Virus record (IMG/VR): IMGVR_UViG_3300009788_000013 | Location: 1 to 61,153 of that record | Length of the DNA stretch: 61,153 nucleotides | Strand: one strand, 5' to 3' | Source: a virus | Lineage: Duplodnaviria; Caudoviricetes | In this document: positions 1 to 61,153 of the stretch, one piece after another | Layout: each line of letters begins with the position of its first letter | How positions within the stretch are numbered: the stretch's first letter is position 1 | Made by a program: the position numbers and the translations under genes | The notes under the pieces: model-generated | Databases searched by the model: none | Told to the model about the DNA's origin: nothing | The model's input: the letters and a program-made list of their open reading frames with translations, nothing else

Positions 1-123
1 AACGTGGATAAAGACAAAGCTGGGGCCGATAGTCATTTCCCTACGCATCCGATATTTCGAGAGTTAATTTTGTCATAGTAGATGCACCTCTATGTTATTC
101 CGCCATGAAGAGAATGGGCTCCG
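1..123. repeat. Terminal direct repeat, copy 1 (circular contig overlap)
   Basis: 1-123 is identical to 61031-61153. Confidence 0.97.
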
Positions 124-282
124 CCGCTTCGATCCGCGCTTTAGCCCCGGCTTGTGGTGCTTCAACCGAACCTTCTTGAGATGTGGACAGAGTTTATCTA
201 GCATCTGGATCGCTTGATGGGTGTTCTCATGTTCGCGATCAGCTTGCCGTTGTTCGTGTGGTGGACTTTCGTATTCACTCAT
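73..282 (-). CDS. Hypothetical protein
   Basis: 69-aa ORF, ATGA-coupled to the upstream small ORF 279-410. Confidence 0.5.
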   Translation of the reverse strand: MSEYESPPHEQRQADREHENTHQAIQMLDKLCPHLKKVRLKHHKPGLKRGSKRRSPFSSWRNNIEVHLL

Positions 283-410
283 GGCTTAGTATCTCTATCA
301 TCTTCGTCTAATACTCCGAAAACTAATAGTATGAAAAACACTACTAGGAAAGCCATACCAACAAGTAGAAGAATAAGCCACCAGGGAGACATGGGGTATT
401 CGCTCATCAT
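279..410 (-). CDS. Small single-TM membrane protein (43 aa)
   Basis: MMSEYPMSPWWLILLLVGMAFLVVFFILLVFGVLDEDDRDTKP; read by hand; ATGA overlaps on both sides. Confidence 0.65.
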   Translation of the reverse strand: MMSEYPMSPWWLILLLVGMAFLVVFFILLVFGVLDEDDRDTKP

Positions 411-1105
411 GCTGCTTCCCAATCATCCATGAACTTCTTGAGCCCACTATATGTCAGTGGGTGATCGAACATCTTCTCCAGTAACTCAGGCGATACCGTA
501 CAGATATCCGCACCAGCAGCAAAAGCATCGATGACTTGGCGAGGTGATCGAAGTGAGCCGCAAAGAATATTTGTCTGTGTCTGTCTACTGAGCGGGCCTT
601 GATTGTATATCTTTCGCACCTTTGCTATTAGTCCATAAGAATCAATACCAATATCCTCACAGCGAGCTACAAAGATACTGATACACCAAGCACCGGCTAA
701 TGCTGCTAGAATCGCCTGTGGTACTGAGCAGCAGAGCGTGAGGTTGCAGCGGGGATAGATATGGATCAGGGAGGCTATAACAGAAGTTGGTGCCTTATCC
801 ATTTCTATAGTGCTCAGTTCAGCACATGCTGCGATTCCTTCTCGCGTACAGGGTAATTTGACGATTACGTTCTGAGAGATTCCAGCAAGTTGCCGCCCTT
901 CGCTGATCATCTTTACAGTATCGGTGCCGACAACTTGAGCAGATACATTTGGCACGAGGTCACAGATTACTGCTATCCGAGGGATCACCATCCCCTCAGC
1001 ATCAGCCATCATCGAACTTGGGTTTGTAGTCACTCCTGTAATGACACCGTATTGCAACGCCTTCTTGATGTCGTCAAGGTTTGCCGTATCAAGGTAGAGT
1101 TCCAT
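407..1105 (-). CDS. talC: Transaldolase / fructose-6-phosphate aldolase (TalC/Fsa-type)
   Basis: MELYLDTA, GVTTNPS, Schiff-base VIVKLP, NLTL, GADICTV; start moved to the TAATG overlap at 1105. Confidence 0.9.
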   Translation of the reverse strand: MELYLDTANLDDIKKALQYGVITGVTTNPSSMMADAEGMVIPRIAVICDLVPNVSAQVVGTDTVKMISEGRQLAGISQNVIVKLPCTREGIAACAELSTIEMDKAPTSVIASLIHIYPRCNLTLCCSVPQAILAALAGAWCISIFVARCEDIGIDSYGLIAKVRKIYNQGPLSRQTQTNILCGSLRSPRQVIDAFAAGADICTVSPELLEKMFDHPLTYSGLKKFMDDWEAA

Positions 1106-1299
1106 TAGAGCCTCCAGTTCTTCGGCGGTGGCTTCTCGTGTCCCTTGAATCGCCCCCAGGGAGTCATACAGGGACACCACTCGATGATGCAACCACCTTC
1201 GGTATGCGTTGCCATCGTGTGCTGTGGCTCATCGGTCCTCGGCGTGCAGTCTAAGCACGGATCACTAAGCCAGATAAATTTCTGCTTCTCATCAGACAT
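1105..1299 (-). CDS. Small Cys/His-rich hypothetical protein (64 aa)
   Basis: MSDEKQKF...CLDC...H...C...CPC; overlaps both neighbours. Confidence 0.55.
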   Translation of the reverse strand: MSDEKQKFIWLSDPCLDCTPRTDEPQHTMATHTEGGCIIEWCPCMTPWGRFKGHEKPPPKNWRL

Positions 1300-2113
1300 T
1301 TCGGTATTTGCTCCCTGCCTCTGGATTGTATTCAACCCGCAGCCCATCCTGATAAAATAACTGCGGGTACAGATCTCTATCTTCCTGGTGCCCCTCACCG
1401 AACTGGCAAGCCTCTCGGTGGAGCTTCCATTCAAATTTCGCACAGAGCAACGAGAAGATCGATTGCTCAGAGCGGGATTCTCGAAAATCTGGTAACTCCT
1501 CCCCGAGAACCGATTTCTCAAAAGTCGTTGCTAAGCGATGTAGACAAAACGTCAGCCACTCCATTAAAAATTGCTGTACTTGCCAAGGACCTTTCTGGAA
1601 TAGCATGAAGCGCCCGACACCGTGGTCGGCATTCGCATACCGTCTAAACCATTCGTTTACTGCAACCCCATCCAAGCCGCCGACTATGCGATAAGTATCA
1701 TGCTTCACCCACCATCGATTTACATGCCCGCTAGCAGCGAAGACCATTGCTCCACCTAGTTTTATGCAATGCTTGTACAGGATAGACAGATCAGCGATCG
1801 GATATGTATCCGCATCCGTATAGAGCACCACGTCCCCAGGCTCACAGAAATGCTCCAACGCATGGAGGATCACAAATGGCTTCCAGCAGAACCAGCCAAA
1901 ACCACGAGGATATTTGCCGGTATTGCCAATCCCTCGGTGCTCCCAGATCCAGCGATTAGCTGGCAGCTTGTAGAACTCTGTCTTCATCAACCAAGCATCA
2001 TCATATACTCGCACCTCATCGACTCCATACCTGGGCGCTCGCTCAACGATCTGCTGCGTTGTTGGGTTCCAGGCATTACCTGAGAAGGTGATGTATAGTT
2101 TCTTCATGATCAC
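1292..2113 (-). CDS. Glycosyltransferase-like protein (GT-A fold)
   Basis: GFGWFCWKP, DxD motif YTDAD, C-terminal RSEQS resembling the HRxDQS motif. Confidence 0.7.
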   Translation of the reverse strand: MIMKKLYITFSGNAWNPTTQQIVERAPRYGVDEVRVYDDAWLMKTEFYKLPANRWIWEHRGIGNTGKYPRGFGWFCWKPFVILHALEHFCEPGDVVLYTDADTYPIADLSILYKHCIKLGGAMVFAASGHVNRWWVKHDTYRIVGGLDGVAVNEWFRRYANADHGVGRFMLFQKGPWQVQQFLMEWLTFCLHRLATTFEKSVLGEELPDFRESRSEQSIFSLLCAKFEWKLHREACQFGEGHQEDRDLYPQLFYQDGLRVEYNPEAGSKYRNV

Positions 2114-2199
2114 CTGCTTCTAAAAAACAACCAAGCCATGTAACCACCAACACCGCCGGAGATCATGCCCAGTACTATCAACCATATGATGTTCGTCAT
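2110..2199 (-). CDS. Small single-TM peptide (29 aa)
   Basis: MTNIIWLIVLGMISGGVGGYMAWLFFRSR; 4-nt overlaps on both sides. Confidence 0.6.
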   Translation of the reverse strand: MTNIIWLIVLGMISGGVGGYMAWLFFRSR

Positions 2200-2405
2200 C
2201 TCGCTAAAAATCTCCAACATGGTGGCCCAAGACAAGAATCGTCGGGACGATAACAAGGATCGCCTTCAGTTCTAGTGCGAGAACGTTCTAAGCCGATGAA
2301 TCTGTAATTGCTGTATTGCTTCTGGATTTCTATACCGATCCTACGGATACATGTACTCCACCCGCCAGCCCATCCTTCGCTCCAAAGATGAATAGTGATT
2401 CTCAT
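2196..2405 (-). CDS. Hypothetical protein
   Basis: 69-aa ORF with ATGA coupling. Confidence 0.45.
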   Translation of the reverse strand: MRITIHLWSEGWAGGWSTCIRRIGIEIQKQYSNYRFIGLERSRTRTEGDPCYRPDDSCLGPPCWRFLAR

Positions 2406-3124
2406 CCTTCCCTTACTCCTTTCGCTCCCAGGATCACATCATCTGGAATAGGGCCAGCTACATCGAGGTAGGCAAAGAATTGTGGAAAGTCAATTAGCGG
2501 CATTCCAAGTCGCCAAGCCACTACGCTCATAACTGTCTGATCGTGGCGGTGGCCGAGTACCTGCTTATCGGCTGAGGCTTCCCCATCATCGTTCCGCCAG
2601 GGTCCACAGTACGCCTCTTGCGGAACATCGAGAAGGTTATTCAGGAATGTCATCCCGAGCCCGTGGCTGAGATCAAGCGCGAAGGCTCCACCTGTACAGA
2701 GCTTGATACCAAACGCCTGCTGCCTGTTAATCCTGAGAGGGCCTAGCGCCGAATCAGTGCACCACTGTCCGACACTCCATCCGTTATTCGCAAGCCAGTA
2801 GCCGTGCTCATCGATGTATTCAAGCAGCGGCTCCAGTGGCTTCAGTGCAACGATAGAGGCATCACACCAAATCACATATCGATATCCCTGTACGCGAGCT
2901 GCTGCAATTGCATGTCGCTTGAATGCATAAGGAATCATTCCAGGGCCGTGCGGCCACTGATGTCCCTTGTGCCATGGTGAATCAGGTGGAAATTTATTCC
3001 GCCATAGCAGTAGGCTTCCCTTATACCCAACCTGCTGAAGCGTGGCTTGGAGCCGTAATTGCCCCCGCACGAAGTGTCGAGTAGCGACATTCACGATGAC
3101 GGTATTGTTCTCGTTGAATTTCAT
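2402..3124 (-). CDS. Glycosyltransferase-like protein
   Basis: PYAFK, WCDAS, GHRHDQTVMS motifs; likely start MKFNEN at 3124. Confidence 0.7.
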   Translation of the reverse strand: MKFNENNTVIVNVATRHFVRGQLRLQATLQQVGYKGSLLLWRNKFPPDSPWHKGHQWPHGPGMIPYAFKRHAIAAARVQGYRYVIWCDASIVALKPLEPLLEYIDEHGYWLANNGWSVGQWCTDSALGPLRINRQQAFGIKLCTGGAFALDLSHGLGMTFLNNLLDVPQEAYCGPWRNDDGEASADKQVLGHRHDQTVMSVVAWRLGMPLIDFPQFFAYLDVAGPIPDDVILGAKGVREG

Positions 3125-3185
3125 CTCAATCGCCGAAGTATATTTCGCCTCCGCCGCCAGTGCCATAGTCGATAAATCCAGTTGA

Positions 3186-3335
3186 TCATTGGAGTTCCAG
3201 TAACTGTGTGAGGGTGTGTATCAATAATCTTCTCTGCCGCTCTAGTCGCATCCAGTCGGCATCAGGATCACCTTGTGATTCCTCGATTTGATCAAGTCGC
3301 CTTTCTATAGCATTAATGATCTCTATCGAGTTCAC
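3186..3335 (-). CDS. Small helical hypothetical protein (49 aa)
   Basis: GTG start overlapping the upstream stop; MNSIEIINAIERRLDQ...LLELQ. Confidence 0.45.
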   Translation of the reverse strand: MNSIEIINAIERRLDQIEESQGDPDADWMRLERQRRLLIHTLTQLLELQ

Positions 3336-3443
3336 TTTGCCCACCTCCCTTGCTTCTCGCGCCTCCCTGCCTCGGTTGATACATGCCCCTTCTTTCCAGT
3401 TGGCGCACAGACGTATTTCTTCTTGCGTATCCGGCCCTTGCGG

Positions 3444-4145
3444 CTATGTGTTGATTTCGGCATGTTTCCTCTCACTTCCAGGAAAACCAGCTCTGACACG
3501 AGATTCGAACAGTAACTTTGCCTCATTCCATAACTCAGGGCGATCCTTGTTCAAGAGATGTGCTGGCCGCTTGCCACCTGGTTCCCTTTGCCAATGGTTA
3601 TGTTTTTGAGTGAGTTCCTTGCGTTGCCAGAATACATCTTGTTTCAGTGCTACCCGCTGCAGCTCCTCGTCTACAAAGAAATGTGGGTATCCCTCCCACA
3701 ATGGGCCGTGTCCCTCATTCGCTTCCATGATCCAAGCTCGCCCCATCCATGGCGAATAGGCAACTCGCTCTGAACACGAGAGGCCATTCTCTACCATCCA
3801 GTAATCACCAGTGGGTTGCATGATGCCGTAGAGATCTTCGAACTCCTCGGCAAACTCACGTTGGACTTCTAGAGGATCAGCATCAGGTGGCTCGATATCA
3901 TCACCACCCGTAACTACTATCATCGTCTCTGGGTATACTTTGAGGATGTGCTGAGCCAGTGCATTCACTGTCTTCGCATAGCCTTCATATTCCTCCTGCC
4001 AGCAGATATCCGCCACCTCGACAGGATCAGCTCCGAAGTCTACCTGACAGGCGATCTTGTAGCCACGCTCTCTCCAGAGCGGAAGCGTACCGCCCTTGGG
4101 CCGGGCTGATGGAATTGCATACCAGACTTTAGGGAGGTTATCCAT
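3444..4145 (-). CDS. Putative glycosyltransferase (GT-A-like)
   Basis: AIPSAR N-terminal strand, GYAKTVN, GGDD, HFFVDEEL, HNHW. Confidence 0.55.
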   Translation of the reverse strand: MDNLPKVWYAIPSARPKGGTLPLWRERGYKIACQVDFGADPVEVADICWQEEYEGYAKTVNALAQHILKVYPETMIVVTGGDDIEPPDADPLEVQREFAEEFEDLYGIMQPTGDYWMVENGLSCSERVAYSPWMGRAWIMEANEGHGPLWEGYPHFFVDEELQRVALKQDVFWQRKELTQKHNHWQREPGGKRPAHLLNKDRPELWNEAKLLFESRVRAGFPGSERKHAEINT

Positions 4146-4148
4146 CTC

Positions 4149-4757
4149 TCACATCCTCCTCACATATATCGCATTCTCTCCAGCAATCCACCCCTGGCCA
4201 TATCCCTTGTCCCCCATGAATTGGCCCAGCTCTACCACGCGCTTGCCGTTATGCTCGACTACAATAGCCTTGGACTGAATAGCTCCAGATTCCCACGGCA
4301 TTCGCAATAGGATGTCTACGCTCAACCCTTCGGCGTCAATACTGATCAGGTCGAAGCCTCCACCAAACTGAAGGAATATCTGCTCAACTGTCATCGTATG
4401 GACAAAGCAGTCCTGATATTGCCCCCGTGATTTCCATGTCTCGTAATGTTCTTCGTCCATCGTGGAAACTTGATCTGGCGAATGATGGAACGGAACAAGT
4501 GCACATTCACACCCAACGGCACAATTGATTATTTTTAATCGTGCTTTCTGCTCTGGGGTGAGCTTAGCAATATTACGGAGTAGGCCAGCGAATGGAACTG
4601 CGGCTGGCTCGATCATGATGCCACTCCAGCCATACTCCAGTGTCCACCAGACATTTGAGTTCGTCTTGCCATCGAATGATCCAATATCCAGGAACCGTCC
4701 TGGGGTATCACCGAAGATCGTTTTCAGATATTCATCTTCTCCGCGCTGACTATACAT
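4149..4757 (-). CDS. FkbM-family SAM methyltransferase
   Basis: YSQRGED, FLDIGSFDG-SN, GWSGIMIEP, ISIDAEG, IVVEHN. Confidence 0.88.
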   Translation of the reverse strand: MYSQRGEDEYLKTIFGDTPGRFLDIGSFDGKTNSNVWWTLEYGWSGIMIEPAAVPFAGLLRNIAKLTPEQKARLKIINCAVGCECALVPFHHSPDQVSTMDEEHYETWKSRGQYQDCFVHTMTVEQIFLQFGGGFDLISIDAEGLSVDILLRMPWESGAIQSKAIVVEHNGKRVVELGQFMGDKGYGQGWIAGENAIYVRRM

Positions 4758-4826
4758 TTTTACCTTATTCCTATGTAGTTTCTGCAAGCCGCAACCAAAG
4801 CTCTTCACGGATCAATGTAGAGATGC

Positions 4827-5039
4827 TCATCTCGCCACCTCAATAATCCATAGCGTCCAGCCGATGATGGCGAGGATAATCATACCCTCCAGCGCACCAA
4901 ACGTAATCGTCCAAGCCCGGTACCAATCTGGTTTTGTTTGGGGGGGGCCTCTGTCTTCCCGCTTCCCTCCTCCCCCGAGATCGAGAGCAGGAGCAGAGGT
5001 CCCCATATTGGATCTCTCACGGTTCCGCTGCCACGTCAT
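4827..5039 (-). CDS. Small protein with C-terminal TM helix
   Basis: First gene after the promoter at 5048-5076; hydrophobic C-terminus. Confidence 0.55.
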   Translation of the reverse strand: MTWQRNRERSNMGTSAPALDLGGGGKREDRGPPQTKPDWYRAWTITFGALEGMIILAIIGWTLWIIEVAR

Positions 5040-5047
5040 ATGGCTCC

Positions 5048-5076
5048 ATTATATAACGTTCAGCGGCAGATGTACA
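5048..5076 (-). promoter_or_regulatory. Sigma70-type promoter of the glycan operon
   Basis: TGTACA-17 nt-TATAAT, 8 nt before ATG 5039. Confidence 0.7.
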
Positions 5077-5146
5077 GAATGGTGGGCTGGCCGCCCCTTA
5101 GATCGCCCGAGAGAGGACGCTATGGTGGGCTAGGGGCATTCCTGGA

Positions 5147-5908
5147 TTATATGGCGCAGATTCCCATGTTCTTGCTCAAGGGATGCCGTTGCAGCGATCC
5201 TCGGGCCATCTTGGCATGCTCCTCGTCTAGGATCTCATCAAGGGGCCGGATCGGCCAGCAGGGCAACGCGGAACCAGGCGAGCAGTTCACCACCTCCACC
5301 CCAGCCTTTCGAAGCGGCTGGACTAGTGACCAGAACATCGGTATCCAGTACTTCACCCGTCTACTATAGCTCGCTATGGTTTCGCGACCGTGGCCAGAGT
5401 GCCAGTAGATTTGCCCACTATATCGCCCTCTAGTGTCCCTGATGTGCCCTTGATCATCCTGGTAGGTCATAGGTACTACCCGCATGTCGTAGCCCAGGAG
5501 CACGATTCTACAAGCCCCGAATAGATATGCTAGATTGATTGCCTGGTAACCGGAGTTCCCTCCGTGACACAATGTCCCCGGATCATGTGATAATCCGAGC
5601 TGAGTCCCCTGTCTCAGTGATCGGCAGCATTCCAGTTTCGGGTGTCCCATAGTGATCTGCCAGCCGAGAAAACAACGTCTCACCTCGGAGCGATGATCAT
5701 CCCACCACTTGGTATCCGAGAAATACAAAATATCGGCATTGTACAACAACCGATATGATGTATTGATGACGATCACCTTACCGAGGCGCGAAATGGCAAC
5801 CGTATCTATACCAGTAATAGAAGGCCCTCCTGCTAGAATAAAGCAGGTTTTATCCGTCCACATGCCACTAGGGACAGTCCACCAACGCTCCTTTGCCTGG
5901 GTTTTCAT
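5147..5908 (-). CDS. DUF115 / Maf / MptE-like protein (putative sugar transferase)
   Basis: ILAGGPS, VIVIN, YFSD, NSGYQAINLAYLFG-RIVLLGYDM, VVNCS. Confidence 0.75.
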   Translation of the reverse strand: MKTQAKERWWTVPSGMWTDKTCFILAGGPSITGIDTVAISRLGKVIVINTSYRLLYNADILYFSDTKWWDDHRSEVRRCFLGWQITMGHPKLECCRSLRQGTQLGLSHDPGTLCHGGNSGYQAINLAYLFGACRIVLLGYDMRVVPMTYQDDQGHIRDTRGRYSGQIYWHSGHGRETIASYSRRVKYWIPMFWSLVQPLRKAGVEVVNCSPGSALPCWPIRPLDEILDEEHAKMARGSLQRHPLSKNMGICAI

Positions 5909-6324
5909 ACCTTCGCCAGCTTGACGCTGAACGTCGTTGTCATGTGGATACGATCGCCTTTATCGCTACTGACGAGTGGGCCACCGTCTGGGCTGTGGAT
6001 AAATAAGAATTCCTCGGTTGTATTCGCATCAGCTGTGATCGCTTCGGCTTGATCCTGAAGCGCATCAAGAACAGCATAGAATTTCGTTCTTATCATCTCG
6101 TAGTCATGCTGTTTGCCCCTAACGAGAAGACGGAACCCTTGATTACGATTATCATCAGTGTGGGTATCGGCAGCTTCGCCTGATGTATCCTGTACTGCGA
6201 TCACCTGTTGAGCAGAGCTGACTCGTGGGGGCATGGGATCAATCCCTATATTGGACTTCCAGTTGATCTCATCGATCTGGCCGATACTGGTGAGATAGGC
6301 GATGATGTCAGCGGTAAGGCTCAT
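5905..6324 (-). CDS. Tail terminator / neck protein
   Basis: Follows the HK97 gp10-like gene; ~140 aa; FRLLVRG and DR-H-TTTF pattern. Confidence 0.6.
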   Translation of the reverse strand: MSLTADIIAYLTSIGQIDEINWKSNIGIDPMPPRVSSAQQVIAVQDTSGEAADTHTDDNRNQGFRLLVRGKQHDYEMIRTKFYAVLDALQDQAEAITADANTTEEFLFIHSPDGGPLVSSDKGDRIHMTTTFSVKLAKV

Positions 6325-6527
6325 TTCAGTGCCTTCTGTATTCTCCAATAGGCTTCAAGCGAAGAGCATCCCATCTCTTCTGCTATAGTTTGGTAGGTGC
6401 AACCATTTTCCATTAATGCGAGCAAGAAAGCAGTATCTACCTCGTCTTCTGTAATAGTTCCACGAAGACACCGCCACCACAACCAGAGAAATCGTAGCCT
6501 GTGTCGTGTCTGCTTCAGCCAATTCAC
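6321..6527 (-). CDS. Small HTH-like protein
   Basis: GCTYQTIAEEMGCSSLEAYWRI resembles a helix-turn-helix. Confidence 0.5.
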   Translation of the reverse strand: MNWLKQTRHRLRFLWLWWRCLRGTITEDEVDTAFLLALMENGCTYQTIAEEMGCSSLEAYWRIQKALK

Positions 6528-7012
6528 TTCAGCGCATCCTTGATATGCGGCCCGATGATCTCTGTAATCTTCTTCTCCATGTAGTTCACCGGCCCGCGTA
6601 GATAGTCCGTACCCCTAGGATTAGGCCCCCCGAGTCCTTGATTATAGTTTTTGTTGATCTCGTGAACGAAGGTTGCATAACCCACATCCTTTGTATTCGT
6701 GCCGCCAGCACCAGCAGGCCCTCCGTAGGCCAGCGTGAATACTATCTTCCCAGATTGTCGGATTACAAATGTCGCGCCCTTAATTGGTACCCCGTTCCAT
6801 TGAACGTGTCCACTGTTCATTAGGTTCAATGTGTCACGAGGAACAATATTGCCGCCATAGCCTTCGCCACCGTCCTTACTGACAGCCATTGTACGTTCAG
6901 CCCATTCGAAGCCCCCTTTAGCCGCAGCTTCGCGGATGTCCTTAGTCCACGCCTTGAGCTTTCGCTGGAATGCAGCTGCACCAAGGAGGGCTCCTCCGCT
7001 ATGAAGTGCCAT
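6524..7012 (-). CDS. HK97 gp10-like neck / tail-completion protein
   Basis: VPRDTLNLMNS, YATFVHE, YLRGP motifs. Confidence 0.75.
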   Translation of the reverse strand: MALHSGGALLGAAAFQRKLKAWTKDIREAAAKGGFEWAERTMAVSKDGGEGYGGNIVPRDTLNLMNSGHVQWNGVPIKGATFVIRQSGKIVFTLAYGGPAGAGGTNTKDVGYATFVHEINKNYNQGLGGPNPRGTDYLRGPVNYMEKKITEIIGPHIKDALK

Positions 7013-7194
7013 TACCTTTGCCTCCTATCCCATCCAACAAGGAGTATTCCAATGCCTATACCTACGAGTAGTAGCCATCCATGTTGTGCTAAATAGAGGT
7101 GGAAAGGGAGCGGCGGGCTGGCTACACCTTGAAACGCGGCAACGTTAGAGGCAAACACCAGCCCACCGATGAGCATGACGACTCTTGCTCTCAT
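7012..7194 (-). CDS. Small 2-TM membrane protein
   Basis: Two hydrophobic segments and a basic C-terminus. Confidence 0.5.
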   Translation of the reverse strand: MRARVVMLIGGLVFASNVAAFQGVASPPLPFHLYLAQHGWLLLVGIGIGILLVGWDRRQR

Positions 7195-7208
7195 TATACC
7201 TCAATTCA

Positions 7209-7637
7209 TCAGAGATCGTCTTCGCGGGTGAATGCCGACGTACCAGTCATCACATGCTGGCCTCGGCTGAATCGCGGGCTGATCCTGTCGGTATCATCTA
7301 GCGTGGCATCTTTCGCACTGATCGATCGGGATGGCAATGATGGCGTGAATCCCTCAGCGCTCATCTCGCGCAGGATCTCATCAGCCGTTTTCCGGTAGGC
7401 GGATGCGATCTCCATCATGTCTTCGTTCGATGCCTTGAGAGCGAAAATCTGATATCGCCTGGTAATTGAGAGAGCGATCGCATGGGCTGCTGGCCATTTA
7501 TTGCCTTTCTCCACCAGCATCGCGGCGATCTCTTCGTCACTAACTACAGCATCTTCACCAGTGACGATCGTGTCACCTATCTTGAATCGTACCCAATCGG
7601 AATCGCTATTATCAGGACTGGTGTAGGTTGCGGACAT
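7209..7637 (-). CDS. Head-tail adaptor
   Basis: DWVRFKIGDT...SDEEI, downstream of the capsid gene. Confidence 0.7.
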   Translation of the reverse strand: MSATYTSPDNSDSDWVRFKIGDTIVTGEDAVVSDEEIAAMLVEKGNKWPAAHAIALSITRRYQIFALKASNEDMMEIASAYRKTADEILREMSAEGFTPSLPSRSISAKDATLDDTDRISPRFSRGQHVMTGTSAFTREDDL

Positions 7638-7699
7638 TTAAGCACCTCTTCAACAATCCGGAGGAAGATGGCATCCTGCAACGTTTGCTTTGCATCCAG

Positions 7700-8413
7700 C
7701 TACGAACCTGCCATCTTCGGAAATGCATCGATAGCCGAAGCCACCGAAGCATTCACTACGGTTATACACCGATCTTCTAGAAAAGGCAAGGTAGTCTGGA
7801 ACAGCTGCGCCCAGCTTCTGTACATCTGCCGCTGCTCTGGATGCTCGGATGCGAATGCTCGCCCTGGTACTAGATCGTAGCCATACAGGGTGATGTGCTG
7901 CGCTCCCAATAGCACAGCTACATTCAGAGCGCCGTATCCCGAACAGCCTCCGATGCAGACTGTAGATGGATCAGCACTGAGCCCAGGCTCTCGTGATCGA
8001 TTGAGGTAGACGACTCCCGGCATATCCCAAAGATCAGCATGGCACTTCGGGATAGCTATATATTTCCGCCCAGTGAATTTACCGAGGAGTGAAAGGCGGG
8101 ATCTGATCCAGCGATGATCATGTGAATACAAAGCAGCGGCCCAGGGAACTTGTAGCACGGCGTCATTGATGGCCAATACTACCTGTCCCCTGAGCCGCTC
8201 AAAGTCAAAACTACAGAGCGATGGGCCGCTACCGACTATTACGCAGCGGCCCCATCGTTTTCGGTCTCCGGTAATACGGGATCGATTTTTTTCATCTTCC
8301 AGAGCCCGAAGAGATTGTTCTTCGGAAAGTGCTTCTTCGGCACTCGATCGCCAGGATGGAGAACTCGCACTCGACGCTTGCCTGACAGCTCCTGGTAGGA
8401 GATATCCTGACAT
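7700..8413 (-). CDS. Second DUF115 / Maf-like protein (true start unclear)
   Basis: CVIVGSGPSL, LAIND, SGYGALNVAVLLGA-ITLYGYDL, VVNAS; N-terminal 58 codons overlap ORF 8239-8457. Confidence 0.7.
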   Translation of the reverse strand: MSGYLLPGAVRQASSASSPSWRSSAEEALSEEQSLRALEDEKNRSRITGDRKRWGRCVIVGSGPSLCSFDFERLRGQVVLAINDAVLQVPWAAALYSHDHRWIRSRLSLLGKFTGRKYIAIPKCHADLWDMPGVVYLNRSREPGLSADPSTVCIGGCSGYGALNVAVLLGAQHITLYGYDLVPGRAFASEHPEQRQMYRSWAQLFQTTLPFLEDRCITVVNASVASAIDAFPKMAGS

Positions 8414-8457
8414 GCTACAAATTCTCCATCATGGCAATTAGCCCATGTGATCAGCAT
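8239..8457 (-). CDS. Small capsid-adjacent protein
   Basis: 72 aa, starts 2 nt after the capsid stop. Confidence 0.55.
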   Translation of the reverse strand: MLITWANCHDGEFVACQDISYQELSGKRRVRVLHPGDRVPKKHFPKNNLFGLWKMKKIDPVLPETENDGAAA

Positions 8458-8458
8458 C

Positions 8459-9475
8459 CTACGTGCTCACCGTGTGAATAAAGTAGCCTAGATCGGCTCC
8501 CGTCACCACGAACGTATAGGCTAATTCGATCTCCTGAATATCGGCCTTACGTGAGGGCTCAAACCATGACGTAATCCGCCCGCCAAGAGCATTCGCCCCC
8601 AGCAGCCCGGACCATGAGTAAGTGTACCCCGCACTCGGAGTCCTCCTTCCTGGACGCGCTGGTCGATGGAGCAACAGCACAGCATCAGTATCACCGATGA
8701 AGGCATAAGTTCCTGACTGGCCTACATCGTCTGTGTTCTGCACCGAGCCCATCACCAGGACTTCATCCAGTTCCAGTAGCGCTGCAACCGTTTGGCGGGT
8801 AACAAGCGCCGTCCCGGTTGTCTGGCCACGATCAGTCCGGCCAACTAGATCAGCATGATCAACGATGATGTCCCATGCCTGCTGACCGAAGATGGCGATG
8901 TTCGGACGGATGCCGGTATTCTGCTGAACAGTACGAAGCCCTGTCCTCATCTCGGAAATCGGACTTGAGCTTGACTGATCCCACTTCGTACCTGGGGTAG
9001 CATCTGTACCCCAAATACTCTGAGCGAAGTAAGCCGCTGCCCATTCGATCTCTTTGAAAAGCAGCGCTTGTTGTGTCATGAATTCCTGATTGTCCCGCGC
9101 TGGTTCGTATGGAGCCTGAGCATTCGCTGCTGTCTGCTCATCGAGCGGCATGTGGCCAGCCATTACATTGCAGGTATAGCTGTTGGTGTTATCCACGCCG
9201 TAATGCAGTTCAGCACTTCCAGCACCAGGAGCACGTCGGAGCATTTGTGATTTGAGCCAGAACGATTTCGTATAGAGAGCATACAGGTTACTTCTGTCCT
9301 GACTTGGAATGTTTGGAAACGCACGGCCCGCAACAAAGTTCTCAGCGAGTTGCATGTAGGCCATACTTTGGGTCGTTTCGAGGCGATCAACGTGTACATC
9401 GGCAGCAGTCAAACGCTTGCCGATCTTCACTCGTGGGTTGGGAGCGTTGACTCTGTGAATACCTGAGAATTCCAT
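8459..9475 (-). CDS. Major capsid protein
   Basis: ~338 aa after scaffold and decoration genes; VHVD-L, TGIRPN, RTPSAGYT; SD AAGGAG 7 nt before ATG 9475. Confidence 0.85.
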   Translation of the reverse strand: MEFSGIHRVNAPNPRVKIGKRLTAADVHVDRLETTQSMAYMQLAENFVAGRAFPNIPSQDRSNLYALYTKSFWLKSQMLRRAPGAGSAELHYGVDNTNSYTCNVMAGHMPLDEQTAANAQAPYEPARDNQEFMTQQALLFKEIEWAAAYFAQSIWGTDATPGTKWDQSSSSPISEMRTGLRTVQQNTGIRPNIAIFGQQAWDIIVDHADLVGRTDRGQTTGTALVTRQTVAALLELDEVLVMGSVQNTDDVGQSGTYAFIGDTDAVLLLHRPARPGRRTPSAGYTYSWSGLLGANALGGRITSWFEPSRKADIQEIELAYTFVVTGADLGYFIHTVST

Positions 9476-9491
9476 TTCATGTCTCCTTTCC

Positions 9492-9857
9492 CTAGCTCGC
9501 CTGTCCACCGCGCAGCTTGACGTAGCAGCGAACGATAGAACCGGCGCCACTCGCGTCAGCTAGTGCCACAGCAAACACCTCATCACCAGAGGTTGCTAAG
9601 TGCGCTCTGCTGACGGAGTTCGGTGCTAGTTCATCGCCTGCGGTAAATGCGGCGCCGGCCACTACTAGCGACTCGCCAGCGATCCGCAATGATCCAGATC
9701 TCGCGGCTGCGGCTGGTTTGTTCTGTAGGATTCCGCCTGCTGACTCGCCGTCGATGCAGGGCTCCAGTCGTCCAAGGGCGTTAATTCGTACCGGGTGAAA
9801 TTGGTGGGAGCTGAGATCCTCCCCAGCATCCACACTAATGTCGATGACTTGAGACAT
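9492..9857 (-). CDS. Capsid cement / decoration protein (DUF2190-like)
   Basis: AGEDLS, GILQNKP, AGAAFTAGD, VALADASGAG. Confidence 0.75.
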   Translation of the reverse strand: MSQVIDISVDAGEDLSSHQFHPVRINALGRLEPCIDGESAGGILQNKPAAAARSGSLRIAGESLVVAGAAFTAGDELAPNSVSRAHLATSGDEVFAVALADASGAGSIVRCYVKLRGGQAS

Positions 9858-9859
9858 AT

Positions 9860-10933
9860 CTATGACTCCTCTTCCTGGTAGATCTTGTACAGCCCCGGAT
9901 TCTGTTCGCAAGCTAGATTCAGCGCTTCAGCTTCGGAGAGTTTGGCATTGTTCTTCCTGATCTCAACAGCCTTCGCCACGAGCTGAGGATAAGCCTCATC
10001 CGCATCCTGGTTACCCCCGGCATCGCTGCCGAGAGGAGTAGTCAGGCCGCTGATCTTGAGGTTATTGATTTCGAGCATCTTCTCAAGTCGCTTGCGCTCG
10101 TCGGAGTCAGCATCGAATTTCAGGATCAGCTTTGCCCACTCGCGCGGTTCGTCGCTGATGTTCGGCCATTTCTTCTCAATCCGGGATTCCTCCCGATCAA
10201 GGGCTCGCTCACTGTTGATCTTTGTGATCTGCTCACGAGCATCCTTCAATTCCGTCGCCTGTTTCACAACAGCCTCGCGGCTAGTCGCGGACAGCGCTTC
10301 CAGATCCGCCTTTGTCAGCGGTGTCCTGTCCGGTTCTGGCGGAGTACCGGCAAGCCGCTTGCGCAGCTCGTCATTCTCCGTCGTTAGGGTATCGAGCTTT
10401 TTCTGAAACTCGGTGCCTTGCTTATCGAGCTTTTCCATCAATGAAGTCAATTGATCCTCAATGGTTTGCTTGGGCATAGGCTTACCCTCCTTTCTGTTCT
10501 TTAGCGTTGCCTGACATTTCGCAATGTCGCTGGCTGTGATACTTGATTTGCCGATCGTTGATAGTCGTGTCTTAATCTCTTTGACAAACTGGGTGACGCT
10601 GGCTTTGAGCTTAGCTTTCAATGGCTGGCCAGCTTCATTCTCGTAGATTGAGCGAAGACTGGAATGAAGCGCATCAACTAGCGGATGAACCTCGTCCATG
10701 ATCTCCCAGACTTTCATCCGAGCTTCTGTCTCAGCTAGAGCCTCATCAAAACTACGGGCCTCCTCGTGCTCGTCTTTGAGTAGCGGCTCACAAAGGAATT
10801 CAGCTGCATCCTGATCGCCGCTGTTAGAGTCCCGCTTGAACAGCACGACACGAGCGCCGCTATTGGCGGGCACATCAACGAGATCGATCTTGTCAATCTG
10901 TAAATCTGTGATGACGTACTGTTTCTCAGCCAT
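9860..10933 (-). CDS. Capsid scaffold protein (protease-like N-terminus plus coiled coil)
   Basis: IDLVDVPANSGARVVLFKR; coiled-coil C-half ending A-EQNPGLY. Confidence 0.65.
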   Translation of the reverse strand: MAEKQYVITDLQIDKIDLVDVPANSGARVVLFKRDSNSGDQDAAEFLCEPLLKDEHEEARSFDEALAETEARMKVWEIMDEVHPLVDALHSSLRSIYENEAGQPLKAKLKASVTQFVKEIKTRLSTIGKSSITASDIAKCQATLKNRKEGKPMPKQTIEDQLTSLMEKLDKQGTEFQKKLDTLTTENDELRKRLAGTPPEPDRTPLTKADLEALSATSREAVVKQATELKDAREQITKINSERALDREESRIEKKWPNISDEPREWAKLILKFDADSDERKRLEKMLEINNLKISGLTTPLGSDAGGNQDADEAYPQLVAKAVEIRKNNAKLSEAEALNLACEQNPGLYKIYQEEES

Positions 10934-11090
10934 GATCTTGCTCCACTACGAATATTGCTGATCTGAAGATCTCCTCAGCCAGTAACGTAGCTGCTTCATC
11001 CTCCGTTAAGAGTTGATCGAATATTGCTAGGGCTAGATGCGGTAAATAGTCTCTAGCCTTCTTCCCATCTACTATGACTGTCGCCTTCAT
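10926..11090 (-). CDS. Hypothetical protein (54 aa)
   Basis: MKATVIVDGKKARDYLPH...; fills the gap with overlaps on both sides. Confidence 0.5.
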   Translation of the reverse strand: MKATVIVDGKKARDYLPHLALAIFDQLLTEDEAATLLAEEIFRSAIFVVEQDHG

Positions 11091-11743
11091 TCGACTTCGG
11101 TTCGAGCCGCTGAGCCCTCTATTGAGAATGCGGGCCGCTCACCTGATTTCACCAGCGCCCACAGCTCCGGATCGTCTACGCGAAAACCAGCCCAATGTCC
11201 TTCCATTCCGAGATCGATTCCTAGTGCTTCCTGTTTGGCCTTCGTGAACACAATCGATTCGACTAATCTAGAGGTACCGCCGCGCTCGTGCATATCTCCC
11301 CCTTCACGAGAATCAAGGACGAACTGATAGGCAGCTTTCTCATAGATTACGACTGGGATAATATCCCCCTGGGTATCCACGATCGGTTTACCGTCCTTGG
11401 TTAGCTCACTCATCCATCCAAAGACGAGCTGCTGTTCTGCATCGAACTTGACGATACGATATTTTGCCGTGAATCGGCGATCCCCCGCTTGGCTGGTCAC
11501 TACACCGCCTGGAGGGTTTGGGTGGGACTTGGGGGGATCGCCGAACTTGCGGATGACCTTCTCTGACCAAAGCCGTGTGGAATCAGAGATCTCTGATATC
11601 CTCTTAACCTCTGGTATTGTCAGTCTAGATCCATCAGCAGCTTTCCTGACTGCTTCAGGGAGAGTATCTTCGACCTCTAACCAAACCTCAGAGAAGCTCT
11701 GGCAATCCTTCGCCACGGCCATCGGAACCTGGAAATCTTCCAT
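11087..11743 (-). CDS. XkdF-like prohead serine protease
   Basis: KFDAEQQLVFGW, VDTQGD, MHE, LVES, FSIEG. Confidence 0.8.
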   Translation of the reverse strand: MEDFQVPMAVAKDCQSFSEVWLEVEDTLPEAVRKAADGSRLTIPEVKRISEISDSTRLWSEKVIRKFGDPPKSHPNPPGGVVTSQAGDRRFTAKYRIVKFDAEQQLVFGWMSELTKDGKPIVDTQGDIIPVVIYEKAAYQFVLDSREGGDMHERGGTSRLVESIVFTKAKQEALGIDLGMEGHWAGFRVDDPELWALVKSGERPAFSIEGSAARTEVE

Positions 11744-11801
11744 CTCGATTGCAGTTTACGGCCATGGTCGTCAAATCTCCAAACGGGTACCTGGCAAGTA
11801 T

Positions 11802-12170
11802 CTAGTTTTCTGTGTTGTTAATCTTCCGCTCAAGGCGACGGATCGAATCACTCTGTCTCTGTATACGATCCCGAAAATCATCTAGCCGCCCTGTCGTTGC
11901 ATGAGCTGTTATCTCACATGTCGCCTTTCGGACAAAGCCCCCATCTCCATTCATTGTCTCCAGCAACTTCAGCATGAAACTATCAGCGAATGCAGTCAAT
12001 GCTGCATCTAGTTCCTTGCTAGTAACGAATCCCTGTTCCTCATGCCATTCCCTAATCTCTAGGCGAAAGTGAGCTTGAGAACTCCTGATCCACAGTCCGA
12101 TTCCGGTTGTGATCGAAGCCGATAATCCAGCTACACCAAAGAGCGCAATTTGAACGATAGTGGCATCCAC
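11802..12170 (-). CDS. N-terminal TM protein with coiled coil (holin-like candidate)
   Basis: One N-terminal TM and a C-terminal heptad region. Confidence 0.4.
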   Translation of the reverse strand: MDATIVQIALFGVAGLSASITTGIGLWIRSSQAHFRLEIREWHEEQGFVTSKELDAALTAFADSFMLKLLETMNGDGGFVRKATCEITAHATTGRLDDFRDRIQRQSDSIRRLERKINNTEN

Positions 12171-12183
12171 GGTTTTGCTCCTC

Positions 12184-13239
12184 TCAGAAGTTTCTCCCGA
12201 CCGGTCTTGGTGCTGCTCTCGATCTCGGGAAATGCAATACTAGCCCACAACGGCACATGACATGAATCGGTGGATGTTCAGCTACTGATTGCAGGCTAGT
12301 GAACTCCTCACCGAAAGCAACGATTGTGCCATGCAGCGGCCCACAGATTGGGCATACGCGCTCATCTCTAGCCGTTATCCAGCGGCGCTGCACTATCCGA
12401 GGATCGATCAATCCATCATCTATCGACTGCTGCCAAAGCTCATGCTGGCCGGCGTTGCTGGCGCGGATCGTTTCGGTTCTAGCAATCGCCTCAGATCGAT
12501 GCTTCAAGAAGCGCTCAAAATAGCGATCAGTCATCCTCTGGATCTGCTCTGGGGTAAAAGGTGTTCGATCAGCAATCAATCCGCCCTCCGAGATGTGCGC
12601 TCTCAATGTTGCGTCGAATCTCCGATCGCGGAGCTTGAACCTCATCGCTGTAGCAGCATCCCCATCAATTAGCGCCTGCTGGAATCTCCGAACTGCGGCT
12701 GTCTGGTGTTCCGTCAATCCGATGTGCTGCCTGATCTCGCGTGCAGCTACTCGCGGGTGCATCCCCTCCTCGAAAGCCCGGATCATCACATCACGGATAG
12801 ACTCCCGCGTACCGACGCTAATATCCCGGATCAGATCGAATTCATAATCTCGGAGAAACTGAACTGCCCGAGGATTTACCAAATCGAAGGTGATGTCTGC
12901 CTGAAGCCCTTTCGGCAGCTTCGACATCGCGGCTTTTGCGCCTGCCGCAAAAGTAGCCGTGACAGCCTCTCTAAGTGATTCCACCTCCGCAGGTAGTCCT
13001 ACCCCTTTGAACGCCTCGGCAAACGCCTCTGACAGCCGTAGGATGCGCTCAACGGCCATTGTGTCGCCAGTAAGGATCGCCTCCGATAGCTCTCTCATAC
13101 TGATGTTGCTTTTGATTGAAGCTATGGCTGCCTCAAACGCTGCGATGAATCTCGACTCCATCTTCCCAGCAGCAATCGAAACCGGATCTAGATCTGAATC
13201 CGTAATCCGAACTTTGAGGATGGGCGGATACCCCGGCAT
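12184..13239 (-). CDS. MuF / SPP1 gp7-like head morphogenesis protein
   Basis: IARTET, WITARDERVCPIC, PPIHVMCRC. Confidence 0.88.
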   Translation of the reverse strand: MPGYPPILKVRITDSDLDPVSIAAGKMESRFIAAFEAAIASIKSNISMRELSEAILTGDTMAVERILRLSEAFAEAFKGVGLPAEVESLREAVTATFAAGAKAAMSKLPKGLQADITFDLVNPRAVQFLRDYEFDLIRDISVGTRESIRDVMIRAFEEGMHPRVAAREIRQHIGLTEHQTAAVRRFQQALIDGDAATAMRFKLRDRRFDATLRAHISEGGLIADRTPFTPEQIQRMTDRYFERFLKHRSEAIARTETIRASNAGQHELWQQSIDDGLIDPRIVQRRWITARDERVCPICGPLHGTIVAFGEEFTSLQSVAEHPPIHVMCRCGLVLHFPRSRAAPRPVGRNF

Positions 13240-13310
13240 TGGTCGCCGCCTGATACGGCAAACCATCCGAGCCGCTCCGCCCCTGCGGGTTGAATTGATC
13301 AGCGGCAAAC

Positions 13311-13769
13311 CTACTCCGCTGCTGGCGGTGTCTCCTCGCCGGGGCCTGGCACCCATTCGGAATCGATTGCGATATCCCGATGGGCGGCAGATTGGAGATT
13401 GAGCAGATTGTCATAGCCTGCCGCGTTGTTCGAGATTCTCGACAACACCTTTTGTTGTTCGGACAACGTCGTCACCACCAGGTTGTTCAGTGCTGACAGA
13501 TGATTGTTTGCCTGATCGCGCTGCCGGGCGAGGGCTTCCGAGTGATCATCGAATCCTCGCTTCGTATTGAGGAACAAGACGCCTGATCGATCAGTCGTCT
13601 CTACCTGCATCCGCTCTCCGGTGAATGTTTCCTCTACCCGAGACTCGGTGCTTGAGACACCTGTTTGCTGACCCTGAGTCTGCAAGATTTTCTGAACTGC
13701 GCTAGTCGCAGCTTGAGTTGCGATCTGCTCAATTTCTTGAGCTGTTAATTTTCCTTCGACTGCTGCCAT
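13311..13769 (-). CDS. Hypothetical (virion-associated?) protein
   Basis: 152 aa, SD AAGGAG. Confidence 0.55.
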   Translation of the reverse strand: MAAVEGKLTAQEIEQIATQAATSAVQKILQTQGQQTGVSSTESRVEETFTGERMQVETTDRSGVLFLNTKRGFDDHSEALARQRDQANNHLSALNNLVVTTLSEQQKVLSRISNNAAGYDNLLNLQSAAHRDIAIDSEWVPGPGEETPPAAE

Positions 13770-13793
13770 TAGTTTAGTACTCCTTTTCCTTGT

Positions 13794-14087
13794 TTAGTTT
13801 ACTTGCCGCGTCCGAACCGTCACACTATCTTCCTGTGCTGCTATCAGTGCACCAACACCATCCCAACGATGCCGCCATAGTCCTGACTCGTCCATCGTGC
13901 GATCAACGTAAAAGATCCCGGTGGAGGCTTTGATCACATCCCCATCGACACCGAACTCCAGTGCTTCCTGATTTCCGCTAGGATCTTCGATCACGACCGT
14001 TATCGTAGTCGGATCAGCCAATGCCAAGTCAAGATCCCGGAATGTCACTTTGAATCTAACTCCATCGCCGATGTCGAATGTGGGCAT
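13794..14087 (-). CDS. Small Ig-like virion protein
   Basis: FDIGDGVRFKVTF...DPTT...DPSG...TGIFY...SGLWR-RW. Confidence 0.6.
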   Translation of the reverse strand: MPTFDIGDGVRFKVTFRDLDLALADPTTITVVIEDPSGNQEALEFGVDGDVIKASTGIFYVDRTMDESGLWRHRWDGVGALIAAQEDSVTVRTRQVN

Positions 14088-14311
14088 TACGGTTGCTCCT
14101 CTAATGTCGCTGTTGCCGATTCCGTCATGAGCGTTGCGGTTCCTGTCTCTGCCACTAGCGTAGCTGATCCTGTTTCTGTTAGCAAAACGGCAGTTGCTAT
14201 TGAGGTGCTAAGGATTAGCAGCGGTGCCAGTTCCTCCAGGGTCGCCGTCCCCGGTACAGCACTCCCCCAATCAATCGCATGGCTAAACCACTTGGCGGAT
14301 GCTCCTGGCAT
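14087..14311 (-). CDS. Small structural protein with ETG-ATL repeats
   Basis: Repeated (E)TG(S/T)ATL units. Confidence 0.5.
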   Translation of the reverse strand: MPGASAKWFSHAIDWGSAVPGTATLEELAPLLILSTSIATAVLLTETGSATLVAETGTATLMTESATATLEEQP

Positions 14312-14314
14312 TGA

Positions 14315-15412
14315 TCATCTCGCAAACGGGATTACACCGACTCCGATAATATCTTTCACGACCGCTCCACCTACTGCCGGTACATGATCAACCATCACCC
14401 AATGCTCATAGCAAAAAAATTCCCGCCCTCCAGCATTCCTCCATGCACCAGCCTGAAAGTTATCTATCTCACTCTGATTCGTTGGTACGGTGCTAGGATT
14501 AAATGTTTTGTACCGAGAAGTTCCGTCTAGCGCCAGATCGGCGCTATTCTCTGAGGTCGAAACTTTCGCACGTAGCCGATGCTCTGTCCCGCTTCCATTC
14601 CCTCTAGCAGCTTGGCAAGATACCGTGACAAGGTTAATAGTGCCAACGTTCGGAATTGAAGTAAGCCCCCACAGCTGCTGATGGTTGGCATCTACCTGGG
14701 AACTCTCTATCGCATATTCTGTTTCGTCAATCGGATCTTGGTTGACTGCACTGAATGTCTCCGCATTCGCCGCCTCATCTTCGAATTCATCTTCTCCGCT
14801 ATCACCAGAGTCCTCATCAGCTCGCTGAGCATCAATCTGTCCAGCTCCTAAAAATGTGAATACATCCTTTGCAAATATGTCATCAAACCAAATGTTTTCT
14901 GCTCCGTTGGCGTTGTCCATTTTGAGTTCATCAGGTTGTTGACCAGCACCCCCATTCGTTACATCAGCAGTAGTTCCTCCGTCTACTCTACAGTGGATTT
15001 CACCATTGCTTCCTCCTCCTGAAGGATCTTTTTTGACTGTTACTTCTATGAGGTGCCATTCATCTTTTGATACTGATGATTCAACTTGTGTCCAATCCGT
15101 TCCATCATTATTTGTAATTAGGATTTCAAAATTATTAGTATCTACATGTTTAATTCCGACAGCTCCAGTAGATTGACCAGTATCAGATCTGACATCAGAA
15201 ATCTTTTCCTCTGTTGATCCAACTGTTCCGTTAACTCGTACATAATAACGGACTGATACTTCATCTGCTGCAAAGATTGCGAGAGGAGAGAAACAGTTGC
15301 CTGTGCACTTTAAAGCATAATTCCCTGTCCGCTTTGTAGTGCTGTCAACTGATCCTGTAGCAGTGATAAACTCACCGAGGTTCCCAGATTCAATTCCAGC
15401 TAGCCAGGCCAT
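14315..15412 (-). CDS. Lectin / LamG-like beta-sandwich virion protein
   Basis: WHLIEVTV...VDG...IWFDDI pattern; acidic and beta-rich. Confidence 0.55.
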   Translation of the reverse strand: MAWLAGIESGNLGEFITATGSVDSTTKRTGNYALKCTGNCFSPLAIFAADEVSVRYYVRVNGTVGSTEEKISDVRSDTGQSTGAVGIKHVDTNNFEILITNNDGTDWTQVESSVSKDEWHLIEVTVKKDPSGGGSNGEIHCRVDGGTTADVTNGGAGQQPDELKMDNANGAENIWFDDIFAKDVFTFLGAGQIDAQRADEDSGDSGEDEFEDEAANAETFSAVNQDPIDETEYAIESSQVDANHQQLWGLTSIPNVGTINLVTVSCQAARGNGSGTEHRLRAKVSTSENSADLALDGTSRYKTFNPSTVPTNQSEIDNFQAGAWRNAGGREFFCYEHWVMVDHVPAVGGAVVKDIIGVGVIPFAR

Positions 15413-15413
15413 G

Positions 15414-15938
15414 CTAATCTAGCCACCACTGCGCCCCAGGCGAGACATCGCTCAAACGCATCAGGTAATCCTGTACTGCCGGGCTGGGATCGTAAAGTCC
15501 ATCATTCCGATAGCGGAAGATCTTAGCGTTAACGAAAAAATTCCGTAGAGTGATTGTCTGGCCGAAATCCGGATCAGTAGGATCAGTAATAGATTGCTCG
15601 TTCTTATAGATGTTCTCCAGTGCAGCGTCGAGAGCATCCTGGAGCTTCTCAGCGCGAGCCTCTGGATTCCCTGTCTGTGTTGGGAATGCACTCCTATGGA
15701 TTGCTAGATGAGGAGTGCTCTGGCCACTGCCGCTAACAAAGATCCCAATCAATGGCCAACCGTGGATGGCAACCAGATCAGTAATTAGCTCTCTAGCCGT
15801 TTTACCAGTATCAACATCAGTGAACGGATCAATCTCAGTTACACCGCGAAGGCGAAAATGAAGCGGGTTTCCATCTGGCGCAAGAGCATCGAACTCTGAC
15901 TGTTTCAGTGTCAAAAATATCCCTGTTGTTGATGGCAT
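15414..15938 (-). CDS. Hypothetical protein
   Basis: Long ORF within the structural block. Confidence 0.55.
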   Translation of the reverse strand: MPSTTGIFLTLKQSEFDALAPDGNPLHFRLRGVTEIDPFTDVDTGKTARELITDLVAIHGWPLIGIFVSGSGQSTPHLAIHRSAFPTQTGNPEARAEKLQDALDAALENIYKNEQSITDPTDPDFGQTITLRNFFVNAKIFRYRNDGLYDPSPAVQDYLMRLSDVSPGAQWWLD

Positions 15939-15942
15939 GTTT

Positions 15943-16488
15943 TTAGCTCTCAATTGTAAAGTAGGATACTACTACGTCAATTGATCCAGTGGTAGGCACT
16001 TCGCTCGTTATTCGGAGATCCTCATCGTCAGCGCCTACGCCGAGCATACCGCTGCCGTCCCCCTCTACCACGCCAGAGCCCGGCGCTATCCCAGGATGTG
16101 AGAGCACAACTCCAGTAGTAGTCGGCGTCGTCGCGGTAGCGAATCCTATCCGTACCTGCACATCTACCGTATTCGCATTATCGGCCATCACCGAGCAGCG
16201 AGTAACCACAATCTTCAGGCCAGCGGCAACAGTTACAACAGCGGCATTCGTTTGGGCACCGGTGTAATTAGCCCGCACGGTTACAATGTTGGGGTGCCCC
16301 CCGATGACAAAAGGCACCCCTGCTCGATTAGTATATAAATCAGTAACGTCTGCTGCGGCTACAGCAGTCGGATTCGTGCCATGAGCAATCGCCTTTCCAC
16401 CGATCTTTACCGGAAAGTTAGCATCAGGCCCATCATGGGCCACGCTGCCTTCGACATTGGGGGCCGGATCTTGTGATTGATCAGCCAT
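15943..16488 (-). CDS. Decoration / fibre-like structural protein
   Basis: A/G/V/T-rich with a jelly-roll-like C-terminus. Confidence 0.55.
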   Translation of the reverse strand: MADQSQDPAPNVEGSVAHDGPDANFPVKIGGKAIAHGTNPTAVAAADVTDLYTNRAGVPFVIGGHPNIVTVRANYTGAQTNAAVVTVAAGLKIVVTRCSVMADNANTVDVQVRIGFATATTPTTTGVVLSHPGIAPGSGVVEGDGSGMLGVGADDEDLRITSEVPTTGSIDVVVSYFTIES

Positions 16489-16489
16489 C

Positions 16490-17641
16490 CTAGTCCTCGG
16501 CGTAGATCACAGCATGGACATCAGCAGCCAGTACTCCGAGATTCTTGAACTTTACGCGAAAGGCATCCAAGCCCGCTGCCGCCCCTAGCGTGATGAAGTT
16601 ACGATGAGGTGCCTTGAAGAAGAAACCCTGTCCTGCCTGCCCGCCGAAGATGCCTTTAATACCAGACTCGACGGCATCGTCTACGGTATAGATTGCGGCC
16701 TTCCACCGCTGTGAGCACCAGCACCATATACCGCTAAGTTTCTTGTTTGCGGCTTCTGAGCCGGTCAGATCAACCTCAGCGTCTACCGCCAACGCGGCGG
16801 AGGTTAACGCCTCTGTCGTTGGGCTCGTTGGAGTGTCAACACCACCACCAGTAAGAACATCGATCTGCAAGTGACCGGCGTCATCGACCTCGGCCCGATT
16901 CCAGTTTGTGTTACCACTATCCCAACCCATCAAAAATGCGCCGACCGCTGGAACAGTTGGATTAGCCACGTCATCAGCAAGAGCCGCAGCTGCCGGTAGT
17001 TCTGTGTCCACAGAGCCGGTAATACTGACATCATTATTAGTGCCGAGGTTAACGAGTAGGCCATCTGTGGCATCCCCTAGAGCCCTATCCCAAGTCGCTC
17101 CATCCCAGGCCATCATGAACGCTCCGACACCGGGGGCCGTGGGGTTGGCGAAATTGTCTGCCAGTGCTGCCGCCAATGGGAAATTGTTGTCGTGAGTCCA
17201 TAGAGCACCGTTGGCATCAACGAACATATTCACGACATCAGCCGCAGCAGGAGTCAAGGCGCTCAACACATCGTCGCGGACTGCCAGAGACAGCACGCCT
17301 GTATCGGTTCCCCCGATCGGCGTATCGATTGCCTTGCCTAAGTTCGTAGCACCAACACCAGGGATCACCGATGTCACATCGACATCCCCGATATCAATCC
17401 CCGAATTCGCCGCCAGCGTGAATGAGCCATCATCGGTGACTGTCACCGTCGAGGCGGAAACGTCTAGTGCGCTCTGATCCGAAGCGATCACCACTGGTAT
17501 TGATAGAGCCATCGTTGTCTGGGCCTTCGCTTCCGCCGAAGTTCCGGCGGCGCTGATCCTCAGACTAACTCCGAGAACGTACTCCGTTCCGCCACCTGTG
17601 TCTAGATCAAATGGTAGTAGTTGACTTGGTACATCAGCCAT
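16490..17641 (-). CDS. Fibre / spike-like structural protein with internal repeat
   Basis: Repeat PLAAALADNFANPTAPGVGAFMMAWD / PAAAALADDVANPTVPAVGAFLMGWD. Confidence 0.6.
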   Translation of the reverse strand: MADVPSQLLPFDLDTGGGTEYVLGVSLRISAAGTSAEAKAQTTMALSIPVVIASDQSALDVSASTVTVTDDGSFTLAANSGIDIGDVDVTSVIPGVGATNLGKAIDTPIGGTDTGVLSLAVRDDVLSALTPAAADVVNMFVDANGALWTHDNNFPLAAALADNFANPTAPGVGAFMMAWDGATWDRALGDATDGLLVNLGTNNDVSITGSVDTELPAAAALADDVANPTVPAVGAFLMGWDSGNTNWNRAEVDDAGHLQIDVLTGGGVDTPTSPTTEALTSAALAVDAEVDLTGSEAANKKLSGIWCWCSQRWKAAIYTVDDAVESGIKGIFGGQAGQGFFFKAPHRNFITLGAAAGLDAFRVKFKNLGVLAADVHAVIYAED

Positions 17642-17873
17642 CGCTAGATCCTCCCTTCATTGTTGCAATCTCTTTGCCTATCAGCGCGATCCTCTCTGCG
17701 TTCACAGCCACCTGTTCTCGCTGTCGTAAGATCTCGACTTCCATCTCATCTGCTCGTAGTAAGGCGATCGCGCTCTGATACTCCAGGTTCTTGATCTCTA
17801 GCTCCTTGCGCCTGATATGCAGTGCCTTCGTTCGATGATCGGAAACCTTTCCGCCTTCTGACGCATCACCCAT
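17634..17873 (-). CDS. Small coiled-coil protein
   Basis: TAATG-coupled; heptad pattern. Confidence 0.5.
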   Translation of the reverse strand: MGDASEGGKVSDHRTKALHIRRKELEIKNLEYQSAIALLRADEMEVEILRQREQVAVNAERIALIGKEIATMKGGSSDG

Positions 17874-18193
17874 TAATTCACCTGCTTTACGGCCTGCCGT
17901 TGCTGTTGGCGCGTATAGAGCGTCCCCGTCTTCGGATCGATGTCCAGTACAGAGTCCTGATCGATCTTGTATTTCAACTTGATGCCTCGTGTCCACAATA
18001 CCAGTGCATCCCGAGCAGTCGCATGTTGGATCATCCGAACCTTATAATCCAGCAGCTCATCCGCTGTCAGCGTTGCTCCCACGGGTGGAGGCATCTCTGC
18101 AACTTCCTTATTCGAAGCAAAGATGAACTGAGTGCTGGGCTTCTTTCGAGTTCCAGTGGCTTTTTTCGCCGGTACCTTTTTCACTGTTGCCAC
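17873..18193 (-). CDS. Hypothetical protein
   Basis: 106 aa, Lys-rich N-terminus. Confidence 0.5.
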   Translation of the reverse strand: MATVKKVPAKKATGTRKKPSTQFIFASNKEVAEMPPPVGATLTADELLDYKVRMIQHATARDALVLWTRGIKLKYKIDQDSVLDIDPKTGTLYTRQQQRQAVKQVN

Positions 18194-18754
18194 TTATGTC
18201 ACCTCATCCCAGAATATCGTTGCATTCACATCCGCCGCTACGATCCACTGATTTGTCACTTTTACGCGGAAGTTCTCATCACCGCCAACATAGGCCAGTG
18301 TATCGTAGTATTTATCTGGTGGCACGTACTCGCCATCCGACCCTCCCGCATATCCACCTGTTCGAATCACACCGATAATAGTCTCTACTGCCCCATCGCG
18401 TTTGATGATTGACCAGCTACATGGGACTGAACTGGACACTTGTACCCGTTTCAGTTTCCCTGTCGCTCCCACTGCAATCGTAGCAGCATCTAGATCAACG
18501 CTCGCATCCGCCGCCAAACTAGCTGATACCCTGTAATTGGAAACCGGATTAACCGGCCCCAAGATTTTCACCACCAGCCCGTGATCAGTACCAGGCGTCG
18601 GATCAGTATCGGTGACTACCGCAATGTCATCAGCACCTACACCGGCAATCTGATCCCGTTCTCGTTGGACAGTATTAGCGCCTACCGTGAGCTGCTCTGT
18701 GTCGAGCTTCTTACCGACGCCATCAGTCGGCAGCTGGATAATTGAATTAGACAC
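18194..18754 (-). CDS. Structural protein; C-terminal domain paralogous to 16490-17641
   Basis: FRVKVTN..AADVNATI vs FRVKFKN..AADVHAVI. Confidence 0.6.
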   Translation of the reverse strand: MSNSIIQLPTDGVGKKLDTEQLTVGANTVQRERDQIAGVGADDIAVVTDTDPTPGTDHGLVVKILGPVNPVSNYRVSASLAADASVDLDAATIAVGATGKLKRVQVSSSVPCSWSIIKRDGAVETIIGVIRTGGYAGGSDGEYVPPDKYYDTLAYVGGDENFRVKVTNQWIVAADVNATIFWDEVT

Positions 18755-20093
18755 CCGGCTGCTCCTCTACCCGCTCAGGGAGTCGCATCCTGGCACGTAG
18801 GTGATTCTCTAGATTATCGTCTGGGAATATTGCTGCTCCCGATTGGGCAAGATTCTTGAGCGCCGCTGTCAGCCTCTCAATATCCTCACGTGCTACGCTC
18901 GCCGGTCGAATCCTCGGCAGGCCCGCTGCTGGATGCCAAGCATTAACGGCGAACAATCGAGGGACAGCATGGATGTTGATCACATCAGCTATCGACTCCA
19001 TCCACCCATCAAGAGACGCTTCAAATATCGATGTCTTGTCCGTAGACAGCGCTCTACTGCCAACCGACTCGTGTCCGAGTAGAATCCAGTCAGCAAGCAC
19101 CACGCCTGCGATAGCGCCGTTCTCACGGCGAATTACAACGGTCGTATCAAACTGCTTAGCACCTGGAGCTTTCACTAGCTCGAATTTATAGCTCGGCTCG
19201 TTCGAGTCCTCCTGAATATCAGAGGGTAGAACTATTCCCTCTTGATCATCACGGCGGATGTCTTTGATTATCCTCTTCCATTCAGCTAGCTCAGTCGCTT
19301 TCCCTGGAGCGTTCGAGTCAAACAGCTCCCCCGGAACTCTCAGCACCGGGTACCCTACTAGATCGCGCTCGATTCCGATAGCCTCAATTTCCCTAATGTG
19401 TTTCTTCGCATACCACGCGATGTATGCCCCTTCCAGCACCGATCGCCCCTCTGGGTTGTTCTTGTGGTGGCTGGTGTTGAACAGCAGCATATTCTCAATT
19501 GGGATCTGTACCAGCTGATTCGAGTTAGCATCCCTCTGCTCGACTCCATTCAATCCCCCTTCATCATCAAAGAGCCAGCGCTCTATCGTCTCAGCACTGC
19601 GAGGTGCAAACTTTCGCCAGCCAATCTTCCGATCAGTATGATTACTGCGCCGGGAGCCATCTGTTTCTTCAGGGCCGGATCTGAGCTTATAGACGATTTC
19701 GAATGTTTGAAATCCGAAAGTCAACATCCAGAGCACCTCCGATATGAAGGCAGTCCAGGTGTGCGACATATCGTCTTTGGCCGATTGGAGGAAGTCTGCC
19801 GCTTCAGTCGATTCTGGTGTCTCATCTACTGCCTCAACCACCCACTGCACCCGACGCATCATCATTTCGATCGCGTGCATAATCGAGGCTACGGTATCGT
19901 CGTAGAGCCTCATCTCACGATACGTTTCCCAGCGCCTAGTTTTTGAGCGTAGTTCACGGAGCGCCGTCTCATCAATCACTCCGAGATGATGTCGCAGCCC
20001 AGTGGATCCGATCTCAGCGGAGATACGTCCAGGTGCTGGAGGCACAGCTGGAGCTAATTTCTCGGTGAGCCATCGGCGAGCGGAATCTAGCAC
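18747..20093 (-). CDS. Portal protein (DUF935 / Mu gp29-like)
   Basis: EIGSTG, FGFQTFEIVY, NPEGRSVL, ERDLVGYP, GSRAL. Confidence 0.88.
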   Translation of the reverse strand: MLDSARRWLTEKLAPAVPPAPGRISAEIGSTGLRHHLGVIDETALRELRSKTRRWETYREMRLYDDTVASIMHAIEMMMRRVQWVVEAVDETPESTEAADFLQSAKDDMSHTWTAFISEVLWMLTFGFQTFEIVYKLRSGPEETDGSRRSNHTDRKIGWRKFAPRSAETIERWLFDDEGGLNGVEQRDANSNQLVQIPIENMLLFNTSHHKNNPEGRSVLEGAYIAWYAKKHIREIEAIGIERDLVGYPVLRVPGELFDSNAPGKATELAEWKRIIKDIRRDDQEGIVLPSDIQEDSNEPSYKFELVKAPGAKQFDTTVVIRRENGAIAGVVLADWILLGHESVGSRALSTDKTSIFEASLDGWMESIADVINIHAVPRLFAVNAWHPAAGLPRIRPASVAREDIERLTAALKNLAQSGAAIFPDDNLENHLRARMRLPERVEEQPGV

Positions 20094-20099
20094 TAGCTA

Positions 20100-20133
20100 A
20101 TCGTAGCCGAGAGGGGGGGGTTTGACCAAACGG
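20100..20133 (-). promoter_or_regulatory. Putative late promoter (head operon), leaderless
   Basis: CCGTTT-22 nt-TACGAT, 6 nt before the portal GTG. Confidence 0.6.
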
Positions 20134-20212
20134 ATGTATCCAGAGATAGGCCGTGAGGGCGCGAGGATGCGCTCTACGCTGTCTCTAGGGATCTAATAGG
20201 GGAAATATACGG

Positions 20213-20286
20213 GGGCGGCAGCTTTGCGGGCCGCCGCCCTTTTGGGGATGTGTCGGATATGGATGCCTGAAAAACACACCCGACAC
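20213..20286 (-). terminator. Tandem hairpins ending the early-island transcript
   Basis: 12-bp stem (20250-20286) and 10-bp GC stem (20213-20239), with G-U pairs on the minus-strand RNA. Confidence 0.5.
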
Positions 20287-20484
20287 CTCTATACTAGCAC
20301 ATCCGAGGTGAAAATGACGCAGGGCAGTAGAGGAAATGATCTCTGCCGCCCCACTTGCGACTGTTCGCTATCGATCCCATCTTAGCATATCCGAGACAGG
20401 AACGACTCAGGAACAGCGACTCTTTAGCTGTGAGCAATTCTACAACTCCATCAAGAGCGAGCCGCTGTTCCGTGAGGCTTTCCC

Positions 20485-20697
20485 TCACCCGTCGTTCATA
20501 GGCACCTCCTCTCCTGTTACCCTCTTGGTAGAGAGCTTGTGCCATGCTCCAGGCACGCGCTCAGACTTAGCGATTCCAGGACCGGGATAAGGAGCCTTAT
20601 ATGGCCAATGGTAATTCCAGACTCCGCCATCTTCGTCGAGAGCATACGGATCTTCGTTCGCTCCGCAGGTAATCTGGACGAACTTCGGTTGTTTCAC
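20485..20697 (-). CDS. Hypothetical protein
   Basis: FVQI...YALDEDGGVW; coupled to neighbours. Confidence 0.55.
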   Translation of the reverse strand: MKQPKFVQITCGANEDPYALDEDGGVWNYHWPYKAPYPGPGIAKSERVPGAWHKLSTKRVTGEEVPMNDG

Positions 20698-21023
20698 CGC
20701 TCCCTCCCATCGGCTGCCACAAGCACACGCTCTAGTTGCGGTATGAATTCACCGAAATCGTAAATTCCCCCTTCGGGCGAGTCTACAAACCGTAGCGCCT
20801 GAATGGCTCGCTCCAGCGCCTCATACATGGCCGGGGCCTGCGCGATCAGCCGGGCATTGTTGCGCTGCCATTTATTGTGGATTCTTTCATCCAGTACGGT
20901 TGCAATATGGTGCGGGGTGATGTCCCAGTTTCGTTTGTCCGGGGTGATGTACGCGCAGTGGCACTCGTCGTCTCTCTCTATGTGCCACGGCCCCGGCGTC
21001 CACTTCGGCTTGTCAGTGCTCAT
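20694..21023 (-). CDS. Phage TPGPW-motif hypothetical protein
   Basis: WTPGPW...NARLIAQAPAMYEAL. Confidence 0.75.
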   Translation of the reverse strand: MSTDKPKWTPGPWHIERDDECHCAYITPDKRNWDITPHHIATVLDERIHNKWQRNNARLIAQAPAMYEALERAIQALRFVDSPEGGIYDFGEFIPQLERVLVAADGRER

Positions 21024-21328
21024 CTTTTCTCCCTTCGTATCCTGTATTCAAACAGTCCACCATCCCCTATCCTGCGGCGCTCTATGTCATACCCTCCGAA
21101 GCGGCTCTTACGGAAATCTCGCAGCCGCGCCGAAACACTCGCCTCCGGGTATCCGAGCTGTAGACTAATCTCCCGCAGCGTGCGCCAATCCCCATCGATC
21201 ATCAAATCAAAGACTGCCTGAGCCTGCCGTCCGAGTCTAACTTGATCCTTTTCTGGCTCGTAGGTTGCGCCATCAAAATTCATATCATGGAATTGCTCAG
21301 ACCATGGAAATAGGCTGGGTTGCCTCAT
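21020..21328 (-). CDS. Winged-HTH DNA-binding protein
   Basis: WRTLREISLQLGYPEASVSARLRDFRK. Confidence 0.75.
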   Translation of the reverse strand: MRQPSLFPWSEQFHDMNFDGATYEPEKDQVRLGRQAQAVFDLMIDGDWRTLREISLQLGYPEASVSARLRDFRKSRFGGYDIERRRIGDGGLFEYRIRREKR

Positions 21329-21587
21329 GCTTCCCCTTCTGCTTCGCTCTCCAAGCCGCAACCGCTAACCGATTCTTGCACTTCGGGCAGGTTCCGCATT
21401 CGCACGTCCGGGGACGCCCACCCCCTCGGCGTCTCTTCGGCGTCCGGAGGTAGAGCGAGCGGATCTCGTGACAGATAGACTTGACTGTCCGGGCTGGGCC
21501 AAAAGGCCCGCCATCGCGCTGGAGCCCAACCTTTACAGCTTTCTCTAGATACGGCGCCTCTAATGCCGGTGGTAGTTTAGTTTTCAT
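21297..21587 (-). CDS. AT-hook / Zn-knuckle small protein
   Basis: GGRPRTCECGTCPKC. Confidence 0.6.
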   Translation of the reverse strand: MKTKLPPALEAPYLEKAVKVGLQRDGGPFGPARTVKSICHEIRSLYLRTPKRRRGGGRPRTCECGTCPKCKNRLAVAAWRAKQKGKHEATQPISMV

Positions 21588-21822
21588 ATTGGTTCCTCAC
21601 GTTACCATTCAATATTCGAAATAATCTAGTCAGTACTTGAATGGTAACCTCCGCTCCTTTGATCGATTTAAGCGCCAGATCTAGAGCCACTGCCGCCTCA
21701 TCTAGCTCCACCTCTAGTGCAGTGATACTCCGAGCCTGTGCTCCCTGGCCGTAGCAGTCACAGCCAGCATCGACGTTGCCGCAGCACGGACAGTATGGTT
21801 TGCTGTTGCTCATCGATTCCAA
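21577..21822 (-). CDS. Small Cys-motif coiled-coil protein
   Basis: CPCCG..CDC followed by heptads. Confidence 0.5.
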   Translation of the reverse strand: MESMSNSKPYCPCCGNVDAGCDCYGQGAQARSITALEVELDEAAVALDLALKSIKGAEVTIQVLTRLFRILNGNVRNQYEN

Positions 21823-22115
21823 GCCTCCTTCGTCCCGTAGCCGAGCTGGTGGCCCTCTATGAGGTAGAAGGCATCCTCGGGCGCTTCGTTGCTATAGCGC
21901 CGGGGCTTTGGCTGGTAGTGGCCGGGATTAACATATGGGGGGGGATCACCTTCGCCATCCCATTCCTCTTCGTTCTCCTCTTCGATGTCAGAGGCACAGA
22001 GCATATTGGCGACGGTGTTCTCAAACGGCCAGTTGTCCTGACTCATGATCCGAACTTCCATGCCCTCGTCCAAACCCTCAATAGCGTCTTTTAGATCTCT
22101 AATCGTCATGTTCAT
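21810..22115 (-). CDS. Acidic hypothetical protein
   Basis: MTIRDLKDAIE...EVRIMSQ-NWPFE...EG-QLGYG-K-AW; start placed downstream of the hammerhead. Confidence 0.65.
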   Translation of the reverse strand: MNMTIRDLKDAIEGLDEGMEVRIMSQDNWPFENTVANMLCASDIEEENEEEWDGEGDPPPYVNPGHYQPKPRRYSNEAPEDAFYLIEGHQLGYGTKEAWNR

Positions 22116-22127
22116 TTCCTTTCGGCT

Positions 22128-22181
22128 TCCTCCTACCCACCGGGTTTCGGGCGGGGGCCACCCGCCCATCATCAGGGAGGA
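22128..22181 (-). ncRNA. Type I hammerhead ribozyme
   Basis: UCCUCC-CUGAUGA-U-GGGCGGG(UGGCC)CCCGCCC-GAAA-CCC(GGU)GGG-UA-GGAGGA: full catalytic core and three paired stems. Confidence 0.88.
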
Positions 22182-22182
22182 T

Positions 22183-22878
22183 TTAGGCTGCTACCCCTTC
22201 GGCTATCCGTGCGAGCTTCTTATTTCTACCGGCATGAGATCTCATCTTCTGAGCCGCACCGATCGCACGATACCACCCGCAACCATCCAGATACTCGCTG
22301 AAATCACCAGGCCGCAGGTATTCGCCCGCTCGCTTCATGGCGAAGAATCGCTCATAGCGTTGTTCTACAGCAGTTCGTGCAGCTTCTACCAGATCCCAGT
22401 ACTGCTCCGCTTTGCCAGCAGCGTCGTGTGGTGTCTGCACGATCGGGATACCGCCAGCATCGACTACCACCCGCACCCAGGCTTGCGAACCATGATTGGC
22501 ACCGCCACATCGGCAGTCGCAGTTTGGCCCTCTCGCGAAAGTGCATCGGGCATCACATGGGCAGCGGTCCTCGTCACGAACTAACCGTGTCCGCTGTGTT
22601 CGCCCGAGGTATTCAATCCAACCATCACAAGCCCCACATTTCCCTTTCCGCCCGATACCCTGCTCATCGACGTACCAGGGTAACTCCTCATCGACGGTAA
22701 CGACTGACAAACAGTCATTGCAGCGATAGAAGTGGCGGGTTGTCATCTTTACTGGCGGAACGGGAGCTGCAACACTATCCTCAGTCCCCGCATCTGAAAA
22801 CAGGATGTCCAACAAGTCCTGTTGCGTGGGGCCAACTACTACTGGCCGTTTTACCTTTGCCGCGTTTACTTTTTCCAT
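22183..22878 (-). CDS. Cys-rich Zn-binding early protein
   Basis: CNDC, CGAC, CDARCTFARGPNCDCRCGGANHG. Confidence 0.7.
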   Translation of the reverse strand: MEKVNAAKVKRPVVVGPTQQDLLDILFSDAGTEDSVAAPVPPVKMTTRHFYRCNDCLSVVTVDEELPWYVDEQGIGRKGKCGACDGWIEYLGRTQRTRLVRDEDRCPCDARCTFARGPNCDCRCGGANHGSQAWVRVVVDAGGIPIVQTPHDAAGKAEQYWDLVEAARTAVEQRYERFFAMKRAGEYLRPGDFSEYLDGCGWYRAIGAAQKMRSHAGRNKKLARIAEGVAA

Positions 22879-22884
22879 ACTCTA

Positions 22885-22941
22885 ACTTTACTACATCCCT
22901 GTGTCATTGTAAAGCAAAATCGTACAATGCTAGCAAAATAA
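22885..22941 (-). promoter_or_regulatory. Early promoter plus operator
   Basis: TTTACA-17-TAAAGT, 6 nt before ATG; 18-bp ACAATGCTAGCAAAATAA at 22924-22941. Confidence 0.75.
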
Positions 22942-23136
22942 TTCCAAACTGCCCTGTCAACACGAATCCCGGGGGTACCCCCCCCCTTTCAGGTTGACGC
23001 TACAGGGGAGCTGAGGATCGCCCAGGGGAGCTTGCCTGTGCGAGGTAGACGGGAAACACTACCGAGGGGCCGAATGCCCCATACAGGCGATCCTGGGGCC
23101 TCTATCGCTATTCTGTAAGGCCCCAGGGATGGGTGA

Positions 23137-23655
23137 TCAGGCACCCAACAGCGTAGCCACGCGACCAGCAATCCGTACCGCCTGATCCCAGTCCCAACAT
23201 TTTGCCAGCGCGAGTACCTGGCGAATAGGCTCTTTCGGCTTCAGAGCATCCCCACGGTTAATCGCATCCACATGGATATAATATCCCTCACTCCCGCCCG
23301 TGACTGGATACACTGCAATCCAGCTAGCGCGATGGGGCCATGGCGAGTCAGCGCCAACAGATTGAACAGGCCCGTATGTGGAAGTCTCACCATAGCTGTT
23401 ATCGAATCCGTATTCATCAGGTGTGTTGCCCTCTGCTTCCAGGATTGCGTTTAGCTGCCCTAGCACGTTCCGCACGGTTCGATGATCTTCGCGTACCGTG
23501 ATCATCAATTCTGGATCAAAGTCACACTGGCGACATCTACCAGCTGCTTCCTCCCACTGCTCAAAACAGCCCATCGGTGTCTCATACCAGACTTCCGACA
23601 GGATCACTTTCGCAGCATCAATCCGGGAGCCGCTACCGGTACAAGTTACGATCAT
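23137..23655 (-). CDS. Hypothetical protein
   Basis: SD GGAGG; VTGGSEGYYIHVD motif. Confidence 0.65.
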   Translation of the reverse strand: MIVTCTGSGSRIDAAKVILSEVWYETPMGCFEQWEEAAGRCRQCDFDPELMITVREDHRTVRNVLGQLNAILEAEGNTPDEYGFDNSYGETSTYGPVQSVGADSPWPHRASWIAVYPVTGGSEGYYIHVDAINRGDALKPKEPIRQVLALAKCWDWDQAVRIAGRVATLLGA

Positions 23656-23711
23656 TTCTGATCACCTCCACCCACTGCGCGCCCCCAGTCAAGCGCAGTC
23701 GGCGCGGGCGA

Positions 23712-24611
23712 TCAGGCTGCTACCGCCTTCACTGCGGCCCGCTTCTGCATCCAGTCACATGCCTGCTGCGCCTTCGATGCTGCTATAAAGATGGCCTTCT
23801 TATCGGCCTTCAGAACTCGGAGCCAGTGCTGGATGTACTGGGCGTGATCTTCCCGAGGCTCGCTGCTCAGGCCGAGGTGATTACAAGTGAAGGCCGCGCC
23901 TAACTCTGCAATCAACTCCTCAGCTGCGTAAGCGTCATCCCCGAACCGCTTTCCAAGCTGCCGATCGCATCGACTCGCCTCTGATGTCCAGTGCACTATT
24001 TCGTGCGCCAGAGTCGAGTAGTAGTCAGTATTTGAATTGAAATCATTGAATGCCGGCATCGTGATCTCATCCAGCATCTCTGAGTAGCAGGCTCGGCCCC
24101 CACCATGCTGCACCGGAGCGCCTGTAGCGGAGAAGAATTCGTCGGCCTCGGCGATGTGCTCGTTGGGCTCTTTCTCGATCCGCTCCGGTGCTTCATACCC
24201 GTCTACCTGGGCTGCGTTGAAAACTGAGTAGCCGCGCACGAATAGGAGCCGAGATCGGGACTGAACCTCTTCACTATCCTCGGCCTCATCCTTCGTCTTC
24301 GTATCGGCGAACTTCCAGAGCACTATGAGCGTGGCTTTCTCTCCCTTACGAACCTGAGCGCCTTTCGTTTTCCACTGCTTATACGTCCCCCATTCGCCGC
24401 TGTCGTAGCCCTTGGCTGCTGCTGCTGCCATCAGGCAGAGAGTGTTGATCCCTCGGTAGGGGTGCTTGCTCGTGACGTTGGCCGGGGCCATCGCCCCAGT
24501 CGAGTGCCAGGGCATCTTCCATTTGCCTACGCCGTTCTCAATCGCTGCGATGATCTGATCGGTGACTCGCTGGTAGACATCCTGTTTGCTTGCCGCGTTT
24601 CGTTGTTCCAT
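23712..24611 (-). CDS. ardC: ArdC-like antirestriction ssDNA-binding protein (N-terminal domain plus MPTase)
   Basis: W-MPW, Y-GIN, TYKQW, VRKGEK, VFNAAQVDG, HEIVHWT, YAAEELIAELGAAF, YIQHWL. Confidence 0.92.
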   Translation of the reverse strand: MEQRNAASKQDVYQRVTDQIIAAIENGVGKWKMPWHSTGAMAPANVTSKHPYRGINTLCLMAAAAAKGYDSGEWGTYKQWKTKGAQVRKGEKATLIVLWKFADTKTKDEAEDSEEVQSRSRLLFVRGYSVFNAAQVDGYEAPERIEKEPNEHIAEADEFFSATGAPVQHGGGRACYSEMLDEITMPAFNDFNSNTDYYSTLAHEIVHWTSEASRCDRQLGKRFGDDAYAAEELIAELGAAFTCNHLGLSSEPREDHAQYIQHWLRVLKADKKAIFIAASKAQQACDWMQKRAAVKAVAA

Positions 24612-24617
24612 ATTTAT

Positions 24618-24674
24618 ATATTACAATATGGCTCAGGAGATGTAAAGCGAAAAACAACAATGCTAGCAAAATAA
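24618..24674 (-). promoter_or_regulatory. Early promoter plus operator
   Basis: TTTACA-17-TAATAT, 6 nt before the ardC ATG; identical 18-bp site at 24657-24674. Confidence 0.78.
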
Positions 24675-24775
24675 ATCTAGATCGCTGAGAATCGCCCAGG
24701 GACGTTCGCCTATGGTAGGGTATGGGAAACCACTACCGAGAAGTCAGAATCGCTCTAGGAGTGATCCTAGGGGCT

Positions 24776-26098
24776 CTAGCGGCGCTCGTAGCCGGACTGA
24801 TGATCATCTTTGGGGATGAACAGCGGCCCAACTACCACTGGCCGGCGACGGCGCACGAGGAGCTTTGACAGCGCGTACACCATGGCGTCTACCCGATCCG
24901 GGGATTTCCCATCAACGTGGGGCTGCCACGTGCACATCTGAGCTTCGAGCATCGGCATCGATCCGATATGGTGGATTCTTCCCTGCTCGTAGAGCATCTG
25001 GATCGGTTCAGCCCTTGCCTGTTTTCCTCTGCTCGCATGGATCAACGATATTGGCAGTTTGCCGCCCGCCCCATTGATCGTGTCGCGTACCATTTCCCCA
25101 CCCTGATTTTTTTCCGCTACGATCACATCAGCATCCCAGCTCTCATAGAGATCACGAGTCCGACGCCCCCATGCTGACGGCATCATTTTGCCGCTCGCGT
25201 CGTGCAGGATATACCCGTCCCCGTCCACGCCTTCACCCGCTACGATGATCCCTGCCTCATCCGCCCCTTCCCCGTCGCTCAGGCTCGGATCAACAGCGAT
25301 TACGATCCTCTTCAGCTCCGGGGCTTGATTCACTCGATACCGATCAATTAGGGCATTACTCCACAAGGCCCCCGGCATATCCTCTAGCAGCTCTCCAAGG
25401 AGTTCCTGCTGAGCAAGGCTCGTCCCCTCATATTGCTCGATGAACTCCGCGAAGCTCGCGCCCAGGTTCGCCAGATTCTCGTAGGTGGTTCCCCTAGTGG
25501 TGACAGTGTGAGGTGAGTCTAGGATAGCTCTCAGCTTCGGAATCGGCTTTGGTGTCGTCGCTACCATACACTGGGCCTTGCCAAGTCGCAGGGCCAACAT
25601 CAGCGTGTCCCAGAGGTTATTTGCTCCGGGGCTCGCTAGATACCGACACGCCGCCAGCTCATCGATCCATGCCCAGTGGAACTGAGGACCGCGAAGGCGC
25701 TCTGGTGTATCGCCCGAGTAGATCTTCGCCAGTGATCCATTCTTGAATTTCAATTCCCCCAATGAGCGGTTCCAGTCTGTAATCATCCCAGGAGCGAGTA
25801 CTGACAGCAGCCCAGATGATCCTTCCACACACACATCACGGGCCGAGGTAAATGTGGGTGCGACGATTGCTGCTCGCTGCTCAGGCTCACCGACTAACCG
25901 GAGAGCAGTCTCCTCAGCCCCGCTTCGGGTTTTTCCGGTTCCCCTTCCCGCTAAGAAGATCCACGTGCGCCACGGCTGTTCCGTTCGTGGGGGGAGCTGA
26001 TTCGACCTTGCCTGTAATCTCCAGCGGAGGCGGTATTTTGCCTGGGTGTCCAGGTTGCGCCAGTCCTTGCTCGGCGAAGAGTCTGGTGATCTGGGCAT
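24776..26098 (-). CDS. terL: Terminase large subunit
   Basis: AGRGTGKT, RLRGPQF, WIDE, ATTP, IAVDP, SPDRVDA. Confidence 0.95.
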   Translation of the reverse strand: MPRSPDSSPSKDWRNLDTQAKYRLRWRLQARSNQLPPRTEQPWRTWIFLAGRGTGKTRSGAEETALRLVGEPEQRAAIVAPTFTSARDVCVEGSSGLLSVLAPGMITDWNRSLGELKFKNGSLAKIYSGDTPERLRGPQFHWAWIDELAACRYLASPGANNLWDTLMLALRLGKAQCMVATTPKPIPKLRAILDSPHTVTTRGTTYENLANLGASFAEFIEQYEGTSLAQQELLGELLEDMPGALWSNALIDRYRVNQAPELKRIVIAVDPSLSDGEGADEAGIIVAGEGVDGDGYILHDASGKMMPSAWGRRTRDLYESWDADVIVAEKNQGGEMVRDTINGAGGKLPISLIHASRGKQARAEPIQMLYEQGRIHHIGSMPMLEAQMCTWQPHVDGKSPDRVDAMVYALSKLLVRRRRPVVVGPLFIPKDDHQSGYERR

Positions 26099-26558
26099 CT
26101 ATGTCTACCTGTCCAGCGTGAACTGTCACATCTAGTCTACCGCCAGCGTCTAGGCCCAGCAATGTGGCCCGCCTGGCTTCAGCGGCAATCACTGCCATTG
26201 CAGCTCGGATCTGCTCAGAGGGCGTCCCACTCCGAACGATCGCCATCATGTCCAGCTCAATCCGCAGGAGCCTCATGTCCATCATTTGAACGATCTGCTC
26301 TGCTGTCTCCCTGGTATGCCGGATCACGTTGTCCAACTGGCGAGTGACTCGCTGGTAAGCGGTGGATAATGAGCAGTTCTGGGTGGAGGCGATCTCCTGA
26401 AATGAGGCCCCGTCTCGGCGGTGGTTGAGGGCTTGAAGTTCCAGCTCAACCTTCGTGATCAGTTTTTCTTTGATGCGGCCCTTGACCTTGGGCTGGTTTT
26501 TCTTCTTGCCCTTATCAGCACCGGGCTTCGGCTTTGGGCTGGCTCGTTTTTTAGTCAC
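25914..26558 (-). CDS. terS: Terminase small subunit (HTH)
   Basis: HTH GASFQEIA..STAYQRV, RRATLLGLDA; immediately upstream of terL. Confidence 0.7.
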   Translation of the reverse strand: MTKKRASPKPKPGADKGKKKNQPKVKGRIKEKLITKVELELQALNHRRDGASFQEIASTQNCSLSTAYQRVTRQLDNVIRHTRETAEQIVQMMDMRLLRIELDMMAIVRSGTPSEQIRAAMAVIAAEARRATLLGLDAGGRLDVTVHAGQVDIDAQITRLFAEQGLAQPGHPGKIPPPLEITGKVESAPPTNGTAVAHVDLLSGKGNRKNPKRG

Positions 26559-26585
26559 TACGCCATTCCCCTAGGTATACCGGTA

Positions 26586-26619
26586 ATAGTAGCATATACC
26601 GGATATCGTAGGGAAACGG
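26586..26619 (-). promoter_or_regulatory. Putative late promoter (terminase operon)
   Basis: CCGTTT-22 nt-TACTAT; the -10 box is flanked by CCGGTATA direct repeats. Confidence 0.55.
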
Positions 26620-26620
26620 T

Positions 26621-27220
26621 TCAATCATCGCTAGCCGATGCTAATAGCGCCATCTCCCATCGGACCTTCGGCGCTGCATCTACTTCGATGCTGTTGATGT
26701 TCCAGCGGTACTTCCTCTGTGTTCCCGCCCGATTCCCGCTTCGATCCCGTATCCGAGGCTTGGAGACGAACGCCTTTCTCCACCCAGCCGCTCTATAAAT
26801 CGTCCCAGTGTGAACTTCAAGATCCTGATACGCAATACACATCTCTCGCTCCGGGTGCGAACGGCGAAACCAGCGCACCATCCAACCGAGAAACCGCGAG
26901 GCCGTGTTTTTAGGAGCATCAGGCGCACAGGCCATTCGCCTTAGTTCAAGCCAGTGCTGCGGAAGACATCGTCCGCTTGGTGTGTTCCATAGAGCTACAG
27001 CGTAAGTGAGATCACCGCGCCGTGCGTGAAACGCAAACTGCCACGGCCCGTCTTGCACATTCGGTAGGCGTGAATGCCACAATCTGACCAGGGAGGTCGC
27101 ATGGGGCCTCGGGCAACGCTCAAAGACCAAATCCCGAGCATGGAGCGTGGAGGTTGGACTCGAACCACCATCCCCCGTCTGGAATAACGGGAATGCTACC
27201 CTTGCACCATCCACGCTCAT
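26621..27220 (-). CDS. mom: Mom-like GNAT DNA adenine hypermodification enzyme
   Basis: WHSRLP, LELRRMA, PKNTASRFL, IAYQD..HTGTIYRAAGW. Confidence 0.75.
   Translation of the reverse strand: MSVDGARVAFPLFQTGDGGSSPTSTLHARDLVFERCPRPHATSLVRLWHSRLPNVQDGPWQFAFHARRGDLTYAVALWNTPSGRCLPQHWLELRRMACAPDAPKNTASRFLGWMVRWFRRSHPEREMCIAYQDLEVHTGTIYRAAGWRKAFVSKPRIRDRSGNRAGTQRKYRWNINSIEVDAAPKVRWEMALLASASDD
27141..27216 (-). tRNA. tRNA-Gly(UCC)-like element embedded in the 5' coding region of mom
   Basis: Acceptor GCGUGGA/UCCACGC, U73, CCA; D-arm GUGC(AAGGGUA)GCAU; anticodon stem CCCGU/ACGGG with 8-nt loop UAUUCCAG; T-arm GGUGG(UUCGAGU)CC(A)ACC. Confidence 0.8.
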
Positions 27221-27249
27221 ATACCCCTCATCTGATCCGCAACTGCTAA

Positions 27250-28254
27250 CTATTCAGCTTCGGTTTTCGTCTTGGCATCTTCCTGCCCCGATACTAGCGC
27301 GAGTTCGTATTGATCGTCTTCGCTGATGGCCTCGATCTCTACCAGATTCTTGAGCGCTTGTCGGTAGTAGCTCTCTTTGAGTTCGACACCGATCGCCCGC
27401 CGTCCATTCTTCACCGCTCCATATACCTCGGAGCCGACGCCCATGAACGGAGTCAGCATCGTTTCACCGGGATTTGACCAGAGCACCATCGCCCGGTCGA
27501 TAACGTCGAGCTGTAGCGGATGGACGTGCTTTTCATCTTCCTGATCGCGAGCTGGTTTATATTTCAGCACTCGATCAAGCCGTACATCATCCCAGAATGC
27601 CGAGGCGTACTGCCGCCATATCCAATGCGAGTAGCGATTCTCTGTCTGCTTACCAGTCCATCCTTTGTATCGCATCAGTTCAGCTGGAATCTGACGCGAT
27701 CCCGCATAACGCGTCAATCCTTTCGGATGAGCGATTGGGATCTTGTTCTCACCCTTGCACCGGAATGCCAATAGGTAATCCGCACTGGCAACTGTACATC
27801 GGGAGGAGTCGTCCACTATCGTCTTGTGAGCCAGTGATTTCATCATCGTGCGATTCCTTACGGTAAGAGGTTCTTTCCAGACGTGGTATCGAGCCACATA
27901 GCGGAATCCAATCTTCTCGTGCATTCGAATAATATCACCGGAGAAGTCTATCAGATAGTCATTCTTACCGGAGTTACTGCTCGGCACGTCGGCGCAATGG
28001 ACAAGAGTCATTCGCCCCGGCATCGTTAGTCGGAATAGCTCATTAACAACGAATCTGTAGTGTTCGAAGAATTCTCCGTAGTCGCGGCTGTTCGAGAGAT
28101 CTCGCGCCGAAGAACTGTAGTGATACAGGCCAGCGAATGGCGGTGAGTAGATCGAGAGATGGATCGATCCGTCCGGTAGAGTCGGCATCACCTCTAGGCA
28201 GTCGCCGCAATAGGCGGCATATCGATCATTAATCTTTTGATGTTTCACAGCCAT
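27250..28254 (-). CDS. Amino-DNA methyltransferase (N4mC/N6mA, beta class)
   Basis: YSPPF catalytic motif precedes HVHPLQ and TPFMGVGSE...GVELK. Confidence 0.9.
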   Translation of the reverse strand: MAVKHQKINDRYAAYCGDCLEVMPTLPDGSIHLSIYSPPFAGLYHYSSSARDLSNSRDYGEFFEHYRFVVNELFRLTMPGRMTLVHCADVPSSNSGKNDYLIDFSGDIIRMHEKIGFRYVARYHVWKEPLTVRNRTMMKSLAHKTIVDDSSRCTVASADYLLAFRCKGENKIPIAHPKGLTRYAGSRQIPAELMRYKGWTGKQTENRYSHWIWRQYASAFWDDVRLDRVLKYKPARDQEDEKHVHPLQLDVIDRAMVLWSNPGETMLTPFMGVGSEVYGAVKNGRRAIGVELKESYYRQALKNLVEIEAISEDDQYELALVSGQEDAKTKTEAE

Positions 28255-29657
28255 GTTGGCACCTCCACTTCGTTGTCATATTTCCTCCCTGTATCTACTC
28301 TCAGAGCATCGTTCATGTGAGACACCAGCGCGGTAAACATTCGATCCGCCGCCTGTGATTTGCGCCTGAGATTGTCCTTAACTCCACGTTCACCCTCAGT
28401 CACCACCAGATCCACTGTCACTTGGTTCTGTTGGCCAAACCGCCAGCAGCGCCGGACGGCCTGATAGTATTGCTCATAGCTGTGGCTGGCGAACGTCACC
28501 ACATGCGAGCAGTGTTGCCAGTTCAGGCCCCATGCTCCGATCTTCGGCTTGATGATTGCCACGCGAAGTTTACCGCTCCCGAAGTCTGTATAAATCTCTT
28601 CCTTCTCATCGTCTGGAGTAGCGCCGGCAATCTCGCGGGCCTCCGGAAGCAATCCTTTTAGGATCTTCCCCTCATCGTTGAGGTGGCACCAGATCACGGC
28701 TGGACGTTTCGTGCCAGATATTAGTTCCGCCACCATCTCACAGCGCTCCTGTATCGTTCGACGGCGCTCCTCTCGCTCTTCGTGGAAACTTCTAGCCGGT
28801 AGAGCAAACAACATTCCATCAGCCAGAGTTCTGGTCTCAACTATATGCTCGACCTCAACCAGTGGCGGGAGAATGAATCCGTCATCATCGCAACCAATAT
28901 CGGATGGCTTGCGGAGCGCTCGCGCCCACGAACATACCCAACGCCAGAACCCTTCTTCGGCATGGCCTTTGAATCGCCAGCGTTGACCAGCCCATTGCCG
29001 AGGTGCTGCGTAACCTTTCCATCTACCTTTCACATCAATGGTGTTATTGTCGTTCACGAAGAACCGATTGAGCATGTCCATATGCCCTAGCTCACCAAGG
29101 GCCTCGCTCGATGTCCCTAGCTCGATGTAATCATTAGGGGCCGCTGTCGCCGTACACAGCAAGCGATATGGCAGCGTCCTGAGAAATTCGGTAACCTGAG
29201 CTTTCCGCACACCATCGAAGTTTTTCAAGATGCTCGATTCATCGCATACCACACCCGCGAAATCGGCTGGCTCGAACATGTGCAGCTTCTCGTAGTTCGT
29301 CACCACAATACCGATAGTCGGATCCCATTCCCCATCTCGTGAGCGCTGGGCCTCAATACCGAACTTCTCAGCCTCCGTAATTGTCTGTGGACCTACCGCT
29401 AGTGGCGTTAGAATCAGGACTGGACGACCAGTCTTGCGGACAATGTTCTCAGCCCATACTAGCTGCATGGGAGTCTTACCGAGTCCGCAATCCGCGAAGA
29501 TCGCCGCCTTGCCCTTTCGGAGCGCCCAATCTACAAGGGCCTTCTGGAAGTCAAAAAGGAACTCCGGCATCCAGAGCGGATCAAATCCGGAGAACTGATC
29601 AGCCTGGGCTTTGTTATCAAGAAACTTCTGGTAATCACCGTTACTGCTCATCATCAT
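28245..29657 (-). CDS. SF2 / SNF2-like helicase paired with the MTase
   Basis: DCGLGKT, DESS, TATAAPND, QAVRRCWRFGQ. Confidence 0.9.
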   Translation of the reverse strand: MMMSSNGDYQKFLDNKAQADQFSGFDPLWMPEFLFDFQKALVDWALRKGKAAIFADCGLGKTPMQLVWAENIVRKTGRPVLILTPLAVGPQTITEAEKFGIEAQRSRDGEWDPTIGIVVTNYEKLHMFEPADFAGVVCDESSILKNFDGVRKAQVTEFLRTLPYRLLCTATAAPNDYIELGTSSEALGELGHMDMLNRFFVNDNNTIDVKGRWKGYAAPRQWAGQRWRFKGHAEEGFWRWVCSWARALRKPSDIGCDDDGFILPPLVEVEHIVETRTLADGMLFALPARSFHEEREERRRTIQERCEMVAELISGTKRPAVIWCHLNDEGKILKGLLPEAREIAGATPDDEKEEIYTDFGSGKLRVAIIKPKIGAWGLNWQHCSHVVTFASHSYEQYYQAVRRCWRFGQQNQVTVDLVVTEGERGVKDNLRRKSQAADRMFTALVSHMNDALRVDTGRKYDNEVEVPTWL

Positions 29658-29910
29658 CTCCGCGTTCCAGTTTACATAATGGCAATCCGGCGTAATGTGT
29701 TCCCTCTGTCCCTGGGAACCAGTTTGGCTCCAATTCTCTCAGGATCAATAACTCTTCCATCAGATTGTCCTCGGCTCCGCGCTTTGCACCTTCGCAATCA
29801 CCGAGCCATTCTGGATAGTTCCGGAATGCTCGGATGTAGTCGCCACACTTCTGCTGGTTCTTTCTTGCGTCCTCAAGATCGCTTATCAGCTTTGATTTTC
29901 GTCTTGGCAT
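29641..29910 (-). CDS. Hypothetical protein
   Basis: 89-aa ORF overlapping neighbours. Confidence 0.5.
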   Translation of the reverse strand: MPRRKSKLISDLEDARKNQQKCGDYIRAFRNYPEWLGDCEGAKRGAEDNLMEELLILRELEPNWFPGTEGTHYAGLPLCKLERGDDDEQ

Positions 29911-30443
29911 CTAACTCCTGTAATCGTGGAAAGATCGATGATATCAGACAGTGGACAAATGAGGCTCAGCTCATCATATGAAAAGAACACCATCCCATCC
30001 TTCCCCATCTTGTCGCCGAGGTATAGTCTATGATGGCCGGGCCGGGCTAGTAGTGACAGCAGCCCGCGCCGAAGCTCGTTCTCCTGGCCATGCGCGAAAA
30101 CGATCCAAGTCGCTATCCCAGTGGCTTGCTCTACCTGTTGGTAGTGTTCCCATAGGCGCTTATTAATTCCAGTTTCTCGTCGCTGTACCACCCGCGTCCA
30201 ATCGCACCGCTCTTTGTATTTCACCTCACACCATCGAATCAAGCCGTTTTTAGCGCACAGTAAATCAGGGCAGATCAATGAGTCCTCGGATTCGCGGGCT
30301 GTCAGCTTCGGTGGCTTGCCCTCACCGAGCCCGCTGTAATCATAGACTGGTAGAATCAGCCAACCACGCATCATTAGATATGCAGCCACTGCTATTTCCA
30401 CTAGCCTCCCCAGCTCCAGCCTATCTTTAAATATGCGCTTCAA
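29886..30443 (-). CDS. PD-(D/E)XK-fold nuclease-like protein
   Basis: G..E..., CPDLL, WCEVKYK. Confidence 0.65.
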   Translation of the reverse strand: MKRIFKDRLELGRLVEIAVAAYLMMRGWLILPVYDYSGLGEGKPPKLTARESEDSLICPDLLCAKNGLIRWCEVKYKERCDWTRVVQRRETGINKRLWEHYQQVEQATGIATWIVFAHGQENELRRGLLSLLARPGHHRLYLGDKMGKDGMVFFSYDELSLICPLSDIIDLSTITGVRCQDENQS

Positions 30444-30793
30444 GACCTCTCGCAGCGCCTATTCATTACCACGACCGCCTCTGGAATATTCAAAAGGCCA
30501 CTGATGACTGCTTCAAACAAATCTGGCCATTCCTCACGTAACTTGTTCACATCTGCGGCGGGAGTTGCCTCCATGCCAAAGCTCTTCGCCCACTGCGTGA
30601 TATATTGATCACATTCGTCCCCTCTTATTGGAATCGTCTTGCGCTGTTCGTCTATTTCAGTGTGTTCCTCTCTTCGCGCACTAGCTCTACTCGCCATATC
30701 TGAGAATTGCTGGATAGCATCCTCCGGAGTGGTCCCTAGCTCGCGTGCAAAATCAGCGAGAATCTGATTCCGTTGTTTCTTGTCCATCATCAT
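30440..30793 (-). CDS. Hypothetical protein
   Basis: 117 aa, coupled. Confidence 0.55.
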   Translation of the reverse strand: MMMDKKQRNQILADFARELGTTPEDAIQQFSDMASRASARREEHTEIDEQRKTIPIRGDECDQYITQWAKSFGMEATPAADVNKLREEWPDLFEAVISGLLNIPEAVVVMNRRCERS

Positions 30794-31073
30794 CCCCTTT
30801 CAGATTAGTTACTCCATAGCAGCAGTCCAGGATCGTGGCGCTCAGATCGCTCAGTTGATCAGCACAGAGCGTCCGCGCACGATCTACACCTACCAGCGCC
30901 GCCCGCGCCTTCATCAATTCTAGATCCTTGCGGAGCAGTACCTCAGCATGTTGGCTGACTACCTGATCCATCGCGGTCAACTTGCGCCCCTCGATCGTCA
31001 GGAGTATAGATGCTCCGATCACCAGCAGCGGCCACAAGAATAGCAGAAAATCGTCCCATGTTTTAAATATCAT
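30753..31073 (-). CDS. TM plus coiled-coil protein
   Basis: MIFKTWDDFLLFLWPLLVIGASILLTI followed by heptads. Confidence 0.5.
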   Translation of the reverse strand: MIFKTWDDFLLFLWPLLVIGASILLTIEGRKLTAMDQVVSQHAEVLLRKDLELMKARAALVGVDRARTLCADQLSDLSATILDCCYGVTNLKGDDDGQETTESDSR

Positions 31074-31287
31074 CACAACACTGCGCTGGCTCCTCCGGGG
31101 CGGGGCAGTCATCGCAATAGTGCTTGCCGGATTGCTCTCGCCATCCCACCGTCCGCAGTACTGACTCATCGCTGTGATCATACCTCCCCGCCGTGTGCAT
31201 CGGGCCAGCGAAAACGAACCGGAGTTTGACCTGCTTGAAGGCCTCGCAACCGTCGCAAACAATCTCTACCGTAGCGTCTGATATCAT
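31063..31287 (-). CDS. Zn-ribbon protein
   Basis: CDGC...GW....HYCDDC. Confidence 0.65.
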   Translation of the reverse strand: MISDATVEIVCDGCEAFKQVKLRFVFAGPMHTAGRYDHSDESVLRTVGWREQSGKHYCDDCPAPEEPAQCCDDI

Positions 31288-31288
31288 C

Positions 31289-31615
31289 CTACGAACTCCT
31301 TCGTACTCTAACTACCTCTTCTTTCAACTCGGCGATGATTGATCTCAAGCGCCAACAGTCGCTCCGGTGATTCTGATCCATGCTCTCGCGAATCCGGTCG
31401 AATACACGCTGCTGCTCTCCCATCTTTGTGGCGTGTTCTTTCTTTATCGCCTTCACTGGATCGTACCCGATCTCGATGGGTGGCCCAGTCACCATGTGAT
31501 GATTTTCTTCCGATACCTCGCAGTCCCCCGCGATCATTTGAATCTGCTCTTTGGATGCGGCGATGCCCGCCTCGTCCAAGCTGGACTCGATCGTCTCAAG
31601 CCAATAGTCGCTCAC
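31289..31615 (-). CDS. Hypothetical protein
   Basis: 108 aa, DYW-E-I...EAGI. Confidence 0.6.
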   Translation of the reverse strand: MSDYWLETIESSLDEAGIAASKEQIQMIAGDCEVSEENHHMVTGPPIEIGYDPVKAIKKEHATKMGEQQRVFDRIRESMDQNHRSDCWRLRSIIAELKEEVVRVRRSS

Positions 31616-31806
31616 GGCGCCACCCCTTCCTCGTAGCTGGCTATCGTCCCACCCGACTCCAGCGTGCTCACATAATCATCAATCATCTCGGCACTGTAGG
31701 CGGATGATAAGTGTTCCATTTGCCTAGCCTGGTTCATGGCCAACGCCTTCACAGCCATTATCAGGGCTGAGAGTCTGTAGAGTATTTCATTCTCAAACTG
31801 AGTCAT
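31612..31806 (-). CDS. Hypothetical protein
   Basis: 64 aa, coupled. Confidence 0.5.
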   Translation of the reverse strand: MTQFENEILYRLSALIMAVKALAMNQARQMEHLSSAYSAEMIDDYVSTLESGGTIASYEEGVAP

Positions 31807-32080
31807 TCTTCACTTCCTCCTCTATGTGTTTACATCGCAGGGCTTTACTTGCCGATTCATGCTGCTGGCCGCAGCGCTTACATTTCGTCGGGATTTTCTT
31901 CCGTGCACCATGCGGCATCTGTCGTTGCTGGTTGAGCCTGCCTCGAAGAGAACGTAGCTCCGCCGCTGTGATCGGGCCGTCACATCGTGGGCAGGAGACA
32001 GTTATGTCATTCTCTTTCATCGGTGTCTCTGTTAGCTCTTTCTCCTTGTCTTGATCTCCAGGGCCGGTCTCGTGGATCAT
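31793..32080 (-). CDS. Small Zn-finger protein
   Basis: CPRC...CKRCG...C-H. Confidence 0.55.
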   Translation of the reverse strand: MIHETGPGDQDKEKELTETPMKENDITVSCPRCDGPITAAELRSLRGRLNQQRQMPHGARKKIPTKCKRCGQQHESASKALRCKHIEEEVKNDSV

Positions 32081-32243
32081 AGAACATACCCTCCTCTAGA
32101 GTTCCATGGCCCTGCCGGTGTCCCCTTGCGTTGATAACATTAATTCCCCACCAGATCTCCCGATCAGTCAAATCGACTAGGAATGTTCCGGGAGCGGCGA
32201 ACTTTACCATCATCCCGTCTTGATTGCTTTGTTCTATCCTCAT
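32007..32243 (-). CDS. Hypothetical protein
   Basis: ATGA-coupled to the helicase. Confidence 0.45.
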   Translation of the reverse strand: MRIEQSNQDGMMVKFAAPGTFLVDLTDREIWWGINVINARGHRQGHGTLEEGMFYDPRDRPWRSRQGERANRDTDERE

Positions 32244-34090
32244 GCTCTGATCACCTCCATCAGTTCGTCTGGGAGTTGCCGTTTATATTTCCACACGATA
32301 CGCCGACCGAGTTGCGCCTGTCTAATGCTCAGCTCGTCCCGTCCAGCGAGCGATTTCCCGATATACGTATCAAATTTGTTATAGCCGTGCCCATCGAGAG
32401 CCTGCGCACCGTCACAAGCCTCTGCCAGTAGCCTCAGGGCCTCGTGTATGGCGTTGATCTGCTCTGGGGTGAGTGAGACTACCTTGCCGTTCACCTCATC
32501 GCTCCTAGCCCCCTTACGGCGCGGCAACACCGGCTCCTGCTCCTCTTCCCGATCCAAGGCCCGATCAATCACCTCCTGTTTCTCAATTAGTGTATGGGCC
32601 ATCCGGCAATCCAGCGATCCAGCGAGTACCAGATGCTGCACCATCACCGAATCTTTCTGTCCGATCCGATGGCAGCGATCCTCGGCCTGCGTGATATTGC
32701 CGGGCACCCAATCAAGTTCCGCGAATATGACATGACTAGCAGCAGTGAGCGTTATACCGACTCCTGCGGCCTGGATGTTGCCAATGAATACCTGAATGCT
32801 AGGATCAGTCTGGAACCGATCAACAGCCTCCCGTCGCTTCAGCATCGGTGTCTCACCCGTGAGCTTCACAGCCCGATCACCGAACAGCTCCATCAATCCC
32901 GCCACCATATCTTTGTGATGAGCAAAAACCACCACTTTGCCACTATCCCCTATGGCATTCTCAACATGTTCTACGACGTGCGGGATTTTCGCCATCGCTA
33001 CTTCGTGGCGCTTTGCGGACATCTCGGTAAATGCTGTTCGTCCCGCCTCTCTGAGCCTGTCAACGGCGAGCTTGTAGGCGCTCCCATCCTCATCTGCCTT
33101 CGCCAGCTCAACCTCGGCCTTCAGAAGTTCCAGCTTTTCCTCGTGGGCTTCGTACGCTTTGGCCTCAGCTGCTACTACTCGGCTCGCTCCGTTCGGTGGA
33201 ATCTCCACAACCTGCCGTCGCTTGGCGGGCAGCTCAGGCAGCACATCGGCCTTCAGTCTACGAACCATCACCCGCTCCCGCATATAGCTCTGGAGTTGAT
33301 CCAAATTTGATGCACCGTCCGTTTCCCATCCCCAGCGGCTCCGATATCCAGCACAGTAGGTTTCCACGAAGTATAGCCAGCCTCTAAACAGCCCTAGCGC
33401 CTTGAGTACCGGCAGAACCTCGATCGGCCTGTTCGGGATCGGTGTACCACTGAGAAACATCTGCCGAGTAGCACCCTCCACCAGCCCCTTATTGTCCCGA
33501 TCACCCAGGACTGCAACCGTTCGTTTCGTTTTCGGGTTTTTGAGATAGTGGCACTCATCGATGATCACACCATCCCATTTCACCGAGGACAGCTTCTCGC
33601 GGTGTTTCCCTATGATGTCGTAATTGATGATCAGCACCTCGGAGGTGTCTACATCGCACTGTTTGCCGATCGCTACAGAGATCCGCATCGGCCTCACGAG
33701 CCAGCGCTTCAGCTCCCGCTCCCAGTTCAATCGGAGCGAAGCCGGACAGATCACCAGCACTCGCTTCATTGCCGGATCGGCATTCAGGACGCCGATGGCT
33801 TCAATGGTTTTCCCCAATCCCATCTCATCCCCGAACAGTACACCGGTACGTTTCAGAGCATAGTTGATACCAGCGATCTGGTAGGGGAGGTAGGCAAGTC
33901 CATCGGGGCAAGGGATATTGATATCGGCTGTGGTGGTGGCCGCTCTCGATTCGGCGACGGCCTCTTTGCGCTCCACGTCCGCTGTGCAAGATGCTGCCCA
34001 GCGCCCGGCCTCGGTTTTCACGAGCTTACCATGCTTCGGGGCCACGCGCTCGCCGCAATCGACGCAGTGGATTTCGTACTTGTTCGTCAT
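32240..34090 (-). CDS. SNF2-family (HARP/SMARCAL1-like) helicase
   Basis: DEMGLGKT, DECH, LSGTP, QAEDRCHRIGQ. Confidence 0.93.
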   Translation of the reverse strand: MTNKYEIHCVDCGERVAPKHGKLVKTEAGRWAASCTADVERKEAVAESRAATTTADINIPCPDGLAYLPYQIAGINYALKRTGVLFGDEMGLGKTIEAIGVLNADPAMKRVLVICPASLRLNWERELKRWLVRPMRISVAIGKQCDVDTSEVLIINYDIIGKHREKLSSVKWDGVIIDECHYLKNPKTKRTVAVLGDRDNKGLVEGATRQMFLSGTPIPNRPIEVLPVLKALGLFRGWLYFVETYCAGYRSRWGWETDGASNLDQLQSYMRERVMVRRLKADVLPELPAKRRQVVEIPPNGASRVVAAEAKAYEAHEEKLELLKAEVELAKADEDGSAYKLAVDRLREAGRTAFTEMSAKRHEVAMAKIPHVVEHVENAIGDSGKVVVFAHHKDMVAGLMELFGDRAVKLTGETPMLKRREAVDRFQTDPSIQVFIGNIQAAGVGITLTAASHVIFAELDWVPGNITQAEDRCHRIGQKDSVMVQHLVLAGSLDCRMAHTLIEKQEVIDRALDREEEQEPVLPRRKGARSDEVNGKVVSLTPEQINAIHEALRLLAEACDGAQALDGHGYNKFDTYIGKSLAGRDELSIRQAQLGRRIVWKYKRQLPDELMEVIRA

Positions 34091-34296
34091 TTGATCCTCC
34101 GAAATCGGAAGATCGGAGATGCCCCACCACCAAACGATGCGTCTTGCCCAATTTCCAGCACTTGCAGAGCTGCTATCGTCTCTGGTTCATCAAAATCTGA
34201 CAGCGCGAAAGTACCGATGATCTCGGGCTCGCTACCATCAGCCTTCTCGATGACTCCCCGGAACCACCATTCCTTCTGTCTGATTACGCTTTTCAT
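34087..34296 (-). CDS. Hypothetical early protein
   Basis: First gene after promoter 34321-34349; GGGASP motif. Confidence 0.6.
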   Translation of the reverse strand: MKSVIRQKEWWFRGVIEKADGSEPEIIGTFALSDFDEPETIAALQVLEIGQDASFGGGASPIFRFRRIK

Positions 34297-34320
34297 TGCC
34301 GCGTTTCCTTTCTACCTGCT

Positions 34321-34349
34321 ACTATATATTATTTTGCTAGCAATGTAAA
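34321..34349 (-). promoter_or_regulatory. Early promoter with operator in the spacer
   Basis: TTTACA-17-TATAGT; inverted 17/18 match to the 18-bp site at 34329-34346. Confidence 0.75.
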
Positions 34350-34580
34350 GCGAAAACTGGAAGCGATGGTGATTTTTTTTCGCAGGATGGAAATAGCGCG
34401 AGGATACGCTCTGTGGGACTTCTGAGTTTCTGGGGAGGGTGGAACTACCGGCGAAGGCGCACAATCGCCGTAGCGGCTACCTGTGGCGCTCTCTCAGGGA
34501 TCTGTGTCCGACTCCCATCCCTACTCTGCCAGCTTGTTATCGGCGGAGCACCTCTCGGAAAACGCGGCTTCGTTCGGCGT

Positions 34581-35021
34581 TCAGGCGTCCTCGGAAGCGA
34601 CTACCATGATTACCTTATCGTCCCCTTTTATTGCCCCGGCCTCCTCTAGCGCATCTATATGCGTGTGTTCACCCTCGGGCATCTCGTAGACCGGCAGATG
34701 CTCTGGAACCCGTAGAGCTATCCGCGCCGACGTGACGAAATGGGCGCAGGTAGCCTCCCTCCCTTCTTTTGACTCCACTAATTCCAAGCTGACCGCTAAG
34801 CCAGAGAGCAGCACTTTCATCACCGCGTTGTCCGGAAAGAACGCCGGAAACTGTGTCCGCAGCCACGGCTCACATTCCCTCATGGCCCTCGGAAGCTGGT
34901 GAGTGAGTAGTTCGTCCCCCGTGAGGAAGTTGAGAATGTCGTACACGCCATCCATGTGCCGATCAGAGACAAGTCCGCCCGTCGTGATGGAAAGAATATC
35001 ACTAATGTGGAAAGTTTTCAT
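34581..35021 (-). CDS. Conserved phage hypothetical protein
   Basis: FHISDILSITTG-LVS...YDILNFLTGD-L-THQLPR. Confidence 0.7.
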   Translation of the reverse strand: MKTFHISDILSITTGGLVSDRHMDGVYDILNFLTGDELLTHQLPRAMRECEPWLRTQFPAFFPDNAVMKVLLSGLAVSLELVESKEGREATCAHFVTSARIALRVPEHLPVYEMPEGEHTHIDALEEAGAIKGDDKVIMVVASEDA

Positions 35022-35066
35022 TGTGTGTCTTTTTCTTAGGAGTTTGAGGTGTTGGTGTTCCAGTGC

Positions 35067-36407
35067 CTATATCGTCTCATCGTCTCCGTCTTCAGTAATC
35101 ATCTGGAACCGAACGCTGCGCGGATTGAATTGCAGCTCGGCCTTCCCTTTCGGCCCATTGCGCTGCTTTCGGATCAGGATGCTGATCGGGCATGGGTTGC
35201 CCGTTCTGATACTCGATTTCTCAGCGTCTCGATCTACATGTAAAAAGAGCACCGTATCGGCATCCTGCTCCAGTGATCCCGAATCGCGGAGGTGATGTAG
35301 ATCGGGTTGCCCACCAGATTTCGCAATCTCTCGATTCAGTTGTGAGAGGGCCAATATCGGTACATCGAATTCTCGGGCCATCAATTTTAGCGCCCGGCTA
35401 ATCTCTGAGATCTCCTCGACCCGTTTGTCCATTTGCCGCGCAGTCCTCATCAGCTGTAGATAGTCGATGATCACCAGCCCTGGCGGTGTACCGTCCGCCG
35501 TTAGACGTTGGAGCGCAGCAAACTGAGCCGATGGTGTGCTGGTGGTCGAATGATCTATCAGTAGAGGCGTCTTATGAATCCGTTCGAGAGCTATCTGTGC
35601 ACTAGCAACTTCGTCGTCACTCAATTGCCCCGCCCTCATCTCCTGTAGGCTAAGCCCTGTCTCGACGCACACAAGCCGCTGGATGATCTCAGTTGCTCGC
35701 ATCTCCAGTGAAAACCAGACGACTCTAATATTCCGCTTCACTGCTACTAATGCGATCTGGCCTGCTGCCGCCGATTTCCCGACACTCGGCCTAGCTGCCA
35801 GGATGATCAATTCCCCAGGAGTGAATGCGGTAATCGTATTATTCAGGTTACTCCACGGGCTCGGTACTGCACCACGAGCTAAACCCGGATTCAGAATCTG
35901 CCCTACACCCCCGGCCACCTCTACCATCTGCTCGATAGAGAGAAGCCCCCCTTTTTTATCCTCGCTAGATAACTGCTGGTAGAATCGTGCCGCTGCTGCC
36001 ACCGTGGCTCGCTCAGCTCCGCGTTCACAGCAGGCTAGAATCAGCTCTTGTGCTTTCCTTGCCGCACGTCGTAGAATAGCCTTGTCGCGCAGCAGAATCA
36101 GGTATTCATCGATGGCGTAGACTTTGGGCAACTGATCATCCATCGATACGAGATAACCGATACCACCTATAGAATTCAGCTGGCCTCGCTTCATCAATTC
36201 CTTGGCCACCAGCACTCTGTCGATCTCACTACCCCTACTGCTCAGGACCCGCATACAGTCCCAGATTCGCTGATGAGTGATCAATGAGAAATCGTCTTGT
36301 TCTAGTTCTCCCATCACAGGGATGCGAGTATCAGGGTATCGGAGCAATGAGCCTAGCACTAAACATTCAACATCCACGGCTGCTGGTAGTTCTATTTCTC
36401 CCTTCAT
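35067..36407 (-). CDS. dnaB: Replicative DNA helicase
   Basis: AARPSVGKS, FSLEM, IIDYLQL, LSQLNR, LRDSGSLEQDAD, KQRNGP. Confidence 0.96.
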   Translation of the reverse strand: MKGEIELPAAVDVECLVLGSLLRYPDTRIPVMGELEQDDFSLITHQRIWDCMRVLSSRGSEIDRVLVAKELMKRGQLNSIGGIGYLVSMDDQLPKVYAIDEYLILLRDKAILRRAARKAQELILACCERGAERATVAAAARFYQQLSSEDKKGGLLSIEQMVEVAGGVGQILNPGLARGAVPSPWSNLNNTITAFTPGELIILAARPSVGKSAAAGQIALVAVKRNIRVVWFSLEMRATEIIQRLVCVETGLSLQEMRAGQLSDDEVASAQIALERIHKTPLLIDHSTTSTPSAQFAALQRLTADGTPPGLVIIDYLQLMRTARQMDKRVEEISEISRALKLMAREFDVPILALSQLNREIAKSGGQPDLHHLRDSGSLEQDADTVLFLHVDRDAEKSSIRTGNPCPISILIRKQRNGPKGKAELQFNPRSVRFQMITEDGDDETI

Positions 36408-37270
36408 CTCACCGGCAAATAGTCATCGTCATCATCGAATATCAAACCGCCCTTCGCCCGCGTGGCCTTCTTCGCATCATCCAGTAGCGCCTTCAAGTCT
36501 TCGGGATCATCCTCCCATCGGCCCTGATTCAGCCATGTCTGAGGCCATAGCTCAGAATGCCCGCGAATCTGAGCGAGCTGCTTCTGGATCTTCCCTTGCT
36601 CCTTCGCAGCAGTGATGATCTGTCTAGCGATCGATTCGTTCTTAGCTGCCTTGTTCCAGGATTTCCTACATGTCCCCTTGCCGATCTTTCGCCAGACAGC
36701 CTCAGCCCAGAACTCGTTGAACATGCGCTCTTTCCAGTCGATGGTATTGCCAGGAGAAACGGGGATCAATTGCTGCTGCGATTGATCAAGTCTTTTTGAT
36801 GCACTATCACCAGCACCAGCACCAGCAAGAGCAAAAGCACGGTGCGCAGTTTTGCGCAAATTTTCGCAAAAAAACTGAAGTGCTTTAGATTCTAGGAGTT
36901 TGGCCCTACATCGCCAATCTTGATACGTATCATCGGGAGGAGCTGGTGATAGCAGATCTCTAGCAAAAGCGTATCGAGGCAGGCAGTTTCGCGGTATATC
37001 AAACTGTGCCCACCACGTCCCCTCTGATGACTGGTACAGAAACACCAGGAACGCTCTGTGGTACTCCACCAGAAACCGAGGGATCTCCTCTTCAGTCGGC
37101 GGATGATCTAGCGCCACGAAACACCGGGCGACAAGCAACCGTGGATCTACCTCCATTCGCCCAAGCGAATTAGCTGCCGCTAACAGGAAGGGAAATGATA
37201 GAGCTGCTTGATCAGAGCACCTGCGGAGGCGCTTATCGTTGAGTAGAAAATCAGAATGTATTACGGGCAT
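36404..37270 (-). CDS. Replication initiator (lambda O / DnaD-like)
   Basis: Upstream of dnaB; low-complexity linker; C-terminal FNEFW...WPQTWLNQGRWED. Confidence 0.75.
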   Translation of the reverse strand: MPVIHSDFLLNDKRLRRCSDQAALSFPFLLAAANSLGRMEVDPRLLVARCFVALDHPPTEEEIPRFLVEYHRAFLVFLYQSSEGTWWAQFDIPRNCLPRYAFARDLLSPAPPDDTYQDWRCRAKLLESKALQFFCENLRKTAHRAFALAGAGAGDSASKRLDQSQQQLIPVSPGNTIDWKERMFNEFWAEAVWRKIGKGTCRKSWNKAAKNESIARQIITAAKEQGKIQKQLAQIRGHSELWPQTWLNQGRWEDDPEDLKALLDDAKKATRAKGGLIFDDDDDYLPVR

Positions 37271-37271
37271 T

Positions 37272-37349
37272 CATCTCCCCATTCTAGAGATGCGGGGCGG
37301 TGGGTACCGTGAGAATGGCACGTCACCACTTTGGGGCTTACCGCCCCGC
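37272..37349 (-). promoter_or_regulatory. Structured leader RNA of the initiator (kissing-loop candidate)
   Basis: 10-bp stem carrying loop CCAUUCU; SD-containing hairpin CAUCUCU/GGAGAUG with loop AGAAUGG. Confidence 0.6.
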
Positions 37350-37553
37350 TCAGATCGGGTCGCGTTCCTGATCTGATGATTTCATTGTACTACAAAACTT
37401 CTTTCCGGCGTCGATGGCTTGCTGCCTCCGCCGCTCATCACATTCCTCGCACCCATCTCCGGGCTCGCAAGGGCCGTGATCCATCTCTTGCAGCATCCAG
37501 AAAGCGTCTCGACGGGCAATCCATCTGTCGTATGCGGCCGCTTGCTTATCCAC
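37350..37553 (-). CDS. Small Cys/His protein
   Basis: HGPCEPGDGCEEC. Confidence 0.5.
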   Translation of the reverse strand: MDKQAAAYDRWIARRDAFWMLQEMDHGPCEPGDGCEECDERRRQQAIDAGKKFCSTMKSSDQERDPI

Positions 37554-37785
37554 TCTTCACCTCCCCGGCGTCAAGGTCATCGAGGGCTCTGGTGGCTACA
37601 CCGGAACGACGCGCATAGTACTCCAGTGCCGCTCGCGCCGTGGCAAGCTTATCCCATGCCGCCAGTAGCTCGTCTGCTAGGGCTGGGATGTCATCGTTCA
37701 CAAGGTTCGCCACGTGTTCAACTTCGCAGTAGACGCCTGCTCCTTGCGCCATCTCTTTAATAGCTTTGATATCGGCGCGTGTCAT
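37546..37785 (-). CDS. Hypothetical protein
   Basis: DIPALADEL...ALEYYA. Confidence 0.5.
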   Translation of the reverse strand: MTRADIKAIKEMAQGAGVYCEVEHVANLVNDDIPALADELLAAWDKLATARAALEYYARRSGVATRALDDLDAGEVKSG

Positions 37786-38276
37786 GATCCCTGTATCTCC
37801 TCTCGGTGGATCTCCCACCACGTTACAGCTAATCCGAGAGCCTGCCACACGTGTTTACCTCCTGCCTGACGAACAGGATAGAGCGGCCCGCTTTTCAGCC
37901 ACGGCTTTTCTATACCTGTACGTTCTATCCATCGATCCTTGAGCGCTTGAGTGATCCAGGAATCCTTTGCATTGCCGTTGTGGCAGAGGTGTGTCTTCAC
38001 GGCAACTCTGGGCATTTTAAAGGCCCTGTCGAGGCCGAAGGCATGGCGATATATACCTACCCACTCTTTTGTTTCAAGAGTTGTTTGCCCGATGGGACGG
38101 CCATAGCTAACGATGTCCTCGATAACCATGTGGCTAGCCTTTCCGAAGGTATCGTCCAGATCCCACTCTATTCGGTTCAATAACTCAATGTTTTCTGTTT
38201 GACCACATCTCTGAAGATCCCCATCATAAGTTACCCAGGCACTTGATTTTGGAGCTGGATCAATTGCGAGTATCAT
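37782..38276 (-). CDS. RuvC-like Holliday junction resolvase
   Basis: ILAIDPA, VIED, VKTHLC, WQALGLA. Confidence 0.75.
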   Translation of the reverse strand: MILAIDPAPKSSAWVTYDGDLQRCGQTENIELLNRIEWDLDDTFGKASHMVIEDIVSYGRPIGQTTLETKEWVGIYRHAFGLDRAFKMPRVAVKTHLCHNGNAKDSWITQALKDRWIERTGIEKPWLKSGPLYPVRQAGGKHVWQALGLAVTWWEIHREEIQGS

Positions 38277-38331
38277 ATTGAACTGAATACTGGCTGGCCA
38301 TAGAAAGCACCAGCCAGTAAACCTCCCTCCC

Positions 38332-38826
38332 TTACTCTCCTTCCTCGGCCTCTTGCTCGGCCCCTTCTTCTTCTCCTTCCTCGGCCTCTCCGAGCTTCTG
38401 CTGCTGCGGCGCCCGTGATGTCAGCAGAATGCATTTGGCTGGCACATAGCCAACCGTTCCGAGGTACTCCTCGACGACACCTGCGATTGCAGCAGCAGTT
38501 GAGACGACAAATGACAGTGATACCTTCCCATCGTCCCCGCGCTTTACTTTGAATGTTTTCGCCTCACTCGCCTCAAACTGGATACTGTGTTGCGCCAGCT
38601 CTTTCGTCGGTGTGACTGTCACGCGGGCAAGCCGCAGCGAGTTAGACAGTTTCGCGGACTGCCATTCATCGTCCGAGGCGAACAACTTTCCGCAGTCAAG
38701 CTGCTTCGCTAAAGCTTTGGTCAAATCTCCTGTGATGTGCAAGCGGTTGAACCTAGTTCCACTCCGCTCATCAAGCACTGTTCGGTTGTGCCGAATGTTC
38801 GCATTGTTGATTGTGATAGTTGCCAT
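38332..38826 (-). CDS. Hypothetical protein, beta-rich with acidic tail (SSB-like?)
   Basis: Follows RecT; acidic C-terminus. Confidence 0.5.
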   Translation of the reverse strand: MATITINNANIRHNRTVLDERSGTRFNRLHITGDLTKALAKQLDCGKLFASDDEWQSAKLSNSLRLARVTVTPTKELAQHSIQFEASEAKTFKVKRGDDGKVSLSFVVSTAAAIAGVVEEYLGTVGYVPAKCILLTSRAPQQQKLGEAEEGEEEGAEQEAEEGE

Positions 38827-38834
38827 AGGTTTCC

Positions 38835-39685
38835 TTAGGTTTGCTTGGGTTTGCGTTTCGGTAAGTCGTCATCCTCGATCTCTTGGTACTCTGGAGCTAC
38901 ATATTCCGGATCAAGCGGCTTGTCGTCCTCTGGATCGAATTCTACATCGACCACCTGAGCCGTTGGTTCTCCACGTTCGAAGGCATTATCTACCTCGATG
39001 GCCCCTGTGATCCTTCGGTGGTTTCGTGGGATCGTGTGAAATTGCCGTTTCACAATACTTTTCATATACATCCTCTCGCCCCACGAAAACCATGGGCCAT
39101 CTTGGCGCTTGAGTTTCGCCGTAGCCATCTCTCTGATCTTGATCAGTTCCACTGCCCATACTGGCTTTACTGGCCAGATGACACCAGAGGTAAGCCTGGT
39201 GCGACAATACCCCGCAATCACTCCATCGGTGAGATCGGCTGGGTTTGGCGGTGCCTGGGGATCATGCTCTGCAATGCCATTACGGAAGGAATATTCTTCG
39301 CCCTCATAGACGAGGAATGGTTCCGTATAGCTGAGCACGCCATCCTGATAAGCTATCGTGATCAGGCCCTTGTAGTCATAGATCAGCGTACAGACGTTTT
39401 TGCCGCTCGATTTAAACGGCACAAGATGGCTTCGTTCGGGCCGATCTCCAGTCCGTCACGATAGCAAGTTGCCAGTGCATTGAAAACCGACATCGTTGTA
39501 CATCCAGCGATCTGATAGTTCCGCCGGATAGCATTCTCTAGGGCCATCTTGATCCGTCGCTTTTCGCACGGTTTCTCCATCACCGCCACGATTGCTAGAT
39601 AGTTCTTATCGAGATAGTCAACCAAACGCGCTTTGCCCTTCAGTGTCAAAGCTGTTGAGGAGCTGCTATTCTGCTTTGTCGCCAT
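38835..39685 (-). pseudogene. recT: RecT-family ssDNA annealing protein split by a 1-nt frameshift
   Basis: CTTMSVFNAL..GLEIG-NEA in ORF 39383-39685 continues as VPFK..YKGLI..VYEGEEY..MYMKSIVKR in ORF 38835-39422. Confidence 0.82.
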
Positions 39686-39905
39686 CAGTAATTTCCTCCA
39701 AGGATAGACAGGGCGGAATACAGTCGTTGTTGATGAGTGATCCTCCTATCGCTAGACATGCCTCACTACGGAGGCGAAGAGCATTCAATTCCGCCTGGTG
39801 GTCAAGCCGGCAACCAAGGTGTCCCGCTGTAAACGTGAGCATCACTACGACGATAATCGTTAAGGCAACCCCGGTGTCATTGCCTGTCCATGTTTCCTCA
39901 GTCAT
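39666..39905 (-). CDS. Small TM protein
   Basis: VALTIIVVVMLTF; C-x3-GG-x5-C. Confidence 0.5.
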   Translation of the reverse strand: MTEETWTGNDTGVALTIIVVVMLTFTAGHLGCRLDHQAELNALRLRSEACLAIGGSLINNDCIPPCLSLEEITDGDKAE

Positions 39906-40095
39906 CAGCCTTTTCCTCCACCGGATCAGTGAAATGATCCTCAAGTGCTTTCATAATATCGCTCGTGCTGTAACCTTTGTCTTCTCCAGCAGCGACGAGC
40001 AATCCGGTATCGCCAAACAGATATAGCGCCCACGATAACTTGTCCTTGTTCTTAACGACATTAAGAATATAGGACTTCTGTTTCACTTTATCCAT
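39898..40095 (-). CDS. Hypothetical protein
   Basis: SD AGGAG; 65 aa. Confidence 0.55.
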   Translation of the reverse strand: MDKVKQKSYILNVVKNKDKLSWALYLFGDTGLLVAAGEDKGYSTSDIMKALEDHFTDPVEEKADD

Positions 40096-40104
40096 CTCAT
40101 CTCC

Positions 40105-40833
40105 TTATCTGAATCTCAGGTGCCCAGACTGATAAGCTGTCAGGCCGGGAATTGAGTCTGTGCCCTTCGTGGATTTCGCCCACTGGTTTATGGCGACTTG
40201 ATCGACTTTCACGAACGTCCACGGTGCGGCCCCCTTGGCTATTGCCGTTACCAACTGGGCCAATGATCGTCTTTGCTCCGTCTCAGTATCTCCGGTGAGC
40301 CGTGCCATCCACGGTTTAGCTGTGGATATCCCCTTCGGAGCAGGCGGCGGTACAACAGTTGGCGTTATGATCGGCTCGTCTCGCATCTGTTGGCGCAGAA
40401 CCTTCACATCGTCCTTATCAGCGCCTTCCTTCTTCGCTGCTGCTGCCGCTCGGCGGATTTCCAGATCACGGGCTTTCTGTGCCTCCTCATCGATCTTGCG
40501 TTGCTTCTCTCTGGCGATACGCTGCATCTCAGCCTCGTATGTCATGATCTGGTTAGCAACACTTCTGCCTGCCTGATCGAGTGGATGCAGCATCTCATCG
40601 CGCTTTGCCACCGTGCCCTTCCACGCCCGGTATGCGAGCGCTACAGGCCCAGAGCTTTTGTCATCCCAGTATTGCTTCACAGCCTTTTTCAGCTGGGAGA
40701 TTTCCTTGCCAACACCAGCCGCGAATTCGTAGCTAACGTGAGAGGTGATCTCTATGCTCAGTGCACGTGTTACGAGATCTGTGCTTTTGGTTTCCAGTCT
40801 AGCGACTGGTAATACTTCTGTGCTCATACTCAT
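40105..40833 (-). CDS. Coiled-coil recombination-module protein (Gam / gp157-like)
   Basis: Long helical region; C-terminal D--AIN-WAK..SIPGL; lies between exonuclease and RecT. Confidence 0.55.
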   Translation of the reverse strand: MSMSTEVLPVARLETKSTDLVTRALSIEITSHVSYEFAAGVGKEISQLKKAVKQYWDDKSSGPVALAYRAWKGTVAKRDEMLHPLDQAGRSVANQIMTYEAEMQRIAREKQRKIDEEAQKARDLEIRRAAAAAKKEGADKDDVKVLRQQMRDEPIITPTVVPPPAPKGISTAKPWMARLTGDTETEQRRSLAQLVTAIAKGAAPWTFVKVDQVAINQWAKSTKGTDSIPGLTAYQSGHLRFR

Positions 40834-41468
40834 CTCCTATACCTTGCTTCGTAGATTTTGAGACAGGCCATCCAAACCTGCACGTCTTGTTCCCAGGAGT
40901 TCTGGTACCATGGCCCCTCAATCTTCGCTCCGTCTGGCGTCAGGCCGACTGCGACGCGAGCGAACTTCCTGTGCTCAGGAAAACATAATAGATATGCGGT
41001 GAGTTGATAGCGAGTCCACCATGAAGGGGTCCCAGTCTTAATCTCTCGGAGAGCTGGATAGTCATGATCTTTGATAGTGATCATACCGAGATCATCCAGC
41101 CGCCCTGCGTAGCGGTAGAGGGGATGCATGATCTTAACCTCTTGCGCCAGCGATCGCCAGTTGTGCCGCTCGCGGAATTCCCGATCAGCATTGAGGTATG
41201 GTTGATCCTGCTGGCGGATGCTGGTTTCATCGAGATCGCCCTCTTGATCCAGCGCGATGGCCAGATGCACCCGGGTACCCCGGCGCATGGCGATTTTAGA
41301 ATCAGCAGTCCAGTCATATTTCATCCCGGCTGCCGCCAGAATTTGAGTCACCGAGGCAAGGGGATCGCCAGTCTGGGGATCTCGGTACCGGTGATCTTTC
41401 GATTCGAAATCTGGTTTAGGAGGTAGAGCGATCTGGAACTCCCCCACCGTTAACGTTGCCGCTGCCAT
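40830..41468 (-). CDS. PD-(D/E)XK exonuclease (RecE / Cas4-like)
   Basis: HRY, SVTQIL, RGTRVH, YAGRLD, EIKTG, QLTAY. Confidence 0.85.
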   Translation of the reverse strand: MAAATLTVGEFQIALPPKPDFESKDHRYRDPQTGDPLASVTQILAAAGMKYDWTADSKIAMRRGTRVHLAIALDQEGDLDETSIRQQDQPYLNADREFRERHNWRSLAQEVKIMHPLYRYAGRLDDLGMITIKDHDYPALREIKTGTPSWWTRYQLTAYLLCFPEHRKFARVAVGLTPDGAKIEGPWYQNSWEQDVQVWMACLKIYEARYRR

Positions 41469-41667
41469 TGAGTGTTTGCCTTATATTGCCGCGATTGAAT
41501 CCCAGGCCCGTCATAATCGTTTCTTCGGCCTCCGCCTGGGCGCCACATGCTCGGCAGATGCGCTGAGCGAAACCGATAGGAGCCGAGAGCACAACTCTCC
41601 TCGTGGTGCCACCACCGCACAGGCACAGCGCCTCATTCGCTCGGATCATCTGCCTCGTATCCGTCAT
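41416..41667 (-). CDS. Small Zn-ribbon protein
   Basis: CLCGG...CRACG. Confidence 0.5.
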   Translation of the reverse strand: MTDTRQMIRANEALCLCGGGTTRRVVLSAPIGFAQRICRACGAQAEAEETIMTGLGFNRGNIRQTLNGSGNVNGGGVPDRSTS

Positions 41668-41809
41668 CTGCTAGTTTTTTCAACACTGCTTCAGTTAACC
41701 ATGCTCGCTTCGATTGTCCGCTGTCCTCGACGGCGCGCTGCACGAGCGCCCAGAGTTCCTCCGAAATCTGAAACATTAGAGCTGGCCGTCCGCGACTCGT
41801 TCGATGCAA
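41633..41809 (-). CDS. Ribbon-helix-helix (CopG/Arc-like) regulator
   Basis: LMFQISEELWALVQRAVEDSGQSKRAWLTEAVLKKL; likely leaderless TTG start. Confidence 0.65.
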   Translation of the reverse strand: MHRTSRGRPALMFQISEELWALVQRAVEDSGQSKRAWLTEAVLKKLADDGYEADDPSE

Positions 41810-41815
41810 AAAACC

Positions 41816-41844
41816 ATTATATAACATCTGGCGAAAATTGTCTA
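41816..41844 (-). promoter_or_regulatory. Sigma70 promoter of the recombination/replication operon
   Basis: TAGACA-17-TATAAT. Confidence 0.75.
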
Positions 41845-41941
41845 GAGGATTCTGAAACGGGCGATCGATCAGATGGAGAGAGGGCCGCTAAGGGTTCCAG
41901 GATCGCCCCTACGGGGCTTCTGCACTCCTGGTGATGGGATT

Positions 41942-42178
41942 CTATGGCCTGATCAGGCGAGCGCCACAGGGCCGATTCTCGGCTGTTCGGCATCTCAGCT
42001 CATCTCGGTACAGCAATCTGATCTCAAGATTCCGAGTCTGATCCCTGATCCGATTCCAGCGGTTAACACGATCCAACCGCCACTGCCGCATGTAGACCCG
42101 GCGCCGGCATTTGCGGCAATCGCCACAGCAACAAGTGGCCAATCGGCCCCCTGGTGGATTCCGTCTACCGCCCCTCAT
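41942..42178 (-). CDS. Small basic Zn-knuckle protein
   Basis: GGRLATCCCGDCRKCRRR; similar to 21297-21587. Confidence 0.5.
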   Translation of the reverse strand: MRGGRRNPPGGRLATCCCGDCRKCRRRVYMRQWRLDRVNRWNRIRDQTRNLEIRLLYRDELRCRTAENRPCGARLIRP

Positions 42179-42639
42179 CGCTGGTAGTGGAAATCAAGCA
42201 CATCACCCTCTCTCGGAATGTTGCCGCCCAAAAACGTCACCGTCTGGCCAGCGATTTCCCAATCCTCACCGGGTACCAGATTTAATCCGTTTCGGCTGAT
42301 ACTGAGAGATCCAGTGATGGGAGGATTCATCAACACCCAGGATGCCTGCGGCCTCAGCACCACCTCAGCCCGTTTCACCCACACTGCTGGAGCCGCTCCG
42401 GTCACCAGCAATAGAAGCTGGCCATCAACATCCGCGATTTCGAGACCAGTACCCGGCCCCACCTTCCCCCAGCCAGTCAAGCCCCGGTAGCTGATCATCA
42501 CACAATCGCCCGGGCAGGGGAGGATTTGACTGCCGTTGAGCTGAGTGTCACCAATCACCGGCACTACAATAAACAGCACTGAGAGGATGATCACAAGCCA
42601 AAACCAACCAAACCAACCAAACCAATTGTAGGTGTTCAT
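42175..42639 (-). CDS. Membrane-anchored / secreted beta protein
   Basis: N-terminal hydrophobic segment; RNGLNLVPGEDW..GQTVTF..P-EGD-L motif. Confidence 0.6.
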   Translation of the reverse strand: MNTYNWFGWFGWFWLVIILSVLFIVVPVIGDTQLNGSQILPCPGDCVMISYRGLTGWGKVGPGTGLEIADVDGQLLLLVTGAAPAVWVKRAEVVLRPQASWVLMNPPITGSLSISRNGLNLVPGEDWEIAGQTVTFLGGNIPREGDVLDFHYQR

Positions 42640-42667
42640 TAATGCTATCCTTTCCGAACCGCCTTAT

Positions 42668-42904
42668 TTAGAAATTCGGTGGCTTCGTCTTCGGGATGGG
42701 TGGCCTCATCTCGGGATGTGAGTATTCTTTCTGCTTGTCGAGCTTTGAAGTGGCGGCACCCCACATCGACCGAAGCACAAGTGTCATTCCCGCTGTGGTT
42801 AACTCACGGCCATACGCCATCCCGAGGTACTCTTCTGCTTGGCCTCCAATCACAAACAGTAGACCGACGAAAATATGACCACCTGGTGTGTTTAGCCAAT
42901 TCAT
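42668..42904 (-). CDS. Holin-like small membrane protein
   Basis: Two hydrophobic segments and a basic tail, at the end of the tail operon. Confidence 0.4.
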   Translation of the reverse strand: MNWLNTPGGHIFVGLLFVIGGQAEEYLGMAYGRELTTAGMTLVLRSMWGAATSKLDKQKEYSHPEMRPPIPKTKPPNF

Positions 42905-42933
42905 GGAGCACCTCCTTATCCGCAGCTTCACCT

Positions 42934-43473
42934 TCACTGTGGGACAGCGAGCATCGTATATTCCACGCAGCCTCCGCCACCTGGCACAGAAACGAACGTC
43001 GGAAGCAGATCACCGGGTAGCTTCTCCTCCGGTGGCGCATGCCGTGCTGTGAGTGTTGTAGCTAGGCGAATCACCCCAGCGCCGATGACAGGTAAGGTGC
43101 GCTGCCATTTCGCCGCGGGCTGCCAGATCGCATCGCCCGCAACGAGAGCGGACAGCACCCAGCCCCCAGCCTCGGCAATAGATAATACAATTCGAGGTGC
43201 GCTCATCTGTTTCGATTTGGCGAGTGTCCTCTGGATCACCGAGAATCCAGCAGGTGACAACCCCTGTACAGCCGCCGCATTCCTTATCAGTCCGGAGTGG
43301 AAATCAGAATCTACCTCCGACTTATTGCAGAGGAGTACAAGGTAGGCGTCGAATCCTCCCCATTGTCCCTGAGCGGAGAACTGTATCGTAATATTCTCCT
43401 GTGCTATCAGTGGTGCGAGGCACAACAGAAGTGCGAGTAACAGTCTCACAATCAGCCCCCGATCGGTACCCAC
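42934..43473 (-). CDS. Secreted / membrane hypothetical protein
   Basis: Signal peptide LLLALLLCLAPLIA-Q; internal hydrophobic hairpin. Confidence 0.55.
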   Translation of the reverse strand: MGTDRGLIVRLLLALLLCLAPLIAQENITIQFSAQGQWGGFDAYLVLLCNKSEVDSDFHSGLIRNAAAVQGLSPAGFSVIQRTLAKSKQMSAPRIVLSIAEAGGWVLSALVAGDAIWQPAAKWQRTLPVIGAGVIRLATTLTARHAPPEEKLPGDLLPTFVSVPGGGGCVEYTMLAVPQ

Positions 43474-43988
43474 ATTTTGCGATATACTAGCGTCCCGAGA
43501 CGGCCAATAATGATGAACACATACTCCTTGCCATCCTTCATCGCATGAGTACCAGGGTGAACGGTATTAGTCGGGCCGGTGTAGTAGCTGCCAGTTCCGT
43601 CATCGACTGCGAAACCAAAAGCTACGATACCATCGGGTAACGTCGGCTTCACTGGAGGGCTATAAGGCTCGGCTACCAACTCCGGACCTTCGATAACACG
43701 CGGTTCACCTTCTCCCGCATCCTCGATATACAGATAGTGGAGCATTTGCGGAGGTTGGGGTATTGGAAACCGTTTTCCTTTTTCAAAGAAGTTGCGCTCC
43801 CAATTCGAGACGGCCCGTAGAAAGTGCTGTCGCCTGTTGTGGTTGTGCCTATCCTCCATCTCCTGGAGTTGCCGGATCGCAGCAGCCCGAACCACGTTGG
43901 CGTCGAAGATTGAACCGGGCACGTCAAGGATGGTCCTGATGGTACTATTAGCCGTCGTTGCTTTCTTCTCTCTAGTCTTAGTTGCCAT
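43452..43988 (-). CDS. Hypothetical protein
   Basis: 178-aa ORF. Confidence 0.55.
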   Translation of the reverse strand: MATKTREKKATTANSTIRTILDVPGSIFDANVVRAAAIRQLQEMEDRHNHNRRQHFLRAVSNWERNFFEKGKRFPIPQPPQMLHYLYIEDAGEGEPRVIEGPELVAEPYSPPVKPTLPDGIVAFGFAVDDGTGSYYTGPTNTVHPGTHAMKDGKEYVFIIIGRLGTLVYRKMWVPIGG

Positions 43989-43995
43989 GGTGATC

Positions 43996-45204
43996 CTATT
44001 GTATCGAATATCGTGATGCTGTTGCAGCTCTCGTCAATTCGATGAGATCGTAGGTTGGATTGCCGCTTAAGCCGTCCTGCCAAATCAAGCCAATCCCATC
44101 TGGGGTTGGGGCAGCATGGAGATAGGCTAAAGACTCCGATGCACCGAAGGCTCGATGCAGTACTGGATCAGTCCACGAGGGCGGGCTACCGAGCACGCGC
44201 CTGCTGTAGTAGATTTTATCTGGCGTATCATGAGATGTCCAGACGGCATACAGATCCTCTGGTGCACCAAAAGCAACCGCTGATATGGTGGCAATCTTGC
44301 TCCCCATCACGCCAGGATTGTATTCTGGGCTGGTGGCAAACTGCTCGATCGTCCATGTCGGATTGCGGTTCTCCTCAGCGACAGCCATTACCAGGTGCCC
44401 GCCTGTCTGAGCATAGGGGAAGGCGATTAGAAGATTATCGACCGACGCATCCTCCTCGAAATAGGACGTGGGAGCCCCCACCGTCGCAACGACACCAGTT
44501 GTAGCGCCAGCCTCCAGATCAGCAGTAGCAAGAGTCTGTAGCGTTTGGTTCCCCAGCACGGGCGACCATGTTTGCTGTAGAATATCTCCATCAGGTGTCC
44601 CAAGGAAGACATGTACCCGATCTATCACAGAGCCGTGGATGCGAACTGCTAGACTCCCGATCATCGCATGAGATTTAGCATGGCCTGATCCGTGCTCTAC
44701 CGCCGATCCCCAGGTGTCACTGTCATAACCATAGGATGATCTATAGATACGTTGCAGCCCCCCGACATCCGCCCCCCGATGAAATACGTCGAAACCGGCT
44801 GGATTGGAGTTCTTGAAAATGCTCCATTTCCGTGGAAGCAACGAGCCAGCAGTAACTGGTACTGGCCCATTCAGCAATTCTGTCGCTCCACCGGCGAGCC
44901 AACCGTTACCGAATCTCCACACTTCAAGTTCACCGCTAACAACTTCGTGGAGCACAGCCTGAATCGGCGGCCCCCTTTTAGTTACTCCTATCAAACTGAG
45001 ATTTGCTGCCGAAGAAATTGTAGAACCAATAGCTACCCAAGTCAGGCCCCCGTCTTTACTCCTCCATGTTTCCAGTTTGAGTGATGACTTGTCTAGGAAA
45101 ACAGTCCATAAAGCTCCTGAGTCGTACCAGAGGGAAGCATCTAGGGCAAATGAAGGGAATACTATTCCATTCGCGCCATCGATCTGAACAGGAGTGAATG
45201 CCAT
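43996..45204 (-). CDS. Beta-propeller (BNR/Asp-box) tail receptor-binding candidate
   Basis: Asp-box WRSKDGGLTW; IYYSRR..WTDP. Confidence 0.6.
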   Translation of the reverse strand: MAFTPVQIDGANGIVFPSFALDASLWYDSGALWTVFLDKSSLKLETWRSKDGGLTWVAIGSTISSAANLSLIGVTKRGPPIQAVLHEVVSGELEVWRFGNGWLAGGATELLNGPVPVTAGSLLPRKWSIFKNSNPAGFDVFHRGADVGGLQRIYRSSYGYDSDTWGSAVEHGSGHAKSHAMIGSLAVRIHGSVIDRVHVFLGTPDGDILQQTWSPVLGNQTLQTLATADLEAGATTGVVATVGAPTSYFEEDASVDNLLIAFPYAQTGGHLVMAVAEENRNPTWTIEQFATSPEYNPGVMGSKIATISAVAFGAPEDLYAVWTSHDTPDKIYYSRRVLGSPPSWTDPVLHRAFGASESLAYLHAAPTPDGIGLIWQDGLSGNPTYDLIELTRAATASRYSIQ

Positions 45205-45205
45205 G

Positions 45206-47284
45206 TCATCCTTCGATGATTAAATCTAGCCAGCCATTCTTCGCTGTGCTATCTGTCGTCAGTGATTCAGCAGTGATCTTATCGCCACGCGCTACTTCCA
45301 GGTTATCGGTGACGAAAGTGAAGCCAACTATTATTCCAGTATCACCGGCTTCGTATACCGCTTTTGTCGCTGGGAAGATAGTCGTTCCATTCAGCTTGAT
45401 ATCAATCGAGATGTCAGCGGCAAATGGTGCACCGGTTTCCCACCCCATATGCCACTCACGAATCCAGCCCGACTCCTCAACCGTCCGAGCACCAGGAACA
45501 AGACGGGTTACCAGTCCAGGATTAGTTGAGCCATCAATGTCTTCCGCCAGCGCAATATGTATACTGAATCGATTACGAGGCACTGGTTGCCGATCCCTCT
45601 GGATCATCTCAGCCATGAATGTGTTGAGTGAATCTGGCTTTTGAAGCTGAGAGTTCGTGGCTTTGATTGTCCATTTCATGTACTTGCCCTTAACCATCGT
45701 ACCCCTCACGCTTTTCACCACCAATGTATCGTCTAGCAGCGGTTGAGATGTGTTGATCGTCAATAGCTGTCCAGGCCAGACTCCGCTGATGCGAGTCACT
45801 GCTGTGGCATCAATCGGATTGGTCTTCTTTCGCAGCAGTTCCCCGTCCCCTAATACCTTCATCTCATCGAAGCCTGCTAAGTCCTTGCCTTCGACTATCG
45901 CTTCCCAGAGCCCATCTGCCGCTATAGCAGCGGTATCCTCAGCGATATACACAAACTGTAGCGGGCTCGGATATATGATCTCAATTGTATCGCCTCCACC
46001 GAGAGGAGCATCAGCCAGGTTTTGGAATACCCCGGTCCCGCCCGAGATGTAATACCATTGCCACCCCGGAACGCTCCAGTCCCCGATCAGAACAACTATC
46101 TGCACTACAGAGTTGACTTTGACTATTGGCTTGACTACCTGGAAGTATGTTGTCGGAAAGGCGGTACCACTAGCAGGACCTGGGAACTCATCTCCCGCCC
46201 AACTGTCTATCCAAAGCCCCTTCATCGGCCTGGAGTTCTTGACGTAGATGCGATTAGCGCGGAGAGCCACATTACGCTCTACTGATAGCGATTCAAAATT
46301 TCCATCGTCATCGGTAAGAGTGAATGGGGCTGCCTCGAAGCCTGTACTCTTCGGAAAGACTTGGATCACCTTATCGTGGTCAACCCAAAAATCCGCATTG
46401 ATCATTCGCATCAATGTCCGAAAGGCTTCACTCACCTTCTGGGCATAGACTTCATACTCCCCGATCGTTCCACCAGCACTCCCACTGAGAATAACTGAGA
46501 GCCCCGTATCGTCACCCGAATCGCTACCCAGAAAATCACGAGTGATACTTGCTAACAGAATCGATGCCACCCCGCCTTGAAATGTCGTGTAGAATTTATG
46601 TCCCACCCTCCGTTCCATGTAGACGCCCCATCCTGCACAAGTGATATCAATCTCCATTGCCGTCTGGCCAGTATAGAATCGCTCAACTAATTTTGTGATT
46701 AGTCCACCAAAGATCCGAAGGTTGCTGTTATCGGTATCAATGATAATTACTTCCTCATCTTGTAATGGCCGCGTAGCTCCAGCCGGATCGAACCAAGCCA
46801 TCTTGCAAGATCCGAATGAGCCTGCCTCAAGAGAGATTGAGATTGGCTTACGTGATTTTAGAATGAAATCATTGCGAAGAATACCATTGATATAGATTCG
46901 ATAGATTGATCCAGGCGCATCCGGCAATGTTGCCAACACAAGTACTGGAGTGCCAAACGCCTCTCTGCTTATGATGCCAGATGGCCCGATGGCTCCACTG
47001 AAAGCAGGAGTACCAAACGCTTCAGCGCTAGCAATTCCTGTGGGGCTGATAACTTGTACATGGAGGAGGGTTGGAGATCCAAACGCTTCGGCGCTAGCAA
47101 TTGCTCCTGCTCCGGTGATCTCTAGATCTAACTGGGCTGTGCCAAATGCTTCAGCACTAGCAATTCCCGTGGCAGTAATTGTTTGTGTACCGCCACCAGA
47201 TCCACCAACGGTATTTTCTGCTGAAGCTGTCCACGCAGCACCAGTAATTCGTCTTCCGGACTGGGATGTTTTAGTGAAAGCCAC
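45206..47284 (-). CDS. Tail tip / hub protein with N-terminal GIASAEAFG repeats
   Basis: Four (G/A)IxSxEAFG(T/S) repeats, then hub-like IFGG-I, FWVD-DK, PGQLLTI. Confidence 0.7.
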   Translation of the reverse strand: MAFTKTSQSGRRITGAAWTASAENTVGGSGGGTQTITATGIASAEAFGTAQLDLEITGAGAIASAEAFGSPTLLHVQVISPTGIASAEAFGTPAFSGAIGPSGIISREAFGTPVLVLATLPDAPGSIYRIYINGILRNDFILKSRKPISISLEAGSFGSCKMAWFDPAGATRPLQDEEVIIIDTDNSNLRIFGGLITKLVERFYTGQTAMEIDITCAGWGVYMERRVGHKFYTTFQGGVASILLASITRDFLGSDSGDDTGLSVILSGSAGGTIGEYEVYAQKVSEAFRTLMRMINADFWVDHDKVIQVFPKSTGFEAAPFTLTDDDGNFESLSVERNVALRANRIYVKNSRPMKGLWIDSWAGDEFPGPASGTAFPTTYFQVVKPIVKVNSVVQIVVLIGDWSVPGWQWYYISGGTGVFQNLADAPLGGGDTIEIIYPSPLQFVYIAEDTAAIAADGLWEAIVEGKDLAGFDEMKVLGDGELLRKKTNPIDATAVTRISGVWPGQLLTINTSQPLLDDTLVVKSVRGTMVKGKYMKWTIKATNSQLQKPDSLNTFMAEMIQRDRQPVPRNRFSIHIALAEDIDGSTNPGLVTRLVPGARTVEESGWIREWHMGWETGAPFAADISIDIKLNGTTIFPATKAVYEAGDTGIIVGFTFVTDNLEVARGDKITAESLTTDSTAKNGWLDLIIEG

Positions 47285-47295
47285 AAACTAGATCT

Positions 47296-48285
47296 CTATC
47301 CTTCCACCCAATGCAACGCCCATAGATTTGCATCACCGGTAGCTTGTCCGGCTTCTGCGTAAAAACCTACTTGATCTGCTGTTAGGAAATCTGTCCTGCC
47401 AACACTGTGGAATTCCTTCCATGATTTGCCATCAGTGCTCCAGTGACTCTTGCGGCTAGTATTATCGTCCTCTATTCGGAGCCACACTACCGGAGTTCCA
47501 GCCAGCATCTCAAGAGCAAAATTACTAGAGCTGTAAGCTGCTGAGAAGGTAGTAGCGTTCGTCATCTTATTTACAACGAACTGGAGATTTGTGCCATTGA
47601 AGGACAACGCCCAGGTAACAAGTTTCCCATCTGAAGATTGCCGGAAGCACAAACCACAGCTTGGCGTAGTGGTAGTAAATAGATTCGGGATGAAAGCGAG
47701 ATCGATAGTGTACGGAGCACTAGGAGCGGATTTATGTCGCACCCGCATGCTTGATCCCGCTGTCGCTGGGGCTGTAAGATACACTCCCCCAAATGTAGTT
47801 ACTGCGGATGCGCCGCCTTGGTTATCCCAAGCAAAATCCCCATCAACGGGCTCTGTGAATGGGAATATCGGCCCCCATGGAACACCTATGGAGCCATTGT
47901 CCCTTCTGGCGTATATTCCATTAGTCGGTAGATATAAATTGCCGGCCTTGTTCAGAGCAAAGCTTGCATCGACTCCACTTCCACAGATATCCGCGTACAT
48001 CTGCTCATACGATGCCTCTCCGATGATTGAGCCCTTCACTACTGCCGAAGAAGCATGATTACTTGCCGCTGTACCGAACTGAGCGCCCGTGACAGTCAAC
48101 GTGGTTCCACTACGAGTTGTAACCTTGAAGCACTCTTCAGTATTCCCCCCTTCGGCTTCGACCACAATCCAATAAGGGAATACGGAACTATCAGTCGGAG
48201 CAGTGGCGACAACTAGCGATCCTCCCCCAGATGTATAGCCGCTGTTCACTGTACTCTCGTAGCGATCGATGAACTTCAGTGGCAT
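47296..48285 (-). CDS. Tail fibre / lectin-domain protein
   Basis: TLTVT-AQFGTAA-NH N-terminus; ConA-like VWLRI..WSTDGKSW. Confidence 0.65.
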   Translation of the reverse strand: MPLKFIDRYESTVNSGYTSGGGSLVVATAPTDSSVFPYWIVVEAEGGNTEECFKVTTRSGTTLTVTGAQFGTAASNHASSAVVKGSIIGEASYEQMYADICGSGVDASFALNKAGNLYLPTNGIYARRDNGSIGVPWGPIFPFTEPVDGDFAWDNQGGASAVTTFGGVYLTAPATAGSSMRVRHKSAPSAPYTIDLAFIPNLFTTTTPSCGLCFRQSSDGKLVTWALSFNGTNLQFVVNKMTNATTFSAAYSSSNFALEMLAGTPVVWLRIEDDNTSRKSHWSTDGKSWKEFHSVGRTDFLTADQVGFYAEAGQATGDANLWALHWVEG

Positions 48286-48288
48286 GGT

Positions 48289-48618
48289 TTATTTGCCCGG
48301 TTCTCCCACTACCTCGGCGCTGATGACTCCAAGAGGTTTCAGCTGCTGTAGCAACGCCCGCCGCTCAGGCTCACTTAATCGAGCCATCATCTTTACAGCC
48401 TTCTCCTCAGCGGCTTTTCGATCTATCTCCGCAATGATCGGTAGCTGTTTCGCTTTCAGTTTGTCACGTTGTTGACTGAGATCGTCTCGCATCTTGCGAA
48501 GATCAATTAGCGTTTTGCTTTTTAGATCACCCATGGTGTTTACCACTCCTTCATCTGTCCAATCGATTTCACCTTTCATCCAGCGGCCTGGAGACGGATC
48601 ATCACCGTAATTTGCCAT
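48289..48618 (-). CDS. Small coiled-coil tail-associated protein
   Basis: Heptads; ends GVISAEVVGEP, like the tail repeats. Confidence 0.5.
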   Translation of the reverse strand: MANYGDDPSPGRWMKGEIDWTDEGVVNTMGDLKSKTLIDLRKMRDDLSQQRDKLKAKQLPIIAEIDRKAAEEKAVKMMARLSEPERRALLQQLKPLGVISAEVVGEPGK

Positions 48619-48994
48619 TACTCTCCTTCGGTTTCGCATGCCTGACTGTCGGAGTCCCTAGCTTCTCTTGAGATTTCACACCACCAGGCAGATAACGCCG
48701 AAGGCTCCGATTCCACGCTGCCTTATGCTCTCCAATCTGTCGAATCGCCCGGTTGAATGCCAAACCAAACGGAGCCCCAGTACGCTGCATGAGCCCATGA
48801 TCGAACGATACCTGTTCGTGTTTCTCAATCTCCTCTGCTCGCCTTGCCTGGATCGTCAGAGCCCGTGCTAGTTGTAGGCCGTGGCCCCACGGTAGCGAGC
48901 AGACTCTCCGGCCATTGAGCAGCAGCAGCACCTCTGTACCGTTCTGCCGAACCGTCAACCGCTCTAGCTTCGGTATGTAGATCTGTCCCATCAT
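48602..48994 (-). CDS. Hypothetical tail-module protein
   Basis: 130 aa; ends GVKSQEKLGTP. Confidence 0.5.
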   Translation of the reverse strand: MMGQIYIPKLERLTVRQNGTEVLLLLNGRRVCSLPWGHGLQLARALTIQARRAEEIEKHEQVSFDHGLMQRTGAPFGLAFNRAIRQIGEHKAAWNRSLRRYLPGGVKSQEKLGTPTVRHAKPKESNGKLR

Positions 48995-49398
48995 AGCTTG
49001 AATATCTTATTGGCTCCCGAATCCCACAGTACATCGATGTCCCCACTGTTCGGAGTGATCGGAAGCCCTGTCGCGGTATCAATATTGCAGATCAGCGGTG
49101 ATGTGCCTTCCACCGCAGTATCCCGATCGATCACCAGCTCCTCGGAAATGTCGCCACTAACAGCCGTGAATGTGATATCAGCCGCATCAGCAACACCGAG
49201 CGTCTTTGTCTTTGATGCGAGATCGGAGAACTGAGCAACTCTCCCGCCGACTGTGAGGATACTGCGCCACTCATCTGTAGTAAGATTCTTCACATAGTCG
49301 GCAGCATCCATCAACCATACGTCAAGAGCATGGGCGTCCCAGTCGAGATCGCCACCGAGGAATTTCTCGCGACCTAGATCATATAGAGCATTTGCCAT
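48991..49398 (-). CDS. Minor tail protein
   Basis: MANALYD-GRE-FL...GVADAADITF..VSGD...GLPITPNSGDI..WDSGANKIFKL. Confidence 0.75.
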   Translation of the reverse strand: MANALYDLGREKFLGGDLDWDAHALDVWLMDAADYVKNLTTDEWRSILTVGGRVAQFSDLASKTKTLGVADAADITFTAVSGDISEELVIDRDTAVEGTSPLICNIDTATGLPITPNSGDIDVLWDSGANKIFKL

Positions 49399-49406
49399 TT
49401 GTTTGT

Positions 49407-49553
49407 TTACCTCTCAATAATCCGACAGGAATACCGGAAAGACTTCATTACTCCACACAACTGGCAGATGATAAGATGCCCACATTTCTTCCCAATACCC
49501 GTAAGCGAACATATATCCATTGTCACCGAACGACAAAAATTACAATAACTCAT
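49407..49553 (-). CDS. Small Cys-rich protein (48 aa)
   Basis: MSYCNFCRS...CGHLIICQLCG; TGATG overlap with the tape measure stop. Confidence 0.4.
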   Translation of the reverse strand: MSYCNFCRSVTMDICSLTGIGKKCGHLIICQLCGVMKSFRYSCRIIER

Positions 49554-52500
49554 CACGGAGTAACCCCCACGTCATTCAGATCCGCTATCAGAGCTTCTCC
49601 AACGACGGAACTTTCCATCAGCACCTGTACCAGTAAAGGTTGACGCACAGTAGCGACAGGTTGTTCTAATGGCCTAATCTTATTCGAGATCCCACGAAGA
49701 GCAGGAACCACATCAGTACCGATCAGATCTGTATTCGCAATTATCTTTCTCAGCCGATCACTGATCTGTTCCGAGATAGCCAAGCCTTCTCTACTGAATG
49801 CAAGTAGGCCCATCAACGTCTCATTGATACCTACTATTCCGACAGGTTCCGAATCCTCGGGCTGAGTATCAGTCTCGCTAGCAGAAACATCAATAAGAGC
49901 ATCCGTGCCTCGCTGAATCTGATTTAAAAGATCCCTCACTCTTTCTGTGCTATTCTCACCGATACCGAGTAGTCTTGTAATGCCCAACCGAATCTGATCC
50001 AGTATCCCGGTCTTCGTATCCCCAGTGATGCGGATAATGCTGAGATGCTGATTTACATCGCTGATGCTGTCTTCGATCCGAGCCAGTTCCGCTACACCTT
50101 GAGAATCGACTATAATCCTCTGGCTGCTTAGGAGTGTTAACCGTTGCAAGCTATCGTGGATATCTGAGAGGATATCTGGTATACCAATCTCAACATCTAG
50201 GTTACGGATCTTCTCTGCTACCTGATCGATACTCTGTTTGATCCTAGAGAGCATTACAACGACTCGATCAGTGTCCTGACCTAATACCTTGATCTCAATT
50301 GGGGGAATGACAGGAGACTCTAGCGGCGACAGCTCGACAGTAGAAGAAACCTCATCCGGGGTTTGCTCAGTTGGTGATGTGCCTCCGGCAGCAGTTCGCA
50401 GTAATGTCCTTAATCGATCACTGATATCCCGTAGCGCGGGGGCTATGTCGGTGTGGAGAAAATCAGCACTTCGGTTTACCTCAATCAACCTGTCGTGGAC
50501 TTGCCCTAGAATGTCCGCATTGTTTTTACTAGTACTGCTAGCGATCTCAATCAGCCTGTCATGGATCTGTGCAAGGATGTCAGTCTGGACTGTATGTAGA
50601 TAATTGCGAATACTCTCCAGCTTAGGGAGCCACAGTAATTGAGTTGCTAGGACGTTGAGAGTATGTATCATCCCGAAGCGTGTATTCTCTTCTATCGCAT
50701 TCAGTGTGCTCTCCCGCCGACGATTTCCAAAAATGCTAGTCACTAATTTAGCTACCTGGATACCGAGATCTACAGCTGCTCCTATTGCTGTCCCGATACC
50801 TGGAGCTATCAACGTCCCTAATACTGTTGCTCCACCAGCCCCAGCGCCTGGGAAACCACCACCGCCACCAGTGCCGCTACCACCACCAGGGGTAGGAACA
50901 CCTGGAACAGTAGGAGCCCCAGGAATCGGTATCCCTCCAAGTTGTATTCCGCCTCCGCCTCCAATCCCAAATAGCCCTCCGAGACTCTTGAGAATGCCAC
51001 TGTCCCCGAACAGCCACCCCATCAGCTTCTTAATGCCGCCCTCGATCAATCCATTGATAGCTTTCGATATCGGCTCCAGGAATGTTCCCAGAATACTCTC
51101 AGTACTAAACCGAACCAATGAGCGAATGAAACCATCAGGGCCAAAGAGCATGTCCTGGAATGCGCCCTTCAGTTTGCCGAAGAATGTTAACCCCGCTTCA
51201 TCCTGGCCGATCTGTTCCAGTTCCTTATTGACATCAATCCGATATGCTTCCCAGTCTTTTCTCTGATCGAGCAGTTCCGCCTCAAGCTCTGCCTCTTGCT
51301 GTTGCACTTTGGCTAGAGCAGTTGCACGTATCTGCTCCAGTTTCCCGCCTTCTCCGATAAGCGAATCCCTATAGGTGTTCCATGCGGTATCCGCTTTGCC
51401 TAGCTCCTCTTTCAGTTTCCCGGTTTGGGCCTCCGACTCCGTTGTGTGCTTCAGAGTGATGGCGGCAATCTTGTCCTCGGCATTCTTTTGAAAAAGTGCC
51501 CACTCCTCTGCCTGATCACCTAACCTCCCCTGTAGATCAGCCGTTTGCTTCTCTAGCTGCCTGTCAGCGTCACTGGTGGCCTTCTCACGAGCTTCCTGGT
51601 TCTCGGCGAGGAATTGATCATGATCGCGCTTGCGGCGCTCTAGAGACTCCTCAAGATCCCTCTGTTGTCGCTCCAGTTTGCGCTTATGATCAGCAGTCCA
51701 GTCCTCTAGATCTTCTTTCAGCCGGCGGATATTCTCTCTGTGATCATCCCGCTTCCGTTTCAACTTGGTGTTTAGATTTTTGATCTCGCGTGAGTCAGCT
51801 GTCTTGCCTTCTTTCTCTAGCCTCTTGATCTGTTTTTTTATGTCCTCCTCTTCTCGCTTGAGCCGCTTATCTGCATCAGCTACCCGCCTATCATTCGATC
51901 GTTTCCGATCCTTGATACTGTCAGCAGAATCTTCACTCAGAGCATCAAGCCGCTGTTGGGTGTCAGTAACGAAATCATCATAACGCTCTGTCTGATCACG
52001 AAGATTATCGTCTAGGTTCTCAAGCCGCTCCGCCAAGGCTCTCCGGTTGGCCTTTGTCACCCTATCTATCCGAGCGATGATGTCAGCCCGGCTCTCTTCG
52101 TATTTCTGCCGTCGCTTCTCTAGCCCATCGACCACAGCCTGAACTTCTTTCTCTGCTGCCTCTCGATGTTTCTTCTCTACCTCGCCGATTTCAGCTAGGA
52201 TATCGTCTCGGTGCTTTTGCCACTTCCCACGGCGCTTATCAAGAGAGTCGAATACATCCTGTGTAGCTGCCTCCAAGTCCCCTTTATTCTTCGCTCTGAT
52301 AGCTGTAAGCTGTTCAGCTACTGATGCCTGATGATCAATCCATGCCTGTTCCCGCTCCTGAAGCGACTGCTCTAGTTCCTCGCGCTGCTCGGCCAGCTTC
52401 CGTTTCTCATCACCACCACCAAAGAATAACCCGACAATGTTGTCAGCGATGTTCTTCCCGAAGTCACTGATGATGGTAGAGACTTGCCGCCCAAAGTCTT

Positions 52501-54868
52501 TCCATTTATCTACTTGCTTGGCGGTGCTCTTGCCGAGCATCTCTTCTAGTTCATCCAGGCGGCGCTGCTGCTCCTCTGTGATATCACCGCCCGTTGATTG
52601 ATGGGCAACCTTCAACTTCCGAAGATGATTCAGTTCGAACTCAAGGATAACTGTTCTATTCCCTTTGAACTCCTCTTCTATTGTTTTAAGTGCTTCTCCA
52701 GATTTTCTAGCGATCTCAGCAAGCACTTCGGGATTCTTGATGCCAGCCTCGGCGAAGATCTCATCTAGATTCCTCATCGCTTCGCCAGCAGCATCGACAG
52801 TTGCACATGCTGCTTGGAGAATAAAATCCGGTACCGGCCCCCATGCCGCTATGATCTTGGGCGGAATCTGGCTAATCAGTATTCCTGCATTCTTAGCAGC
52901 CTCGGCTAGTTGATCGGTAGCTCTCTGAGCATGGCCCATGAGCACCGATGTATTACGCATAGCCTCTTCCCAGTCTAGTTGTCGCTGTGTCAGCTGCTCT
53001 ATTTCAACCTTTGCCCCTCTCGTCTCCTTACCGAATATCGCCGTAGCAAGTCCGAGCCGCTTCTGTGCATCTTTCAAATCATCAGCAGCCATACTTGCTT
53101 TTTGCTTTGCATCGGTGAGCTTATCTGCATCTGCTGTGCCTTGCAGGAATGCTTCTGATACTGCGATCAGTTCTTTGTTAGCTGCTTTCCAGGCTTCTCT
53201 TGCCTCTTCAACGCCCCTTGTTGTACCAGCTAGAGAAATCCCAGACTCCTTAATAGCCTTATCTAGTCTCACCTGTGCTACTCGTAGCCGTTCAGCAGCT
53301 TCACCTAGCTTGTCTGACACAATCCCAGTCTGTTGAAACGTACTGAAGAGCTTGTCGTATTCTCGCTTAGCATCAACTGCTGATTTCTTTGCCCCTTCAA
53401 GCGTCTCAGCAAGGCGTCCTGTCGCAGTGGTGAGATCAATCATCCTGACTTTTCCTGTACCGCCAACACCACCAAGTACTGCATCAACACTACCTAATGC
53501 CGCAATATCACGTAATGATTGCAAGATCGCTGGTAGCGGCCCAAGTGACATCCTGTCTAGTGCTTCACGAACGAGATCAAGGCCAGGAACTTTGGCTGTG
53601 AATTCATCGATGCGGCTATTTATCTCGATCCATCCAGCTACCGATTGGGCGACGACTGATGCTAGTGATCCGAGACCTTCAATAGCCTCCACAGTAGCAT
53701 CTGTTATTTCTGTTAATGAATCTGCAACCGCTATGAATGCGGGCTCGGCATCTTCACTGCCTTCTAACGCCTTCACCATCTCACTAGTGAATTCAGTCAT
53801 GCTCTCGGCGTTATCAGTGAGAGCTGGTAGCAGCCGTTCACCTAGAGCGATTCGGAAGCCCTCCGTAGCAGAAGATAGCTTCGTCATCTGGCCCTTGTAG
53901 CCTTCCATTTGGATCTCGGCTACTCGCTGGGCTGTTCCACCAGCATTCTCTAGTTCCCTGGTGAAATCACGTAGTTTGTCGGCCCCTCCCTGTACCAGCT
54001 TGATCATCCCTGTACCGCGCTTACCGAAGATCTCTAATAGTTCCCCAGCAGTCGCGCCACTATCCCCCAATTCTTGGATGATGTCTGACAATGGACGCAT
54101 CTTGCCAGCTCCATCTAATGCGGTAACGCCTAGCCTCTCTAGCAGGTCAGCAGCTTCCTTTGATGGATTCAATAGTTCTGCAATCGATCCGCGTAACGAA
54201 GTCCCGCCTAATGATGCTTGTATGCCAGCATCCCCCAATAGGCCGAGTGCTGCTGATACTTCTTCAAATTGCAAACCAGCAGCACTCGCTACAGGTGCGA
54301 CAAATTTCATCGCTTCACCGAGTTGTGAAAGTGATGTATTCGAACTAGTGAATGTCTTGGCTAAGACATCGTTCACTCGGCTTAATTCTTCAACCTGAAT
54401 TCCATAGCCGCTTAGAACATTAGAGGTGATGTCAGCAGCTCTAGCCAAGGACAGATTACCAGCCGCTGCGAGATCAAGAACGCCTGGCATAGCGGTTAAT
54501 ATTTCAGTGACTTCGAATCCCGCCATTGCGAGAAAGTTCATTCCTTCGGCTGCTTCTGTCGCTGTGAACTTTGTGGTTGCACCAAGATCCTTAGCCTGGT
54601 TTGTTAGTAGTTCGAAATCCTCACCTGTAGCCCCCGAGACAGCGCGGACTTTATTCATGCTCGCTTCGAACTCACTAGCTGCTTCTACAGCAGCACCCGC
54701 AAAGGCGAATATTTTCGAAATGGCGAGTGCTCCACCGATAGCGATCCCAGCCTTGACTGCGATACCTGATAGAGATTTGAGCGCACCTCCAGCCTGAGCA
54801 GTCCCTGCTGTGAACTGTCCTGTGTTTATATTGAGATTCGCTACGAGATCAGCAACGGTGTTCGCCAC
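49553..54868 (-). CDS. Tape measure protein (TP901-type core)
   Basis: 1771 aa; LGATTKFTA-EAAEG..LAMAGF, LGEAMKFVAP; ~40-aa aromatic-spaced repeats. Confidence 0.95.
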   Translation of the reverse strand: MANTVADLVANLNINTGQFTAGTAQAGGALKSLSGIAVKAGIAIGGALAISKIFAFAGAAVEAASEFEASMNKVRAVSGATGEDFELLTNQAKDLGATTKFTATEAAEGMNFLAMAGFEVTEILTAMPGVLDLAAAGNLSLARAADITSNVLSGYGIQVEELSRVNDVLAKTFTSSNTSLSQLGEAMKFVAPVASAAGLQFEEVSAALGLLGDAGIQASLGGTSLRGSIAELLNPSKEAADLLERLGVTALDGAGKMRPLSDIIQELGDSGATAGELLEIFGKRGTGMIKLVQGGADKLRDFTRELENAGGTAQRVAEIQMEGYKGQMTKLSSATEGFRIALGERLLPALTDNAESMTEFTSEMVKALEGSEDAEPAFIAVADSLTEITDATVEAIEGLGSLASVVAQSVAGWIEINSRIDEFTAKVPGLDLVREALDRMSLGPLPAILQSLRDIAALGSVDAVLGGVGGTGKVRMIDLTTATGRLAETLEGAKKSAVDAKREYDKLFSTFQQTGIVSDKLGEAAERLRVAQVRLDKAIKESGISLAGTTRGVEEAREAWKAANKELIAVSEAFLQGTADADKLTDAKQKASMAADDLKDAQKRLGLATAIFGKETRGAKVEIEQLTQRQLDWEEAMRNTSVLMGHAQRATDQLAEAAKNAGILISQIPPKIIAAWGPVPDFILQAACATVDAAGEAMRNLDEIFAEAGIKNPEVLAEIARKSGEALKTIEEEFKGNRTVILEFELNHLRKLKVAHQSTGGDITEEQQRRLDELEEMLGKSTAKQVDKWKDFGRQVSTIISDFGKNIADNIVGLFFGGGDEKRKLAEQREELEQSLQEREQAWIDHQASVAEQLTAIRAKNKGDLEAATQDVFDSLDKRRGKWQKHRDDILAEIGEVEKKHREAAEKEVQAVVDGLEKRRQKYEESRADIIARIDRVTKANRRALAERLENLDDNLRDQTERYDDFVTDTQQRLDALSEDSADSIKDRKRSNDRRVADADKRLKREEEDIKKQIKRLEKEGKTADSREIKNLNTKLKRKRDDHRENIRRLKEDLEDWTADHKRKLERQQRDLEESLERRKRDHDQFLAENQEAREKATSDADRQLEKQTADLQGRLGDQAEEWALFQKNAEDKIAAITLKHTTESEAQTGKLKEELGKADTAWNTYRDSLIGEGGKLEQIRATALAKVQQQEAELEAELLDQRKDWEAYRIDVNKELEQIGQDEAGLTFFGKLKGAFQDMLFGPDGFIRSLVRFSTESILGTFLEPISKAINGLIEGGIKKLMGWLFGDSGILKSLGGLFGIGGGGGIQLGGIPIPGAPTVPGVPTPGGGSGTGGGGGFPGAGAGGATVLGTLIAPGIGTAIGAAVDLGIQVAKLVTSIFGNRRRESTLNAIEENTRFGMIHTLNVLATQLLWLPKLESIRNYLHTVQTDILAQIHDRLIEIASSTSKNNADILGQVHDRLIEVNRSADFLHTDIAPALRDISDRLRTLLRTAAGGTSPTEQTPDEVSSTVELSPLESPVIPPIEIKVLGQDTDRVVVMLSRIKQSIDQVAEKIRNLDVEIGIPDILSDIHDSLQRLTLLSSQRIIVDSQGVAELARIEDSISDVNQHLSIIRITGDTKTGILDQIRLGITRLLGIGENSTERVRDLLNQIQRGTDALIDVSASETDTQPEDSEPVGIVGINETLMGLLAFSREGLAISEQISDRLRKIIANTDLIGTDVVPALRGISNKIRPLEQPVATVRQPLLVQVLMESSVVGEALIADLNDVGVTP

Positions 54869-54869
54869 A

Positions 54870-55678
54870 TTATCTCCTCAGTTCCGGTGGTGCTGCCCCA
54901 ACCGCATGCAACATAGCCTGGGCACTCTCTACTGGATCAGTATCGATCTCACTTTCATCGGCCTGTTCCAGATAGGCCAACATTGGGAATATCTCCTCCG
55001 GCTTCATCTTGCTCCCACCCCACACCTGGATTACCCGCAGGAACCGGATCTCCTCACGTTGCTGTTGTTCTTCGTATGCTCGCCACCTCGGGCAGATTCC
55101 CCGGAGGGTGGATCTTCCGAAGTCGTTGTCAGAGAGTCTAAGATAGCCACATCCGATACTATAGATTGCTGTCCACCAGCGCTCTCGTCGCTCGGCGCTT
55201 GAGGTGTCCCTTCCGTAGGGTTTGGCTTTTTCTTGGCTGCCTCTGCTGCATGTAATGGAACATCCTTGGCCTGTGGCATGAAGTTCCCTAAACCATCTAA
55301 CAAGATTGAGAATAAGCTAGCCCACTGCTCGAATGTCAGAGCTGCGCCGAGAACTCCCGGTGTGTAAGTCCACATCGGTTCACCATTCTGATCGTAGCGA
55401 TGTAGAGCGGAGGCAGCGAGATAATGAAGCGTTCTAAGTTTGATCGATTTGATCAGCGATAATCCCCGCTGCTGGTTAGCTCGCTCCTTTTCCTCCTTAC
55501 TTCCTCCTACTGGTGTCGCGGGGAGTAACTCTGCCGCTTTCCAAATGGAGGTAGCCACTTCGATCAGCGATTCATCCGCCAACTCATCAAAGCGGCTCAG
55601 TGTGTTCATGTTCATGTAAACGGGGCAGGGAGTCCCGTTAACTAAGAACTCCCCGACACGTCCAAGTGGTGCGCCCAC
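54870..55678 (-). CDS. Tail assembly chaperone GT (-1 frameshift product)
   Basis: -1 frame open from the slip region to TAA 54870 (LRLSDNDFGRSTLR...); slippery A-AAC-CCT at 55217-55223 or G-AAA-AAG at 55226-55232. Confidence 0.75.
55031..55678 (-). CDS. Tail assembly chaperone G
   Basis: Between tail tube and tape measure genes. Confidence 0.75.
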   Translation of the reverse strand: MGAPLGRVGEFLVNGTPCPVYMNMNTLSRFDELADESLIEVATSIWKAAELLPATPVGGSKEEKERANQQRGLSLIKSIKLRTLHYLAASALHRYDQNGEPMWTYTPGVLGAALTFEQWASLFSILLDGLGNFMPQAKDVPLHAAEAAKKKPNPTEGTPQAPSDESAGGQQSIVSDVAILDSLTTTSEDPPSGESARGGEHTKNNSNVRRSGSCG

Positions 55679-55890
55679 TAGATCACCTCTGTCTGTTTGG
55701 TTGCGAAATCGTGGAAGGCATACAGATCATCCGGCCCGTAAAAATGGACACCAACTGGTTCACTTTGCTTCCAGAGAACGCCATCTAAATCTCGCATGGC
55801 TTTCAGCTCTCTGTATGCCACCCTAGTGACTGTAGGGAGAAACGGTAAGCCGAACTTATCACGGTAGCCTTCCGCGATTTCTTGTTGCAT
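55678..55890 (-). CDS. Hypothetical protein
   Basis: 70 aa between tube and chaperone. Confidence 0.5.
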   Translation of the reverse strand: MQQEIAEGYRDKFGLPFLPTVTRVAYRELKAMRDLDGVLWKQSEPVGVHFYGPDDLYAFHDFATKQTEVI

Positions 55891-55894
55891 CTTC

Positions 55895-56326
55895 CTAGTT
55901 CGTGGCTACGATTGCGCCAGTGATAGCTAGCTCGATATTGGCCTGAAGCACATTATCTGTCGGCATGTCAACGGAGTGAGAGGAGAAGAATCCATCCATC
56001 CCCATCTGTCCCATGCTGGCCGGGAATACGATCTGGCAAGTCTGTTTCACTAGAGCGATCAGATCTACCCAAATGCCAGCGGCAAACTGATGCGTAGCAT
56101 CCTCTGGATCGTAGTTGATTGGCCCACTAATCGTTCCGGGATCAAGCAATACTGCCAGCTTCTCCATCCAGTTTCCGGCTGTGCTATGAGTTGTCACATC
56201 CGGGATGGTTGCAACCGGCCCGCTTTGGGAGAAGCTCCGCAGCTGCCCCAATGTCGCAAACGAGGCCGGTGATCCAACCTCGTCTTGAAATTTCCACAGT
56301 GTTCCCTTTGCGCTACGAATTGCCAT
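55895..56326 (-). CDS. Tail tube protein
   Basis: DVTTHS...LLDPGTISG-INY-P...IVFP...LAITG. Confidence 0.8.
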   Translation of the reverse strand: MAIRSAKGTLWKFQDEVGSPASFATLGQLRSFSQSGPVATIPDVTTHSTAGNWMEKLAVLLDPGTISGPINYDPEDATHQFAAGIWVDLIALVKQTCQIVFPASMGQMGMDGFFSSHSVDMPTDNVLQANIELAITGAIVATN

Positions 56327-57167
56327 GTTGTATTCTCCAGTCTCCTAGTATTTTCTGCTCTCTCCCTGGGGAGGTAGCATTTGCCATCTGTGATCGTAGG
56401 TCACTAAGCTCGCGCTCGGTAGTAACCTTTGATCGATCGATGCGTTTAGGTTGATCGGTAACCTTCACGCTGTATTGCGTTTCTGGGCCATACGCTGGCG
56501 CGGAATTCTTCACTAGCTCGATCACCCGGATAGCCTCACGGGTACGCTCAATATTTCGTCTGAGTTGAGATGGATCTTGCCATCCGGAGTCCTGTAATAG
56601 TCTCTCAACGGATGCTTGAATTCTAAAGCAGACTGCCGACGTATCAATCAGCAAAGCCAGATTACGTGCACTGAATACTAGCCGCCATCGCTGCTGAAAA
56701 CTGTAGAGCTTCAGTAGATTCTTTGTTGCATTCCAGGCAGCGCCGCACGGTACACCGCGCTGTGCTAGCTTAGGAATCTTCTCATATTCAATCTGAATCT
56801 GACGGATGCTGTATCGTAATCGTTCTAGATCATCCTCTAGGTGATCCGACCGAGAGAACTGCTCCTGGCCCTCTCCAAGCCAATCAACGAAGGAATCAAT
56901 ATAGCCGTGTCCATTGCGTCTCTGATGTTTTGGCTCGTACCAGGGATGAGTGACACAAAAATCCTTAAGGAGTGGGAGCATTTGTGGCAGACGGGTAGAG
57001 TAGTCGATGATCCGTGCCACATTGTCAGCAGTCGGTTCGATCTTCTGTCCGGGTTGGGGTTGGAATGAATAGTTACGTGCGACGACGTTTGCCGCGTGTC
57101 GAGCTGCCGCCGTGATCCGGTAACCCCCTGCTTCCAATTGCTGCGTTGATGTCTGTTTCTCCGACAA
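56313..57167 (-). CDS. Hypothetical protein with internal duplication
   Basis: YSFQ..A-N-A--ID-S occurs twice; TTG start with SD GAGGAG inferred. Confidence 0.55.
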   Translation of the reverse strand: MSEKQTSTQQLEAGGYRITAAARHAANVVARNYSFQPQPGQKIEPTADNVARIIDYSTRLPQMLPLLKDFCVTHPWYEPKHQRRNGHGYIDSFVDWLGEGQEQFSRSDHLEDDLERLRYSIRQIQIEYEKIPKLAQRGVPCGAAWNATKNLLKLYSFQQRWRLVFSARNLALLIDTSAVCFRIQASVERLLQDSGWQDPSQLRRNIERTREAIRVIELVKNSAPAYGPETQYSVKVTDQPKRIDRSKVTTERELSDLRSQMANATSPGREQKILGDWRIQHGNS

Positions 57168-57405
57168 TGATGTTCGGCTCCTCTCCCATATCCGCTTCCG
57201 CTGTGGGACTACCATTGAATAGGTGAGTCCTCGTTGCTGCTGCTTCCGCTTCCGCTGTGTGTGTGCTCTGCATGTGCTTGAGTATGAGATTGGCGGAGTA
57301 TGAGTCGAACTCGCAGGGAGTATCAGGCCCGACCATCGCGGGGCATTTGTAGCGCAGTTGCCCACGCCATAAAAACGTTTCGAGCTGTTGAACTTCGATG
57401 GCCAA
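57073..57405 (-). CDS. C2H2-like Zn-finger protein
   Basis: YKC...CEF....ILKHMQSTH; SD GGAGG. Confidence 0.6.
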   Translation of the reverse strand: MAIEVQQLETFLWRGQLRYKCPAMVGPDTPCEFDSYSANLILKHMQSTHTAEAEAAATRTHLFNGSPTAEADMGEEPNIIVGETDINAAIGSRGLPDHGGSSTRGKRRRT

Positions 57406-57429
57406 ACCGGAACCTCCCTATCAGTTGCA

Positions 57430-57463
57430 ATTCTAGGCGAGAGATGGAGGAATCACCAAACGG
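57430..57463 (-). promoter_or_regulatory. Putative late promoter (tail operon)
   Basis: CCGTTTGGT...TCTCGCC-TAGAAT, same spacing as the portal promoter. Confidence 0.6.
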
Positions 57464-57492
57464 GGGGGGGTACAGTAGCGCGAGGATCGCCG

Positions 57493-57678
57493 CTATGGCG
57501 TTTCTGTCGTCGGGGTAGGGGAAACCGCCTTGGCAGGTGCTACGGCTTCGTCAGGGTGACGAGAGCGCATTCTCAGGCGATCTATTAATCCATTGCACTC
57601 ACAAACCGTACATGATCCGCCAGAACCGAGGTGCTTATCGACTCCGCAGCCGCAATTAAGGCATGTCTGGAATTTCAT
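57493..57678 (-). CDS. Small Cys/His protein
   Basis: CLNCGC...H....CTVCEC. Confidence 0.5.
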   Translation of the reverse strand: MKFQTCLNCGCGVDKHLGSGGSCTVCECNGLIDRLRMRSRHPDEAVAPAKAVSPTPTTETP

Positions 57679-58078
57679 GTGTAGATAACCAAGTATCGAT
57701 GATTTCGTTTTTGTGATCTCGGACTAGCTGTTGCACTCGCCGTCTAGCTAAATAATCTGGGTACCCGTGAACATATTTCAGGAATCGGATCATCGATAGC
57801 CGTGATCGCCGTAGTGCCATATCTCTACGAACCCGTTCACTCCGCTTTTCTGGTTGCGGTAGGCCTTCACCATATGGCCTAAGATAGAGCGTCCTACACT
57901 CCGTATCACAGGCCAGATCCGCTACCGAGATAATGCCGGTGGTCTCTAGTTCATGTTTCCATGAATCATCCGACTCAACCTGCATGTAATCAGGGACTGG
58001 GAAACAGATCCCTTCTCTAACTGGCCTTCCACGTGGATACCCCGGATTCACCAGCGCTCCTTTACCCAGCCGCCACAA
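57656..58078 (-). CDS. Hypothetical protein (start uncertain)
   Basis: 140-aa ORF. Confidence 0.5.
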   Translation of the reverse strand: MWRLGKGALVNPGYPRGRPVREGICFPVPDYMQVESDDSWKHELETTGIISVADLACDTECRTLYLRPYGEGLPQPEKRSERVRRDMALRRSRLSMIRFLKYVHGYPDYLARRRVQQLVRDHKNEIIDTWLSTHEIPDMP

Positions 58079-58779
58079 TCTGCTGGCTTCGGCTCACCAT
58101 GGAAGCAGACGACACGGCAATCATCGGGTGGGCCGTCCTGGGCGTGCATCTTGTAGGATTTTACCCATCGCTGAGGAAATAGATCACAGTAGAGCTTTGG
58201 TTGTCGGCTCGGATGGTACGAGCAATTATCTTGCATGAGCGAGTAGATATATGCCTGGTCACCGTGAAACTGCTTCATGAGCTGGTAGCGGTACACATTG
58301 AAGTGCTCCCAGATCCAAGTATACCTACCGGCATCCAGCACCATCACAGCTGATGCGGGCTTCCATGGTTTCTGGAAATCCGGATGCATCACAAATTGGG
58401 ATGGATAATCAACCAGATCGTCTAGTGGGCCAGTGATCACTACATCAAGATCCAAATAGAGGTATCGTGTTTGTAAATCCCGATCTGAGGAAACAGTATT
58501 GGCCGTCCCCCACGGGCACTGTTGAAACAGGGCCATCTTCTGCCACCAGCCGGAAAGTGTTGGATCAGATGTCAGGATCGAATCATCAGCGATCAGAGCC
58601 ATGCCATCAATAGCGGATATTCGATCAACACCACATCGTACTATGATGCCGTCCGGCTGATCTGTGATACAGGTAAAGCCATACGGTTGCATCAGGTTTC
58701 GCTCTACCGCTGCCGATAGCCGGTTCACGTATTCCGGCCCGTACTTGTTCCCGACCTTGACGCAAATGACATTCAGCAT
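58048..58779 (-). CDS. Glycosyltransferase (GT8-like, phage type)
   Basis: VICVKVG-KY-PEYVNRL, GWWQKMALF, YLDLDVVI, GDQ, VCFHGEPKP. Confidence 0.82.
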   Translation of the reverse strand: MLNVICVKVGNKYGPEYVNRLSAAVERNLMQPYGFTCITDQPDGIIVRCGVDRISAIDGMALIADDSILTSDPTLSGWWQKMALFQQCPWGTANTVSSDRDLQTRYLYLDLDVVITGPLDDLVDYPSQFVMHPDFQKPWKPASAVMVLDAGRYTWIWEHFNVYRYQLMKQFHGDQAYIYSLMQDNCSYHPSRQPKLYCDLFPQRWVKSYKMHAQDGPPDDCRVVCFHGEPKPADCGGWVKERW

Positions 58780-58955
58780 CAGATCAACTCCCAGCCAGCC
58801 CTTAGTAATATCCAGCAGACTTTCAATACTACCCCTGTGATCAACATTAATCCGCCCAATGAAGCGGCAATGACTACAATTGCAAAAATACAATTAAAGA
58901 AAACGACGAATGAATGCCCTTCACTGGACTTTACTTCCTGTTTAATGAGCTTCAT
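58779..58955 (-). CDS. Small membrane protein (58 aa)
   Basis: MKLIKQEV...VVFFNCIFAIVVIAASLGGLMLITGVVLKVCWILL; overlaps both neighbours. Confidence 0.6.
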   Translation of the reverse strand: MKLIKQEVKSSEGHSFVVFFNCIFAIVVIAASLGGLMLITGVVLKVCWILLRAGWELI

Positions 58956-59824
58956 GATTGACTCTTATCCCCTATCATTCCAAATAGATCCAGGCCCATA
59001 AAAGGCTCGCCCCCAAGTTCAGCTATTAGCCGGTGGATCTCTCGCTCGTGCCAAGTTTCACAGTCGTCACTGAAGTCCGCGTACTTCATCAGATGCCTAT
59101 ATGGCTCCCACCATGAGGCTGGTACAGTGTATAGGATCTTTTCCAAGCGGAACCACCAGCTATATTTCCGTCGGATCTTTTCCGCTCCCTGTTCTGGCCA
59201 CCTTACCAGCTCCATCATCTCGTAGTGCGCCTGTTTAGCTCGGAATGCCCGCTCTCGAATGAACTGCAAGTGCATGACACCAGCCGCTAGTCCAGTTGGA
59301 ACTTTACTCGGCTTTGATCCGAATGGATGCCGGTGATGGTGCTGATAGGTTCCTCTAGGCTGCCAGCTCAATCCCGATGAATCCCTAAACGCTAAACTGA
59401 ATGATGTATTCCGATGTTCACCATCAACCCGAATCTTGAATTGTGACTCCCATATATTATGCCCTGATACCTGAAGTACTTGACACGGGGTTAACTGTTC
59501 AATCACGGATCTGATACTGACTAAGAAATTACCGGTTAGGATTTCATCAGCATCCACTAGTGCAACATGAGTCGCTTTCTGTGCACGGCATTCGTCCAAT
59601 AGAAGCTGCCGGTGGTTCATCTCATCCCACGGGCCATCTCCGATTTCTATAGGCCATACGCGATCTGGATACTCGTCTAATATCTTGCCCACAATCTCAG
59701 GAGTCCTGTCCTCACAAGCATGTAGGCCAACTACGATTGAATCGCACCATATCAATGCAGCTCTAATAGTGAGTCCACAGATCCACTCCTCGTTTCGAAG
59801 GGGCATCAGAGCAACGAGTTTCAC
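58952..59824 (-). CDS. GT2-like glycosyltransferase
   Basis: ALMPLRNEE, C-DRT-EI, LVDADEIL, VMHLQF. Confidence 0.78.
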   Translation of the reverse strand: MKLVALMPLRNEEWICGLTIRAALIWCDSIVVGLHACEDRTPEIVGKILDEYPDRVWPIEIGDGPWDEMNHRQLLLDECRAQKATHVALVDADEILTGNFLVSIRSVIEQLTPCQVLQVSGHNIWESQFKIRVDGEHRNTSFSLAFRDSSGLSWQPRGTYQHHHRHPFGSKPSKVPTGLAAGVMHLQFIRERAFRAKQAHYEMMELVRWPEQGAEKIRRKYSWWFRLEKILYTVPASWWEPYRHLMKYADFSDDCETWHEREIHRLIAELGGEPFMGLDLFGMIGDKSQS

Positions 59825-60426
59825 TTCTGCCCCCTCTGCCAGATCATCGGTGCTCGATCGTCCATTGATATCATCTCGTTAACAGCTCGGACACAACCAG
59901 GTAGGCTATCGTCTACCACACAGATGCCACCTGGAACGATCCGTGGATATAGATACTTCAGCACCAGCTTTGTTGATTCATAAAGATCGCAATCGATCCG
60001 AAGGAATGCGATATCAAACTTTCCAACTTCAGGCAGTGTTGTATGAAACCATCCCGGATGATAGCTGAAATGATGATCAGGGATCTGCCACTCCTTCATG
60101 TGCCCCTTAACCTGCTCAATTGTGCAAACTGATTCCCCTTCAATTATCAAACCACTAGGACCATCTTCGGGGCTGGCTTTAGGGATACCTTGGAATGAAT
60201 CAAACAATCGGATGATGCGGCGTGGCCTCTCGTCCTTATCTATACATGCCTGTGCCATGATAGCCGGATGGACACCAGCGAAAACGCCACACTCAACAAA
60301 GCACCCAGGCACACCGAAGTCAATGCAATGACATGAGAGACTGTAAGTCATCTGTAAAGTCGGTAATTTACATAATGCACGTTCACCGACTTTCTTGATC
60401 CAATACCTCGTTGTTTTTATCTTCAT
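59821..60426 (-). CDS. TylF / MycF / NovP-family sugar O-methyltransferase
   Basis: FVECGVFAG, LFDSFQGIP, GWFHTTLP, FLRIDCDLYEST, GGICVVDD. Confidence 0.9.
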   Translation of the reverse strand: MKIKTTRYWIKKVGERALCKLPTLQMTYSLSCHCIDFGVPGCFVECGVFAGVHPAIMAQACIDKDERPRRIIRLFDSFQGIPKASPEDGPSGLIIEGESVCTIEQVKGHMKEWQIPDHHFSYHPGWFHTTLPEVGKFDIAFLRIDCDLYESTKLVLKYLYPRIVPGGICVVDDSLPGCVRAVNEMISMDDRAPMIWQRGQK

Positions 60427-60533
60427 GATAATAAATAAACAAAATCTAAAATAATAATAGTCCCACAACTAGCAACGAACAAGACCCAGAGCGCCACCAA
60501 GAGCCAGCACAACACCATGTCTAGAGTACTCAT
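60423..60533 (-). CDS. Small TM peptide (36 aa)
   Basis: MSTLDMVLCWLLVALWVLFVASCGTIIILDFVYLLS; ATGA overlaps on both sides. Confidence 0.6.
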   Translation of the reverse strand: MSTLDMVLCWLLVALWVLFVASCGTIIILDFVYLLS

Positions 60534-61066
60534 GACAGTTTCTTATAACCGAATCTCAAGAAATCGGGGCCGCTGTGCGCTTCAATGATCCTGGCCCACC
60601 GTGGATGATCTCCAATGTCAGATTCCCACCGTGGGCGTCTCTCACTATTCATACGCTCACTAGGCCAGAGGATACCGGTTGTATTAAATGGCAGTAAGAG
60701 AACTTGTTCCGCGATCGCCTCATACCTCGCAAGGAAATCAATCCGCGCCTCCGCTAGAAAGGCAGATTGACTGTATCCACCCTCATCCCAATGATCCATG
60801 ACAAGCTCCATGAACCCAGGGAAACCTATATCTCTGATCCCACGTGTCTGATCATTGCGTCGTAAATGATACCAGCAGGAGAGCATCCTATCATAAGGAT
60901 TCCGTACAACTGTGAATGTAAATTTCCGTTGATGCTCTCCTGGAACAATGCGCTCATGATCCTTCCCGACTAGCTCTCCTCCGAACTGAGGTAGGAACTT
61001 CCGCGCCATCGTAGTACCGGCTGTACGTGGAACGTGGATAAAGACAAAGCTGGGGCCGATAGTCAT
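60530..61066 (-). CDS. Sulfotransferase (Sulfotransfer_2-like)
   Basis: 5'-PSB FIHVPRTAGTT, 3'-PB VRNPYDRMLS, RYE, DFLRFGY. Confidence 0.85.
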   Translation of the reverse strand: MTIGPSFVFIHVPRTAGTTMARKFLPQFGGELVGKDHERIVPGEHQRKFTFTVVRNPYDRMLSCWYHLRRNDQTRGIRDIGFPGFMELVMDHWDEGGYSQSAFLAEARIDFLARYEAIAEQVLLLPFNTTGILWPSERMNSERRPRWESDIGDHPRWARIIEAHSGPDFLRFGYKKLS

Positions 61067-61153
61067 TTCCCTACGCATCCGATATTTCGAGAGTTAATTT
61101 TGTCATAGTAGATGCACCTCTATGTTATTCCGCCATGAAGAGAATGGGCTCCG
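61031..61153. repeat. Terminal direct repeat, copy 2
   Basis: Identical to 1-123. Confidence 0.97.

Follow-up and report, generated by a model that had tools for sequence, protein, structure and literature searches.

It has been known since 2011 that phages and prophages carry hammerhead ribozymes. The main text of Perreault et al. 2011 (PMC3088659) describes prophage hammerheads that flank single genes, and clustered copies that cleave native polycistronic transcripts of ~2 kb in vitro, together with one case of cleavage in vivo in E. coli. The same main text reports pseudoknots in all three hammerhead types, on which fast cleavage at 0.5 mM Mg depends, places ardA directly downstream of hammerheads, and contains none of the terms 'Shine-Dalgarno', 'ribosome binding' or 'translation'. 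Passages in two reviews (PMC6155905 and PMC6765202) describe prokaryotic hammerheads as often flanking small, non-conserved ORFs and as persistently tied to phages, with a role that is unsettled.

The element described here is a genuine hammerhead of this known kind in a typical setting, with cleavage predicted from its sequence. As in the main text of Perreault et al. 2011, where type I hammerheads are also present, the core follows the consensus and a candidate pseudoknot links stems I and II. The placement is likewise similar, between genes of what would be a long phage transcript, among small and varied genes, and near an anti-restriction gene.

Anatomy of the ribozyme site

The window, by which we mean the whole stretch of DNA that was analysed, corresponds to a virus record of 61,153 bp that is complete and carries direct terminal repeats. 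The ribozyme site comprises the following features.

22128..22181, minus strand: type I hammerhead, stems I–III and core (direct reading, descriptor, shuffles, MFE fold, model R1)
22185–22183, minus strand: upstream stop codon TAA (direct reading)
22182, minus strand: single spacer base between the stop and stem I (direct reading)
22176..22181, minus strand: stem I, 5' strand, partner of 22128–22133 (reading, descriptor, fold)
22169..22175, minus strand: core C3–A9 (CUGAUGA), with N7 at 22171 (direct reading)
22168, minus strand: extra U between A9 and G10.1 (direct reading)
22167–22161 with 22155–22149, minus strand: stem II, 7 Watson–Crick pairs (reading, descriptor, fold)
22156–22160, minus strand: loop II (direct reading)
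22145..22148, minus strand: core G12, A13 and A14 plus A15.1 (GAAA) (direct reading)
22145–22142 with 22138–22135, minus strand: stem III, 4 pairs including A15.1–U16.1 (direct reading)
22141–22139, minus strand: loop of stem III, 3 nt (direct reading)
22134, minus strand: A17, the H17 position (direct reading)
22133..22134, minus strand: predicted cleavage site between A17 (22134) and G1.1 (22133) (position in the hammerhead consensus)
22128..22133, minus strand: stem I, 3' strand GGAGGA, with which the predicted 3' product begins (reading, descriptor)
22123..22126, minus strand: 3' tail GCCG, which can form a 4-bp pseudoknot with 22157–22160 of loop II (from covariation in the class)

The hammerhead core is complete, comprising C3 U4 G5 A6 N7 G8 A9, the G12 A13 A14 block, the A15.1–U16.1 pair and an H17 that is not G, and the helices are formed by Watson–Crick pairs throughout, with 6, 7 and 4 bp in stems I, II and III, respectively. 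The preliminary description had read a type I hammerhead at these positions, and the core, the three stems and the U after A9 are all present on the minus strand. Its cleavage site, and with it the 5' end of the 3' product, agree with the position predicted by the hammerhead consensus, and the ribozyme does lie directly after a stop codon, from which one base separates stem I. Positions 22160–22157 of loop II could pair with the tail at 22126–22123 through three G–C pairs and one terminal G–U pair, a pseudoknot that we infer for the window copy from the covariation seen in its class (see below).

Chance occurrence, folding and annotation by Rfam

With a descriptor of our own, no type I match other than 22128–22181 was obtained in the window and 17 related loci, and the window gave no other hammerhead when all three topologies were allowed with relaxed stem thresholds. 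The CTGATGA heptamer occurs 25 times on the two strands of the window; when the whole window was shuffled 1500 times with its dinucleotide composition preserved, the descriptor never matched, whether the thresholds for stems I/II/III are loose (4/3/3), middle (5/4/3) or strict (6/7/4). The three-way junction is both the MFE and the centroid structure when 71 nt are folded with RNAfold, and it is part of both structures when 201 nt are folded. The fold energies themselves are no better than those of shuffles (z-scores of −0.85 for 71 nt and +0.47 for 201 nt).

A comparison with the Rfam hammerhead models, a check that the preliminary description had proposed, returned no match. No Rfam hammerhead family reached its gathering score in the whole window, none reached E ≤ 10 in the 501 nt or 101 nt around the site, and RF00163, run alone against the genome, gave no match, with two candidates scored. 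An overlap with CRISPR-DR15 (14 bits, E 1.8–8.8) was rejected as chance, the gathering score of that family being 36. The negative Rfam result at the window is uninformative, because 15 of 15 control phage loci with textbook, descriptor-perfect type I hammerheads likewise stayed below the gathering score. The outcome was the same in another 20 loci, of which 19 contain one or more hammerheads: no hammerhead was called there, whereas tRNAs and Twister-P5 were. At Rfam gathering scores, hammerheads were called in 0 of the 34 tested loci known to hold one, which means that annotation by these scores lacks sensitivity for phage type I hammerheads; model RF00163 does not cover the hammerhead class of the window.

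A class of phage hammerheads that abut stop codons

Viral contigs were scanned for the core enclosed by the stem I ends of the window (CTCC…GGAG; scan 1), which gave 25 loci. Complete type I hammerheads are present in 15 of these, the other 10 being coding look-alikes, and in composition-matched controls hammerheads were found in none of 42 loci (GGAG…CTCC) and none of 61 loci (GAGC…GCTC). The second control contains an observation of its own, namely a conserved 62-nt stretch in many contigs of 4–8 kb (L089–L149, for example L094 and L107). This stretch starts like a hammerhead core and has GAAG in place of GAAA; none of its copies passed the descriptor, and it is probably coding.

A second scan of viral contigs relied on features of stem II and loop II and took no account of stem I or the flanks; it gave at least 115 loci, and 105 of the 119 pattern matches among those listed are complete type I hammerheads. 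The class is defined by a U after A9, a stem II that starts with GG, a loop II of UGGN, and a tail N'CC(A/G) that lies 0–2 nt past stem I, and, in its placement, by a stop codon that ends 0–3 nt before stem I. The pseudoknot and the position of the stop codon were not selection criteria for class members; the stems were. The window carries each of these features, with U at 22168, GG at 22167–22166, UGGC at 22160–22157, the GCCG tail one base past stem I, and a stop that ends 1 nt before stem I.

Among the matches listed, the 105 distinct members carry U (101) or G (4) as the inserted base after A9, U (61), C (39), A (4) or G (1) at N7, and C (103) or A (2) at H17, so the GUA triplet of the window is a rare variant. 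Stem I has 5 bp in 82 of these 105 listed members, stem II has 6 bp in 53 (the class range being 5–8 bp), and stem III has 3–4 bp in 26. All four pairs between loop II (UGGN) and the tail (N'CC(A/G)) can form in 76 of the 105 members among the matches listed, as against 45.6 ± 3.0 fully paired members, and 55 at most, when the tails of these members are permuted (1000 permutations). The fourth base of loop II covaries with the first base of the tail in the listed members, the combinations being UGGC:GCCA (34 members), UGGU:ACCA (16), UGGC:GCCG, which is the type of the window (9), UGGG:CCCA (4) and UGGA:UCCA (2). In L226 the pseudoknot has a 6-bp version of different sequence.

A stop codon ends 0–3 nt before stem I in 68 of the 105 members among the matches listed, with 34, 18, 12 and 4 members at offsets 0, 1, 2 and 3, respectively, as against 3.19 per offset further upstream. 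On the other side of the ribozyme, the next start codon mostly lies 24–60 nt after the cleavage site in the listed members. We note that 20 of 77 members (L155–L234, for example L165, L164 and L175; among the matches listed) have a second copy of the 5' strand of stem I further downstream, with which the 3' strand could form a new helix; the cleaved downstream RNA would thereby acquire a 5'-terminal hairpin with the pseudoknot tail in its loop. The window lacks this option.

A covariance model (R1) was built from an alignment of 44 class hammerheads of other phages, with the window and its relative L150 left out. Two MAFFT alignments of mixed type I hammerheads (A4 and A5) misplaced the GAAA block and were kept out of the model. 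In the 44-sequence alignment, 93.2% of the cells in the stems and pseudoknot are paired, as against 73.0% after shuffling, with the observed value reached in none of 500 shuffles, and 32–44% after sliding; 17 of the 21 pairs have changes on both sides. For stems I–III the pairing counts are to some extent circular, since stems were already a requirement of the descriptor used to pick the members. At the window, R1 aligns over its full length (model positions 1–67) to 22120–22180 with 57.5 bits (E 1.1e-14, by a rough calibration), and it finds no other match at E ≤ 10 in the 61-kb genome. Ten other type I hammerheads of scan 1 that R1 found score 26.6–50.4 bits, lower than the window.

Conservation in a relative

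One homolog of the downstream protein, 80% identical to it, is encoded on L150, a metagenome contig of 1092 nt. The two genes and the ribozyme between them are arranged there as in the window, and the two sequences are roughly 85% identical overall. The 54-nt element is the most similar part (51 of 54 positions, 94.4%), followed by the upstream gene (145 of 168, 86.3%), the downstream gene (249 of 304, 81.9%) and the spacer (14 of 18, 77.8%). The three changes within the element are U to C at N7 (22171), the one free position of the core; A to C at H17 (22134); and C to U at 22142, a one-sided change by which a C–G pair of stem III becomes U–G. By a fourth change, just outside the element, a U–A pair replaces the A–A mismatch at the stem I end. 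Neither sequence departs from the consensus at any of the 11 invariant core bases, the tail of L150 is GCUA and would still pair with loop II, and L150 scores 56.6 bits with R1 (for which E-values are rough). At the level of sequence, these comparisons establish the motif, its non-random nature, its membership of the class and its conservation.

Proposed processing of a polycistronic message

The ribozyme is flanked by two genes of the same strand.

22183..22878, minus strand: upstream gene P0001, 231 aa, Cys-rich hypothetical protein (ORF list, translation)
22107..22120, minus strand: AGGA at 22120–22117, followed by the start codon ATG at 22109–22107 (P0003/P0004, L150)
21810..22109, minus strand: downstream gene, 99 aa, hypothetical protein (gene calls P0003/P0004)

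Nearly all long ORFs of the window are on the minus strand, and because the genes of the phage lie on one strand, the ribozyme would be transcribed within a polycistronic mRNA. We consider it probable that the window element is a genuine type I hammerhead of an abundant phage class that cuts this mRNA and uncouples its cistrons. Self-cleavage we infer from the motif, its class membership and its conservation, and from published work on such hammerheads. Among the sequencing runs listed as containing the stretch there is one DNA run, which may be the source sample, and no RNA run. Processing of the polycistron, as the preliminary description had suggested, is the best reading.

Once its 54 nt had been made, the element would fold and cut between 22134 and 22133. 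The 5' product would contain the upstream cistron and end in a 2',3'-cyclic phosphate. Because type I cleavage separates very little of the ribozyme from the upstream message, that message would be closed at its 3' end by the compact, G+C-rich fold of the ribozyme. The 3' product would carry a 5'-OH, start 24 nt before the next start codon, and retain 6 nt of the ribozyme in a purine-rich leader. The two cistrons would become separate mRNAs, with their decay and translation uncoupled. This uncoupling is most likely the purpose of cleavage, and it is the least supported step of the scheme; effects on mRNA stability and on translation are conjectural.

A more far-reaching reading, which we regard as doubtful, takes the stop-abutting type I hammerheads as a separate kind of phage device, widespread and overlooked at current Rfam thresholds, and takes their placement as functional. 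Because stem I begins 0–3 nt after the stop codon, a terminating ribosome must melt stem I and the core. Cleavage might then be confined to intervals in which no ribosome is passing, or to the time before the first one has arrived, so that it would report the translation of the upstream gene and set the ratio and the lifetime of the messages of neighbouring accessory genes. Where stem I contains GGAGG, cleavage would in addition expose the ribosome binding site that follows, and the conserved 60-nt unit might double as a joint of exchangeable single-gene cassettes. These last two possibilities can also be taken as the main function of the element, and both have been weighed as such.

The downstream start and the proposed release of a Shine–Dalgarno sequence

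The preliminary description had proposed that cleavage frees Shine–Dalgarno (SD)-like purines for the next gene. As a main job of an active ribozyme, this would mean that a CCUCC/GGAGG stem I is opened by cleavage and that translation of the downstream gene is thereby turned on, which we consider quite unlikely. In its favour, scan 1 recovered hammerheads with CTCC…GGAG ends in 15 of 25 loci and in no control locus, and GGAGG ends 6–10 nt before an ATG in 8 of the 16 hammerheads in these 15 loci, namely those of L022, L023, L024, L026, L031, L033 (twice) and L046. The two hammerheads of L033 (699–1141, minus strand) are 394 nt apart and flank a gene of 109 codons.

The geometry in the window differs from that of these loci. 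The downstream start is ATG 22109, because the gene calls P0003/P0004 start there and because the ATG at 22115 is ACG in L150. An ORF that begins at ATG 22172, inside the ribozyme, was also considered and was ruled out by the gene calls, by the start of the relative at 22109 and by homologs without an N-terminal extension. The GGAGG of stem I is 19 nt from ATG 22109, whereas the AGGA of the downstream gene, its own SD-like purines, lies 7 nt upstream of that start. The cost of opening the RNA from the SD to the AUG is the same before (2.1–2.6 kcal/mol) and after cleavage (2.2 kcal/mol), and only the far leader gains 1.5–3 kcal/mol upon cleavage, both values being computed without the pseudoknot. 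Among class members from the scan that was blind to stem I, the 3' strand of stem I is mostly not SD-like, the predominant sequences being GCGGG (45 of 105 members) and GUGGG (15 of 105) among the matches listed. The proposal is weakly supported in the window, with its own AGGA and an unchanged opening cost, and it is supported in other phages in which GGAGG lies near an ATG. The titles and abstract openings of the papers listed for hammerheads together with SD sequences or ribosome binding sites in phages and prophages describe no natural phage case of an SD sequence in stem I.

Gene neighbourhood

The larger genes around the site are as follows.

24776–26098: large terminase (Terminase_6N/6C)
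23712–24611: ArdC-like anti-restriction protein (phrog_7245, E 1.7e-95)
18747–20093: portal (Portal_Mu)

Between the large terminase and the portal is a stretch of ~4.7 kb (20094–24775) with about ten small ORFs, within which the ArdC-like gene lies three ORFs upstream of the ribozyme site. In three portal relatives that also contain the terminase (L015, L019 and L020) the terminase ends ~100 nt before the portal with no island between them, and from this direct adjacency we take the stretch of the window to be an accessory island. The flanking genes had been labelled as early genes, a label that their place in this island of small genes between terminase and portal does not support.

Several further observations concern this region. 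An ORF at 25914–26558 (minus strand), which lies immediately upstream of the terminase and overlaps its start, matches phrog_645 'Rnase E' (E 2.9e-13); by its position it could instead be the small terminase subunit. A strong, G+C-rich, terminator-like hairpin of 10 pairs, 9 of them G–C, is found at 20213–20239 (minus strand), at the end of the island before the portal. Around the island as a whole there is no excess of promoter-like sites (6, as against 4.5 in shuffles) or of terminator-like sites (6, as against 4.8 in shuffles).

The upstream protein has 15 homologs, all hypothetical and with conserved Cys motifs, and it has no Pfam family. It shares with P0005–P0017 the invariant clusters RC.DC, CG.C, CPCD.RCT and C.C.C, which suggest zinc binding. 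A blastn comparison of the 2 kb around the site with 50,697 phage records gave no match, and a search for related loci with the upstream protein alone gave no relative. Scans with R1 found no hammerhead in 17 portal-related loci (178 kb) and none in 4 loci where the upstream gene has a distant homolog. The hammerhead of the window is sporadic rather than fixed in its neighbourhood, because both the relatives of the portal and the loci of the upstream homologs lack one. A tie between the hammerhead and the upstream protein family was ruled out by the same 4 loci, in which the homologs are 36–41% identical and no core occurs within 400 nt past the stop.

The island makes it worth asking whether the hammerhead is the edge of a mobile single-gene cassette, in which the conserved ribozyme of ~60 nt moves together with the small gene that follows it, or a stretch of homology for recombination, with RNA cleavage as a secondary property. 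Besides the absence of the 4.7-kb island from the three relatives, at least two class hammerheads, often near-identical and flanking one small gene, are present in 17 of 85 loci among the matches listed, and the ORFs next to class hammerheads are small and varied, their 118 proteins falling into 90 clusters (again among the matches listed). A distant homolog of the downstream gene is itself found between two class hammerheads: in L215 (9640–10031, plus strand) they flank a 77-aa gene, the first 36 residues of which are identical to the downstream protein of the window at 14 positions (39%; E 1.8e-4 against 2.2 Mb). However, a single gene family is linked in this way, and its members are only weakly similar; the window has no repeat or second copy; and the strict conservation of the catalytic residues, with changes only at tolerated positions, argues for selection on cleavage and not merely on DNA homology. 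We give this explanation little chance.

An inactive look-alike or relic, that is, a G+C-rich hairpin that stabilises the upstream 3' end or pauses transcription, is highly improbable: it would account for the missing Rfam match, the short stem III (4 bp with a 3-nt loop), the rare GUA triplet and the extra core base, but it is contradicted by the absence of matches in the 1500 shuffles, by the R1 match (E 1.1e-14), by the 11 invariant core bases kept intact in the window and L150 with changes at tolerated positions only, and by the blindness of Rfam to 15 of 15 textbook examples, and such a hairpin would at best be a stabiliser, because no T run follows it and the terminator-like sites do not include it.

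Comparison with known systems

Hammerhead_1 of Rfam (RF00163; 45 positions, gathering score 34 bits) has the type I topology and the core of the window element, and the window falls short of E ≤ 10 against it. In engineered ribozyme insulators and RBS switches of bacteria, a hammerhead is placed just upstream of the RBS and its cleavage sets the 5' end of the mRNA. These devices are man-made, whereas the window element is natural and its functional SD lies outside stem I.

De la Pena and Flores reportedly described, in J Biol Chem in 2001, a viroid hammerhead with an extra nucleotide in its core; the extra base is said to lie between A9 and stem II, as in the phage class, and to be A, not U. 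That viroid hammerhead replicates as RNA, whereas the phage class is encoded in DNA and its insertion is nearly fixed as U. Stems I and II of the viroid hammerhead are both closed by loops, according to a passage in PMC2632901.

Twister ribozymes share the type of neighbourhood, and differ in fold and catalytic core. No twister was found in the window by the Rfam scan; in L234, a class hammerhead is followed after ~580 nt by a Twister-P5 (RF02684; 3337–3392, plus strand), which scores 53 bits where the gathering score is 37.6.

The closest systems are the hammerheads in the main text of Perreault et al. 2011, for which the proposed role, processing of polycistronic RNA, is the one favoured here. 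Those hammerheads occur in clusters, whereas the window holds a single copy. The class itself, with its U after A9, the pairing between a UGGN loop and the tail, and the abutment on a stop codon, may already be included in that work, the comparison being with its main text. To the phage and prophage hammerheads known since 2011, the window adds a further clean example, in a complete 61-kb phage genome and with a conserved relative, and it has led to a sharply defined class, which is marked by a near-invariant U after A9, a covarying 3'-tail pseudoknot and a start right after a stop codon.

Follow-up and report, generated by a model that had tools for sequence, protein, structure and literature searches.

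The 61,153-bp stretch analysed here (the window), a complete phage genome, carries on its minus strand a Mom-like gene whose first codons coincide with a tRNA-Gly-like cloverleaf (Table 1). A co-directional N6/N4 DNA methylase gene lies upstream, and the minus strand shows no promoter-like or terminator-like site in the interval that separates it from mom. Pfam assigned methylase and terminase genes, with no integrase, to the neighbours of the element, while a Pfam scan of 10 further ORFs of the phage returned SNF2 and DnaB helicases and nothing related to tRNA.

Table 1. Features of the mom locus in the window; element nt i corresponds to window position 27217-i.
Feature	Position	Strand	Basis
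N6/N4 DNA methylase gene, co-directional, upstream; 29-nt gap to Mom ATG	27250..28254	-	Pfam N6_N4_Mtase
Shine-Dalgarno-like GAGGGG, 3 nt ahead of ATG	27224..27229	-	sequence
ATG of Mom-like ORF, 4 nt 5' of element nt 1	27218..27220	-	sequence
Mom-like ORF, 199 aa (stop included)	26621..27220	-	Pfam Mom, AlphaFold2, Foldseek
Pfam Mom match, residues 32-151	26768..27127	-	Pfam
R95 codon, aligned with Mu Mom R111	26936..26938	-	profile alignment to 8bv8
S108 codon, aligned with Mu Mom S124	26897..26899	-	profile alignment to 8bv8
tRNA-Gly-like element, 76 nt	27141..27216	-	ARAGORN, Rfam tRNA, family model R1, homologues in the same place
Acceptor stem 5' strand, nt 1-7, partner 27145-27151	27210..27216	-	7/7 paired in the window
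D arm: stem nt 10-13/21-24, 7-nt loop with GG	27193..27207	-	compensatory changes in 3/4 pairs in the family
Anticodon arm: stem nt 27-31/38-42; encodes Pro-Leu-Phe-Gln	27175..27190	-	family alignment
Anticodon loop ATTCCA, 6 nt, containing U-C-C	27180-27185	-	family register
T arm: stem nt 48-52/60-65, T-loop TTCGAGT	27152..27169	-	covariation at 50-62, 49-64 and 48-65, flanking the bulge
Bulged A of T stem, nt 63	27154	-	between pairs 50-62 and 49-64
Acceptor 3' strand (27145-27151), discriminator U73 (27144), encoded CCA (27141-27143)	27141..27151	-	read from sequence

The first-pass annotation of this DNA had named the protein as Mom-like, and both profile and structure comparisons bear this out. 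The ORF matches Pfam Mom (PF25680) with an E of 8e-12 and 45.7 bits (cut-off 27.1), covering only profile positions 3-130 of 202. With its AlphaFold2 model (mean pLDDT 84.2, pTM 0.78), Foldseek ranks chains B and A of phage Mu Mom (8bv8) first and second (E 1.5e-8, TM 0.63), followed by other GNATs; the identity to Mu Mom in the structural alignment is 17%. R95 and S108 are invariant in 35/35 sequences, and their assignment to R111 and S124 of Mu Mom rests on a 9-residue numbering offset deduced from the passage 'M107-S124 (including R111 and S124)' in the available part of the Mu Mom source, in which these two residues are described as essential. The C-terminal third is unmatched by Pfam, and residues from about 153 to 184 of the model are basic and in part unstructured; Mu Mom harbors an HTH-like insertion at about residues 175-209 whose deletion, according to the same available part, abolishes activity. 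By its Pfam score, structural match and aligned residues, the window protein is assigned to the Mom family, with a predicted GNAT fold, as a putative glycyl transferase. A tblastn search of 50,697 records of cultured phages gave no close homologue (best 24.5% identity, 0 records covering 80% of the query).

ARAGORN calls a single tRNA in the whole window, at 27141-27216(-), labelled 'tRNA-???' with the two-base anticodon 'tc', and this tRNA-like gene is the sole one of the genome. The Rfam tRNA model RF00005 matches 27145-27216(-) with 27.3 bits and an E of 0.0035 (3.9e-5 when computed over the whole virus record), short of its gathering score of 29; the family covariance model R1, to whose training set the window belonged, gives 90.6 bits. 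The Rfam mascRNA model matches only weakly (19.3 bits, cut-off 42.5). Along with the conservation in the family described below, these searches uphold the 76-nt tRNA-Gly-like cloverleaf that the first-pass annotation had drawn. Its further parts listed there could be read directly in the window, i.e. the glycyl-tRNA synthetase (GlyRS) identity elements G1-C72, C2-G71, G3-C70 and U73, the GG of the D-loop, the encoded CCA and a T stem (GGTGG/CC-A-[A]-CC) with a single bulged A; the anticodon loop includes TTCC. In contrast, the reported 8-nt anticodon loop holds only if the wobble U31.G38 is left open, while in the family register this pair closes a loop of 6 nt. Hence, neither the canonical 7-nt loop with U33 and a three-base anticodon nor, owing to the bulged A, a continuous 5-bp T stem is present in the window copy. 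An extension of the acceptor stem that would sequester the AUG had also been proposed. The minimum free energy (MFE) fold of the window does lengthen this stem by two pairs (-1:73 and -2:74; z = -2.67, 1/200 shuffles as good), but among 58 distinct contexts these pairs occur in 20 and 11 cases, respectively, a third one (-3:75) in 1, and none at all in 38.

With the covariance model, the 5' end of mom was found to contain the element at 67/80 related viral loci and at 17/24 loci from MAGs. For 28/80 viral loci, ARAGORN predicts a tRNA where Mom begins, labelled Gly(tcc) in 13, '???(tc)' in 13, Gly(acc) in 1 and 'Trp(cca)' in 1 of them. Of 13 related copies tested with the Rfam tRNA model, 8 exceed the gathering score with 33-44 bits. 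Alignment A3, which is ungapped and built from copies preselected by ARAGORN, has 98.5% of its cells paired and compensatory changes in 13/21 pairs, a result reached by 0/500 shuffles, with 36-48% pairing in slid controls. In alignment A5 (58 loci, 55 distinct sequences), which like A8 was fitted to the model, 98.9% of the pair cells are paired and 15/21 pairs are compensatory, against 34-49% pairing in slid controls; the Mom homologues thus conserve the pairing, as the first-pass reading demanded, and not the peptide alone. Both alignments lend covariation support to the four-stem cloverleaf. Since it is conserved and covarying in relatives, it is more than a chance fold, and these comparisons indicate that it is under real selection as a tRNA fold.

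In bacteria, tRNAGly identity resides in G1-C72, C2-G71, G3-C70, U73, C35 and C36. The complete set is present in the window copy. While acceptor pairs 3-7 undergo compensatory changes in the family, G1-C72, C2-G71 and G3-C70 are near invariant (GC in 53/55, CG in 55/55 and GC in 54/55), and position 73 is mostly U (T in 44/54, A in 10/54). Among the 119 distinct elements listed, 117 start with GCG, and 99 encode NCCA (TCCA in 88, ACCA in 10 and GCCA in 1), with 20 lacking an encoded CCA. All of them have NCC in the anticodon loop, so that CC is kept and position 34 is free: TCC is commonest, and GCC, ACC and CCC occur as well. According to a crude hairpin finder, loop lengths range from 5 to 9 nt, with 7 nt in about half of the elements and 6 or 8 nt in many others. 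The bulged A of the T stem is near universal; L098, L101 and L111 are examples of distant copies that retain it. Some copies harbor a degenerate T-loop or a broken acceptor stem (e.g. L102). Across the family, the features of glycine identity are kept, those of decoding are not. The elements with a 7-nt loop, roughly half, could decode, which counts against their insulation from translation.

The remaining 13 of the 80 close viral homologues have no element, and no weak remnant was detected at these loci with filters off, the best match being a tRNA-Met of 17.9 bits. In a quick tree with midpoint root, the element-less loci (12 rows) fall with the window into one clade of 17 rows (SH-aLRT 99). 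As the window shares this clade with homologues devoid of the element, Mom of this subfamily evidently manages without it.

The association with Mom is also apparent from a scan that was blind to Mom. Using a 20-nt T-arm pattern, a Mom-family ORF was found at most 1.5 kb away in 74 of the 80 loci listed, 63 of them by the A1 HMM and 11 more by the A7 HMM; 6 of these 11 ORFs were confirmed as Pfam Mom (E 1e-28 to 1e-45). A search with alignment A7 for further distant Mom loci yielded the same six contigs again. The element accompanies Mom genes of several subfamilies, and its carriers are uncultured phages and MAGs of many phyla. Its position relative to the Mom ORF varies, however. Among 78 elements, the 5' part of the ORF holds 55, whereas 19 are sited away from the start codon: 11 are separate genes about 15 nt downstream of Mom, 6 fall within the C-terminal tail, another overlaps the stop codon, and one is found just upstream. 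In this last case (L128), the element is followed by a separate Shine-Dalgarno sequence and ATG for Mom, and L098 resembles it. In the 3'-tail forms, the Mom ORF seems merely to continue through the element. Only a product acting in trans fits all of these positions.

In the window, residues 2-27 of the 199-aa protein are the in-frame reading of the element, as the first-pass annotation had stated. The codon phase is identical in 68/68 copies, with the frame open through each, and in 54/59 distinct contexts a distance of 4-16 nt separates the element from the nearest in-frame start on its 5' side. Purine-rich stretches ahead of the starts can be seen in many relatives, as judged by eye from 20-nt upstream strings. 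Lengths were tallied for 25 of the 55 5'-embedded copies from the pattern scan and mostly differ in steps of three, with 76 nt in 18, 79 nt in 4 and 73 nt in 2 copies; one copy of 77 nt is in another phase, and the remaining 30 rows are all 76 nt long. Two structural classes exist, one combining a 6-nt loop with a 5-nt variable region and the other a 7-nt loop with a 4-nt variable region, with a D-loop of 7 or 8 nt. Indels compensate each other in both classes, and the frame is thus kept. The anticodon arm encodes Pro-Leu-Phe in 53/54 cases. Its Leu codon (nt 30-32) is TTR in 15/16 copies if nt 30 is T and CTY in 31/58 if it is C (Fisher p = 5.6e-4, kinship ignored), a usage that points to amino-acid selection on the codons of the element. 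The N-terminal extension, including a PL[LF] motif, persists in relatives without the element. The leader itself has no predicted fold (AlphaFold2 pLDDT below 50 at residues 1-19). Codon phase, starts, lengths and Leu codon use show that the element is translated as part of the Mom ORF in the arrangement seen in the window.

That Mom uses charged tRNAGly as its glycine source was shown only in 2026 (PMC13219725). As described in the available text of that article, Mu Mom moves glycine from Gly-tRNAGly to adenine N6 in dsDNA, does not accept Gly-tRNAAla, works with each of the three tRNAGly isoacceptors of the host and apparently recognises the acceptor end of tRNAGly. The first-pass annotation had named this donor, which proved correct for the Mu enzyme. 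Its idea of an enzyme with a cognate RNA likewise gains strong comparative support from the linkage to Mom, the covarying stems and the glycine identity. We favor, with a probability of roughly 0.55, the reading that the element is a glycine-specific tRNA-like gene dedicated to Mom, which would form a two-part module with the Mom gene. The two mechanisms originally envisaged fare differently: at some loci the element is a separate gene up- or downstream of mom or sits in the 3' tail, where control of the start codon is impossible, and the data hence lean toward an excised, private donor.

Under this donor reading, the element would be co-transcribed with mom. In those transcripts in which the cloverleaf folds, RNase P could excise it at the 5' end, followed by 3' trimming to the encoded CCA. 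The freed RNA may then be glycylated by the host GlyRS, which would recognise G1-C72, C2-G71, G3-C70, U73, C35 and C36, before the Mom-like GNAT enzyme takes the glycyl group from the charged RNA and modifies adenine in the phage DNA. Conceivably, EF-Tu and the ribosome do not accept the RNA because of its 6-nt anticodon loop and the bulged A in its T stem; whatever host is entered, Mom would then have a donor pool to itself and a tRNA body to match. Residues 2-27 would form a disordered N-terminal tail of Mom. As excision from the 5'-embedded form would destroy the mom mRNA, the model requires a partition of transcripts. With the start codon 4 nt from the acceptor stem, folding or excision and initiation could be mutually exclusive on each transcript, which would keep the enzyme scarce relative to its co-substrate. 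In its full form, to which we give somewhat less than an even chance, this proposal would turn one segment of DNA into two genes of the same strand, i.e. the N-terminal codons of Mom and a tRNA carrying its co-substrate, with the competition of ribosome and RNase P setting the ratio of enzyme to donor. Owing to its bulged T stem and shortened anticodon loop, the RNA would be an orthogonal glycyl carrier, recognised by GlyRS and Mom but by neither EF-Tu nor the ribosome, and the module would thereby be portable across bacterial phyla.

Alternatively, the cloverleaf might stay in the mRNA as a cis-acting substrate mimic, to which Mom or GlyRS binds and thereby blocks the adjacent start in a feedback on a toxic enzyme. 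The action of ThrRS on its own operator offers a comparison. The 4-16 nt that usually separate the start codon from the acceptor stem suggest hindrance of the 30S subunit, mom of phage Mu is translationally controlled by Com (annotated 'translational regulator of Mom'), and Mu Mom appears to read the acceptor end of tRNAGly (PMC13219725, available text). Yet 19/78 elements are out of reach of the Mom start codon, the AUG-sequestering extension is not conserved, and an operator has no need of an encoded CCA (99/119), of C35-C36 or of the D/T-loop tertiary set. We regard a purely cis-acting role as unlikely, although cis and donor roles could coexist in the 5'-embedded form. Phage tRNAs are common, and the element may instead be a tRNAGly that can be charged and supplements the host pool or stands in for it, for example if a defence depletes or cleaves tRNAGly, and that serves translation as well as Mom without insulation. 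The 13/80 loci with a plain tRNA-Gly(tcc) by ARAGORN, the copies passing the Rfam cut-off (8/13 tested) and the 7-nt loops in about half of the elements would fit such a supply tRNA. The very tight link to Mom (74/80 in the blind scan) and its standing as sole tRNA of the genome argue against it, as do the near universal bulge of the T stem and the many 6- or 8-nt loops, including that of the window, which are unexpected for a decoding tRNA; we consider a supply tRNA unlikely.

Two explanations remain. The element could be an ordinary upstream tRNA gene, with a Mom protein that starts after it and an accidental stop-free reading. The Pfam match indeed begins only at residue 32, and an in-frame TTG (L31, 27128-27130), invariant as Leu in the 35 closest homologues, lies 10 nt past the CCA; one homologue (P0021) is listed as beginning at that Leu. 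Moreover, the ORFs of L098 and L128 do begin after the element, and the 3'-tail ORFs seem to run on through it. However, the Leu is encoded by CTT or CTC in more distant loci, and a conserved internal start was rejected, as the stretch that follows the element offers no start in frame in 32/59 contexts; in 11/59 there is no in-frame ATG, GTG or TTG either within it or between it and the Mom domain. The conserved upstream starts, often with Shine-Dalgarno-like stretches, the frame-preserving indels, the Leu codon switching and the PL[LF] extension of the element-less relatives further render a mis-called start improbable. A functionless relic, whether a tRNA gene once captured and now decaying or a tRNA fragment of the attP type, would account for the loss in 13/80 close homologues and for degenerate copies such as L102. 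It is opposed by compensatory changes in all four stems across Mom proteins just 35-40% identical to that of the window, and we consider it very improbable. An integration-site fragment in particular was rejected on account of the anatomy, i.e. a full covarying cloverleaf in place of a 3' fragment, with a bulged T stem and short loops unlike a host tRNA target, and of the methylase and terminase neighbours.

The closest known enzyme, phage Mu Mom (8bv8; Silva et al. 2026, PMC13219725, as available), shares with the window protein the Pfam family, the GNAT fold and the counterparts of R111 and S124, but is longer (231-232 versus 199 aa). Mu relies on host tRNAGly and on Com control of mom, whereas the window phage has the element within the Mom ORF; Mu mom has no tRNA-like element (best match 9.2 bits, E 0.16). 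Since Mu Mom uses every host isoacceptor and Mu lacks the element, a private tRNA is no general requirement. In the available text of PMC13219725, the host tRNAGly pool is treated as a resource to scavenge, and the terms 'tRNA-like', 'encoded tRNA' and 'cloverleaf' are absent; the literature covered, which included this article without its supplements, gave no link between Mom and a tRNA-like or phage-borne tRNA. Many uncultured phages, with Mom of several subfamilies, and MAGs of many phyla nevertheless bring a matching tRNA-Gly-like RNA, often inside the Mom coding sequence.

A dedicated tRNAGly as donor for a non-ribosomal aminoacyl transferase has a parallel in Staphylococcus aureus, where, as far as the available part of the source goes, non-proteogenic tRNAGly isoacceptors donate glycyl to FmhB, FemA and FemB (Rietmeyer et al., PMC7826273). 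These are described as cellular genes of a lineage confined to staphylococci, with a normal cloverleaf and no fusion to the transferase gene. The Mom element, in contrast, is carried by phages, combines a bulged T stem with an anticodon loop that is often 6 or 8 nt long, overlaps the ORF of its enzyme and would bind EF-Tu poorly. As the elements stem from uncultured phages and MAGs of many phyla, the staphylococcal tRNAs are treated as an analogy only. If the RNA is indeed the donor, it would be the first dedicated non-ribosomal tRNA of a phage, a parallel to the staphylococcal cell-wall tRNAs, and a clear example of simultaneous selection on one sequence for protein and tRNA. It would also offer a tRNA body of natural origin, perhaps orthogonal to translation, and a handle on the tRNA recognition of Mom.

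Ordinary phage tRNA genes share the tRNA shape with the element, some copies of which are called tRNA-Gly(tcc) and exceed the Rfam cut-off. The element differs from them in being the only tRNA of its genome, tied to one enzyme, with a non-canonical T stem and loop, and embedded in a translated ORF of the same strand. At such loci, gene callers and tRNA finders will conflict. The 3' tRNA-like structures (TLS) of plant viruses and mascRNA are tRNA mimics within longer transcripts as well, some of them aminoacylated or cut by RNase P, and reside in non-coding regions of eukaryotic or viral RNAs. The Mom element, unrelated to them in sequence, lies instead in a bacterial-type coding sequence, beside the enzyme that uses such a tRNA.

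The window spans a complete virus record (61,153 bp, bounded by direct terminal repeats) and carries nearly all of its long ORFs on the minus strand. ARAGORN calls its only tRNA-like gene as 'tRNA-???' with the two-base anticodon 'tc', and this element scores 27.3 bits against the Rfam tRNA model, slightly under the cut-off of 29. Its sequence shows an acceptor stem of 7 bp that opens with G-C, C-G and G-C, with U73 and CCA encoded at the 3' end. The D loop contains GG and the anticodon loop U-U-C-C, and the T arm combines a TTCGAGT loop with a stem whose 3' strand has a single bulged A. The cloverleaf with CCA, D-loop GG and bulged T stem described in the first-pass annotation is thus borne out by the ARAGORN call, the Rfam score and the sequence; its anticodon loop is indeed of non-canonical length, being of 6 nt in the register of the family and of 8 nt, as had been proposed, only with the closing U.G pair open.

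Positions of the element, the Mom-like ORF and other genes in the window
Feature	Position	Strand	Remarks
tRNA-Gly-like element	27141-27216	(-)	sole tRNA-like gene of the whole window
Mom-like ORF	26621-27220	(-)	encloses the element; ATG 4 nt upstream of element nt 1
GAGGGG stretch			before the ATG of the Mom-like ORF (sequence reading)
N6/N4 DNA methylase	27250-28254	(-)	co-directional with the Mom-like ORF
Helicase	28245-29657	(-)	Pfam Helicase_C; weak DEAD match
Putative small terminase subunit	25914-26558	(-)	weak HTH_23 match; name inferred from place beside terL
Large terminase subunit (terL)	24776-26098	(-)	co-directional; as listed shares 185 nt with 25914-26558, one start probably mis-called
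Further helicase	32240-34090	(-)	of the two non-DnaB helicase ORFs (with 28245-29657), the only one with a Pfam SNF2-related domain
Further helicase	35067-36407	(-)	DnaB-like
1771-aa ORF	49553-54868

The stop codon of the methylase precedes the start of the Mom-like ORF by 29 nt, and no promoter-like or terminator-like site was found on the minus strand of this gap. The ORF matches Pfam Mom from residue 32, directly past the element; its C-terminal third, which may hold a counterpart of the HTH-like insertion of Mu, has no Pfam match. For an AlphaFold2 model built from an alignment of 35 homologues (mean pLDDT 84.2, pTM 0.78), Mu Mom takes the top two places among PDB matches (8bv8, both chains; E 1.5e-8, TM 0.63), followed by other GNATs, and the family profile matches 8bv8 by sequence as well (E 0.005). 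R111 and S124 of Mu Mom, which are reported to be essential, align in this profile alignment with R95 and S108 of the window protein, invariant in 35/35 homologues; their placement relies on the passage 'M107-S124 (including R111 and S124)' and an inferred shift of 9 residues from the chain index to the residue numbering. Judged by sequence and predicted fold, the protein is Mom-like, as initially supposed. Some homologues, such as P0003 (326 aa), have long C-terminal or N-terminal extensions past the 199-aa core.

A search of 5.8 billion proteins yielded 851 homologues of the Mom-like protein, and the 35 aligned share a leader R-V-x-x-P-L-F ... G-G-S-x-P-T-S-x-L. Within G-G-S-x-P, the x varies among S, I, T and N, all from codons of the form A-N-T, as expected from the variable position of the GGTTCGANTCC T-loop. 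Among 80 viral loci fetched via protein homologues, 28 have an ARAGORN tRNA call that coincides exactly with the beginning of the Mom ORF, typed as Gly(tcc) in 13, Gly(acc) in 1, '???(tc)' in 13 and 'Trp(cca)' in 1. With a covariance model built from 14 copies sharing the structure type of the window, the Mom 5' end yielded a match in 67 of the 80 loci and in the window, each with E < 1e-8 and all with 76 nt except one of 79 nt; besides these, the model matched just two tRNA-Met genes. The Rfam cut-off was exceeded by 8 of 13 copies tested. In an ungapped alignment of 13 distinct copies selected by ARAGORN (A3), 98.5% of the cells are paired and 13/21 pairs show compensatory changes, and in a larger one of 55 distinct copies fitted to the covariance model (A5), these values are 98.9% and 15/21; none of 500 shuffles reached as high in either case, and slid controls were paired to 36-48% and 34-49%, respectively. 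Each of the four stems shows compensatory changes, also at the pairs flanking the bulged A on each side, so that covariation among homologues upholds the fold first called at this locus. In an independent set of 24 MAG loci, which bear labels of many phyla with recurrent Planctomycetota relatives, the model found the element in 17.

The linkage to Mom was also seen in a Mom-blind scan of the viral collection with a 20-nt T-arm motif including the bulge, which gave at least 119 stretches. Among the 80 loci listed from it, 74 have a Mom-family ORF within 1.5 kb; in 63 it matches the HMM built for the subfamily of the window, and in another 11 the one built from distant Moms (6 of these 11 being full-length Pfam Mom, E 1e-28 to 1e-45). 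Three of the other six (L138, L144 and L192) have an upstream flank of only 56-383 nt and may have a Mom gene beyond it. The covariance model matched 78 of the 80 loci and, judged by the open frame alone and irrespective of a start codon, the element lies in the 5' part of the Mom ORF in 55/78, in the C-terminal tail past the Mom domain in 6, across the Mom stop codon in 1, about 15 nt downstream as a separate gene in 11, and just upstream of the Mom ORF, which then has its own SD-like stretch and ATG, in 1 (L128); 4 have no visible Mom. The element belongs to Mom, not to the Mom start codon. In L098, on a MAG contig of 110 kb, the element again precedes the ORF, contains an in-frame stop and has a T stem wholly altered by compensatory changes with the bulged A retained; L101 carries a GCC version in another reading phase.

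For the 5' arrangement, several lines of evidence indicate that the element is translated as part of the Mom ORF. Its first nucleotide is the second base of a Mom-frame codon in 68/68 copies, the frame being open throughout, and the nearest in-frame ATG, GTG or TTG lies 4-16 nt upstream in 54 of 59 distinct contexts, often behind purine-rich stretches (by eye). Between the element and the Mom domain, 32/59 contexts offer no in-frame start, and 11/59 have none inside the element either. The 5'-embedded copies from the pattern scan measure 73, 76 or 79 nt, plus one 77-nt copy in another phase (25/55 tallied). Nucleotides 27-35 encode Pro-Leu-Phe in 53/54 distinct copies, with anticodon-stem variation located at synonymous sites (CCN, CTN or TTR). 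The Leu codon that begins at nt 30 ends in a purine in 15/16 cases with T at nt 30, and in a pyrimidine in 31/58 with C there (Fisher p = 5.6e-4, kinship among copies ignored). The leader is predicted to be disordered (AlphaFold2 pLDDT < 50 for residues 1-19).

Across 119 distinct elements, GCG opens 117, NCC is present in every anticodon loop listed, and NCCA is encoded in 99 (TCCA 88, ACCA 10, GCCA 1). Position 34 is mainly U, with GCC, ACC and CCC versions. Two structural classes, with 6-nt (including the window) and 7-nt anticodon loops, are set apart by four one-base indels (D-loop 7/8 nt, position 26 one/two bases, anticodon loop 6/7 nt, variable region 5/4 nt) that cancel pairwise, which keeps the total at 76 nt and brings the frame back within a few codons. 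The retained features are thus the ones by which GlyRS of bacteria reportedly recognizes its tRNA, and those for decoding are relaxed.

Mu Mom transfers glycine from Gly-tRNAGly onto adenine N6 in dsDNA, according to Silva et al. (2026, PMC13219725), which confirms for the Mu enzyme the donor that the first-pass annotation had named. All three tRNAGly isoacceptors of E. coli serve the enzyme, and glycine on tRNAAla is rejected; hence the tRNA body matters, probably at the acceptor end. In view of its glycine identity with mostly encoded CCA, relaxed decoding, family-specific T-stem bulge and tie to Mom at either ORF end, the element most likely serves the Mom-like enzyme as a dedicated glycyl carrier. 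RNase P excision and 3' trimming may free the element, which could then be charged by host GlyRS and bound poorly by EF-Tu. Yet, 13 of the 80 close homologues (L007-L016, L018, L031 and L064) lack it even with filters off and fall in the same clade as the window in a quick tree, 20/119 copies encode no CCA, T-loops are degenerate in some, about half could decode with their 7-nt loops, and Mu Mom needs no private tRNA. Several element-less homologues (e.g. L008, L012, L014 and L015) are still extended at the N-terminus and have a P-L-[LF] motif there, seemingly what the codons of the D and anticodon arms left behind as peptide, in keeping with a translated element. Alternatively, the 5' form may act as a cis-regulator. 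Since the acceptor stem begins 4 nt past the ATG in the window, initiation on any one transcript would preclude its folding or excision, and vice versa, which may limit enzyme production, and Mom is tightly controlled in Mu. The extended acceptor stem that the first-pass annotation took to hide the AUG is, however, not conserved among relatives, and a donor role could coexist with such regulation.

Phage Mu has Com instead of such an element (best match 9.2 bits). As a precedent, S. aureus comes closest, with non-proteogenic tRNAGly isoacceptors that serve FmhB, FemA and FemB, interact poorly with EF-Tu and are set apart by their D and T arms (PMC7826273). A dedicated non-ribosomal tRNAGly serving an aminoacyl-transferase is hence of a known kind. 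Literature searches returned no paper tying Mom to a phage-borne or embedded tRNA, and the main text of PMC13219725 does not contain 'tRNA-like', 'encoded tRNA' or 'cloverleaf'. Here, the tRNA gene and the coding sequence of the enzyme share one stretch of DNA on one strand, both being under selection, and we know of no other such case.

In three loci, further features were read by eye. In L128 (1930-2065), TTGACA and TACGAT-like hexamers lie before a stand-alone element of 79 nt, and behind it come an SD-like stretch and the Mom ATG, the latter 13 nt past CCA. A terminator-like hairpin with a T run separates the Mom stop codon from the element in L186 (5810-5850); in L119, a 1.4-kb locus in which no Mom is visible, a hairpin with a T run comes after the element. 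Downstream of the element, two viral loci, L123 (frames f0 and f1) and L147, have Mom-family HMM matches as tandem pairs, suggestive of paralogues from a Mom duplication. Finally, MAG contig CAZJYI010000020.1 (101,884 bp) holds two identical locus copies (L094 and L096) about 50.8 kb apart and appears to be a single phage genome assembled twice, head to tail; the contig of L095 measures 50,822 bp.
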